A stretch of DNA of 64,000 nucleotides, taken from positions 14,403-78,402 of the forward strand of contig JAWUVP010000016.1 in assembly GCA_034112285.1 (NCBI GenBank). The letters are read 5' to 3'. The notes beneath the pieces are model-generated. The model had not been told where the DNA came from. It did no database searches and worked only from the letters and a program-made list of their open reading frames with translations. This stretch comes from Gammaproteobacteria bacterium (GTDB taxonomy: Bacteria; Pseudomonadota; Gammaproteobacteria; JABDGN01). Positions 1 through 64,000 of this stretch are shown piece by piece (positions within the stretch are counted from its first letter, which is position 1; each line of letters begins with the position of its first letter). A program made the position numbers and the translations under genes.

Positions 1-2
1 CT

Positions 3-546
3 ATCCTTCCCAATATATCTGCCATTTTAATAACAATAACCAATGGTTTTGTTTTATCTTATAGCTTAGATAAAGGAAAAACCATTTTAAAACATCAAGG
101 CTATGGATTCCCACTATCTGATGATGCCGGAAATATTTGGATCGGATGCCAAGCCTTAAGGCATACAATAAACGTTCAAGAAGGTGTTGATAAAAGAACC
201 TTATTATCTGACAAGCTTCTTGCTCACTATAAGTCCGATCTTAATTTAATAACAACTCATGTTTATGATGATTATATAAATGCTTACAGCCAAGCGGCTG
301 TCATTGTTAAAGAGCTCGCTACTAAGGCTGGAAAATCCTCTGAAATTATTGCACAGAGTTTTAAAAATATTTATAAACATGTCAAAAAAATTGATGAACT
401 GTCAAAACTTGAGTTACCTATCTATTTATCTGGTGATTTAGCGTATCTATATGAACAGTACATTCCAGAAGGGCGTTTTAAAAAAATGGATCACGATGAG
501 ATGCTCAAAAAGCAATTTTCTTATGCAAGCTCGACGCTTAGATAAT
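3..546 (+). CDS. C-terminal fragment (~181 aa) of a hypothetical protein entering from the left edge
   Basis: Frame 3 is open from the window edge to TAA at 544-546. Codon usage is AT-rich and coding-like. No recognisable motif, and no start inside the window. Confidence 0.4.
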
Positions 547-792
547 AAGGTGTATATTCCTCCCAAAGTGCTCACCTGATCTATTTACACTTGTAAAAAA
601 GTTCGGGTGAAAATCGACTATCACGTTCATGTAGAGCACGATTATTACAGCATCCCGTATCGTTATTGTAAAAGCGAAATTGATTGTTGCGTCACCATCA
701 CGTTGCTAGAGTGCTATTACAAATACAGACAGTAGCTTCTTCTGAATAATATTGTATAATCGTTTAAAATTGTAAATCAAAGGAGTGTCCGT

Positions 793-1518
793 GTGAAAAA
801 ATATTTAGCGTCTCTGTTTTTAGTTATTTTAAGCTCAAGCGCAGTGGCTAGTACTTGGGGCTATACTCTCACCAATGGCCCAATGCACTGGGCTAAAAAA
901 TTCCCACTTTGCGCTAAGGGGTATGAGCAAACACCAATTAATATATCCCCTAGCGAGGTGATTACCAAGCAAGACTTGCCCGCAATTAAAACACATTTTA
1001 TTCCAACTGCCATGCGTGTTACAAATAATGGTCATACAATAAAAATTGTTCCCCTCACCACAAACACCTTAACCATTGGTAACAAAACCTACCGTGTCTT
1101 GCAATTTCATTTTCACCATTTCTCTGAAACCACTATTAACCACAAGCACTATCCTATGGAAGCGCACATCGTGACCCAAAGCAAAGAGGGTGAATTTGCT
1201 GTGATTGGTATATTTTTCAAATCAGGTCAGGCCAATCCTTTTCTTGCCAAGATCTGGAAGAAAATGCCTAAGCGCTCGGGTAAGAGCATCACACTTAAGC
1301 AAAAAATAAATCTTACTAACTTATTACCCCAAAAATTATCGTATTACCATTTCAAAGGATCGTTAACAACGCCACCCTGCACTGAAGGCATACAGTGGTA
1401 TGTATTAACGACCCCAGCCCATGCTTCTTACGCACAAATTAATACTTTTAGCGCCATTTACCCCAACAATTACCGGCCGGTGCAGCCTTTGTTAAAAAGG
1501 ATTATTGAGAAAAGTTAA
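793..1518 (+). CDS. alpha-class carbonic anhydrase, periplasmic (signal peptide)
   Basis: GTG start 7 nt after an AAGGAG SD. N-terminal signal peptide. Alpha-CA signatures QFHFHxxSE..HxxH and SLTTPPC. An extended -10 TGTATAAT lies at 753-760. Confidence 0.85.
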   Translation: MKKYLASLFLVILSSSAVASTWGYTLTNGPMHWAKKFPLCAKGYEQTPINISPSEVITKQDLPAIKTHFIPTAMRVTNNGHTIKIVPLTTNTLTIGNKTYRVLQFHFHHFSETTINHKHYPMEAHIVTQSKEGEFAVIGIFFKSGQANPFLAKIWKKMPKRSGKSITLKQKINLTNLLPQKLSYYHFKGSLTTPPCTEGIQWYVLTTPAHASYAQINTFSAIYPNNYRPVQPLLKRIIEKS

Positions 1519-1738
1519 TTAATAAGTCTTGAGGCTATGCAATAAATGTCCACGCTTCAAGACGCGCTATATAAGTCGATGCAATCTTCATCGCGCCCAG
1601 AAATTTTATTGGGCGCGAAAGTAAGAAAGCCCCAGGTCAGCTCGGATAATTTCACACTTGTTAATGAGAGAAAATGCTTATTATTAATATGCTTGTAATT
1701 TATATAGACTTGAAGTGACTAAACTTTAAATTTCTAAA

Positions 1739-3898
1739 TCAACCATTAAGCCGCACCGCAAGATTAGTCAACCGCTGCTGGCTTTCGCTGCGCTGCACCG
1801 CCATTGCCACCGCCTTTTTTTGAGCAATAAGAATCACTAATTTTTTGCCGCGTGTTACGCCGGTGTAAAGTAAGTTGCGTGCCAATAAAGTGTAATGCTG
1901 GGTTGATAGCGGCATCACCACTATTGGGTATTCGCTGCCTTGGCTTTTGTGAATGCTGGTTGCGTACGCTAAACTGAGCTCGTCTAGTTCGTTGAAGCTG
2001 TATGCAATATTGCGCTGTTCGTAATTCACCCACAACACGCTGCTGGGTTCATCTATCCGATCGATTACGCCGATGTCTCCATTAAACACTTCCTTGTCGT
2101 AATTGTTAATGGTTTGAATAACTTTATCACCGGTGGCGTAGGTTTGGCCAAAGCGTTCTATTTTTGGATGGGCGTTGCCATTTAATAGAGCTTGTAGGGC
2201 AACGTTTAACGCTTTTACGCCTAAGCCGCCGCGGTTCATGGGCGTTAAAACTTGAATGTCGCGAATGGGATCACAATCATAGCGTTTGGGAATGCGCTCG
2301 CTTATCAGCTCAACTAATTTATCATGAATCATTTCTGGCGTGTCGGCATATAAAGTAAAAAAATCACCATTAGGATCATTTTCCAGCGGCATGTTCCCGG
2401 CATTAATTTGGTGGGCATTAACAATTATTTTTGAGCTGTCTGCTTGACGAAATATTTCGGTTAAGTGCACGGTGATAATTGCGTTTGAATTAATTAAATC
2501 TGCCAGCACTTGGCCTGGGCCTACCGAGGGTAACTGATCGACATCGCCCACAAAAACAATCGCCGCGTGAGGTGGCACCGCAGAAAGTAAGCTTTTGGTG
2601 AGGTTGATGTCTAGCATTGAAGCTTCATCAATAATTAATACGTCGAGTTTTAAAGGGTTATCGGAATCGTGTTTAAAACCATTGGTAGCAGGGTCAAATT
2701 CTAATAAGCGGTGTATGGTGGTTGCATTTAAGCCAGTGGTTTCTTGTAAACGTTTAGCTGCTCGGCCGGTTGGTGCGCATAATTTCACACCCATACGTTT
2801 GCTTTGCAGCATTTTGATTAGGGTATTAACGATAGTGGTTTTACCCACGCCGGGGCCGCCGGTAATAATTGAAATTTTGTGTTTAACTACTGTGATGAGC
2901 GCGGCAGTTTGCGAGGCTGATAAGATTAAACCTGTTTTGCGCTCAATGTCTGGTAGTAAACTTTCTGCCTCTAGCTCGCCCCAGGGAATTGCTTCGGCTA
3001 ATAAATTCTTTAAATAACCTGCAACAGCTTGCTCGGCATAAAACAGCTGCGGCAAAAACAGACACGCTTGCTCATTAATGTCCTCAGCAATAAGCCGGCT
3101 GTGGCTCACTTCATGCGTGATGGCTTCTTCAATTAAGGGAGCAGAAATTTGCAAAAGGCCTGTTGCCTGCTTAACCAATTCTGTGTGCTGCACAGCGCAG
3201 TGGCCGTGCTGGGTTAAGCCTTGAAGCACGTGTCGCACACCGGCTTGGGCGCGAACCGGGGCATCTTTTGCAATGCCCAACTCTTCGGCTAAGGCGTCAA
3301 CGGTTTTAAAACCAATGCCGTTAACCTCTAAAGCTAGGCGATAAGGATCGGCGTTCACAATCTTAATCGCATCGGTGCCATAAGTTTTAAAAATGCGCAC
3401 CGCGCGGTTTGCGCCAATGCCATGCGATTGCAAAAACACCATGATATCGCGAATAGATTTTTGCTCATCCCAAGCTTGCGTGACTTGCTCAATACGTTTT
3501 GCGCCGAAGCCTTCAACTTCATTTAGCCGTTCGGGATTGTGTTCAATAATATCAAACACATCTGAACCAAATTTTTTGATTAAACGCTTTGCGTAGCGTG
3601 CACCAATGCCTTTTATCATTCCTGAGGCTAAATACTTATGCATGCCATCTAAGTTTTGCGGCAGCACCACATTTATTTGTTCAGCTTTAAACTGCAAGCC
3701 ATAGGTTTTATTGGTGATCCAATCTCCTAGGCAATCAATGCTTTCGCCTACATTAATTTCTGCAAGGCTAGCCACTACTGTCACGGTATCGCGTTCACCG
3801 GGTACATTGACGCGCAAAATACAAAACCCATTTTCTGCATTGTGGAAAGTGATTCGCTCAACAATTCCACTTAAACTGAGTTGCTCGGTGTCGCTCAA
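1739..3898 (-). CDS. recD2: RecD2-like SF1 DNA helicase (RecD/TraA family) with N-terminal HhH region
   Basis: 719 aa. Walker A GGPGVGKTT, Walker B LIIDEASM, and a C-terminal SH3-like/helicase C region typical of the RecD2 family. Confidence 0.85.
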   Translation of the reverse strand: MSDTEQLSLSGIVERITFHNAENGFCILRVNVPGERDTVTVVASLAEINVGESIDCLGDWITNKTYGLQFKAEQINVVLPQNLDGMHKYLASGMIKGIGARYAKRLIKKFGSDVFDIIEHNPERLNEVEGFGAKRIEQVTQAWDEQKSIRDIMVFLQSHGIGANRAVRIFKTYGTDAIKIVNADPYRLALEVNGIGFKTVDALAEELGIAKDAPVRAQAGVRHVLQGLTQHGHCAVQHTELVKQATGLLQISAPLIEEAITHEVSHSRLIAEDINEQACLFLPQLFYAEQAVAGYLKNLLAEAIPWGELEAESLLPDIERKTGLILSASQTAALITVVKHKISIITGGPGVGKTTIVNTLIKMLQSKRMGVKLCAPTGRAAKRLQETTGLNATTIHRLLEFDPATNGFKHDSDNPLKLDVLIIDEASMLDINLTKSLLSAVPPHAAIVFVGDVDQLPSVGPGQVLADLINSNAIITVHLTEIFRQADSSKIIVNAHQINAGNMPLENDPNGDFFTLYADTPEMIHDKLVELISERIPKRYDCDPIRDIQVLTPMNRGGLGVKALNVALQALLNGNAHPKIERFGQTYATGDKVIQTINNYDKEVFNGDIGVIDRIDEPSSVLWVNYEQRNIAYSFNELDELSLAYATSIHKSQGSEYPIVVMPLSTQHYTLLARNLLYTGVTRGKKLVILIAQKKAVAMAVQRSESQQRLTNLAVRLNG

Positions 3899-3899
3899 A

Positions 3900-6179
3900 T
3901 TATTTCAACGCGTTTTGTAAAAGGTCTGCAAAGCCCCCTTTAACTGAGGGTTTAGCCTTAGGTGGTGTGCTTTGTGTGTTTTTTGCCGCTCTTGGTTTAT
4001 CGGTAGATTTTGCTTTGGCCACCGACTCACCCATTTTCATGGTCAGCTGAATTCGCTTGCGGGCCAAATCGACTTCTAAAATTTTCACATTTACAATTTG
4101 TCCTACTTTGACAACCTTGCTGGGGTCATCCACAAATTTGTCGGCCAATTGTGAAACATGCACTAAGCCATCTTGGTGGACGCCAATATCTACAAACGCA
4201 CCGAAGTTGGTCACATTGGTGACCACGCCTTCTAAACGCATATTTGGTTTTAAATCACCTAACGTTTCAACGCCTTCTTTGAAGGTCGCGGTTTTAAATT
4301 CTGGGCGTGGATCGCGGCCTGGTTTTTTTAGTTCAGCAAAAATATCCTTAATGGTAACTTCACCAAAAGCATCGGTCACAAAATCTTTAGCCGCTAAGCC
4401 GCTGAGCGCTTGGCTATTACCCATTAAGTCTTTAATACTACTGCCTGCCGCTTTTAATATTTTATCAACCACGCAATAGGTTTCCGGATGCACTGCCGAA
4501 GCATCGAGTGGATTGTCGCCATCAATAATGCGTAAAAATCCGATAGACTGCTCAAAGGTTTTATCACCTAGGCGCGGAACTTTTTTAATGCTTTCCCGGC
4601 TGGCAAAGCGGCCATTGGTTTCGCGGTATTGAATAATGTTGTTTGCAACCGTTTCATTTAAACCGGCAATGCTTTTTAGCAATGGAACTGAGGCCGTATT
4701 CACATCAGCGCCAACCGCATTAACGCAATCTTCTAGCACGGCTTCTAAGCTGTAACCCAGCTTGACTTGATTAACGTCATGTTGGTACTGCCCTACTCCA
4801 ATAGCTTTAGGATCAATTTTCACTAATTCTGCCAGCGGATCTTGTAAGCGCCGCGCAATAGAGACTGCACCACGGTAAGAAACATCTAAATCGGGAAATT
4901 CTTTGGCAGCAAGCTCTGATGCGGAATAAACCGAGGCGCCAGCTTCCGATACAACAATTGAAGTCAGCTTAGCTTCTGGATATTTTTTAATTAACTCACT
5001 GGCTAATTTTTCGGTTTCACGAGATGCGGTGCCATTACCAATGCTGATTAAGTTAACCTTATGCTGTTGGCAAAGCGTTGCTAAGGTTAGCAACGCTTTG
5101 TCCCATGCCTGTTGCGGCTGATGCGGGTAAATAATAGTATGCGCTAACAACTTGCCGGTATCATCAACCACCACTGTTTTAACGCCACTGCGAAACCCAG
5201 GATCTAAACCCAAGGTGACTTTTTTACCTGCAGGGGCTGCCATTAATAAGTTTTTCATATTATCTTTAAAAACGTCAATCGCAGCAATTTCAGCGGCTTC
5301 ACGCAGGCGCATTAATAACTCGACATCAATTTTTAATTTTAATTTTATTTTCCACGTCCACTCTACTGTTTGCCATAACCAGGCATCGGCGGCGCGACTT
5401 TGTTGCTCCACATTAAACTGTTGGGCAATTGAGTTAATGCAGTGTGTTTCATGCGTGTCATCGCTAAAATTAATATTTGCGCGTAAGAAGCTTTCTTTTT
5501 GGCCGCGAAAAATAGCCAAGGCACGATGTGAAGGTACTTTATTTAAAGCTTCGTGATAGTCAAAATAATCTTTGAATTTTTTGCCTGGCTCTTCTTGGTC
5601 TTTAGCCACTTTGCTGCATAGCTCGGCGTGCTGCCAAACATGCTCACGCAATATGTTGATTAAATCGGCCTCTTCGGCAAAGCGCTCCATTAAAATTTGG
5701 CGGGCGCCGTCTAAAGCTTGGCTAGCCTCTTCAATTTTAAATTCGCTATTGAGATATTGCTCGGCTAGCGTTTCTGGAATTTGCGTGGGGTCTGCTAATA
5801 AACTATTGGCCAATGGCTCCAAGCCTGCTTCGCGGGCAATTTGAGCTTTGGTGCGACGTTTTTGCTTGTACGGTAGATATAAATCTTCCAAACGCGCCTT
5901 GGTGTCGGCGGCTTTAATTTGTTGCTCTAATTCAGGTGATAACTTATCTTGCTCTTTAATGGATTGCAAAATCGTATCGCGACGTTCATTTAATTCACGC
6001 AAATAACCTAAGCGCTCCTCTAACTGGCGTAACTGTGTATCATCTAAACCGCCGGTGGCTTCTTTACGATAACGAGCAATAAAGGGCACCGTGTCGCCAC
6101 CATCAAGCATGGCAACGGTGGCATCAACCTGCTCTTGTTTAACGTTGAGTTCGGTGGCGATAATCTGATTGGGTGTCAT
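3900..6179 (-). CDS. tex: transcription accessory protein Tex (YqgF/RuvC-like, HhH and C-terminal S1 domains)
   Basis: 759 aa. Collinear with Tex: N-terminal helical region, YqgF-like middle, and an S1 domain near the C-terminus ([16 protein letters not shown]). Confidence 0.9.
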
Positions 6180-6280
6180 GTATAAAATCCTGAAGTTATA
6201 ATCCTGTGGCGCAAATTATAGCATCTTCTTAGCCCACTCTGTAAGCCTCAACAGCCTAAAATTGTGATTGAACTTCAGGC

Positions 6281-7984
6281 CTAGCTGGGGTATAAATCGG
6301 GCAAATCTTTTGCTGCGGCGGATGTTGGCTGTTGCTGTAGATAGGCTTGCAATAAGTTCCAAAGCTGTGTGCCATTATCATAGTCAGCTTGTGTGTAGAG
6401 GGATTTTTCTAAGGCCGTTAACGCCTTTGTTAACGCAGGATTTGCTAACAATTCAGACAGCTCCCCTAAGCTTAAGAGGCTGTTGTTGTCCCATTTTTCT
6501 TTCGCCCAAATGAGCAACGCGGCTTGAATGGCTGCAGAGTCGTTCGCTTGACAGGCTTGGTGAATTTTCTTTAATAGTACTTTTGTGGAACTCTGGAAAG
6601 GCATAATGATTTCTTTGGTATCAACAGTGCGTGCTGGGCGACGCTTTAGATAGCCTATAAGCAATGTCAACAACCAAAGCAAAGCAAACAATGCCGTTAG
6701 GACTTTCCACAGCACATTGCCCTGGCTGCTTGAGGTCATTGCAGCCATATTGCCGGTAGAATGATTGGCAGCAATAGCGCTTGTTGTTGTCGGCATGCCT
6801 AAGCTGGGCAAAACTTTGCCTGCTTTTGCCAAAAATTGCTGTGCGGCGATTTGAGCCACTTCAGGTTTATCGGTAAGGCTATTCCACCATGGCACGCTAA
6901 TCTTGGAAAATTTCACCTGCCCAATTTGAGTGGGAATATAGGCTATTTTGTAGGTTTTTGTGGCAACCAGCTGTCCATTTTCTAATGATTCACTGGTAGT
7001 GGGCTGATCGGGATACGCATTCAAGTTGCTGGGCGTGTTGAACGTTAAATCAGGTAAATTATCGGCTGTAATGCCAACAGCGGTTAAGGTAATCGTGCGC
7101 GTGATGGGCTGCCCAGTCGTTAAGGCGGTGGCTTGAGGTGACCATTGGCTGGTTAAGGTCACTTTGCTGGCAGGTAGCCAAGCATCTGGATTCACGCCAG
7201 CAGGAATGGGTTTTACATTAATATTAATAGGGTTAGACAGCATGCGAATGGTTTTGGAGCTGGGAAAAGAAAAAAAGCTATTGTTGTTGCCACTAACGAC
7301 TTGACCTTGGAAGCCCATGCTAGGAATGATGGCTTTACCCGCTTGCTTGGGAGTCAGCATATATTGCTGCTCAATAACCTGATATTTTTTGCCCTCAATT
7401 TGAGCTGAATAATTTTGCTGCTGGCCGTAGGGGCGCAAATCAAAATTTTTGGGCTTAGCGGGGATAAGGCTGCCCGATTGAATTTCTTCCGCAAAATAGA
7501 GTTTCAAATGGTAAATGATTGGGCTGTTTATGTAGACGTTTTTATTGGTTACGCTTGCACGCATAAAGATATTGCCATGCTCGCCACCTGCGCTTGTAGC
7601 CGTTGTTTTTGCTATGTTAATAGTAATCGGCTGGGTGTGTTCGCTGCCTACGGTTAAAGCAGGAATGGTCACCGTGCCGGCATGTTTTGGCATCAGCGTG
7701 GTGACGGTTTGATAATTAGAGCTCATTTTACCGTTGTAAATAGTGGTGGAGCTGCTGGTGCTGGTGCCAAAAACCTCAAAGTCTTGATTAAGTGCTTGCA
7801 AATTAACCTGGGTATCGCTGCTGGGTTTGGTGATAGTGAGAGTTAGGCTTTCACCCACGCTCAACTGCGTGCGATCCACACTGGCACTGACGCCAGCAAA
7901 AACGGTTTGCGCACAGATTAACAGTAATGCACTTAAGAGTAGACACTGTAATTTGTGAGCTGAATGGTGGATAAAAGTAACCAT
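6281..7984 (-). CDS. batD: BatD-like oxygen-tolerance protein (signal peptide, C-terminal TM)
   Basis: 567 aa. N-terminal signal peptide and one TM segment near residue ~430. Last gene of the MoxR-DUF58-vWA-vWA-TPR-BatD operon. Confidence 0.6.
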   Translation of the reverse strand: MVTFIHHSAHKLQCLLLSALLLICAQTVFAGVSASVDRTQLSVGESLTLTITKPSSDTQVNLQALNQDFEVFGTSTSSSTTIYNGKMSSNYQTVTTLMPKHAGTVTIPALTVGSEHTQPITINIAKTTATSAGGEHGNIFMRASVTNKNVYINSPIIYHLKLYFAEEIQSGSLIPAKPKNFDLRPYGQQQNYSAQIEGKKYQVIEQQYMLTPKQAGKAIIPSMGFQGQVVSGNNNSFFSFPSSKTIRMLSNPININVKPIPAGVNPDAWLPASKVTLTSQWSPQATALTTGQPITRTITLTAVGITADNLPDLTFNTPSNLNAYPDQPTTSESLENGQLVATKTYKIAYIPTQIGQVKFSKISVPWWNSLTDKPEVAQIAAQQFLAKAGKVLPSLGMPTTTSAIAANHSTGNMAAMTSSSQGNVLWKVLTALFALLWLLTLLIGYLKRRPARTVDTKEIIMPFQSSTKVLLKKIHQACQANDSAAIQAALLIWAKEKWDNNSLLSLGELSELLANPALTKALTALEKSLYTQADYDNGTQLWNLLQAYLQQQPTSAAAKDLPDLYPS

Positions 7985-7985
7985 A

Positions 7986-8756
<771 letters not shown>

Positions 8757-8918
8757 TACGCATTCAACCTAAATAAAACATGTCATAGTGGACTGTAACA
8801 AACTTCCAAACTTTGACACAGTGTACTATGTCAAAAAACAGAAATTTGTTACAGTGCAATGTATCAAAATCTAAAAACAAACATTTTCTCTTTAATATCA
8901 ACTGGTTGCAGGCCATGA

Positions 8919-9917
8919 TCAAGCCACGTTTTCCCACCAACCTCGCCGAATCAAAGGTAAGAAAGCCAATATCGCCAGCCAAATAAACCAATGTCCATCA
9001 TCGCGCCAAACTGTTTTAGCTTGTTCGGTTTGTTTGAATTTATCGGTTAAGCGGGCTTTCACATTTTCACCCAGCAAACGACTGATGTCTTGATTGCTAT
9101 TAGTAAAAGGTACATATTGCCCCGCCCCAGTGTGGGCGAGATTTTCTAGGCCAGGCAAATCGAGTTTAGCAAATTCAATCGCGCCGCTAGCATTGGTGAT
9201 AAACCCACCACTCAGCTTTGGAATGGGGCCGCCACGCTCAGTGCCCACGCCCATGACGGTTAGGTGGTAAGCCTGCTTAGCGAGTTGCTGGGCGGCGTCT
9301 TCATCATTACTGGTCACGGGACTGCCGGTAATTAAAATAACCTGGCCGGTTTGCGCGCCGGCTTGTTGTAATAAGGTTTGTGCCGCTTGTAAGCCTGCAG
9401 CAATATTTTGCCCTTGCACGGGCACAGTGGTAGTGTTCAAACTGGGCACCATCGCCGCAATGGTGTTGCTATCGTCGGTTAACGGCGACACCACGAAAGC
9501 TTGGCTGGAAAAAACCACCATGCCGGTTTGGCCTTCTTGGGTGGCGCGCAATAAATCGAGGATTTTATATTTAGCCCGTGCAAGACGGTTCGGGGCCAAG
9601 TCGTTGGCGAGCATGGAGTTTGACAAGTCCAACACTATAACGCGCGCGTTCGCAGTGCGATAGACCGGGGTTGATAAGCGTTGCCAGCTTGGGCCAGCCA
9701 TGGCAATAATGCTGCTTAACAAGCAAAGACTAAACCAAAACCACCACCAGCGTACCCTCTGTGTGCCGGTGTTTTGCAGCACGTGAGGTTGCAGGTGTGG
9801 GTCACAATATTTTTTCCATGCTGAGGCACTGTGTTGTTGACGCAGCAATAAGCCGGCGGTTGCGATTACGGGCAGTAACAGCCAAAACCAGTCTGGGCGT
9901 ATCCAATGCAACATCAT
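8919..9917 (-). CDS. batB: BatB, vWA-domain membrane protein
   Basis: vWA domain with MIDAS motif (DLSNSM...SSQ). The start was moved to the ATG at 9917, which forms an ATGA overlap with the batA stop. The ORF-track start at 9968 overlaps batA. Confidence 0.65.
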   Translation of the reverse strand: MMLHWIRPDWFWLLLPVIATAGLLLRQQHSASAWKKYCDPHLQPHVLQNTGTQRVRWWWFWFSLCLLSSIIAMAGPSWQRLSTPVYRTANARVIVLDLSNSMLANDLAPNRLARAKYKILDLLRATQEGQTGMVVFSSQAFVVSPLTDDSNTIAAMVPSLNTTTVPVQGQNIAAGLQAAQTLLQQAGAQTGQVILITGSPVTSNDEDAAQQLAKQAYHLTVMGVGTERGGPIPKLSGGFITNASGAIEFAKLDLPGLENLAHTGAGQYVPFTNSNQDISRLLGENVKARLTDKFKQTEQAKTVWRDDGHWFIWLAILAFLPLIRRGWWENVA

Positions 9918-10918
9918 GCGCGCCACCTTAGTGCTTGTTGGCTGAGTAAAGACACTAGCCATAAACACAACAGTAAACCGAGTGGGTAAGGATACAACGG
10001 CGTGACGGGCCGTAGGGTAACTTTGTCGGCGTTAACCGGCTCGAGTTGGTTTAGTTGTTGGTACACTTGTTTTAACGCCGCACCGTTTTCGGCACGGAAA
10101 AATTTGCCGCCGGTGATTTTTGCCATTTGTTTTAAGCCGTTAATATCTAAATCGCTGGAGGGGTGCACCACTTGTGGGCCGAACATGCCATTGACGACTA
10201 AGCGGTTGGCACCTAAACCAATGGTGTAAATTTTAATGCCGAGTTGCGCGGCTTTTTTTGCGGCGGTAATCGGATCGGCGATGCCGGCGTTGTTGCCGCC
10301 ATCGGTCATTAACACCAAGGCACGATTTTGTTTGGGGTATTTCATTAAGCGTTTAATGGCTAAACCCACTGCATCACCAATGGCGGTTTGCAGGCCGGCA
10401 ATACCAACCGTGGCATCGTTTAACATTTGTTGCACGGTTTTTAAATCAAACGTGAGTGGAGTTTGCAAATAGGCGTGAGTGCCAAATAATAATAACCCAA
10501 CACGATCTCCAGCACGCTGGGCAATGAATTCGTTCGCCACTTGTTTTACCACCGCAATCCGGCTTAGGTATTGGCCGTCAATTTTCATGTCTGGGGTTTG
10601 CATGGAGCCCGACAAATCAATCGCGATCATAATGTTGCGCGCACTGCGTGGCAACTCTACCGGCTGACCTAACCATTGCAAGCCACTGCCGGCGGTGAGT
10701 AGCAAGAGCCAAATAACAGTTAGCAAACCGGTAACGCGCCAACGCCGCTGCAATGAACCGCCGGTGCTGTTAAGGCTTTGCAGGGCTTGTTGCATTTGCT
10801 TGAAGAACGGTATTTGCAACGCGCTTTGCTGGGCGCTGGTTGCCTTGGGAATGAAGTGACGAATTAGCCAGGGCAACGGTAATAAAATAAAAATCCATGG
10901 GTAGGCCATGTGTATCAT
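9914..10918 (-). CDS. batA: BatA, vWA-domain membrane protein
   Basis: N-terminal TM segments and a vWA domain with MIDAS (DLSGSM...TDG). Bat operon context. Confidence 0.7.
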   Translation of the reverse strand: MIHMAYPWIFILLPLPWLIRHFIPKATSAQQSALQIPFFKQMQQALQSLNSTGGSLQRRWRVTGLLTVIWLLLLTAGSGLQWLGQPVELPRSARNIMIAIDLSGSMQTPDMKIDGQYLSRIAVVKQVANEFIAQRAGDRVGLLLFGTHAYLQTPLTFDLKTVQQMLNDATVGIAGLQTAIGDAVGLAIKRLMKYPKQNRALVLMTDGGNNAGIADPITAAKKAAQLGIKIYTIGLGANRLVVNGMFGPQVVHPSSDLDINGLKQMAKITGGKFFRAENGAALKQVYQQLNQLEPVNADKVTLRPVTPLYPYPLGLLLCLWLVSLLSQQALRWRA

Positions 10919-11349
10919 CGTTGTTGCTCCAGCCAGGTTTCTAGGCGCTTAAGCAGTGCGGATTCATCGTTAACATTTTTTTGATACGGTGCATCGAGCA
11001 AGCTTTTTTGTTCGGCGGTGCTAAGTTGAAATGTTTTCGCGGTGCGCATTAAAAAGTTTAGCCAGGCTTGACCTTGCAAGGCAGCAATATTTTCCTGCGG
11101 ATAGGTGTATGTGGCAACGCGTTTTAGCAACACCATTGCGCTAGCGAGCGTGGTTTGCTGATGATAGGTTTGTAAAATTCGTTGGTAAAAACGGCGACGC
11201 TGCTGTTTTTTATATAAGTACCTACCGGCAAAACCTATGCCACACAGCACCAGTGCTAAAACAAGATACCAGCCCGGCGCAAGCGGCCACCAACCAATAG
11301 GGACGGGTAGATGAATATCATGTAGTTGTTTTAATAAATTTGGCGCCAT
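10915..11349 (-). CDS. DUF4381-like small membrane protein of the bat/MoxR operon
   Basis: 144 aa with one TM helix. Sits between DUF58 and BatA, as in canonical bat operons. Start and stop overlap the neighbouring genes. Confidence 0.5.
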   Translation of the reverse strand: MAPNLLKQLHDIHLPVPIGWWPLAPGWYLVLALVLCGIGFAGRYLYKKQQRRRFYQRILQTYHQQTTLASAMVLLKRVATYTYPQENIAALQGQAWLNFLMRTAKTFQLSTAEQKSLLDAPYQKNVNDESALLKRLETWLEQQR

Positions 11350-21188: not shown

Positions 21189-21938
21189 ATGGACGCATAT
21201 TTACACACTGAATCGTTAAACTTTTTTTATGCTGATTATCAAGCACTGCATGAAATTAATGTTAATTTTGCCAAAAACACCACCACGACCTTAATTGGCC
21301 CCTCTGGTTCGGGTAAAACCACACTTTTGCGCACATTTAACCGTATTTATGAAATGCAGCCTAAGCAGACCATTACCGGTAAAATTATTTTCAATAATGA
21401 AAATGTACTGGGTAATGATATTGATGTGAATATTTTACGGCGTAAAATTGGTATGGTTTTTCAAAAACCAACCCCGTTTCCCATGTCTATTTTTGATAAT
21501 GTCGCCTTTGCGCTGCGCTTGCATGAAAAATTATCCAAGTCAGACCTGAACGATAGAGTAGAACAAGCCTTGCGCCATGCTGCGGTGTGGGATGAAGTGA
21601 AAGATAAGCTACACAATGCCGGCACGCATTTGTCGGGTGGGCAACAGCAACGCTTGTGTATTGCACGCACCATTGCCATTGAGCCTGAGGTCTTATTGTT
21701 AGACGAGCCAACCTCGGCCCTTGACCCTATTTCTACGGCCAAAATTGAGGCCTTAATTATAGAGCTTGAAAAAGAGTACACCATTATTATGGTTACCCAT
21801 AACCTGAAACAAGCGCAGCGCTTGGGACATCGGACTATCTTTATGCGTGATGGCGCGGTTGTGGAAGAAAATGCAACCAAAGAATTGTTTGAAAATCCGC
21901 AAGATGAGCGCACGGCGCATTATATTGAGGCGCATTAG
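21189..21938 (+). CDS. pstB: phosphate ABC transporter ATP-binding protein PstB
   Basis: Walker A GPSGSGKTT, ABC signature LSGGQQQR, Walker B LLLDEPTSALD. Confidence 0.9.
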   Translation: MDAYLHTESLNFFYADYQALHEINVNFAKNTTTTLIGPSGSGKTTLLRTFNRIYEMQPKQTITGKIIFNNENVLGNDIDVNILRRKIGMVFQKPTPFPMSIFDNVAFALRLHEKLSKSDLNDRVEQALRHAAVWDEVKDKLHNAGTHLSGGQQQRLCIARTIAIEPEVLLLDEPTSALDPISTAKIEALIIELEKEYTIIMVTHNLKQAQRLGHRTIFMRDGAVVEENATKELFENPQDERTAHYIEAH

Positions 21939-21953
21939 GACTTGAGTTGAGGG

Positions 21954-21974
21954 TGTCACACCTTTGTCATATTA
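21954..21974. promoter_or_regulatory. putative Pho box (TGTCACACCTT-TGTCATATTAA) upstream of pstS
   Basis: Direct repeats TGTCAC/TGTCAT 11 bp apart. A TAAAAT -10 at 21981-21986, then AAGGAG SD and the pstS ATG. Confidence 0.55.
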
Positions 21975-22013
21975 AATTTGTAAAATCCAATCAACCTAAC
22001 TAAAGGAGATAAC

Positions 22014-23018
22014 ATGAAAACGATACTTAAATTAATCACCGGGATTGCGGTAGCGCTCTCACTTGCTGCCTGCTCGCAAAACCAAAACCATCTTACCGGC
22101 GCTGGCTCAAGCTTTATTTACCCTGCTTTGTCTATTTGGGCTAAAGATTATGACGCGAAAACAAGCGTTGAAGTGAATTATCAAGCCATTGGTTCTGGTG
22201 GTGGGTTGCAGCAAATTTATTCGCATACGATTGATTTTGCCGCATCTGACATGCCTTTAACCGTTGAACAATTAGCACAAAACAAGTTGCATCAATTCCC
22301 GATGATTGTGGGCGGCATTGTCATGGCCATTAATGTCCCGGGTATCAAATCTAATGCTATCACCTTAAGCGGTAATACGTTGGAAGATATTTATATGGGT
22401 CGCATTAAATTTTGGGACGACACCGCCATTGCTCGCTTAAACGTTGGCGTAAAATTACCGCATAAAGGTATTGTTACAATTCACCGTGCTGATGGTTCAG
22501 GTACAACCTTTAACTTCACCAATTACTTATCAAAAATTAGCTCACAGTGGCAAGAGCACATTGGTGCAAACACCACAGTTGCTTGGCCTGGTAACGGTAT
22601 TGGCGCCAAAGGTAACGCCGGCGTTGCTGCGCAAATTATGCAAACGCCTTATTCAATTGGTTATGTTGAATATGCTTATGCCAACCAAAATAATATGTCT
22701 ATAACGAAAATGGTTAACCGTGACCATAAAGTGGTTACCGCAACGAGTGCAACGTTTGCTGCTGCTGCAAAAAATGCCGATTGGCAGGCTAAGAATGGCT
22801 TCTACCAAATCTTGACTGACCAACCCGGTGCTGACAGCTGGCCTATCGTGGCAACAACCTTTGTGCTGACTCCTGAGAAGGCGCGTACACCTCAAGTTAA
22901 AGCTCAGATAGCGAAGTTCTTTACTTGGTGCTTTAAGCATGGCACCGCTTCTGCTGAGAAATTAGACTATGTTGCTATTCCTGATGCAGTTTATGGAAAA
23001 ATATTAAAAACGTTCTAA
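22014..23018 (+). CDS. pstS: phosphate-binding protein PstS (lipoprotein signal, LAAC lipobox)
   Basis: 334 aa. Lipobox LAAC after the signal peptide. PstS-like fold motifs GAGSSFIYP and DGSGTT. Confidence 0.85.
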   Translation: MKTILKLITGIAVALSLAACSQNQNHLTGAGSSFIYPALSIWAKDYDAKTSVEVNYQAIGSGGGLQQIYSHTIDFAASDMPLTVEQLAQNKLHQFPMIVGGIVMAINVPGIKSNAITLSGNTLEDIYMGRIKFWDDTAIARLNVGVKLPHKGIVTIHRADGSGTTFNFTNYLSKISSQWQEHIGANTTVAWPGNGIGAKGNAGVAAQIMQTPYSIGYVEYAYANQNNMSITKMVNRDHKVVTATSATFAAAAKNADWQAKNGFYQILTDQPGADSWPIVATTFVLTPEKARTPQVKAQIAKFFTWCFKHGTASAEKLDYVAIPDAVYGKILKTF

Positions 23019-23126
23019 GCTTAATTTAGGCCATCGCCCCAGCGCTCAATTGAGCACTGGGGCTTTTTTTTGCCTGGATGATTATTACTTGCTAGAATAG
23101 CGTTTATTAACTTAAGGAATGTCTTC

Positions 23127-23681
23127 ATGAAAAAATTAGTCTTACTCGCCACCATGGCGTGTGCCACAAGCTCAATGGCTGCTACAGGCCCGTTTGCGGA
23201 ATTAAATCTCGGTTATTCCAGCACGGGTAGCTCGGCCATTGAAAATATCAACACCGCGAAAAACTTTGCTAAAAAACAAGATAATAATTTTGGCTATAAC
23301 GTCAATGCGGGCTTATTGTTTTTGGGCATCGGCGCTGAAGTGGGTTATACGCGCTATGCTGATTTGAAATATAATTCTTCGGCTAATTCTGCTCCTGCCG
23401 ACCTGTCGGGCATTCATCTTGCATTACGCGTTGAGCAAGGCATAGGCCCGCTGTATTTCGTAGGTAAATTGGGCTATGGCCAATTGAAGCAAGGTGGCTT
23501 TACGGTTGATCAAGCTAAGGTTGCCGCTAAGAATAAATCTGGCGTGTTTTTTGGCGCGGGTGTTGGCATTACCTTTATGCCTACTTTGTCGGTGATTGCG
23601 CAATATCAGCAGACTCAAGGCAGTAGTGGAAGCGTGCCGACGGCTAGCTTGACGAGTGTTGGAATTAATTGGAATATTTAA
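23127..23681 (+). CDS. small outer-membrane beta-barrel protein (OmpA-like beta-barrel / OmpW-like family)
   Basis: 184 aa. Signal peptide, alternating hydrophobic strands, aromatic-rich. Strong promoter/SD context. Confidence 0.55.
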   Translation: MKKLVLLATMACATSSMAATGPFAELNLGYSSTGSSAIENINTAKNFAKKQDNNFGYNVNAGLLFLGIGAEVGYTRYADLKYNSSANSAPADLSGIHLALRVEQGIGPLYFVGKLGYGQLKQGGFTVDQAKVAAKNKSGVFFGAGVGITFMPTLSVIAQYQQTQGSSGSVPTASLTSVGINWNI

Positions 23682-23852
23682 CGCCCCTCTGGAAACTAAA
23701 TATTCCATCACGGCGAGCGACGTGATGAGCTCCTGCAGGTAATCGGGCGCTTAATAAGACTACGGCTGGCAGGAGAAGGTTAACCTATGGGCGCATAGGT
23801 GATACCCAAGCATGACGAATTCCTTTTCCTGCAAGACTTAACGCTCAATTCT

Positions 23853-24270
23853 TACGGTATAGTGAAACTCAAACCGGCCCTTGTCGCCACATAGACCTTG
23901 GTGCCATCACTGCTGACGGCTACGCCATAAACAACATTACGCCCCAAGCCCTCTGTCGTGGTTTTGTTGCTAAAGCTGGCGCCGAAATCGGTGCTGATGC
24001 TCAAGCCGCCTTCTGTCGCCGCGTATATTTTAGTACCGTCACTGCTGCGGCAGATTTTTTCTTTTTTATAGGCTTGGGAGCTGTGTCTAAGCCGTTCGTT
24101 TCGCCTAGGCTTTCTCTGATTAGTTTTTTTTCGACAATGCGATAAAGCCCTTGATAATCATCCCAATATTGCTTCATCATGGCATCAATATTCTTGAGCG
24201 CGGGGTCGAGAAACAGGGAGGACTTAGGCGGTGGCATGGAGTTAGTTTCTGGCAGTTGGGGCTGTATCAT
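23853..24270 (-). pseudogene. possible frameshifted remnant of a beta-propeller (YVTN-like repeat) protein
   Basis: Minus-strand ORF (24270..24001) continues in another frame into two tandem blades, SSDGTKIYAATEGGLSIS and SSDGTKVYVATRAGLSF. The frame change coincides with A6/A6/A8 homopolymer tracts at 24056-24095. Confidence 0.3.
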
Positions 24271-24481
24271 TGTCGTTCCTCGGGCTATAATAGGTTAAAT
24301 AATTCTGAAATTCGATTATTTTAGCGTGACGATAATGTTTTCTCAATGGCTGGGAGGCTAGGGATTGCCTGGGGTTTTAGCACGGTGCTTCAGGGCTGTC
24401 TTTTATTCATTGTATATGCTGTTTGCAATACTTTACATTATTGCTTATATTATAGTTAACATGGCAGTATTGTAAGGCAGT

Positions 24482-25894
24482 ATGACTCAAAACACGGTAA
24501 CTATAGCATCGTTCAAACGCACTCAACATGAATTGCGATTTTCCTTTGCTTGGTGTGAGCAACAATTTCCCATGCGTTATTGTTATGATACGTCGATTGA
24601 TTTTTTTCAATTGGAGAAACGCTATGGTGTAGAAACGATGCATAATATCTATTTTCACATTATCGCGTTTGAGGTGAATAAATTTGCCAGCATAAAACCA
24701 AATGTTATTGATTTTGGTGAGTTTTCACGTTTTCAAACTAAAGCCTTTGAAAATTTATGGCGCACTATTATTGTGAATGCGTGGGCGCAGTGGCGATATG
24801 AAAATAATATCATCCAATATGTGGGGCCTGAGTTTAGTGTGCCATCCGCTGCCGCCTCCACCACAAAGCCTATTAGATTACAAGACAGTGAAACAGAAAT
24901 ATTACTGTTTACTAGTAGTGGTAAAGATAGCTTGGCCTGTTTGTCTTTATTAACAGATGCAGGTGTTGTATTTGATACATTGACTTATGCCTGTAATGTT
25001 TATGGTGATATGGACCAGCAACACCGAAGCGGGGAAGCTATAGCAGTTAATGCCAATGTTGGGCAGCAACGTAAGCAGTGGATTGAAGACAGCTTCTTAA
25101 ACTCAAATATTCTAGACCACCCAAACGTTGAGACCTGTACGTTAATCGCTGCCGAGACCCCAAGTTCGATTTTTGCCAGTTTACCGTATGTGTTAATGCA
25201 CGATTATCATTATATTGCTCTCGGTCATGAACGCAGCGCCAATAGTGGCCAATTGAGATGGGATAAAACTGGCGAAGAAATCAATCATCAATGGGGCAAG
25301 TCATTCGCTGCTGAAACACTATTGAATGATTACATTCGAACGCATTTAATTAGCAACTTTAGTGTGTTTAGTTTATTACAACCTATTCATGACGTGCTGA
25401 TTTTCACGTTGATGAATAACAATCTTGCTGTAATTGAGCACAGTAATTCTTGTAACATTGATATTCAGGGTTGTGGCAGCTGTCCGAAATGTATTTATGT
25501 GGATTTAGGATTTAAAGCTTATTTACCCAAAGATGCGCCATTTCGCGAGTTCAAAACTGATCCATTTGATATTGAGCAGAATCAATTTCTTTACCGACAA
25601 TTATTGGGCTTGGAACAACATTTACCATTTGAGTGTATTGGTCAACAGGATGAAACTAATTTAGCATTTGCTTTATGTGTTGCTAAAGGCTACCAAGGCA
25701 AGGCGCTTAAACAATACCAAGCAGCACATTTAGCACCACCCGATATCGAACAATTACAAAATCGATATCTTAACGTACATACTGAACATAATATTCCACA
25801 GTTCGTTGCTGAAAATGTGATCCCATTAATGATGATAGCGGCGGAACAGGCTAAGCAAGAAATTAGCCTACAACTTGGCTGGACGCTTACTTAA
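24482..25894 (+). CDS. QueC-like / PP-loop (adenine nucleotide alpha-hydrolase) family protein with ~140-aa N-terminal extension
   Basis: Divergent PP-loop LLFTSSGKDSLACLSLL at residue ~145. C-terminal Cys cluster C..CGSCPKC, reminiscent of the QueC zinc site. The rest is unrecognised. Confidence 0.45.
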   Translation: MTQNTVTIASFKRTQHELRFSFAWCEQQFPMRYCYDTSIDFFQLEKRYGVETMHNIYFHIIAFEVNKFASIKPNVIDFGEFSRFQTKAFENLWRTIIVNAWAQWRYENNIIQYVGPEFSVPSAAASTTKPIRLQDSETEILLFTSSGKDSLACLSLLTDAGVVFDTLTYACNVYGDMDQQHRSGEAIAVNANVGQQRKQWIEDSFLNSNILDHPNVETCTLIAAETPSSIFASLPYVLMHDYHYIALGHERSANSGQLRWDKTGEEINHQWGKSFAAETLLNDYIRTHLISNFSVFSLLQPIHDVLIFTLMNNNLAVIEHSNSCNIDIQGCGSCPKCIYVDLGFKAYLPKDAPFREFKTDPFDIEQNQFLYRQLLGLEQHLPFECIGQQDETNLAFALCVAKGYQGKALKQYQAAHLAPPDIEQLQNRYLNVHTEHNIPQFVAENVIPLMMIAAEQAKQEISLQLGWTLT

Positions 25895-26075
25895 ATTCTA
25901 AGTGACTTTTTCTTATCCTGTATCCGCCAGCGGCGACGCACCGCTCCCTCACCTCATGTAATCCCTAGCTCTCCAGGCGATGGTTTTGGCATCCCTTAGC
26001 GTGTTGCACAGACTCTATTCTAACAACAGCACGCGCTAATGCCAAATTAAGACGACAAAAATGATGTGCCTAGGT

Positions 26076-26285
26076 TTAAGCCCCTTCACTCTGATATTCT
26101 AAGATATCCCCAGGCTGACACTCTAAAGCCTTACATATAGCATCTAACGTGCTCATTCTTACCGCTTTAGCTTTGCCATTTTTTAAAATCGAGAGGTTTT
26201 GCTCGGTAATGCCGATAGCCTCGGCGAGTGCTTTTGAGCGCATTTTGCGCTTGGCGAGCATGACATCCACATTTGTAATAATCAT
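26076..26285 (-). CDS. XRE-family helix-turn-helix transcriptional regulator
   Basis: 69 aa. HTH_XRE core (SKALAEAIGITEQNLSILKNGK). 3-nt spacing to the upstream DUF2975 gene. Confidence 0.8.
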   Translation of the reverse strand: MIITNVDVMLAKRKMRSKALAEAIGITEQNLSILKNGKAKAVRMSTLDAICKALECQPGDILEYQSEGA

Positions 26286-26288
26286 AAG

Positions 26289-26837
26289 TTAAACCGTATA
26301 ATCCTGTTCTTCTTGTAATTTAAGCCCTACTGCCATCACCCAAGAGATTAAAATCACAATTAAAGCAATTAAGATCACGGCAATGTTATTACTGCCGAAG
26401 CTGGCTTCGAGAACATGTTGGCCGGGTGCGTTGTGCCACGTTAAAACTAATGATAATAATGCTTCATGTATAGGCGTAAGAAGCTGCCATACGATGAGTG
26501 TCCAGCCGACATTGCGAATTAACCGCACGTTTTCTAAGCTGAAAATTTGTTGTCGTTGATAATGGTTAAACAAACGTATTAGAAAATACAGCAATAGCAT
26601 GTTGGGTAAAACCAGCCCCATATCAAGCAGAAAGCCCATGGCTTTGATGCCGGGGGTAATGATTGCCGTGGTAATGCCCATCGGTATGGGTGAATAAGAG
26701 AGCCCAAAGATGCTGCCGCCTAAATGGATTGTTTGGGGCAATAAGATCCAACTAATGGCTGTGCCAAGTGGCATGATAACGAGCACACACCAAAATAATA
26801 TTCGAAGTAAATGACTAATTTTAACGATGCGATCCAT
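26289..26837 (-). CDS. DUF2975-like multi-pass membrane protein (partner of the XRE regulator)
   Basis: 4-5 TM helices. Conserved DUF2975 + XRE gene-pair arrangement. Start set at the ATG at 26837. The ORF-track start is an upstream GTG. Confidence 0.55.
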   Translation of the reverse strand: MDRIVKISHLLRILFWCVLVIMPLGTAISWILLPQTIHLGGSIFGLSYSPIPMGITTAIITPGIKAMGFLLDMGLVLPNMLLLYFLIRLFNHYQRQQIFSLENVRLIRNVGWTLIVWQLLTPIHEALLSLVLTWHNAPGQHVLEASFGSNNIAVILIALIVILISWVMAVGLKLQEEQDYTV

Positions 26838-27198
26838 GAATCCCTCTGCTTGAAAAAACACTTTTGGTCTTACGTAAATCCAATTATCTTATTTATTATA
26901 TTGCCAATTTGCAAGGGCTTTACGTAAGGCCAAAAGTGTTTCACTTTTGGTGCGTTTGTTTGAGCCAGGCACACCACCTACTTTGCACCTGACCCAAACG
27001 CCCGCCTTTAACGCTAACTTCTGAAGACAAGAGGGATTATAACTATTTATTATTGTTTTGCAATAACTTTTTATCGCTTTATGCAAAATTTTTATTGCAA
27101 AGCAACCTTTCCCCACTCTGCCTTAGTGAATAGAAATTGTAATATGGCAAAATATTCATTACAATGAATATCTTATTTCATTTGATCAAGGACCTTCT

Positions 27199-27822
27199 AT
27201 GACAATCAGCCAGTACGTAAACATGTCAATCAGTCTGCTTGCTGTGCTTAATCCATTGGGAGGAGCCGCTATCTACTTATCAATGATTGGTGGTTTTAGT
27301 GACGCTGATTTAAAAGCTATTCCGCCACGCTTTACCATCGGGGTTATCGTTACGCTGCTAATTAGCTTTTGGGTTGGTCATTATTTTCTAACGTTGTTTG
27401 GCATTAATTTACCCTCTTTCCAAGTAGCCGGTGGCCTTATTTTAGTGTTAATTGGTTTGGGTCAGATTTTACCTAAAGCTGAAAGTGATTCCAGCACTAC
27501 CCCAGTTAGCGAAAAAAAAGCAAATATTGCCATTGTTCCGCTCGCCATACCCCTTGTCGCCGGGCCGGGTGGAATTGCCATAGTTATCTCTGATGCTGAG
27601 ATTATGCACTCCCATCTAATTGACAAGTTTATTTTCTGCCTAATTCTCATTGTGTTAGGTTTATTTATGGGCGTTATGATCAAATATGCACCCAGCATTG
27701 GCAAAAAATTGGGTAGTGCAGCGATGAGCACGGTTGCCCGCGTGATGGGGTTGATTATTGCCGCTATTGGCATGAACATGTTAGCGCATGGCATGCTCAG
27801 CCTATTCCCTGGCTTGCAATGA
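27199..27822 (+). CDS. marC: MarC-family (UPF0056) integral membrane protein
   Basis: 207 aa, 6 TM. The MarC family typically begins with an N-terminal MxxxxxxFxxLxxxxNPxG, matched here. Confidence 0.75.
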   Translation: MTISQYVNMSISLLAVLNPLGGAAIYLSMIGGFSDADLKAIPPRFTIGVIVTLLISFWVGHYFLTLFGINLPSFQVAGGLILVLIGLGQILPKAESDSSTTPVSEKKANIAIVPLAIPLVAGPGGIAIVISDAEIMHSHLIDKFIFCLILIVLGLFMGVMIKYAPSIGKKLGSAAMSTVARVMGLIIAAIGMNMLAHGMLSLFPGLQ

Positions 27823-27904
27823 TTGTGCTTTTTTCAAATTATTAACCTGCTTTAGTTTATCGATAACCAAAGCAGGCTAGGCTTTTTATTTTTCTAGGTT
27901 CTTC

Positions 27905-29164
27905 ATGTCTTATCCTCGCAGTAAATTTTTACCTTGGCTTATTTGGGCTTTAGCCTCTAGCTTTGTCTTTTATAAGTATGTACTTGAGGTAGCGCCGAGC
28001 GTTATGGCCCATGAGCTAATGGCCACCTTTCACTTAACCGGCACACAGCTAGGCAATTTAGCGGCTTGTTATTTCTATGCTTATTTGTGTATGCAAATAC
28101 CGGTGGGGGTTTTGTTAGACCGATTTGCTGCCCGTAATATTATTGCCATAGCTATCTTAATCTGTGCACTGGCCACCGGCCTGTTTAGTTATACTGATAA
28201 TTTAAATGTTGCTTATCTTAGCCGCATTTTAGTCGGACTTTTTGGCGCCTTTTCAGCGGTGGGCACAATGAAGTTAGTCACCTTATTATTTCCCAGCCAC
28301 CGTTTTGCCCTGCTCTCTGGCTTAATGATGACAGTAGCGATGATTGGAGCGGTTGTGGGGCAAGGGCCTTTGGCATTTAGTGTTGGACATATTGGCTGGC
28401 GCCATAGCATGTTGATACTGGCAGCGCTGGGCGTTATATTGACGCTGGTCTTTTTTGTTTTATCCGGCCATAAAACTGAAGATGTGCCGCATCAAAAACG
28501 TACTTTTGCACAGGTGTGGCAAGGCCTTAAGGTGATTGTTTGTAACCGCAATAGCTGGCTAATTGCCTTGTATTCTGGGCTCGCGTTTGCGCCGATTAAT
28601 GCCTTTGCAGGGCTGTGGGGCATTCCGTATTTAACCGAGGTGTATCATGTTGCACGCACGCAAATGGCGGGAGTGGTGTCATTAACGTTTATTGGCTTTG
28701 CCATTGGCGCGCCCTTATCGGGCTGGTACTCCAGCTATTTAGGTAAGCGTAAAATAGTGATGCTAGCCGGAACCGTGTTAGCGCTCGCCTGCTTATTGGT
28801 CTGTTTGTATGTGCACCTCCCATTATTTTGGTTGGCGGTAACCCTGTTTATTATGGGGTTTTTTATTAGCTTTTTCTTTGTCTCGTTTGCCTATATAAGT
28901 GAATTAAACCCGCACCACTTTGCCGGCTCGAGCATAGGCTTTATTAATATGTTTAACGCCTTGTGTGGCGCCGTGTCCGAGCCTTTGATTGGCAAACTGT
29001 TGGATTCACACTGGTCGGGAAAAATGGTTGATGGTGCGCGTTATTTTGCCGCACAAAATTACCACCATGCGTTAGCCATTTTGCCTGTAGGCTTGGTAGT
29101 GGCGATTGTGTTGCTTATCTTTACAAAAGAAACGTATGGCGTGCAAAATAATAGTTCAACCTAA
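27905..29164 (+). CDS. MFS transporter
   Basis: 419 aa, 12 predicted TM helices. MFS loop motif GxLxDRFGxR-like (LLDRFAARN). Confidence 0.8.
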   Translation: MSYPRSKFLPWLIWALASSFVFYKYVLEVAPSVMAHELMATFHLTGTQLGNLAACYFYAYLCMQIPVGVLLDRFAARNIIAIAILICALATGLFSYTDNLNVAYLSRILVGLFGAFSAVGTMKLVTLLFPSHRFALLSGLMMTVAMIGAVVGQGPLAFSVGHIGWRHSMLILAALGVILTLVFFVLSGHKTEDVPHQKRTFAQVWQGLKVIVCNRNSWLIALYSGLAFAPINAFAGLWGIPYLTEVYHVARTQMAGVVSLTFIGFAIGAPLSGWYSSYLGKRKIVMLAGTVLALACLLVCLYVHLPLFWLAVTLFIMGFFISFFFVSFAYISELNPHHFAGSSIGFINMFNALCGAVSEPLIGKLLDSHWSGKMVDGARYFAAQNYHHALAILPVGLVVAIVLLIFTKETYGVQNNSST

Positions 29165-29253
29165 CGTTTACTCAATAACGCCGGCAAAAGGCAAAAGACT
29201 TTTCATTCGAATATGATTATAATTGCCCTTATCTCTATTGAAACAGGTTTATT

Positions 29254-30174
29254 ATGCGCATTATAGTTCGTGGATTCTGCCTAGTATGGCTTCTCTTATT
29301 AACCGCCTGTGCAGGCAGTCGGCCAATGCTTAATATTCCCGCGCAACAACCTTTACGCGTTGAAAAAATTGCCCAGCCTGATGTTGCGCTCGTGCTCGGT
29401 GGTGGCGGCGCGCGTGGCATGGCCCATGTTGGCGTTATTAAAGTATTAGCGAAGGCCGGCGTGCCCATTAATTTGATTGTTGGTACCAGTGCCGGCAGTA
29501 TTGTAGGCGCCATTTATGCGGACCAAGGCAGCGCGAAACAAGTGATATCGACATTTAAACATATTGGCTTCTGGGATATTGCCGATATTAATAATTTCCC
29601 AACGCGCGCGGGCATTATGCAAGGCTATCATCTACAACGTTTTTTATTAAAGCATATGCATGCTCGTACCTTTGCTGAGCTTAAAATTCCTTTTATTGTA
29701 AGCACCACTAATTTGCGTACCGGTGAGGTCTTCCCTATTACCAGCGGACCTGTCGCAGCGGCGGTGCAAGCCTCGGCAGCCATTCCTGGTTTATTTAATC
29801 CTGTGCATCTGTATGGCCATATCCTTATTGATGGTGGAATGTCTGATCCTGTTGCGGTTAACTTGGCCGAACCCTTTCATCCCAAAATCATTATTGCCGT
29901 AGATGTTGCCAAGCAATTAAGTGAAGTGATGCCGGCAACAGCCGATGAAACCCTCGCCCGTGCGAAAGTGATTCGCCAAATGGCTGTGACTCAATTTAGC
30001 GCCCAAAATGCAGACGTTGTCATTCGCCCCGCAATAGGTACCACCAATGTATTTCAACTCGGCAAGAAAGAACAGCTGTTTGCCGAAGGTGAGCGTGCAG
30101 CCCAGGAAGCATTGCCACAAATTTTACGGCTCTTGCGTGATAAACATATTGCTTTGCAACACAAACACCGTTAA
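29254..30174 (+). CDS. patatin-like phospholipase (lipoprotein-type signal)
   Basis: GGGARG oxyanion motif, GTSAGS nucleophile elbow (GxSxG), and a DGG catalytic Asp motif. Signal peptide LLLLTAC. Confidence 0.8.
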   Translation: MRIIVRGFCLVWLLLLTACAGSRPMLNIPAQQPLRVEKIAQPDVALVLGGGGARGMAHVGVIKVLAKAGVPINLIVGTSAGSIVGAIYADQGSAKQVISTFKHIGFWDIADINNFPTRAGIMQGYHLQRFLLKHMHARTFAELKIPFIVSTTNLRTGEVFPITSGPVAAAVQASAAIPGLFNPVHLYGHILIDGGMSDPVAVNLAEPFHPKIIIAVDVAKQLSEVMPATADETLARAKVIRQMAVTQFSAQNADVVIRPAIGTTNVFQLGKKEQLFAEGERAAQEALPQILRLLRDKHIALQHKHR

Positions 30175-30246
30175 TTAGTGTATGGTTGATTTTCGGTTGC
30201 GCATGTTGTTGTAGCGTAGATAATTGTTAACACCCTTGAGGTTATT

Positions 30247-31425
30247 ATGATCATAAAGTCTATTCGCAGCTTTCTGCGTATTGAGGCGGCCAGCGGAATC
30301 TTATTAATCGCGACGTTAATCTTGGTTTTAATTGCTGCGAATACCCCACTGTTTCCTCTGTACCAAAAAATTCTCGCTATTCCCGTACAAATTCGAATAG
30401 GCGCGCTCGATATATTTAAGCCTTTAGAACTTTGGGTTAATGATGGTCTGATGGCGTTATTTTTTATGTTGCTAGCCCTAGAAATAAAACGTGAAATTCT
30501 TGATGGTGAGCTTTCTTCAGCGTCAAAATTGGCGCTGCCTTTATTTGCAGCAGTTGGTGGCATCGTGGCACCTATTGCCATTTACTTTTTAGTTATTGGC
30601 ACCCATAGCCTTTACCGCCCTGGATGGGCAATTCCTACCACCACGGATATTGCCTTAGTTTTAGGCCTGTTATCATTGCTGGGCAAACGCATCCCCATGA
30701 ATTTAAAATTGTTTTTAGTGGCTCTGTCTATAGTCGATGATATTGTCGCCATCGTGTTAATCGCCGTGTTTTATAGTAATCAAATTGCTTTTTTACCGCT
30801 CGCAATAGGCCTTGTAGGCATCATCATTATGGCCGTCATGGGCTATAAACGAGTAGGTAACATTAGTTTATATATGGTGATTGGGGCAATCGTCTGGGTA
30901 GCCATTCTCAAGTCTGGCGTGCATGCAACGCTAGCTGGGCTTGCGGTAGGTTTTTGTGTTCCACTAACGGCAAGTCACCCTGAGCAAGAATCACCTTTAA
31001 AAAGTTTAGAGCATACCCTACACCCATGGGTTGCGTTTTTAATCATGCCCATCTTTGTATTTATGAATGCCGGCATACCTTTTCAGACCGTAGAAGGCCT
31101 CACGCTTTTTTCCCCCATGCCTATTGGCATAGCGTTAGGCTTATTTATTGGCAAACAAGTTGGTATTTTCAGCTTTACGTTTCTTGCAGTGAAACTAGGC
31201 TTGGCACGCTTACCGCAAGGGGTAAATTGGTGGCATGTCTATGGTATTGCCGTGATGTCTGGTGTTGGCTTTACTATGAGCTTATTTATTGCCTCCTTAG
31301 CATTTGGCGAGGGCTCGCTAGAAATTATTAGCCGCCAAGGCATTATTTTCGGCTCGTTCCTTGCTGCAGCGGTGGGCATGCTAATACTTTTTGTCGCCGG
31401 GAAATCTTCACCAGGGCGATGCTAG
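30247..31425 (+). CDS. nhaA: Na+/H+ antiporter NhaA
   Basis: 392 aa. NhaA-typical TM layout and motifs (ALDIFKPLELWVNDGLMALFF, SIVDDI). Confidence 0.85.
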   Translation: MIIKSIRSFLRIEAASGILLIATLILVLIAANTPLFPLYQKILAIPVQIRIGALDIFKPLELWVNDGLMALFFMLLALEIKREILDGELSSASKLALPLFAAVGGIVAPIAIYFLVIGTHSLYRPGWAIPTTTDIALVLGLLSLLGKRIPMNLKLFLVALSIVDDIVAIVLIAVFYSNQIAFLPLAIGLVGIIIMAVMGYKRVGNISLYMVIGAIVWVAILKSGVHATLAGLAVGFCVPLTASHPEQESPLKSLEHTLHPWVAFLIMPIFVFMNAGIPFQTVEGLTLFSPMPIGIALGLFIGKQVGIFSFTFLAVKLGLARLPQGVNWWHVYGIAVMSGVGFTMSLFIASLAFGEGSLEIISRQGIIFGSFLAAAVGMLILFVAGKSSPGRC

Positions 31426-31612
31426 AAGTAACTTGAGAAGCCACTCTTGGAGAATGGTCTAGCAAGTCTCCGTTGCTAGGTAACGTTTATCCACAACAGG
31501 CCTGCATGGTGAATTCAACTAAATAGTCTCAATAAGGGCAGAATGTGGCTAAAGCCAAGTCTTGACGACTAATAATCTCGACAACATGTAGGCGACCATT
31601 ATTAAGAGGCAA

Positions 31613-31642
31613 TAAAAAACCACGCTAGTGCGTGGTTTTTTA
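31613..31642. terminator. bidirectional rho-independent terminator (A6-CCACGC-tagt-GCGTGG-T6) after rplQ
   Basis: 6-bp GC stem flanked by A6 on one side and T6 on the other. 19 nt past the rplQ stop on the minus strand. Confidence 0.6.
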
Positions 31643-31660
31643 TACAGAGAAAATAAAGCC

Positions 31661-32101
31661 TTATGCTTCGCTGGCAACTTCTTCTGTTTTATCTTTAGCA
31701 ACGTGCTCAATATTAGGCGTGGTGTTTTTCTCACCTTTAATAGGCGCTAATTCAACAAGCTGTACGATTGCCATTGGCGCATTATCGTCTTTACGATAAC
31801 CTGTTTTGATGATTCGTACATAACCACCTGGACGGGTTTTGTTACGAGGTCCTAAATCATCAAATAATTTTCTAACCGCATCTTTGTCGCGTAAGCGAGC
31901 AAATGCTAAGCGACGATTAGAAACGCTATCTTCTTTCGCAAGCGTAATCAATGGCTCTGCAACACGCAGTAATTCTTTCGCTTTTGGCAAAGTAGTCTTG
32001 ATTGTTTCATGTTGAAACAACGAAGTGGCCATGTTTTTAAACATCGCTTTACGATGGCTACTATTTCTGTTTAATTGACGACCTGACTGTCTATGACGCA
32101 T
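31661..32101 (-). CDS. rplQ: 50S ribosomal protein L17 (C-terminal ~20-aa extension relative to E. coli)
   Basis: [24 protein letters not shown]... collinear with L17. Confidence 0.9.
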
Positions 32102-32126
32102 GGGTAATTCCTCTTTCTATCTGCTG

Positions 32127-33119
32127 TTACGCGGCTTCGTTGGTTAGGCTAACTGGTGGCCAAGTGTCAAGCTTCATGCCTAGTGACAAGCCACGCGATG
32201 CTAACACGTCTTTGATTTCGTTTAATGATTTTTTACCTAAGTTAGGTGCTTTCAAAAGCTCCATTTCACTACGTTGTACTAAATCACCAATGTAAAAAAT
32301 ATTTTCTGCTTTTAAGCAGTTTGCTGAACGCACCGTTAACTCTAAATCGTCAACAGATTGCACCAAGATAGGGTCAACCGTCTCTTCTTCAGTTTTGTTG
32401 CGGCTAGGCGCTGTTGTTTCTAAATCAACAAAAGCGGCTAATTGGAATTGTAAGATGTTTGCTGCACGACGAATCGCTTGCTCTGGATCTAATGTTCCAT
32501 CAGTTTCAACGTCTAATACTAATTTGTCTAAATCAGTACGTTGCTCAACACGCGCATTTTCAACGCTATAAGCAACACGGCTCACAGGACTGAATGAAGC
32601 GTCAAGCTGTAATAAACCGACAGGTTTAGTCGTATCTTCAGCCGTCACACGTGAAACAACAGGTTGATAACCACAACCACGCTGAACGACCATACTCATG
32701 TTCAGATCACCAGCATCGGTAAGATGCGCAATAACATGGTCTGGATTAACTATCTCAACATCATGCTCCAAAGTAATATCACCAGCAGTAACAGTACCCG
32801 GACCTTTTTTGTTTAACTGTAAAGTCACTTCATCGCGACCCTCAAGTTTGAAAGCAACGCCCTTAAGGTTTAGCAATACATCAATAACATCTTCTTCAAC
32901 GCCTTCGACAGAGCTGTATTCATGTAATACACCTTCAATTTTAGCTTCTACAACAGCACAACCAGCCATTGAAGATAATAGAATACGGCGTAACACATTG
33001 CCTAGGGTATGGCCAAAACCACGCTCAAAAGGCTCTAATGTGATTTTGAAATGATTATCGTTGAACTTTTCAACATCAATCGCTGTAGGGGTTAAAAAAT
33101 CTGTAACTTGATCTAACAT
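32127..33119 (-). CDS. rpoA: DNA-directed RNA polymerase alpha subunit
   Basis: 330 aa, full collinearity with RpoA (NTD plus alpha-CTD). Confidence 0.92.
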
Positions 33120-33174
33120 TTATTACCTCATAATCCAAAAAACTTGCCGCTGAATAGAGCGGCAAAAAACTAAT

Positions 33175-33795
33175 TTACTTAGAGTACAGCTCAACAACCA
33201 ATTGCTCATTGATTTCAGCTGGCAACTCACTACGCTCTGGCAACGTTTTAAAAGTGGCCTTCATGTCCTTAGCGTTAACGTCGATCCATTCAACAGGGGC
33301 ACGCTGTTCAGATAACTCTAGAGCGGCTTGAATACGACCTTGTGTACGTGATTTTTCGCGTACTTGTATAATTTCACCCGGCTGTACACTGAATGAAGGA
33401 ATGTTAACGACAGTCTCATTAACCATAATCGCTTTATGGTTTACTAACTGACGAGCTTCTGCACGTGTTGAAGCGAAACCACTGCGATATACTACGTTAT
33501 CTAGACGTTGCTCAAGAAGGAATAACAAGTTTTCACCCGTAGCGCCTTTCTTTTTGGCAGCTTTTTTATAGTAATTACGAAATTGCTTTTCTAGCACGCC
33601 ATACAACCGACGGATTAATTGCTTTTGGCGTAATTGAACACCATAGTCAGATAATCGTGTGCGACGTAAGCCGTGTTGACCAGGAGGTACGTCAGCTTTA
33701 CATTTAGATGCTAGTGAACGTACACCACTTTTAAGGTATAAATCAGTGCCTTCGCGGCGAGATAATTTACATTTTGGACCAATATATTTTGCCAT
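33175..33795 (-). CDS. rpsD: 30S ribosomal protein S4
   Basis: [19 protein letters not shown]... Confidence 0.92.
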
Positions 33796-33812
33796 TTTCT
33801 TCGTTCCTCAGC

Positions 33813-34202
33813 TTATACGCGACGTTTTTTCGGCGGGCGACAACCATTATGTGGGATTGGAGTTCGGTCTTCGATACTTCCAACTGTTATGCCTGCGCCA
33901 TTAAATGCGCGGACAGCAGACTCACGGCCGGGGCCAGGTCCTTTAATACGTACATCTACGCGAGTCATTTTAAATTCTTCTTTAACCGTGTTGGCTAAAT
34001 TATCTGCTGCTACCTGAGCGGCAAAAGGAGTGTGTTTACGAGAGCTAGTAAAACCAGCTGCACCAGAGCTAGACTGACGTAAAGAGTTACCTTGACGGTC
34101 TGTTACTGTAACAATCGTGTTATTGAATGAAGCATGAATATGAAGAATACCTTCACTCACAACTCTTTTCGCTTTTTTGGTTTTACGCTTTGCGTCTGAC
34201 AT
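33813..34202 (-). CDS. rpsK: 30S ribosomal protein S11
   Basis: Typical S11 sequence ([15 protein letters not shown]). Confidence 0.92.
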
Positions 34203-34225
34203 AATCTATTCCTAAATGTTGTAAG

Positions 34226-34582
34226 TTAACCGCGAATTGGCTTACGAGGGCCTTTACGGGTTCTAGCATTTGTTTTCGTACGTTGACCGCGCAATGGCAA
34301 GCCTCGACGATGACGAATACCACGGTAGCACTTTAAATCAATTAAGCGCTTAATATTCATCGCAATTTCACGGCGAAGATCACCTTCGATAGTGAATTTA
34401 GTCACTTCACTACGCAAAGTTTCAATCTCTGCTTCTGTTAAGTCTTTAATTTTTGCTGCCCGCTTAATGCTGACTGCATCACAAATCTTTTGTGCTCGCG
34501 GACGACCAATACCAAAGATTGAGGTTAAAGCAATCTCTGTATGCTTATGGTCTGGAACATTTACTCCGCCTATACGCGCCAT
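34226..34582 (-). CDS. rpsM: 30S ribosomal protein S13
   Basis: [14 protein letters not shown]... Confidence 0.92.
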
Positions 34583-34732
34583 CTAAAACTCCTAAGTGTT
34601 TCATTTTATTAACTATTATAAAATCCGTAATGTATACCGGAAAAGCCGGCAAGAATACACCGCTAACGGGGAAAAATCAAGCTTAAATAGCCAAAAAAGT
34701 ATGTCTTTCTCAACCAAGCTATCAATACCAAA

Positions 34733-34846
34733 TTAACCTTGACGTTGCTTATGACGCGGTTCTTTACAGATAACGCGTACAACACCCTTACGGAGAACTA
34801 TTTTACAATTACGACAAATCTTCTTTACTGAAGCTCCAACTTTCAT
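34733..34846 (-). CDS. rpmJ: 50S ribosomal protein L36 (37 aa; absent from the ORF track because it is short)
   Basis: Manual translation of the minus strand gives [37 protein letters not shown]. Canonical zinc-ribbon L36 between secY and rpsM. Confidence 0.85.
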
Positions 34847-34957
34847 GCTTTTCTCTCTTAATCAATTGATTATTACACCAGGCCTAATACCAAAGCCTTT
34901 AACGCTCTGATTTTACACCATTTTTTCTATTTTCATCACCAGGATGAGAATGCTGTA

Positions 34958-36295
34958 TTAGCCGAACAAGCCACCACCGGTTATGCCTGTACCGCGAGTA
35001 TTACCTTTCTTCATTAATGACTCATATTGGTGAGACATTAAATGTGACTGCACTTGAGCCATAAAGTCCATGAGTACCACGACAATAATAAGCAAAGAAG
35101 TACCACCGAAGTAGAAGGGAACATTCCAAATTGCGGTTAGTATTTCTGGCACCAGCGCCACGCCCACTAAATACATCGACCCAACAAAGGTTAAACGCGT
35201 CATCACCGTATCAACATAACGTGCAGTTTGATCGCCAGGCCTGATACCCGGGATGAATGCCCCAGATTTTTTCAAGTTGTCGGCAGTATCTTTTGGGTTC
35301 ATCGTCAACGCAGTGTAAAAGAAGGCGAAGAAGATAATTAACGCGGCATATAATAGTATATAAACGGGCTGTCCTGGCGATAGCGCAAGTCCAATTTCAC
35401 TTAACCAGTGCATATTGGGACCATGACCAAACCAGCTAGCAAGCCCAGCAGGCACCGTGATGATGCTGGTAGCAAAAATAACAGGGATAACACCAGACAT
35501 GTTGATTTTTAATGGCAGGTGGCTTGTTTGCGCTGCATAGAGACGCTTACCTTGCTGGCGTTGCGGGTAATTAATTTTAATACGCCGCTGTGCACGCTCC
35601 ATAAAGACAACAAAAGCGGTAATCAGTAAAATAGCGGCCAGAATTAGAAACAATGATATTACCGACATTTCACCTTGCTTTGCTTGGGTCAATGTCCGAC
35701 CAACAGCACCAGGCAAGCCAGCAACAATTCCAGCGAAGATGATTAATGAAATACCGTTACCCACACCACGTTCAGTAATTTGTTCACCGAGCCACATTAA
35801 AAACATCGTGCCGGTTACCAAACATACAACAGCGGTAACATAAAAAGAAAAACTCGGGTTTAAGGCAATACCTTGGCTAGCCAATAACTTGGTCATACCA
35901 AAGGCTTGAACTGTGGCAAGGGCTAATGTACCCATTCGAGTGTATTGATTTATCTTACGACGGCCAGATTCACCTTCTTTTTTCAATTGCTCAAGCCTAG
36001 GCGACACAGAAGAAAGTAACTGCACAATAATCGATGCAGAAATATAAGGCATCACACTAAGGGCAAAGATAGTTAAACGGCGTAATGAACCACCCGAAAA
36101 CAGATTAAACATACCCAATATTCCACCACCCGGTGAATCATTGAATAAATGCGCTAAACGACTAGGGTCTAAACCTGGAATAGGGACGTAAGAACCAATT
36201 CGAAATACAAATAAGCCAAACAGAACATATAACAAACGACGTTTAAGTTCTCCTAAGCCACCTTGGCTTAAGCTTCCTGCGGATGGTTTGGCCAT
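34958..36295 (-). CDS. secY: preprotein translocase subunit SecY
   Basis: 445 aa, 10 [14 protein letters not shown]-terminus. Confidence 0.92.
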
Positions 36296-36299
36296 TTAA

Positions 36300-36743
36300 T
36301 TATTCCTCGACTTTACCACCAGCAAGTTCAATCGCTTTTAAAGCGCCTTTGCTAGCTTTGATGCCTTTTAATGTTACAGGTTTTGTGATTTCTCCAGATA
36401 ACATAACTTTAGCGAATTTCATGGTACCACTGATAATTCCGGCCTTTTTTAGCGCGTTAAGATCAATAATATCAGCTTTAACTTTAGCTAATTCGTCTAA
36501 ACGAACTTCAGCAGTTACTTTTGCTTTACGTGAACTAAAACCAAATTTAGGTAAGCGACGTTGAATTGGCATTTGACCGCCTTCAAATCCAACTTTATGG
36601 TAACCACCAGAACGAGACTTCTGGCCTTTCACACCGCGACCACATGTTTTACCTAGTGTACAGCCGACACCGCGACCAACACGTTTAGCATTTTTTTTCG
36701 AGCCTTCTGCAGGCTTTAAAGTATTTAAGTGCATATTAAGCAA
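36300..36743 (-). CDS. rplO: 50S ribosomal protein L15 (true start probably the ATG at 36734)
   Basis: [14 protein letters not shown]...GRGxxxGxGKTxGRG. Confidence 0.9.
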
Positions 36744-36942
36744 CCTCTTCGACTTTAAGTAAGTATGCGACTTTATCGATCATACCTTTATTTTCTGGAG
36801 TCAATGGCACCACAACTGATTGGTGCATACGACGACGTAGGCCAAGACCGAACACACTAGCGCAATGCTTTTTCGTGCGGCGATTCAAGCTACGTACTAA
36901 TGTAACTTTAACCTGTGTAACTTTAACTTCTTTTTTAGCCAT
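36736..36942 (-). CDS. rpmD: 50S ribosomal protein L30
   Basis: MAKK..VKVT..RS..GLGLRR. Spc operon position. Confidence 0.88.
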
Positions 36943-36947
36943 TGGAT

Positions 36948-37457
36948 TTATCCTGTAATTTCTTCAACAGTTTTACCACGTTTACGCGCCACTTTTTCAG
37001 GCGAATTAATACGTTTCAGACCATTCAATGTTGCTCGCATAACGTTATCGGGATTAGATGAACCGTTGATTTTTGCCAACACATCCTCTATCCCTAACAC
37101 TTCAAACACCGGGCGCATAGCGCCACCGGCAATAATACCTGTACCAGTAGAAGCAGGCTTCATAAACACACGAGTAGCACCGTGACGCCCAACAATCTCA
37201 TGATGTAACGTTTTACCGTTCAGATCAACGTCAATCATGTTTCTGCGTGCAGCTTCCATCGCTTTTTGAATGGCGACAGGTACTTCGCGTGCTTTACCGC
37301 GACCGATACCAACACGGCCATCTCCATCGCCTACAACGACAGAAGCAGAGAAACTAAAAATTCGTCCACCCTTGACTACTTTTGAGTTACGTTCAACCGC
37401 AACTAATTTTTCTTGTAAACCATCTGTTTGATTTTGAGACTTTTGTTCAGCTGCCAT
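36948..37457 (-). CDS. rpsE: 30S ribosomal protein S5
   Basis: 169 aa, [11 protein letters not shown]. Confidence 0.92.
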
Positions 37458-37466
37458 GTTTAACCC

Positions 37467-37823
37467 TTAAAACTGTAGACCGCTTTCACGAGCGGCATCG
37501 GCCAACGCTTGAACGCGACCATGATATTTAAAACCAGAACGGTCAAAAGCAACCTTCGTAACACCTGCTTTAACAGCACGTTCTGCAACCAGCTTACCAA
37601 TAAACTTAGCGGCATCAATGTTTCCACCGTGCTTAAGCTCTTTGCGCGTTTCTTTATCAAGCGTTGAGGCGCTAGCCAAAACTTTACTGCCACATGGGGC
37701 AATAACTTGCGCATAAGTATGCATCGGAGTGCGATGAATCGACAAGCGAATCTCACCTAACTCTCTAATTTTATGTCTGGCGCGTGCACCACGACGTTTA
37801 CGAACTTGTATCTTCTTATCCAT
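37467..37823 (-). CDS. rplR: 50S ribosomal protein L18
   Basis: [16 protein letters not shown]... Confidence 0.9.
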
Positions 37824-37832
37824 AACTAAACC

Positions 37833-38366
37833 CTACTTCTTCTTAGCTTCTTTACGAACAACTTGTTCATCAGCATAACGAACACCCTTACCTTTATAAG
37901 GCTCTGGTGGACGATAAGCACGAATCTCAGCGGCCACTTGACCTACTTGTTGCTTATTAATACCCTTTACCACAACTTCTGTTTGGCTAGGGGTTTCAAC
38001 AATAACACCTTCTGGCACTTCATGGTTAACGGGGTGCGAGAAACCTAATGTTAAATTCAAGATTTGACCTTGTGCTTTTGCACGGTAACCAACGCCAACC
38101 AGCGTCAATTTACGTTCAAAGCCTGCACTGACACCTATAACCATATTATTTAATAGAGCGCGAGTTGTACCGGCCATCATGTTAGCAACACGATCGCTAG
38201 GACTGTAATCTAAAGTTAAAATGTTATCGTTCTGCACGAGCTTGAGGCAATTTGGCAATTTATGCTCTAAACTACCCTTCGCACCTTTAATAGTGACTTG
38301 ACGACCTGTTTGTTTCAATTCAACACCGTTTGGTAATTCAATTGGACTGCTTGCAATACGCGACAT
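37833..38366 (-). CDS. rplF: 50S ribosomal protein L6
   Basis: MSRIASSPIELPNGVEL... Confidence 0.92.
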   Translation of the reverse strand: MSRIASSPIELPNGVELKQTGRQVTIKGAKGSLEHKLPNCLKLVQNDNILTLDYSPSDRVANMMAGTTRALLNNMVIGVSAGFERKLTLVGVGYRAKAQGQILNLTLGFSHPVNHEVPEGVIVETPSQTEVVVKGINKQQVGQVAAEIRAYRPPEPYKGKGVRYADEQVVRKEAKKK

Positions 38367-38374
38367 GTTAGCTC

Positions 38375-38770
38375 CTAAACCACTTCAGCTAGCACTTCAC
38401 CGCCAAGATTGGCTTTGCGTGCTGCTTTTTCTGTCATTACACCTTTTGGTGTAGAAATAATTGCGATACCTAAACCGTTATCGACTCTAGGTAACTCTTT
38501 GCTACCTTTATAAACGCGAAGACTAGGACGGCTAATACGCTTGATACGCTCAATAACCGGCATGCCATCACAATACTTTAAAGTAATATCCAAAGTTGGC
38601 TTACCATTGTTATCGTCAGTACGGTAACTATCAATAAAACCTTCTTTCTTTAATACAGCTGCAATCGCTACTTTAATAGTTGAGCTAGGCATTGCTACAT
38701 TTACTTTTTTTGCCATATGTCCATTACGTACGCGGGTGAACATATCAGCTATCGGATCTTGCATACTCAT
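38375..38770 (-). CDS. rpsH: 30S ribosomal protein S8 (start at the [13 protein letters not shown], not the longer ORF-track start)
   Basis: The canonical S8 N-terminus [17 protein letters not shown] begins 13 nt after the rpsN stop. Confidence 0.9.
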
Positions 38771-38783
38771 TGTTAATAACTCC

Positions 38784-39089
38784 TTACCAACTTGCTTTAC
38801 GCAAGCCTGGGACATCGCCCATCATTGTTGCTTCACGCAGCTTATTACGGCCAAGGCCAAATTTACTATAGACACCGCGAGGACGTCCAGTCAAAAAGCA
38901 GCGCGTGCGTTGACGACACGGGCTTGCATTGCGAGGCAACGCTTGAAACTTAAGCTGCGCTTCCCATTGCTCATCATCACTTGAATTCACATCAGCAATG
39001 ATTCTCTTTAATTCTGCGCGTTTTTTTGCATATTTTGCAACGGTACGTGCCCGTTTTTTTTCACGCTCTACAACTGCTTTTCTGGCCAT
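38784..39089 (-). CDS. rpsN: 30S ribosomal protein S14
   Basis: [13 protein letters not shown]... Confidence 0.9.
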
Positions 39090-39101
39090 AAAATATCTAC
39101 C

Positions 39102-39641
39102 TTAACGTTTAAATGGGAAATTAAACCCAGTCAATAATGCTTTTGAGGCATCAACATCTTTACCACTTGTTGTGATACAAATATCTAAACCACGAATTTT
39201 GTCTACTTTATCGTATTCAATTTCAGGAAATACGATTTGCTCAGTAATACCCAAACTGTAGTTACCTTGGCCATCAAAAGATTTAGGGCTTAAACCACGA
39301 AAATCACGTACACGAGGTAACGCAATACTCACTAAGCGGTCTAAAAACTCATACATCTTTTCGCCACGTAAAGTAACTTTACAGCCAATAGGCCATTCTT
39401 CACGAATTTTAAAGCCTGCAATCGATTTGCGTGCCTTGGTAACAATCGGTTTTTGCCCAGCGATGAGAGTCATATCACTCACAGCTGCATCAATTGCTTT
39501 CTTGTCATTTACTGATTCGCCAACACCCATATTGAGTGTAATTTTTGTAATTTTAGGCGCCTGCATTACGCTACCGAAAGAAAATTGCTCTACCAATTTA
39601 GGTAGAATTTCTTTTTGATAATGTTCCTTTAATCTAGCCAT
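39102..39641 (-). CDS. rplE: 50S ribosomal protein L5
   Basis: [12 protein letters not shown]... Confidence 0.92.
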
Positions 39642-39653
39642 TGTTAACCACCA

Positions 39654-39977
39654 TTAAACGTCAATTTGCTCGCCGTTCGATTTAAATACTCGAACTTTAC
39701 GACCGTCTTCTAAAACTTTAAAACCAACACGGTCCGCTTTCTCAGATGTTGGATTAAAAATCGCAACATTAGAAGCAGTAATGCTAGCTTCAATCTCTTT
39801 AATTCCGCCTTGCTCTTGAATGTTTGGGTTAGGACGAACATGCTTTTTAACCATGTTAAGACCCTCTACAAACAAACGTCCAGCTTTTGGCAACATACTT
39901 GTGATGGTGCCTTGACGACCCTTGTCTTTACCAGCAATAAGAATTACTTTATCACCTTTTTTTAATTTACTAGCCAT
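39654..39977 (-). CDS. rplX: 50S ribosomal protein L24
   Basis: KGDKVILIAGKDKG KOW motif. Confidence 0.9.
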   Translation of the reverse strand: MASKLKKGDKVILIAGKDKGRQGTITSMLPKAGRLFVEGLNMVKKHVRPNPNIQEQGGIKEIEASITASNVAIFNPTSEKADRVGFKVLEDGRKVRVFKSNGEQIDV

Positions 39978-39990
39978 AAATCCTCTCTCT

Positions 39991-40359
39991 CTATAATACT
40001 TCAGGGGCTAAGGATACGATTTTCATGAATTTTGCGTTACGCAATTCACGGGTTACCGGTCCAAAGATTCGAGTACCAATCGGCTGAAGCTGTGCATTCA
40101 ACAACACAACCGCATTATTATCAAATTTGATTTTTGAACCATCTTTACGACGAACACCAGCAGCAGTACGCACGACCACAGCCTTCATGACTTCGCCTTT
40201 TTTCACTTTACCACGTGGAATAGCCGTTTTGACACTAACTACAATAACATCACCGACACTTGCGTAACGACGATGAGAACCACCTAATACTTTAATACAC
40301 ATCACACGACGAGCACCGCTATTATCTGCTACGTCTAACCTGGTCTGCATTTGAATCAT
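39991..40359 (-). CDS. rplN: 50S ribosomal protein L14
   Basis: [17 protein letters not shown]... Confidence 0.92.
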
Positions 40360-40600
40360 TTATTTGCTCCAATTTTTTAATCTAACAATATTTTTTGCTA
40401 GATTCGAGGAAAGGTCATACACCCTTAACCTCTGTGCTAACCCATTGATTTTACTCATTTAGGATTGCAGTTCACTCTCGCCGCATAACAATGCTACAGG
40501 GTGAAAGGGCGCTAAGTATACCACCTGTTTATAAAAACGAAAGGACAAAAAACAGCTTTTTACTAATTTTCGTCCTTTTATTGATAAGCTTCTGATTTAA

Positions 40601-40864
40601 CTAAGCTTTTTCCAGGACTTCGACTAACTCCCAAGACTTTGTTTTAGATCTTGGACGTCCTTCTTGAATTCGCACTATATCACCTTCAGCACACTGATTT
40701 TCAGCATCATGCGCTTTAAGCTTGCTAGAACGTTTTACATACTTCTTATAAATAGGGTCTTTGACCTTACGTTCTACCAACACAGTAATAGTTTGGTTCA
40801 TTTTATTGCTAGTTACACGACCTGTCTCGGTACGAACAACTTTTTCACGTTTTAATTCACTCAT
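40601..40864 (-). CDS. rpsQ: 30S ribosomal protein S17
   Basis: [16 protein letters not shown]...[10 protein letters not shown]. Confidence 0.9.
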
Positions 40865-41079
40865 GCGGCCTCAACCTTGTTCTTGCGTTCATTGTTCTTA
40901 CGTTCACTGATTACGGTTTTTACGCGGGCAATATCACGACTGACATCGCGTAAACGGTGTGAGCTAGCTAATTGGCCTGTACCTTTTTGCATCCGTAAAT
41001 TGAAACGCTCGCGAGTTAATGCTAACAATTCGTCTTGCAACGCCTTGTCATCTTTATCTCTTAATTCATTTGCTTTCAT
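40861..41079 (-). CDS. rpmC: 50S ribosomal protein L29
   Basis: MKANELRDK...FNLRMQ. Confidence 0.88.
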
Positions 41080-41492
41080 TATAATACCGTCCGATTAATA
41101 AATTTGGTTTTCACAGGTAGTTTAGAAGCTGCTAGCGCAAAAGCTTCGCGCGCAATTTCTTCTGATACACCTTCCATTTCGAAAAGCATGCGACCTGGCT
41201 GTACTAAAGCAACCCAATGATCAACACTACCTTTACCTTTACCTTGACGCACTTCTAAAGGTTTTTTAGTGATGGGCTTGTCTGGGAATATACGAATCCA
41301 GATTTGTCCACCACGCTTAATACGTCGTGTCATTGCGCGACGAGCCGCTTCAATTTGACGTGCAGTAATGCGTGCACGACCATCACAACGTAAACCAAAC
41401 TCACCAAAGCTCACTTTGTTACCTCTGGTAGCCAAGCCGCGGTTACGACCTTTATGCATTTTTCGGAATTTTGTCCGTTTTGGCTGTAACAT
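41079..41492 (-). CDS. rplP: 50S ribosomal protein L16
   Basis: [19 protein letters not shown]... Confidence 0.92.
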
Positions 41493-41509
41493 TCTTCTAT
41501 CCTCTTAAC

Positions 41510-42199
41510 TTAAGCGGCTTTTTTGCCTGATTTCGATTTCTTCTCATCATCGCTTGTTTTGGCTTCATGATTTTCGCCATAAACTTCGCCTTTGAAGATC
41601 CATACTTTCACACCAATAATACCGTAAGTGGTTAATGCCTCAGCAGTACCATAATCGATATCAGCACGGAAGGTTTGTAGAGGTACACGACCTTCATGAT
41701 AGCCTTCACTACGTGCAATTTCAGCGCCGCCTAAACGACCAGCAGCTTTAATTTTGATACCTTCAGCACCAGCACGTTGTGCAGCGCTAATAGCACGCTT
41801 CATTGCACGACGAAACATAACGCGCTTTTCTAATTGCTGCGCGACTGATTCAGCGACTAACTGAGCATCAACTTCTGGGCGACGAACTTCTTCGATGTCA
41901 ATGTGCACGGGCACACCCATCATTTTCGTCACTTCTTTACGTACTTTCTCAACGTCACCACCTTTTTTACCGATAATCACGCCTGGACGTGCAGTATAGA
42001 TAGTGATCTTAGCATTTTGCGCAGGGCGCTCAATTTTAATGCGGCTGATTCCAGCTTTTGCTAAGCGTTTTTTTAAGAAAGCGCGTACTTCCATATCAGC
42101 TTGCAATTTTTCAGCGTAATCAGTGCTGGCATACCATTTAGAGTTCCAATCGCGAACAATACCTAAGCGTATACCCGTTGGATGAACTTTTTGTCCCAT
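41510..42199 (-). CDS. rpsC: 30S ribosomal protein S3
   Basis: [13 protein letters not shown]... Confidence 0.92.
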
Positions 42200-42212
42200 A
42201 GTTTATCTACCT

Positions 42213-42545
42213 TTAATCGTCTGACACAATCACAGTGATGTGACTGGTACGTTTTAAAATACTATTAACTCGGCCTTTTGCACGAGGACGATGACGTTTG
42301 TACGTCGCGCCTTCATCAACAAAAATGCGTTTAATACTCAACTCATCGACATCTGCACCGTCGTTGTTTTCAGCATTTGCTACGGCAGAATTTACTAATT
42401 TCTTAATAATGACTGCGGCTTTCTTTGGACTGAATTCCAAAAGCTCTAGGGCTTTATCTACTGGCATAGTGCGAATTTGGTCAGCAACCAAACGTGCTTT
42501 TTGCGCTGAGATGCGTACTGCTTTTAATTTAGCTGTAGTTTCCAT
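42213..42545 (-). CDS. rplV: 50S ribosomal protein L22
   Basis: [20 protein letters not shown]... Confidence 0.9.
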
Positions 42546-42556
42546 CGTTATTCCTC

Positions 42557-42829
42557 TTACTTCGCTTTTCGGTCGCCGGCGTGCACTTTAAAAGTACGCG
42601 TCAAGGCAAATTCACCCGCTTTATGTCCAACCATCTGTTCAGTAACAACTGTTGGTATAAATTGGCGGCCATTATGAATCGCTAATTTTAAACCTACCAT
42701 ATCTGGCGTTATCATTGAACGACGAGACCAGGTTTTAATTGGTTTTTTGTCACCATTGGCAACAGCCTTTTCAACTTTCTTTGCTAATGATAAATCAACA
42801 AAAGGGCCTTTTTTTAATGAACGTGGCAT
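42557..42829 (-). CDS. rpsS: 30S ribosomal protein S19
   Basis: [13 protein letters not shown]... Confidence 0.92.
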
Positions 42830-42842
42830 AATTATTTATCCT

Positions 42843-43673
42843 TTACTTTGAATTCTTACGACGACGAACAATAAACTTACTAGTACGTTTATTGTGACGA
42901 GTTTTCTTACCTTTGGTTTTAACACCCCAAGGCGTAACAGGGTGACGGCCACCAGAAGTACGTCCTTCACCACCACCATGTGGATGATCAACCGGGTTCA
43001 TGGCTACACCACGAACGGTTGGACGTATACCACGCCAGCGACTAGCACCCGCTTTACCGAGTGAACGTAAACTGTGTTCTGAGTTACTCACTTCGCCGAT
43101 TGTGGCTTGGCAGTTAACGTGTACTTTACGCACTTCACCAGAGCGTAAACGTAATGTTGCGTAATCACCTTCACGCGCTAATAATTGCACGCTTGCACCT
43201 GCACTACGTGCCATCTGCGCGCCTTTACCAGGACGCATTTCGATACAATGAATAGTGGTACCAATTGGAATGCTACGCAACGGCAGGCTATTACCCGCTT
43301 TAATGGCAACATCATCACCGGAAACAACCGTGTCATCTTTCTTTAAGCCTTTAGGGGCAATAATATAACGACGTTCACCATCAGAATAAACAAGCAATGC
43401 GATGTGGGCGCTGCGATTTGGATCATATTCCAAACGTTCAACAGTCCCTACAACACCTGGCTTATTACGCTTAAAATCGATAATACGGTAACGTTGCTTA
43501 TGACCACCACCGTGGTGACGAGTCGTAATGCGGCCCATATTATTACGGCCAGCTTTTTTAGGCTTGGCAGTCGTTAAAGGACCATGAGGCTTACCTTTAT
43601 GTAAAGGTGAATCCACCACCATCGTAACAAAACGACGTCCGGGTGAAGTTGGTTTGGCTCTTTGTAATGTCAT
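42843..43673 (-). CDS. rplB: 50S ribosomal protein L2
   Basis: 276 aa, canonical L2. Confidence 0.92.
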
Positions 43674-43675
43674 TC

Positions 43676-43975
43676 TTAGCTCTCCTTACCGGCAAAATTA
43701 AGGTCGCTACCTTCAGCTAGGCTGACGTAGGCTTTCTTCCAGTCTTTGCGCTTGCCTGCAACTTGGCGAAAGTTACGTTTTTTGCCTTTAACATTGGCAA
43801 TACGAACATTTTTAACTTTAGTTTCAAACAACATTTCAACGGCTGCTTTCACTTCAGGCTTCGTTGCGTCTTTAGTAACTTTGAACACAACTTGATTGTG
43901 TTTCTCACCAATCTGAGTTGATTTTTCTGACACATGTGGTGTCAGAAGTATATTCATAATACGTTCTTGATTCAT
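43676..43975 (-). CDS. rplW: 50S ribosomal protein L23
   Basis: 99 aa, L23 collinear. Confidence 0.9.
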
Positions 43976-44592
43976 CCTAACATCTCCTCAACTTGTTTAA
44001 TCGCAGGGACTGTCATTATAACCTTATGGTAAGACATTAAGCATACCGGGTTAACAGCTTGCACATCAATAACATCAACGTTAGATAAGTTGCGTGCTGA
44101 TAAAAACAAATTCTTATCAACTTCGCTAGCTACGATTAAGACCTTTTCTACATTAAGCGCTTTCAAAGTCTTGGCTAAATCTTTAGTCTTAGGTGTGGAC
44201 ATCGTAAGATCTTTTACTGCAACTAAACGGCCATCCTCAACTAAGAAAGACATAATCGAGCGCATTGCGCCGCGATACATCTTACGATTCACTTTGTGTG
44301 AATGGTCACGCGGCTGCGCAGCAAACGTTACGCCACCTTTACGCCATAAAGGACCACGGCTTGTACCCGCACGTGCACGACCAGTACCTTTTTGACGCCA
44401 TGGCTTAGCACCACCGCCACTGACTGCTGAACGATTTTTTTGTGCTTTAGTTCCTTGACGGCCACCTGCTTGATAGGCAACTACAACTTGATGAATCAAA
44501 GGTTCGTTATATTCGCGACCAAAGACTTCATCATTTACAGAAAGCTTTTCGCTCGTTTTATTATCTGGAGTAATAAGTGTTATATCCATCAT
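43972..44592 (-). CDS. rplD: 50S ribosomal protein L4
   Basis: 206 aa, L4 collinear. Confidence 0.92.
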
Positions 44593-44600
44593 TGCTCTCC

Positions 44601-45239
44601 TTATACCGACTGCTTGATAGCAGAAGTAATTACTACGTCGCCTTTTGGCGCACCAGGTACCGCGCCTTTAACCAATAATAGGTTGCGTTCGGCATCAATT
44701 TTAACTACTTGTAAATTTTCAGCAGTTACATTTTTGTTTCCCATTTGCCCGGCCATTTTCTTACCTTTGAAAACACGACCTGGCGTTTGGTTTTGACCAG
44801 TAGAACCAATCGCACGATGTGATACAGAGTTACCATGCGTCGCATCTTGCATTGAGAAGTTATGACGCTTCACACCACCTTGAAAACCCTTACCTTTCGA
44901 GGTGCCACGCACATCAACGGCTTTAATTTCTGCAAATCGTTCTACCGTTAGTGAGGCACCTAATTCAATACCGTCCATTTCGCTACTATCAACACGAAAT
45001 TCCCATAAGCCACGACCGGCTTCTGTATTCGCTTTTGCAAAATGACCTGCTTTGGGCTTGCTTACTCGAGAAGCTTTGCGCGCACCCGTGGTGACTTGCA
45101 CCGAAGTATAGCCATCATTTTCAAGTGTTTTAAGCTGCGTTACCCTGTTAGGTAGCACTTCAATTACGGTAACTGGGATGCTCTCGTCATCTGTGAAGAT
45201 ACGACTCATACCAATTTTTCTTCCAATCATTCCAAACAT
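44601..45239 (-). CDS. rplC: 50S ribosomal protein L3
   Basis: [16 protein letters not shown]... Confidence 0.92.
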
Positions 45240-45268
45240 TTATATCACCTTAATCTTGTGAGCGTAAA

Positions 45269-45769
45269 TTACGCGCCACTACTGCCTAAACTAATTTGTA
45301 CATCAACACCCGCGGCTAAATCTAATTTCATTAGCGAATCAACCGTTTTTTCTGTAGGGGCGACAATGTCAACCATACGTTTGTGTGTACGCAATTCATA
45401 TTGGTCACGTGCATCTTTATTTACATGTGGCGAAACCAAAATCGTAAAACGCTCTATGCGTGTTGGCAAAGGAATTGGACCAACCAATTTCGCGCCGGTA
45501 CGCTTTGCTGTGCTAACAATTTCAGCGGTTGATTTGTCAATCAAACGATGGTCAAAAGACTTAAGCTTAATACGAATGCGTTGTTTTGACATCGCTTCCG
45601 TTTTTTTGCTTGTGGCCTTTTTCGCAGCTGGCTTCTTAGCTGCTGGCTTTTTAGCTACCACTTTTTTGGCTGCTGGCTTTTTAGCCGGCGCTTTTGCAGT
45701 CACTTCAGTTGCTTTTGTCTCAACTTTTGCTTCTTCAGTATTCGTATTATCTGTTTTATCAGTTGTCAT
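45269..45769 (-). CDS. rpsJ: 30S ribosomal protein S10, apparently with a ~59-aa Lys/Ala/Pro-rich N-terminal extension (canonical S10 start would be the ATG at 45592)
   Basis: Canonical S10 ([19 protein letters not shown]...) begins at codon 60 with a weak, close SD. The long ORF is in frame. It starts at an ATG (45769) behind a strong AGGGAG SD, 10 nt after the fusA stop. Confidence 0.8.
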
Positions 45770-45779
45770 AACGTCTCCC

Positions 45780-47882
45780 TTATGCCGCGTGTTTTTTAAT
45801 TACTTCATCGGCAACACTCTTCGGAGCTTCTGAATATTTTTCAAACTCCATTGAATATGTTGCACGCCCTTGAGACATGGAACGCAAATCAGTTGCGTAA
45901 CCAAACATCTCTGAAAGAGGTACTGCTGCGTTGATAGTCTTACCAGACACGGTATCTTCCATACCTTGCACGATACCGCGACGACGATTTAAATCACCCA
46001 TCACGTCACCCATATAATCCTCTGGGGTAACCACTTCAACTTTCATCATTGGCTCAAGTAAAACCGCACCTGCATTCAACGCACCTTGCTTCAAGGCCAT
46101 TGAGCCGGCAATTTTAAAAGCCATTTCATTTGAATCGACATCATGATATGAACCATCATAAAGTGTCGCTTTCACATCAACTAATGGGAAACCAGCTAAA
46201 ACGCCATTTTCCATTTGTTCTTTAACACCCTTATCAACGGCGCCGATGTATTCGCGTGGAACCGCTCCACCCACAATTTCATTAACAAACTCATACCCAT
46301 CACCAGCAACTTGTGGCTCTAGTTTTATCCAAACATGACCGTATTGACCACGACCACCTGATTGGCGTACAAATTTACCTTCTTGCTCAACCGTTTTACG
46401 AATCGTTTCACGGTAAGCAACTTGTGGTTTACCTACATTCGCTTCAACGTTAAATTCACGTCTCATGCGGTCTACAATAATTTCCAAATGAAGCTCACCC
46501 ATGCCGCCAATAATGGTCTGGCCTGACTCTTCATCGGTGCGAACAGTGAATGATGGATCTTCTTGCGCTAACTTACCTAACGCAACACCCATTTTTTCTT
46601 GGTCAGCCTTAGTTTTAGGCTCAACTGCAACGAAGATAACTGGCTCTGGGAAATCCATACGCTCTAAAGTGATAATATCACTTAAGGCACATAAGGTTTC
46701 ACCGGTTGTGACATCTTTAAGTCCAACGGCAGCAGCGATATCACCAGCGCGAACCTCTTTAATTTCTTCACGAGTGTTTGAATGCATCTGTAAGATACGA
46801 CCAACGCGCTCTTTGCGATGTTTAACTGGGTTATAAATAGTGTCACCAGAAGACAGTATACCCGAGTAAACCCGGAAGAATGTCAGTGTACCCACGAACG
46901 GGTCAGTAGCAATTTTAAAGGCTAATGCCGAGAAAGGCTCATCGTCACTCGCTTTACGATCTGATTCTGTTTCATCTTTATCGTCCAACACGCCTTTAAT
47001 TGGCGGCACGTCGGTTGGCGCTGGCATATAATCAATCATACCATCTAACATGGCCTGCACACCTTTGTTTTTAAAGGCTGTACCACAGAAAACAGGAACC
47101 ACCTCATTGGCCAATGTGCGCGCACGAATACCTTTGCGAATTTCTTCTTCAGAAAGTTTTTCACCTTCTAAATATTTTTCCATTAATTCTTCGGTAGCTT
47201 CTGCAGCGGCTTCAATTAAGTTTTCACGCCATTTTTCTGCATCAGCTTGCATGTCAGCAGGGATATCTGCATAAGTATGTTTCATACCCATGTTTTCTTC
47301 TTCCCAATAGATTGCCTTCATTTTCAAAAGGTCAATCACACCTTTGAAATCTTTTTCAGCACCGATAGCTAATTGCACAGGCACAGGATTTGCACCTAAA
47401 CGCTCAACAATGGTTTCAACAACGCGCAAGAAATTTGCGCCATCGCGGTCCATTTTGTTGACGAAGGCCATACGTGGCACGCCATATTTGTTGGCTTGAC
47501 GCCATACTGTTTCAGATTGCGGCTCAACACCACTTACAGCACAAAACACAGCAACAGCACCATCTAATACACGTAATGAACGCTCTACTTCAATAGTAAA
47601 GTCAACGTGACCAGGGGTGTCAATAATGTTGATACGGTGATTTTTGTATTGCTCATCCATACCACTCCAGAAACAAGTCGTTGCAGCAGAGGTAATAGTA
47701 ATACCACGCTCTTGCTCTTGCTCCATCCAGTCCATAGTGGCGGCGCCATCATGCACTTCACCAATTTTATGTGATACACCAGTATAGTAAAGAATACGCT
47801 CTGTCGTCGTGGTTTTACCGGCATCAATATGCGCCATGATACCAACGTTACGATATTCTTGAATGGGGGTTTTACGGGCCAT
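45780..47882 (-). CDS. fusA: elongation factor G
   Basis: 700 aa, G-domain motifs [21 protein letters not shown]. Confidence 0.95.
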
Positions 47883-47894
47883 GAATTAACTCCT

Positions 47895-48383
<489 letters not shown>

Positions 48384-48388
48384 CTACC

Positions 48389-48763
48389 TTATTTCTTTGG
48401 TCGTTTAGTGCCGTATTTAGAACGGCCTTGCTTACGATCACTAACACCACTGGTATCTAAGCTACCGCGAACAGTGTGATAACGCACACCCGGCAAATCT
48501 TTTACCCGACCACCGCGAATAAGCACAACTGAATGCTCTTGCAGGTTATGACCTTCACCACCAATATAAGAGGTGACTTCAAAACCGTTGGTTAAGCGCA
48601 CACGAGCGACTTTACGCAAGGCAGAGTTAGGTTTTTTAGGTGTTGTGGTGTAAACACGGGTACAAACACCGCGTTTTTGAGGACAGGCTTTCAAAGCCGG
48701 TACATTTGTCTTTTTAATGACTTTTTTGCGTCCTTTACGGACTAATTGGTTAATCGTTGCCAT
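48389..48763 (-). CDS. rpsL: 30S ribosomal protein S12
   Basis: [13 protein letters not shown]...[11 protein letters not shown]. Confidence 0.95.
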
Positions 48764-49283
48764 ATCTAGTTACTTCTCCCAAACTGGTTAGGCCTTACTT
48801 AAAATACAAAAACCCCCAACCATATCAACATGATAGAGTAGGGATTTAAAACTTATGTCGCCCAATTGGCGACTTTCTCTCATTTAGGGTCCCGGGCTTT
48901 TCGGCCCTACCTGCGGCCCTAATGAGGCTATTCAGGGACACGCAATATACACCACTTAACCTGTATTGCCAAGGGAAAATGTATAATTATTTTCTACGCC
49001 GGCATTGCCAAGACATTCCATGTCTAATTGAGTCGATGCTGCTCCTTAATATAAAATGTGTCTAACCGGAGCTTTAGGGAGGCAAAGCCACGGCCTAAAA
49101 CACCCATAGTTGTATTTCGTCTGTTTTTTACCTCAAACCACCTCTAAAACGCTCAATATTAATACAGTCCGTTAATATTTACTTAAGGTTGCTCCGATAC
49201 AATCAGCCAAGCCCAGGGAATACCCCTTCATTAACAGGTAAAAGCCATTTTGGCGGAAGAACCTAATTACAGTGAGTAGAACA

Positions 49284-52200
49284 ATGAAAATATTGCGCAA
49301 AGCCATTTTAACCAGCATCGGTATCTTACCTTTTTTCGCTCCCCTATCTGCCTTTGCTGCAGATGACGCAACCGATACGAAAGATTTATTGAGCAGTAGC
49401 GAGCTTGACTGGCGCAAGTCGCGCTTTAGTCTGGTTGCTGAATCTGGCTCACGCACCCTTGGTACGGTGGATGCCTTCGTGCCTTTCATGGGCAACGAAG
49501 ATTTCATGATTTATGCGGATTTAATGGCAAAACTGGGCTCAGGTGCCAGCAATGCTAGCGGCAACACCTTTGAAGGCAACCTCGGCTTAGGCTTTCGACG
49601 TGTGAACGATAAAGAAACAGCTATCTATGGTATGTACGCCTTTTACGATAGTCTACGTTCCGTTAACGACAACACCTTTCAACAGGTCACTGTCGGTGCT
49701 GAACGCTTAGGCTTAACCTGGGATTTTCGGGCCAATGTCTACTTGCCCTTGGGTGAAAAATCCCTGACCAAAGATGTCTATAAAGGTGGCAAAGTGGTGA
49801 TTGATGCACACAACTTAATTGAGTACATCAAATTAAACACTGAAACCATTACCACTGGTTACGATGTTGAAGTCGGCCGCACCCTGGGCACCAATAAATT
49901 GCGCGGCTACATCGGCGCTTATTCCTTTGGCAAAGATTTATCGGGCCCACGTATGCGCTTGGAATATCAACTGTCCTCTCACCTAACCTTAACGGGTAGT
50001 TTGCAACACGACAAAGATCGCGGCACCCAATATTTGTTAGGCGCGCGCATGAGTGTCGGCGGCAGTCAGGCAGAAAATTCTAACAGCATTTACAATCGCA
50101 TGACCGCCCCTGTGGTACGTGATGTTGATATTGTGACGAAAGTCACCGAAACAGATATGACTAAGGTCGAGCTAGATCGCTTCTACATGGTAGATGTCGA
50201 CAACCAAGCCAACGGCGATGGCACCTTAGAAAACCCGTTTAACTCTATCAATGACGCCATTAATGCTGCGCCGGAAAACGCCATTATTTTTGTCGTGGGA
50301 AAAAATGGCGAGCCGCAACAATTAGGCGGCGATACAAGCTTAAAAGAAGGCCAACTGTTGTGGGGTGGCTATGAACCACTCTATTGGGATTTCGACCAAG
50401 GCTTACCGCGCTTTGTTCCCAATGACGGCGACACCTTATTAATTCAATCAGGCAGTGGCGTGCGCCAGACCTTGAGTGGGGGAATTACCGCCAATGGTAA
50501 CAACATTGGCCTTTACCACTTTGATTTACAGGGCAACGGGCAGAGCGCCGATGGCGTTTTTATTAATGATCACAACGGGGTGGTTGTTAATGACGTCAAC
50601 ATTAGTGGTTTTGATACCGGCATTCAAATTTTAGGAAGCCATACGGATGTTAGCCTGAGCAATATTAAACTCGACCAAAATGGCACCGGTATACTGATTG
50701 AAGGGGGTCAAACGACCTATAGCAACCTCAGCATTAGCAATAGCGAGAACTATGGCATTCAAATGAGTGGTGGTTCTTCGCTGAGCGGCGACCATGTCGA
50801 AATCAGCAACAGTGGCCTAGATGGCATGCACATTGATAATGCAACCTTTAGTAGCAACAGCTTAACGATTAACAACAGCGAAGACAACGGCGTTTATCAA
50901 CAAGGTGGTAGCTTTAATGTGTTCGGAGCCGGTGCCGTTAGCAACAGTGGCAAAGATGGTATGCACTTTGAAAATGTAAGCTTTAGCGCCGGTAGTTTAA
51001 TGATTAGTGATAGCGATGGTTATGGCCTTTTCCAAACCGGGGGCAGCTTTGAGGTGCTGGGCAAAACCTCTGTCAGCGACAGCAAACAAGATGGCATCTA
51101 CTTTGAAAATCTTGATGCACGTATTGGTAGCATGAGTATCAGCAATAGTGGTGGCAAGGGTCTTTATCAAAACGGCGGTAGTTTAGTGGCCAGTGGTGAC
51201 TTGATAGCCAATAACAGCCAAGCTGATGGCATTTATTTACAAAATGTCACCGCGCTGGTGAAAAATATTAGCAGCACTGAAGCTGGCATGAATGGTTTAG
51301 TGCTTAACAACAGTGAGTTAAATGTTACGGGCTCGCTCGTCGCAGACAATAATGAAGCTTCAGGCATTGTTAATCAAGCGAGTAAATTGCGCATTGATGG
51401 GAAAAGTAGCAGCAGTGAGAATGGTGAATTCGGCTACTATGGCGAACACGGCAGCCTAACCGGTAGTGGTAGCTTGGAGACCTCTGCTAACAATTCAAGC
51501 GGATTTTTTGCCAGCGACAGCACAATTGAGCTGGGTGGTCTTACCAGCAACGCGAATGGCCAAGACGGCGTGATTTTACAAGACACTCAAGCAACATTTG
51601 GCTCTCTCACCGCACAAGACAACACAGCCGGAAAGGGTTTAACCATAAGTGGCAACGACAAACAAGTCAGCATTGGCATGGCCGACATTCAACGCAATAC
51701 CGTCGGCATAGTGCAGCATGATGCTGCGCTAACCATTGATAGCGGTAATGTTAGCAACAATACCCAAGAAGGGATTGATAGTTATGGCGCATCATTAACC
51801 ATTAACGATACTAACTTTGCAAACAATGGAACTGACGGCATTAAACTTAACAACGGCAGTCAGTTAACACTCGACGGCGGTAACTTTACTGATAATGGCC
51901 ACCACGGTTTAAACATGACCGACAACAATATCGCCAATATTAGCAATGTAAGCTTTACGCACAATGGTGGCATAACCGAAGATAAAGATGGCAATTCTAT
52001 TGTGCCCGATGCACAAAGCATCGATGATCTTTATAGCGCCATTTCTGTTTCGGGCACCCTAAATGCTAACGGCCTTATTGTGAACAACAATGCGGCTGGT
52101 ATTGAGTTAGTTAACGGTAGCTTAAACATCAACCAAGCTGTTGACAACAATACCAGTACCATTAACGACAATCATGGCTATGGTATTTGGGCGCATCAAA

Positions 52201-53249
52201 AGCAAGACGGCACAACACGAAACATCACTATTTCTAATACGCAGATCACCGGCAATACATTCGTCAATCCTGATGTGAAATTATTGGGTCATGGCATTTA
52301 TGCGCAAGATATCAATGAAATGCATTTAACCGATGTCAGTATGAATAACAATGAAGGCATTGGCTTATCGGTCGAAAGTGGCCGTGTAGCGCTAGATTCT
52401 GTTCAGCTTAACCAAAATAACACCGCGGGTTTATTGGTTGATGGCGGGGATGTCAGCCTTACAGACTCTGAAAGTATTGGCAATGGTAACGGGATAGAAT
52501 TTACGAACGGCAAATTAACCATTACCAACAGCTTCATTACAGACAATAAACATTTAGGTGTTTTATTAAAAAGTAACGCTGATGGTACTACGCGTGAATT
52601 AACCATGCGCGACTCTATTATCGAAGGCACAAAAAATAACAACTCTTCCATCAATTTAGGTCAAGGTGAAGGCCATGGCCTTGAGGTTGATGATAGCAAC
52701 TCAACAGTGACATTATTCAACACCCAAATTATTAATAATGAAGGCCATGGTGTTTATTTGAAAGCCGGTACGTTTACCATGGATGGCGATGATAAAAATT
52801 CATCACGCCTGGGTGAAAATGGTTTAGGTGGAATCTATGCTCTATTTGATAGCACGGCTCCAGAAAAATCTGTGCAACAAATCCACATTAACAACACAAC
52901 CATAGATTTAAATGTAAAGCGCACCGATGTGGAAGGTACCACCGCGGTGAAAATAAATTATCTTGATAAAGTCATGGACAAGACGGTCTTCATGGATAAT
53001 GTCGACATTATTCACAACAACGCTGCCGGCATTCAGTTCGTGTGGACTGATAACAATGCAAACATATATGAGGATAGCACGCCTACCATCACGCGATTAA
53101 CCATGAACAATAATGATGATTCAAATGGAAAATCGAAGCTTATAGACCCGATGATCGATCATGCAACCCTGAACCTTGGCCAAGAAGCAGAGGAATATAT
53201 CATTCGAGGCCAGGGCCGCGAGTTCTTTTGGGAAAAACGTGAACCCTAG
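49284..53249 (+). CDS. large secreted/outer-membrane protein: signal peptide + N-terminal amphipathic-strand beta-barrel-like domain (~aa 40-265) + >1000-aa parallel beta-helix repeat passenger (putative inverse-autotransporter-like adhesin)
   Basis: Signal peptide MKILRKAILTSIGILPFFAPLSAFA. N-terminal strands alternate hydrophobic and polar residues (LGLTWDFRANVYLPLG, LRGYIGAYSFG, RMRLEYQLSSHLTLTG). The rest is 22/44-aa periodic N/S/G/D-rich coils. No C-terminal barrel. Confidence 0.6.
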   Translation: MKILRKAILTSIGILPFFAPLSAFAADDATDTKDLLSSSELDWRKSRFSLVAESGSRTLGTVDAFVPFMGNEDFMIYADLMAKLGSGASNASGNTFEGNLGLGFRRVNDKETAIYGMYAFYDSLRSVNDNTFQQVTVGAERLGLTWDFRANVYLPLGEKSLTKDVYKGGKVVIDAHNLIEYIKLNTETITTGYDVEVGRTLGTNKLRGYIGAYSFGKDLSGPRMRLEYQLSSHLTLTGSLQHDKDRGTQYLLGARMSVGGSQAENSNSIYNRMTAPVVRDVDIVTKVTETDMTKVELDRFYMVDVDNQANGDGTLENPFNSINDAINAAPENAIIFVVGKNGEPQQLGGDTSLKEGQLLWGGYEPLYWDFDQGLPRFVPNDGDTLLIQSGSGVRQTLSGGITANGNNIGLYHFDLQGNGQSADGVFINDHNGVVVNDVNISGFDTGIQILGSHTDVSLSNIKLDQNGTGILIEGGQTTYSNLSISNSENYGIQMSGGSSLSGDHVEISNSGLDGMHIDNATFSSNSLTINNSEDNGVYQQGGSFNVFGAGAVSNSGKDGMHFENVSFSAGSLMISDSDGYGLFQTGGSFEVLGKTSVSDSKQDGIYFENLDARIGSMSISNSGGKGLYQNGGSLVASGDLIANNSQADGIYLQNVTALVKNISSTEAGMNGLVLNNSELNVTGSLVADNNEASGIVNQASKLRIDGKSSSSENGEFGYYGEHGSLTGSGSLETSANNSSGFFASDSTIELGGLTSNANGQDGVILQDTQATFGSLTAQDNTAGKGLTISGNDKQVSIGMADIQRNTVGIVQHDAALTIDSGNVSNNTQEGIDSYGASLTINDTNFANNGTDGIKLNNGSQLTLDGGNFTDNGHHGLNMTDNNIANISNVSFTHNGGITEDKDGNSIVPDAQSIDDLYSAISVSGTLNANGLIVNNNAAGIELVNGSLNINQAVDNNTSTINDNHGYGIWAHQKQDGTTRNITISNTQITGNTFVNPDVKLLGHGIYAQDINEMHLTDVSMNNNEGIGLSVESGRVALDSVQLNQNNTAGLLVDGGDVSLTDSESIGNGNGIEFTNGKLTITNSFITDNKHLGVLLKSNADGTTRELTMRDSIIEGTKNNNSSINLGQGEGHGLEVDDSNSTVTLFNTQIINNEGHGVYLKAGTFTMDGDDKNSSRLGENGLGGIYALFDSTAPEKSVQQIHINNTTIDLNVKRTDVEGTTAVKINYLDKVMDKTVFMDNVDIIHNNAAGIQFVWTDNNANIYEDSTPTITRLTMNNNDDSNGKSKLIDPMIDHATLNLGQEAEEYIIRGQGREFFWEKREP
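50740..51420 (+). repeat. tandem ~132-bp (44-45 aa) coding repeats inside the beta-helix protein
   Basis: Four or more consecutive units of the form S.N[SN]...G[IL]...GGS...G...[IV]S.S..DG[IM][HY][FI][ED]N. Confidence 0.6.
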
Positions 53250-53354
53250 GTTCTGACAAAGCTGAACCTAGGCTTTATGAAATAAATTAAAATTAACAAT
53301 GAGCAGAAGAAATTTAATGAATTGCCAAAACCAAATAAAAATAGGAAACCACCC

Positions 53355-54110
53355 ATGAAAAAATTTAAAATAATTTCACCCCTTTTAATCCTTCTTTCCC
53401 TAGTCGGATTTTCAGCTTACGCGGCCAATGCCGTTGTTGGAACCTGCGATATTGGCAGTGGGACGAATAGCGGATTTTGGTTTTTTCAAAATTTACCTGA
53501 TAACCATAATTTAAATATTAAATACGAAGCTTTAGACGTAGCTGGTGGCGTATATAACAATAGCCAGCTGCCTCCTGGCCTACATTGCTTGCCCTTACCC
53601 AAGCCTGATGCAACATTAAGAATGTGCTTAACATATGATGGAGAGGGGTGTTCAGACTTAAGCACATCTGAGCAATCAAGTTCGGTACAATCAGCGAGTT
53701 GTTTTGAAGATGCATGGGATAATCAAGCAAGACCAGGATGCTACTGGGCACCCAATAGACCGAGGCCAAGCCCTCAAGGTACTCCCGGCATCATAAAAGC
53801 TTCCTGCGGAACTGATCAAATGGGATTTTGGTTTAACCAACATAATTTTGATGAACATCGGAAGAATATGAACCTTTATTATTTAGTGGCTACAGGCTCG
53901 TATTATAATAATAGCCAGCTTCCCGCAGGCTTACATTGTCTTCCTCTACCGGCCCAAGGAGCGAGTATAAGAGTTTGTCAGTCACAACCAGGAGGGCCAA
54001 GAATTAACCCGCTTTGCTTTACTAGCACTGTTGATCTCGATAACGCAAAAGCCGTGACATGCAACAGTAAGTATAGGACTTGTGGTTGGTCTTCAGAAAA
54101 GCCGACATAA
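53355..54110 (+). CDS. secreted cysteine-rich protein, internally duplicated (paralog 1)
   Basis: AGGAAA SD, then ATG, then signal peptide MKKFKIISPLLILLSLVGFSAYA. Two half-repeats, each with GFWF.Q...YNNSQLP.GLHCLP.P...IR.C. About 14 Cys. Confidence 0.65.
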   Translation: MKKFKIISPLLILLSLVGFSAYAANAVVGTCDIGSGTNSGFWFFQNLPDNHNLNIKYEALDVAGGVYNNSQLPPGLHCLPLPKPDATLRMCLTYDGEGCSDLSTSEQSSSVQSASCFEDAWDNQARPGCYWAPNRPRPSPQGTPGIIKASCGTDQMGFWFNQHNFDEHRKNMNLYYLVATGSYYNNSQLPAGLHCLPLPAQGASIRVCQSQPGGPRINPLCFTSTVDLDNAKAVTCNSKYRTCGWSSEKPT

Positions 54111-54323
54111 AAATGGGGCGTCAAGACGGAGCAATCAACAAGCAAGCCTTGCCGAAAAATAAGTAGAGCTTAAAAATAATAAATAATCGAAATTTGATTT
54201 GGCGAAAACTGCGCTATTCCATACTTTTGGGGTCATTTTCGCTAAAGTATATCAACGATTTGTAGACACATGGGCGGCATAATATTGCCCCTTTGCAATA
54301 AAATTAACAATAGGACAACACAC

Positions 54324-64000: not shown

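Follow-up and report, generated by a model that had tools for sequence, protein, structure and literature searches.

A gene at 24482-25894 (+) in the 64-kb window, by which we mean the whole stretch of DNA analysed here, encodes a member of the MurL family that is intact and probably functional, judging by its reading frame and conserved residues. The reading that we favour, at a probability of about 0.5, is that this gene belongs to a large, non-peptidoglycan clade of the family whose enzymes carry out ATP-dependent carboxylate adenylation, with ergothioneine, hercynine or a close betaine as the likeliest substrate of the clade. The protein family is already known, being represented in Pfam, and is thus not a new kind of protein.

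The open reading frame at these coordinates, first proposed from the bare sequence, is real: it starts with ATG and runs for 470 codons to a stop codon, with an AAGG element about 6 nt 5′ of the start. The gene and its upstream region are laid out as follows.

24423..24451, forward strand: promoter-like site TTGCAA-17-TATATT, 31 nt 5′ of the start codon (called by match to the consensus alone)
24482..25894, forward strand: MurL-like gene, monocistronic (from the ORF list and precomputed Pfam matches to MurL_N and MurL_epimerase_C)

The description of the gene as solitary also held, as it is monocistronic and no egt gene, betaine transporter, que gene, Mur ligase or murI lies within the 64-kb window. 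Two short unassigned ORFs at 23852-24270 (−) are transcribed away from it on one side, and on the other it converges with an XRE/DUF2975 pair, whose presence beside it was rightly noted in the sequence-only reading. What that reading called a frameshifted remnant consists of the two short ORFs, which abut and are 50 and 89 aa long; NCBIfam gave no match for either of them, and only the 89-aa ORF is retained by the JGI gene caller. The GC content of the MurL-like gene, 0.389, is below the mean of the window, which is 0.448 (SD 0.031). This suggests horizontal acquisition, which is not established because the value lies only about 1.9 SD off the mean and two other window genes without a family match have GC as low. 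Two adjacent ORFs of 384 and 433 aa at 14340-15494 (−) and 15634-16935 (−), lying between an SDR gene and a PEBP/two-component/pst region, have a GC of about 0.39 like the MurL-like gene and gave no Pfam or NCBIfam match.

The rest of the window holds pst genes, a Bat/MoxR operon, ribosomal-protein, str and rpoBC operons, and accessory genes. By its EF-G sequence the bacterium is an uncultured gammaproteobacterium, with no more than 82% identity to any named taxon. At 793-1518 (+) lies a gene for an alpha-class (eukaryotic-type) carbonic anhydrase (Pfam Carb_anhydrase, E=3e-46). A gene for a 1325-aa right-handed beta-helix protein (Beta_helix/NosD-like; 49272-53249 (+)), followed by unassigned ORFs at 53322-54110 and 54270-55070, interrupts the interval between the rpsL-rpsG-fusA operon and rpoBC, which is unusual for a conserved housekeeping region. 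An Rfam scan of the 64 kb at gathering thresholds returned zero RNA families, including tRNAs and ribosomal-protein leaders, despite the presence of several ribosomal-protein operons.

The family assignment comes from a large protein collection that holds the exact window sequence with precomputed Pfam matches to PF26299 (MurL_N) and PF26298 (MurL_epimerase_C). The N-terminal part and the remainder of the protein, at first taken to be unfamiliar, correspond to these two domains. Both are newer than the Pfam copy that was scanned first, which gave only a sub-threshold match to QueC (PF06508; 15.2 bits, below the 22-bit gathering score) between residues 310-347 and profile positions 169-209 of 210, and an identity as QueC is therefore not borne out. 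The NCBIfam MurL model NF041275 matched with an E value of 9e-28 and 96.9 bits, against an equivalog cut-off of 700 bits, over residues 237-446 only; this model is specific to Xanthomonadales, and a score below its cut-off does not alone exclude orthology. Full-length homologs with 39–52% identity over 85–100% of the length occur in many phyla, and a few of them, some 41–45% identical, carry the name MurL in automatic UniRef or JGI annotation. The MurL-like family is small: an exhaustive HMMER search of 1.84 billion representatives yielded 1,625 clusters, formed at 50% identity, with E<=1e-3; of these, 978 reached E<=1e-10 and 106 reached E<=1e-30. We define the ergothioneine-linked MurL-like clade here, outside any curated resource, by at least 39% full-length identity together with 22 clade-specific invariant residues, and the window protein shows both. 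The distribution of the clade is patchy and accessory-like, extending for example to one Streptomyces species and to scattered MAGs. Cultured carriers include Nannocystis radixulma, Paraliomyxa miuraensis, Nocardioides sp. Root682 and Streptomyces gamaensis. The MurL family also has a third, highly diverged branch, annotated as hypothetical, on the Pseudonocardia alni plasmid pPaSha1 (L090:5569-6969) and two other Pseudonocardia plasmids; it shares 25–27% identity with the window protein and adjoins a 1300-aa WD40 protein, with neither MurD2 nor egt genes nearby.

An AlphaFold2 model computed from a 62-sequence alignment is confidently predicted (mean pLDDT 94.6, pTM 0.93) and displays a Rossmann-like alpha/beta/alpha fold that superposes on PP-loop enzymes. 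The best Foldseek matches were QueC (PDB 3bl5) and two further members of its family, Cap9 and QatC; TtuA, LarE, ThiI, TilS and NAD synthetase came next. No MurL structure was among the matches of the PDB fold search, and a PDB sequence search with the window protein gave spurious matches only. The structure comparison supports the earlier reading of a QueC-like PP-loop ATPase for a core of about residues 138-350: what was found is a protein with PP-loop similarity that is not a bona fide queC. The domains and motifs, all on the forward strand, are listed below.

24482..24892, forward strand: N-terminal domain (Pfam MurL_N), aa 1-137 (from secondary structure in the model; approximate boundary)
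24893..25531, forward strand: QueC-like PP-loop ATPase core, aa 138-350 (approximate boundary)
24908..24931, forward strand: PP-loop motif F-T-S-S-G-K-D-S, aa 143-150 (family consensus F-C-G-G-G-K-D-S)
25226..25237, forward strand: H249-E250-R251-S252 motif (E250 and S252 conserved in true MurL too)
25283..25303, forward strand: N-H-Q-W-G-K-S motif, aa 268-274 (clade-invariant; N-H-Q-W-x-K common to true MurL)
25451..25492, forward strand: four-cysteine cluster C324-x6-C331-x2-C334-x2-C337 (putative QueC-type Zn site)
25532..25891, forward strand: C-terminal helical domain, aa 351-470 (approximate boundary)
25625-25642, forward strand: invariant P382-F-E384-C385-I-G387 motif within the C-terminal helical domain

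In the model, the N-terminal domain comprises a three-stranded sheet and helices, and alignment columns compared with true MurL show that it holds the clade-specific invariant aromatics F58, W93, W101 and W104 as well as R105. The segment S145-S146-G147-K148-D149-S150 follows a strand at 140-144 and is a variant of the PP-loop motif, in which G-K-D-S is invariant across the family. The sequence-only reading had described a degenerate SGGxDS motif; the serine-for-glycine replacement is confirmed, and it is the first glycine that is changed rather than the second. The proposed QueC-type cysteine cluster is likewise present, with residues 323-337 reading S-C-N-I-D-I-Q-G-C-G-S-C-P-K-C within the weak Pfam QueC match, which corresponds to the C terminus of that profile. 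Its cysteines C324, C331, C334 and C337 are invariant and form a predicted metal site, and C385 is a candidate catalytic thiol. In the modelled structure, the QueC fold, the Cys4 site and the invariant extra cysteine would together be a structural frame for the ATP-to-AMP epimerisation chemistry of the MurL family.

As a reference for true MurL we used the annotated murL of Xanthomonas sacchari (locus L089, NZ_CP010410.1), drawn from a plasmid collection. This gene overlaps the downstream murD (MurD2) by 20 bp, an arrangement that it shares with XOO_1319/1320, in which murL overlaps murD2 (PMC8788868). The replicon itself, named "plasmid unnamed", is 508 kb long, is typed as non-mobilizable and carries genes that look essential and chromosomal, among them murL-murD2, aspartate kinase/DAP decarboxylase and ssb; instead of a plasmid, it could be a chromid or part of a chromosome. 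Among the 51 residues that are invariant in the clade, 29 are identical in true MurL, including G-G-K-D-S, E250, S252, N-H-Q-W-x-K, E278, the four cysteines and P-F-E-C-x-G-x-x-x-E. Because these catalytic-looking core residues are conserved, the basic chemistry is probably shared with MurL. The remaining 22 are specific to the clade, and aromatic residues account for 10 of these compared with 1 of the 29 that are shared (p=4e-4). Such clade-specific aromatics would be suitable for caging a trimethylammonium group through cation-pi contacts.

The connection to ergothioneine emerged from the gene neighbourhoods of relatives, in which we clustered the ORFs flanking the MurL-like match over 80 genome loci. 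The recurrent neighbours are EgtB (TIGR03440; 541 bits, above the cut-off of 360 but short of that for SenA), EgtD (TIGR03438, 381 bits against 291), an ABC ATPase, a choline/betaine-type protein in which an OpuAC substrate-binding domain is fused to a permease, and a radical SAM protein of about 510 aa. At a Candidatus Kentrum locus, whose MurL-like protein is 45% identical to that of the window, EgtD and a 1137-aa Fe4S4-molybdopterin-NifS fusion adjoin the gene, and MES also occurs at two Thiotrichaceae loci. EgtD, EgtB or MES lies within 10 kb at 22 of the 80 loci and within 400 bp at 12 of those 22; the OpuAC-type transporter is found at 16/80, and egt genes or the transporter at 30/80. 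Of the 49 loci that extend at least 5 kb in both directions, 17 have egt genes. Chance would give fewer than one locus with an egt neighbour, even with one egtD per genome. The egt-linked arrangements vary in order and orientation, and the loci span Gamma-, Alpha- and 'Delta'-proteobacteria, Acidobacteriota, Bacteroidota and Chloroflexota; egt-linked examples include L047 of Candidatus Marithrix and L052 of a member of the Saprospiraceae. The egt link recurred in an independent metagenome scan, at 7 of 13 loci. Some 60% of family loci are without egt genes over a distance of 10 kb.

Two unrelated sulfur-insertion routes and a betaine-suited importer thus share one neighbour, which argues that ergothioneine or hercynine itself, rather than a pathway intermediate, is the object of the enzyme. 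The linkage to egt genes is an association, not a reaction. These ergothioneine sets (EgtD with EgtB, EgtD with MES, and EgtU-like OpuAC importers) recur beside the clade in many phyla, whereas none is present in the window. In the clade-linked transporter, which is putatively betaine-specific, the substrate-binding domain precedes the permease, apparently the reverse of Streptococcus pneumoniae EgtU, where the TMD is followed by the SBD. None of the published ergothioneine pathways in the literature searched contains a MurL-like or PP-loop enzyme, and we found no description of a MurL-like gene in ergothioneine clusters in that literature, which includes only a minority of the subscription journals.

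Some further neighbours were observed in these surveys. The radical SAM protein has no NCBIfam family and is encoded at L005:11486-13006 and L036:11452-13179 and also at L017, L018, L028, L049, L079, L093 and L095, in sulfur bacteria (Thiotrichaceae, Thiodictyon) and Caldilineaceae. Its gene lies on the same strand as the MurL-like gene at a distance of 35-200 bp, mostly downstream, upstream at L028 and farther upstream at L093. It often accompanies EgtD with EgtB or MES, several of the loci have an upstream P-type ATPase, and it is a possible second component of the ergothioneine-linked clusters. At L085:5661-7985, the locus of homolog P0008, a gene for a 774-aa fusion of TPR and peroxiredoxin/redoxin domains sits directly upstream of the MurL-like gene and a betaine-type ABC transporter, and at the Kentrum locus a 1-Cys peroxiredoxin gene lies 3 kb upstream; both hint at a redox-stress context.

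The predicted fold bears on the idea towards which the sequence-only reading leaned, that the protein is a QueC-family component of a 7-deazaguanine DNA-modification or anti-phage system, similar to QatC or Cap9. QueC, Cap9 and QatC are indeed the best structural matches, and the low GC of the gene and the adjacent XRE/DUF2975 pair would be in keeping with a defence locus. Sequence similarity places the protein clearly in the MurL family instead, and the Pfam QueC score is below threshold. Compared with QueC it is twice as large, with extra N- and C-terminal domains and 15–19% identity, and no que genes lie nearby (queD, queE, queF and tgt are absent from the window and from the neighbourhoods of relatives). 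Full-length superposition on QatC (PDB 9y01) is weak, with a TM of about 0.4. PADLOC returned 0 matches, and no QatA/B/D or other Qat, CD-NTase, TGT/DpdA or TatD genes occur in the window or in the neighbourhood of any relative. The window gene differs in these respects from both QatC and Cap9 (PDB 9nto), and the type IV CBASS partners CD-NTase and Cap10 were not seen near it or its relatives. We therefore regard a defence or DNA-modification role as very improbable.

A genuine MurL with a distant MurD2 is the reading that the automatic UniRef and JGI names of relatives imply. The window protein has the same two Pfam domains as MurL at a similar length (470 against 451 aa) and a significant match to the NCBIfam MurL model, and both proteins have the G-G-K-D-S PP-loop, E250/S252, N-H-Q-W-x-K, four-cysteine and P-F-E-C-x-G-x-x-x-E motifs, from which a common ATP-to-AMP carboxylate-activating chemistry is probable. 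It is only 24% identical to X. sacchari MurL (E=6e-21), however, and its NCBIfam match is confined to the C-terminal half. The N-terminal region of the clade differs, with an inserted segment at about aa 165-220, and the 22 clade-specific invariants are absent from MurL. A tblastn search with X. sacchari MurD2, whose gene overlaps true murL, found no match in the 64-kb window and no adjacent MurD2 at 105 loci with MurL-like genes (1.66 Mb in all); the sole Mur ligase at those loci is distant (28.6% identity), 7 kb away and on the opposite strand. The window gene thus neither reaches the MurL equivalog score nor has a MurD2 partner gene within the 64 kb. The patchy, accessory-like distribution and the recurrent linkage of relatives to egt genes rather than cell-wall genes also argue against a peptidoglycan role, and we judge a true MurL to be improbable.

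Within the clade, the window copy belongs to a divergent sub-lineage. In a neighbour-joining tree (midpoint-rooted, without a true MurL outgroup), the window protein pairs with homolog P0004 at 46% identity. The S-S-G-K-D-S form of the PP-loop occurs only in these two proteins, compared with S-G-G-K-D-S in P0002 and P0003 and G-G-G-K-D-S in 81 others. Over the 118 columns with a conservation of 90% or more, the window protein has 15 changes and P0004 has 25, against a median of 2, so that the two are the furthest from consensus of all members. Among the altered positions are the glycines of the PP-loop and the conserved aromatics W34, Y295 and W330; K328-P329-W330, which lies by the cysteine site and is otherwise at least 90% conserved, is replaced in both proteins. 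They share the derived states G145S, G146S, S172N, W330G and Y344F, and each keeps 51/51 invariant residues, including all ten clade-specific aromatics. Pseudogene decay was rejected, as all invariants are retained and the departures are common to the sister sequence; the shared derived states together with the retained invariants suggest a lineage-specific shift rather than decay. The sub-lineage is rare, with about four members, and a metagenome scan for it returned only P0004's own contig and no new members. Neither the window nor the sub-clade relatives with usable context (P0004 and P0003) have egtD, egtB, MES or a betaine-type ABC transporter, the P0002 contig being too short for neighbourhood context. 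In P0004 the gene is followed after 3 nt by one for a 560-aa protein; neither this nor a flanking 500-aa protein matched any Pfam or NCBIfam family or any protein of the window. A same-strand Lyase_1 gene upstream in P0003 was considered as the partner in a "synthetase + lyase" amination pair and rejected, as it is an ordinary argH above the equivalog cut-off.

These features could mean that the window protein and P0004 are a neofunctionalised or relaxed offshoot that has left the ergothioneine-linked role, either to act on an unrelated carboxylate or to drift towards loss of function. Their distance from consensus, the shared changes, the loss of K328-P329-W330, the missing egt context, the rarity of the sub-lineage and the gene remnant next door are all consistent with such a departure. 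Against it stand the intact ORF and complete set of invariants, with the ten aromatics among them, and shared derived states point to selection in the lineage rather than random decay. The serine at the first PP-loop glycine leaves G-K-D-S untouched in a confidently predicted fold, and similar PP-loop variants occur in other functional PP-loop enzymes, such as CysD. We consider this departure unlikely, although a real prospect. Because the changes fall on the PP-loop glycines and on W34, Y295 and W330, the substrate of the window and P0004 proteins may nevertheless have changed, and the assignment of an ergothioneine-type substrate is least certain for the window copy.

Returning to an adenylating enzyme of the non-peptidoglycan clade, a plausible mechanism can be drawn from the published chemistry of MurL, in which one ATP is converted to AMP during unidirectional L-to-D epimerisation with proposed adenylation of the alpha-carboxylate, and from the chemistry of the QueC family, which is carboxylate adenylation. 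ATP would bind at the PP-loop, and the enzyme would adenylate a small-molecule substrate at its alpha-carboxylate, releasing PPi. The C-alpha, now acidic, could then be inverted with C385 as the candidate base or thioester nucleophile, or the acyl group could alternatively be transferred; AMP would be released last. For the clade, the substrate would most likely be ergothioneine, hercynine (trimethylhistidine, the precursor of ergothioneine) or a similar betaine, and for the solitary window copy it would come from pathways encoded elsewhere in the genome or from uptake. The window enzyme may itself carry out unidirectional L-to-D epimerisation with conversion of ATP to AMP, a reaction for which only the core motifs are conserved.

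A more specific proposal for the clade, comprising about 100 clusters at 50% identity, is one that we advance tentatively. Its members would not be MurL; they would form an undescribed type of adenylating enzyme with the QueC fold, which activates ergothioneine or hercynine at the carboxylate so as to epimerise or derivatise it. This enzyme would have been recruited independently to loci of the EgtB route, of the MES route and of betaine-type importers, and it would be mislabelled as a peptidoglycan epimerase. The window copy would then process betaines taken up or made elsewhere.

Taken alone, the window has a more modest meaning, as it provides a solitary, divergent yet intact copy in an uncultured gammaproteobacterium that is not itself in an informative context. 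The wider significance lies with the clade. Most of its members lack MurD2, and many sit in operon-like arrangements with EgtD and EgtB, with EgtD and MES or with betaine-type importers in several phyla; a large MurL-like clade without MurD2 that is tied to ergothioneine genes appears unreported in the literature searched. Its annotation as MurL in databases is likely to be systematically wrong. If our reading is correct, the clade would catalyse a so far undescribed, ATP-dependent reaction of ergothioneine or hercynine, a metabolite whose physiology in bacteria is still poorly understood.

Follow-up and report, generated by a model that had tools for sequence, protein, structure and literature searches.

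How might a protein that opens with a putative outer-membrane barrel and continues into a very long beta-helix reach the cell surface? A gene for 1321 amino acids in the 64,000-nucleotide stretch of DNA analysed here (the window) raises this question. An earlier note on this DNA had read from it an N-terminal barrel followed by a C-terminal passenger, the topology of type Ve autotransporters, and we obtained the same order of domains: signal peptide (residues 1-25), barrel (47-259) and passenger (286-1321). We hold with high confidence that the gene product belongs to the type Ve (inverse) autotransporters and carries as its passenger a single long right-handed parallel beta-helix in place of a chain of Ig-like domains. 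We document here the identities, order and predicted folds of its domains, their pattern of conservation and the absence of a partner transporter from the neighbouring genes surveyed. The features are collected in Table 1.

Table 1. Features of the predicted inverse autotransporter, with positions in the window.
Feature	Residues	Position	Strand	Basis or remark
Complete gene, predicted inverse autotransporter of 1321 aa	1-1321	49284..53249	+	ORF list and translation; ATG 49284, stop 53247-53249
Sec signal peptide MKILRKAILTSIGILPFFAPLSAFA, cleavage after AFA (AFA25), then ADD	1-25	49284..49358	+	Read by eye from the sequence; N-terminus conserved in homologues
N-terminal beta-barrel	~47-259	49422..50060	+	Predicted model with 14 strand segments
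Insertion of ~30 residues relative to canonical inverse autotransporters	~160-189	49761..49850	+	Length of Pfam match; strand elements at model positions 135-149 and 152-164
Short helical turn (IYNR) and linker RMTAPVVRDVDIVT	260-285	50061..50138	+	Model helix 244-247, then extended segment
Barrel-proximal passenger: two post-linker strands, N-terminal cap (…GDGTLENPFNSINDAINAAPENAIIFV…), first coils	286-520	50139..50843	+	More conserved than the rest of the passenger
Variable middle of the beta-helix	~521-920	50844..52043	+	Identity 6-23%, alignment occupancy 0.27-0.87; model pLDDT mostly >95
Distal conserved block	~921-1160	52044..52763	+	Identity 26-38%, occupancy ~0.95; strongest Beta_helix match (Pfam) at 980-1119
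C-terminal end of the passenger: last coils and poorly predicted tail	1161-1321	52764..53246	+	Low conservation; pLDDT <50 over the last ~30 residues

The gene and its N-terminal barrel

The ORF list and the translation confirmed the reading frame given by the earlier note. Its longest version opens at GTG 49272, upstream of ATG 49284, and we took the ATG as the start because the homologues all begin MK(I/L)LRKA. An identical protein (P0001) is encoded on JGI contig Ga0455761_049538. As had been claimed, the N-terminus reads as a typical Sec signal, with a positive n-region, a hydrophobic core and an AxA site but without a lipobox Cys. The 1321-residue protein is acidic (D+E 12.0%, K+R 6.0%) and contains no cysteine; its close family has 22 cysteines in 38,121 residues, and the other ORFs of the window contain 0.84%. 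Judged by composition, cysteine depletion and acidity would fit a chain that is kept unfolded before export. The GC content of the gene (0.41-0.47, against ~0.43 around it) was not anomalous, so a recent foreign origin is unsupported by composition. An Rfam scan of the window returned no matches, and promoter and terminator scans gave counts near those of shuffled sequence.

Both sequence and predicted fold support the assignment of the N-terminal domain to the inverse-autotransporter barrels. When residues 1-342 were searched alone, the Pfam family PF11924 (IAT_beta) matched with 46.4 bits (cut-off 22.3, E = 5.2e-12). The profile search that had been proposed as a check therefore succeeded on the fragment but not on the whole: IAT_beta was reported neither in the Pfam scan of the full-length protein nor in the precomputed database annotation of the identical protein, and an NCBIfam scan of the full-length protein had no matches. 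A family profile built from 28 sequences matched, among PDB sequences, the barrel structures of invasin (9.5e-9) and intimin (8.3e-5); a single-sequence phmmer search of the N-terminus against the same sequences found no match. Foldseek placed 4e1t and 4e1s first for the barrel model, which can be superposed on the intimin and invasin barrels at an identity to these structures of only ~15-16%. As read from the model, the barrel is closed and 12-stranded: we took its 14 modelled strand segments for 12 strands, of which beta7 and beta8 form a long, kinked hairpin. No soluble beta-sandwich, the fold that would have spoken against a barrel, was predicted. The transmembrane barrel read by the earlier note is thus supported. 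Its description of a strict alternation of hydrophobic and polar residues holds in part: about 8 of the 14 predicted strand segments show a clear alternation, so that it is not strict throughout, and the patterns quoted there are present at 142-156 (LGLTWDFRANVYLPL), 208-215 (GYIGAYSF) and 223-230 (RMRLEYQL), within or overlapping predicted strands.

The IAT_beta match spans 151 residues of the protein for 123 profile positions (53-175 of 279). In comparison with intimin and invasin, this leaves ~30 additional residues in loop 4, and their two extra predicted strand segments suggest that this loop is drawn out into a longer hairpin on the outer side.

Linker and beta-helix passenger

Beyond the barrel, the elements of the model follow one another as a helix (244-247), an extended conserved linker and two strands (260-271 and 275-279, model positions). 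This modelled order matches that described for intimin, in which an alpha-turn is followed by a linker and then a beta-strand (PMC13078405). No other short motif of the clade is conserved as well as the linker, which is almost invariant across distant relatives; R272, R279, D280 and D282 do not vary in alignment A1, and R279 keeps its place in all of 67 distant relatives. By analogy with intimin, we propose that the linker RMTAPVVRDVDIVT runs through the barrel lumen. For intimin a conserved arginine, R434, has been described at the start of the linker; here an invariant arginine, R272, stands at the start of the linker. The linker motif of this protein, RDxDIVT, sets it apart from intimin and invasin. 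A profile of the C-terminal half of the barrel and the linker had only chance matches in the PDB, neither intimin nor invasin among them, so homology of the linker to that of intimin is not supported by sequence. Another arginine of intimin, R288 in strand 6, has been described as completely conserved in inverse autotransporters (PMC13078405). Counted back from the GxE motif, and with the gap moved to the preceding loop, its position falls on an invariant glutamine, Q134, which probably takes its place here; we infer this equivalence, since HMMER placed the gap differently.

We found that the passenger, about 1000 residues in coils of 22-23, is predicted to form a single right-handed parallel beta-helix, in agreement with the earlier note. 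Pfam Beta_helix (PF13229), the second profile proposed there, matched in six stretches with 96.9 bits (cut-off 25.9, E = 1.2e-27), and NosD matched residues 419-536 (1.3e-7). The autocorrelation of hydrophobic and of G/N positions peaks at 22, 23 and 45 residues. A model of residues 290-1321 consists throughout of short beta strands (pLDDT 89.8), with strand elements up to about residue 1275, and every Foldseek match of this model was a right-handed beta-helix protein, pertactin and HxuA included. Among PDB sequences the passenger had nothing beyond one marginal match to a phage receptor-binding protein, so no function was assigned to it on these grounds. The absence of a C-terminal barrel, also claimed earlier, was borne out: Pfam and NCBIfam scans of the protein and its fragments found none, the C-terminus belongs to no Pfam family besides Beta_helix, and the modelled last ~30 residues form a low-confidence tail and not a barrel.

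Conservation falls from the barrel to the proximal passenger and from there to the middle, with a mean identity of 40-45% for residues 281-400 and of 6-12% for the middle. The consensus of the cap is kept in distant members of the clade, and the number of coils in the variable middle differs among homologues. No tandem repeats were found in the gene at the DNA level. The coils are therefore old and diverged, and a recent repeat expansion was rejected as their source. The distal conserved block is a candidate for the functional tip.

Proposed export route and role of the rod

Topology, export mechanism, folding direction and function are drawn here from the intimin/invasin paradigm. On this model, Sec would take the precursor across the inner membrane, the signal peptide would be removed after Ala25, and BAM would assemble residues ~47-259 in the outer membrane as the 12-stranded barrel. 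The chain would exit the last strand on the periplasmic side, make a short helical turn and pass back through the lumen as the linker, giving a hairpin of the intimin type. The conserved barrel-proximal cap (~286-420) would then be first at the surface and fold there, and coil-by-coil folding from N to C would draw out the other ~900 residues. The outcome would be a rod, some 20 nm long and built from about 43 coils, that the barrel holds covalently; its variable middle would serve as a spacer, and its working end would be the conserved distal block (~921-1160).

The full width of the periplasm is close to ~20 nm. This bears on the idea that the barrel is a membrane anchor only and that the beta-helix stays untranslocated in the periplasm. 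NosD and AlgG are both periplasmic beta-helix proteins, and each is represented here, the former by its Pfam match (1.3e-7) and the latter among the fold matches. However, a folded rod of ~20 nm would take up nearly all of that width, the barrel belongs specifically to the intimin/invasin type and is followed by a predicted turn and linker in the arrangement that would thread the chain outward, the linker is the short motif that the clade conserves best, and the lack of cysteine and the acidity suit a chain that is unfolded until export. We consider such a periplasmic location very improbable.

Long beta-helix exoproteins are typical of type Va and type Vb secretion (PMC6555100), and HxuA and pertactin are among the fold matches, so the protein could also be the exoprotein half of a two-partner (type Vb) pair or a misread classical (type Va) autotransporter. 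Yet the N-terminal domain is itself predicted as a closed barrel, and the only Pfam or NCBIfam matches of the protein and its fragments were IAT_beta, Beta_helix and NosD; hence neither a TPS domain nor a C-terminal autotransporter barrel was seen. Nor was a TpsB-like partner, which the earlier note had weighed against its own reading, found nearby: positions 1-40000 hold 33 ORFs that reach 150 aa, and neither the 30 of these that were examined nor the called genes flanking the locus encode a TpsB, POTRA, ShlB or Omp85 protein. Of the readings discussed here, we regard this one as the most remote.

Two cysteine-rich secreted proteins are encoded downstream. We rejected them as conserved substrates or partners of the ZirS/ZirU kind, because tblastn found no homologue of them near any of ~80 related loci, because each contains 12 cysteines and because the barrel would, by analogy, already be filled by its own linker.

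Under the preferred type Ve reading, the most likely role of the rod, as judged from known systems, would be adhesion or glycan binding. The same secretion architecture could instead display a carbohydrate-active enzyme (a polysaccharide lyase, glycosidase or epimerase) at the surface. PbH1/Beta_helix and NosD-type repeats are typical of pectate and alginate lyases, epimerases and phage depolymerases; the Foldseek matches include PL6 alginate lyases, GH87 glucanases, AlgG/AlgE epimerases and capsule depolymerases; the distal block is conserved across homologues; and some members of the clade match Pect-lyase_RHGA_epim and DUF1565. These enzyme matches are all weak (E 3e-4 or worse, TM <=0.39) and reflect the shared fold, pertactin and HxuA match about as well, and structural similarity is no stronger to enzymes than to adhesins, being weak to both. 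Moreover, the protein matched no CAZy-type or NCBIfam family, no catalytic motif was seen in it, and ~43 uniform coils with a middle of variable length are more stalk-like. An enzymatic passenger is thus unlikely in our view, though far from implausible.

Known systems, relatives and meaning

In intimin (EaeA) and invasin (InvA), the type Ve proteins of family PF11924 (structures 4e1s, 4e1t and 5g26), the passenger combines Big_1/Big_2 domains with a C-terminal lectin-like tip, often with a periplasmic LysM domain, and reviews still speak of Ig-like or lectin-like passengers for inverse autotransporters (PMC6555100). The passenger here is instead a continuous beta-helix. None of Big_1, Big_2, Intimin_C and LysM matched the 1321-residue protein at E up to 1, and with only ~20 residues before the barrel there is no periplasmic LysM.

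With regard to type Va autotransporters (pertactin, Hbp, AIDA-I), the order of domains is inverted, and no PF03797 barrel or autochaperone match was found in the protein. A type Va passenger folds from C to N, starting at a C-terminal autochaperone, whereas emergence and folding here would, by analogy with intimin, run from N to C. The TpsA exoproteins of type Vb (FHA, HxuA, EtpA) share the long right-handed beta-helix, and they are thought to emerge N-terminus first and to fold from an N-terminal nucleating domain, much as proposed here. In contrast to type Vb, in which the transporter is a 16-stranded Omp85 protein with POTRA domains, the transporter here is a fused, 12-stranded inverse-autotransporter barrel; the passenger has no TPS-domain match and would stay attached.

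The earlier note had considered a beta-helix passenger unusual. It is atypical beside intimin and invasin, but the design was noted in 2016 and is common in genome and metagenome data, in a clade that is large and taxonomically broad. A pectin-lyase fold (IPR011050) at the C-terminus of invasin_beta proteins was described by Heinz et al. (2016, Genome Biol Evol 8:1690; section 10 and Fig. 6), in a single paragraph of sequence analysis that gives no structure, mechanism or experiment (PMC4943183). Their group has the same architecture, an inverse-autotransporter barrel followed by a beta-helix, and also lies among the more divergent barrels, outside the tight intimin/invasin/FdeC cluster (PMC4943183). 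We found no experimental study of any member of this design in the literature. Relatives of the barrel amount to 3213 cluster representatives. In two samples of these relatives, IAT_beta was matched in 51 of 60 and 53 of 63, and Beta_helix also in about half; Big_1, Big_2, Intimin_C and LysM were matched in none of the 123 scanned. The closest relatives all come from uncultured Gammaproteobacteria, and one of 48% identity occurs in the same sample, so the organism may have several such proteins.

The protein is probably a major surface structure of the uncultured gammaproteobacterium that encodes it. As neither Pfam nor the stored annotation picks out the barrel when the protein is taken at full length, genes of this kind are labelled only as beta-helix repeat proteins, and their anchoring in the outer membrane is overlooked. 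A characterised member would test whether an intimin-type barrel exports a beta-helix of 1000 residues, and whether folding proceeds from N to C. More tentatively, and with limited confidence, we suggest that the clade may be a natural system in which a beta-helix leaves an intimin-type barrel and folds at the surface from N to C, opposite to the direction taken in classical autotransporters. The conserved cap (~286-420) would then be an 'inverse autochaperone' that nucleates folding, and the glutamine (Gln134) in place of the conserved arginine, the RDxDIVT linker and the long loop-4 hairpin would have co-evolved with the type of passenger. If this is true, the export of beta-helices was invented independently in types Va, Vb and Ve, and the clade would offer a clean system in which to ask whether the direction of vectorial folding matters.

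The autotransporter gene and its surroundings

The 1321-aa reading frame claimed in the earlier note was borne out by the ORF list and its translation, and GC content across the gene is unremarkable. The longest frame begins at a GTG four codons upstream of the ATG, which we took as the start because all homologues begin MK(I/L)LRKA. The signal peptide, also claimed, is a standard Sec signal (residues 1-25, MKILRKAILTSIGILPFFAPLSAFA) with an AxA cleavage site and without a lipobox. The gene and two small ORFs all lie on the + strand. They are flanked by genes that are all on the - strand: rpoC-rpoB at one end, and at the other rpsL-rpsG-fusA-rpsJ with the ribosomal protein genes that come next. 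EF-G is 87-89% identical to metagenomic sequences and ~81% identical to that of named Gammaproteobacteria (Sedimenticola, Thiohalobacter, Acidihalobacter and a Legionellales MAG), and the window's ribosomal proteins have no database relatives above 90%; the host is therefore an uncultured gammaproteobacterium.

Features of the gene, its product and the window; identities are regional means to the 1321-aa query over 28 close homologues
Feature	Position	Strand	Remarks
Autotransporter ORF	ATG 49284, stop 53247-53249	+	1321 aa
Barrel	residues 41-280		identity 60-75%, down to 48% across the loop-4 insertion
Proximal passenger	residues 281-400		identity 40-45%
Middle of passenger	residues 520-800		identity 6-12%, many length differences
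Distal block	residues 921-1160		identity 26-38%, alignment occupancy nearly full
Tandem Cys-rich ORFs	53355-54110 and 54324-55070	+	directly downstream of the autotransporter gene
rpoC-rpsL gap	48764-55174		variable insertion spot in the lineage
Palindromic hairpin	48857-48873		GTCGCCCAATTGGCGAC, perfect, 6 bp, GC-rich; rpsL-autotransporter intergenic region; terminator-like score on both strands
fusA-rpsJ	45269-47882	-	rpsJ directly after fusA, no tuf between; tuf at that position in both related contigs compared (L086 12128-13318, L087 12135-13325)
BatD, TPR, two VWA, DUF58, MoxR-AAA cluster	6281-13214	-	Bat-like aerotolerance operon layout (Pfam sweep)
Three ORFs (384, 433, 470 aa)	14340-16935 (-) and 24482-25894 (+)		no Pfam match at E up to 1e-5

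In this window the rpoC-rpsL gap is taken up by the autotransporter and both Cys-rich ORFs, all on the strand opposite to the flanks. In relatives whose EF-G is 87-88% identical (gap regions L086 1378-9109 and L087 3796-9109), it carries IS1595 and Y1 transposases with ArsP in one case, and Vut_1, an MFS transporter and an M32 peptidase in the other. The Cys-rich ORFs are paralogous (63% identical, ~250 aa), each with a signal peptide and 12 cysteines. By eye, each seems internally duplicated, with GSGTNSGFWFFQ…YNNSQLPxGLHCLPLP occurring twice; self-BLAST gave no internal match. Neither ORF matched Pfam, NCBIfam or PDB, and no homologues were found near the other related loci compared. The rpsL-autotransporter intergenic region matched no Rfam family.

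A predicted inverse-autotransporter barrel and its linker

The alternating hydrophobic and polar segments from which a barrel had been proposed are present at residues 142-156, 208-215 and 223-230, within or overlapping predicted beta strands, but alternation is not strict everywhere, being clear in ~8 of 14 predicted strand segments. When residues 1-342 were scanned alone, IAT_beta (PF11924) matched residues 51-201 (profile positions 53-175 of 279) at E 5.2e-12; its score was 46.4 bits, above the gathering score of 22.3. With the full-length protein, hmmscan did not report this profile even at E up to 1, an annotation pitfall; the identical database protein likewise has no barrel domain in its stored Pfam annotation. 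A profile of 28 family members matched the crystal-structure sequences of the invasin (4e1t, 9.5e-9) and intimin (4e1s, 8.3e-5) barrels. The AlphaFold2 model of residues 26-420 was confident (mean pLDDT 88.4, pTM 0.73), and in the PDB Foldseek placed the barrels of invasin and intimin in its first three ranks (E 2e-13 to 3e-12, TM 0.69-0.73). Profile and structure prediction, both proposed as checks, returned an inverse-autotransporter barrel.

Between residues 47 and 259 the model contains 14 strand segments, which we infer to be 12 barrel strands with strands 7 and 8 prolonged into a long kinked hairpin. This hairpin corresponds to ~30 residues (about 160-189) that are inserted when compared with the Pfam profile, positioned where intimin carries its long loop 4, part of a small sheet at the barrel mouth (PMC13078405); it would lie on the outer side.

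After the last barrel strand, the model continues with a short helix at 269-272 (IYNR), then an extended segment and finally strands at 285-296 and 300-304, the same order of helical turn, linker and terminal strand as in intimin (PMC13078405). The linker stretch holds the family's most conserved short motif, RMTAPVVRDVDIVT. The alignment of 28 sequences shows no variation at R272, R279, D280 or D282, and R279 stays invariant across 67 sequences from many phyla. A profile of the linker region gave no match reaching intimin or invasin. Counted back from the GxE motif in the family-profile alignment, intimin R288 would correspond to Q134, a Gln that does not vary in this family. D280 and D282 of the linker may occupy corresponding places, a pattern suggestive of possible co-variation.

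The beta-helix passenger

N, G, S and D abound in the ~1000 residues that follow. The claimed 22-aa coils were recovered by autocorrelation of hydrophobic and G/N positions, which peaks at 22, 23 and 45 residues, and the suggested Beta_helix profile matched at 1.2e-27 in the full-length Pfam scan, where only NosD was listed besides; Beta_helix covers six stretches of the passenger and NosD four. DNA-level tandem repeats were not found in the gene. The AlphaFold2 model of residues 290-1321 (mean pLDDT 89.8, pTM 0.79) is made up almost wholly of short strands that follow one another regularly, with only the last ~30 residues poorly predicted. With 22.5 residues per coil, a length of about 960 residues corresponds to ~43 coils; a beta-helix rises about 4.8 Å per coil, and the calculated rod is therefore ~20 nm long. 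The protein contains no cysteines and is acidic (D+E 12.0%, K+R 6.0%); among the 38,121 residues of its close family there are 22 Cys, compared with 0.84% in the window's other ORFs. Low Cys content and acidity are typical of autotransporter passengers, which must pass the periplasm unfolded.

Every Foldseek match of the passenger model was a right-handed parallel beta-helix protein. PL6 alginate lyases, GH87 glucanases, capsule depolymerases and AlgG/AlgE epimerases were among them, as were a phage receptor-binding protein, tailspikes, pertactin and HxuA. All were weak (best E 2.9e-6, TM at most 0.39), and such model-based matches identify the fold, not the function, on which sequence searches added nothing. 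We favour a role as adhesin or stalk; an enzyme is possible.

Placement and distribution of the family

The IAT_beta match, the Foldseek barrels, the Beta_helix match and the beta-helix model together support the proposed inverse-autotransporter architecture with a beta-helix passenger. The alternative of two-partner secretion would call for a TpsB-like partner nearby; none was found, as POTRA, ShlB and Omp85 were absent from 30 of the 33 ORFs that lie at 1-40000 and are 150 aa or longer, and from the called genes flanking the locus. By analogy, the protein would resemble two-partner secretion exoproteins in directionality, its N-terminus emerging first, and classical autotransporters in covalent attachment and barrel size.

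A whole-protein search returned 51 homologues, most with PF11924 and PF13229 in their stored annotation. When one genome per species was scanned, 79 loci emerged; Gammaproteobacteria MAGs hold the closest, and others are in Thalassospira, Arcobacteraceae, Burkholderiales, Cyanobacteria, Planctomycetes, Chlamydiae, Verrucomicrobia and Leptospira. Residues 26-330, used as query in an exhaustive search, gave 3213 cluster representatives with E values up to 1e-3, of which 1442 had E up to 1e-10. IAT_beta was found in 53 of 63 genome-scan ORFs and 51 of 60 distant representatives, Beta_helix in 27 and 30, NosD in 13 and 15, and DUF1565 in 7 of the distant set; Ig-like Big domains occurred in none of either set. 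The family is multi-copy. The 48%-identical relative P0002, on a different contig of the same metagenome (L082/L083 8001-12077), has GDSL lipases, an OMP and the T6SS gene SciN as neighbours. The homologues P0012 and P0022 are adjacent paralogues on another contig (L085 7020-13273), in the vicinity of a VgrG-like gene and of proteins with RING and WD40 domains.

The passenger had been called unusual, and it is indeed unlike the Ig-like or lectin-like type Ve passengers of reviews (PMC6555100), but Heinz et al. 2016 had reported divergent invasin_beta proteins that form a defined group and end in a pectin-lyase fold (PMC4943183, section 10, Fig. 6), and had compared them with pertactin-type autotransporters. 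The 1321-aa protein is therefore a member of the inverse-autotransporter superfamily, outside the intimin/invasin subfamily, and its class is already described, yet uncharacterised. Our full-text literature search turned up neither a further paper on the architecture nor any experimental work on one of its members. What is new is limited to a new, divergent member of this class, in which the clade-specific features of barrel and linker may be adaptations to a beta-helix cargo.
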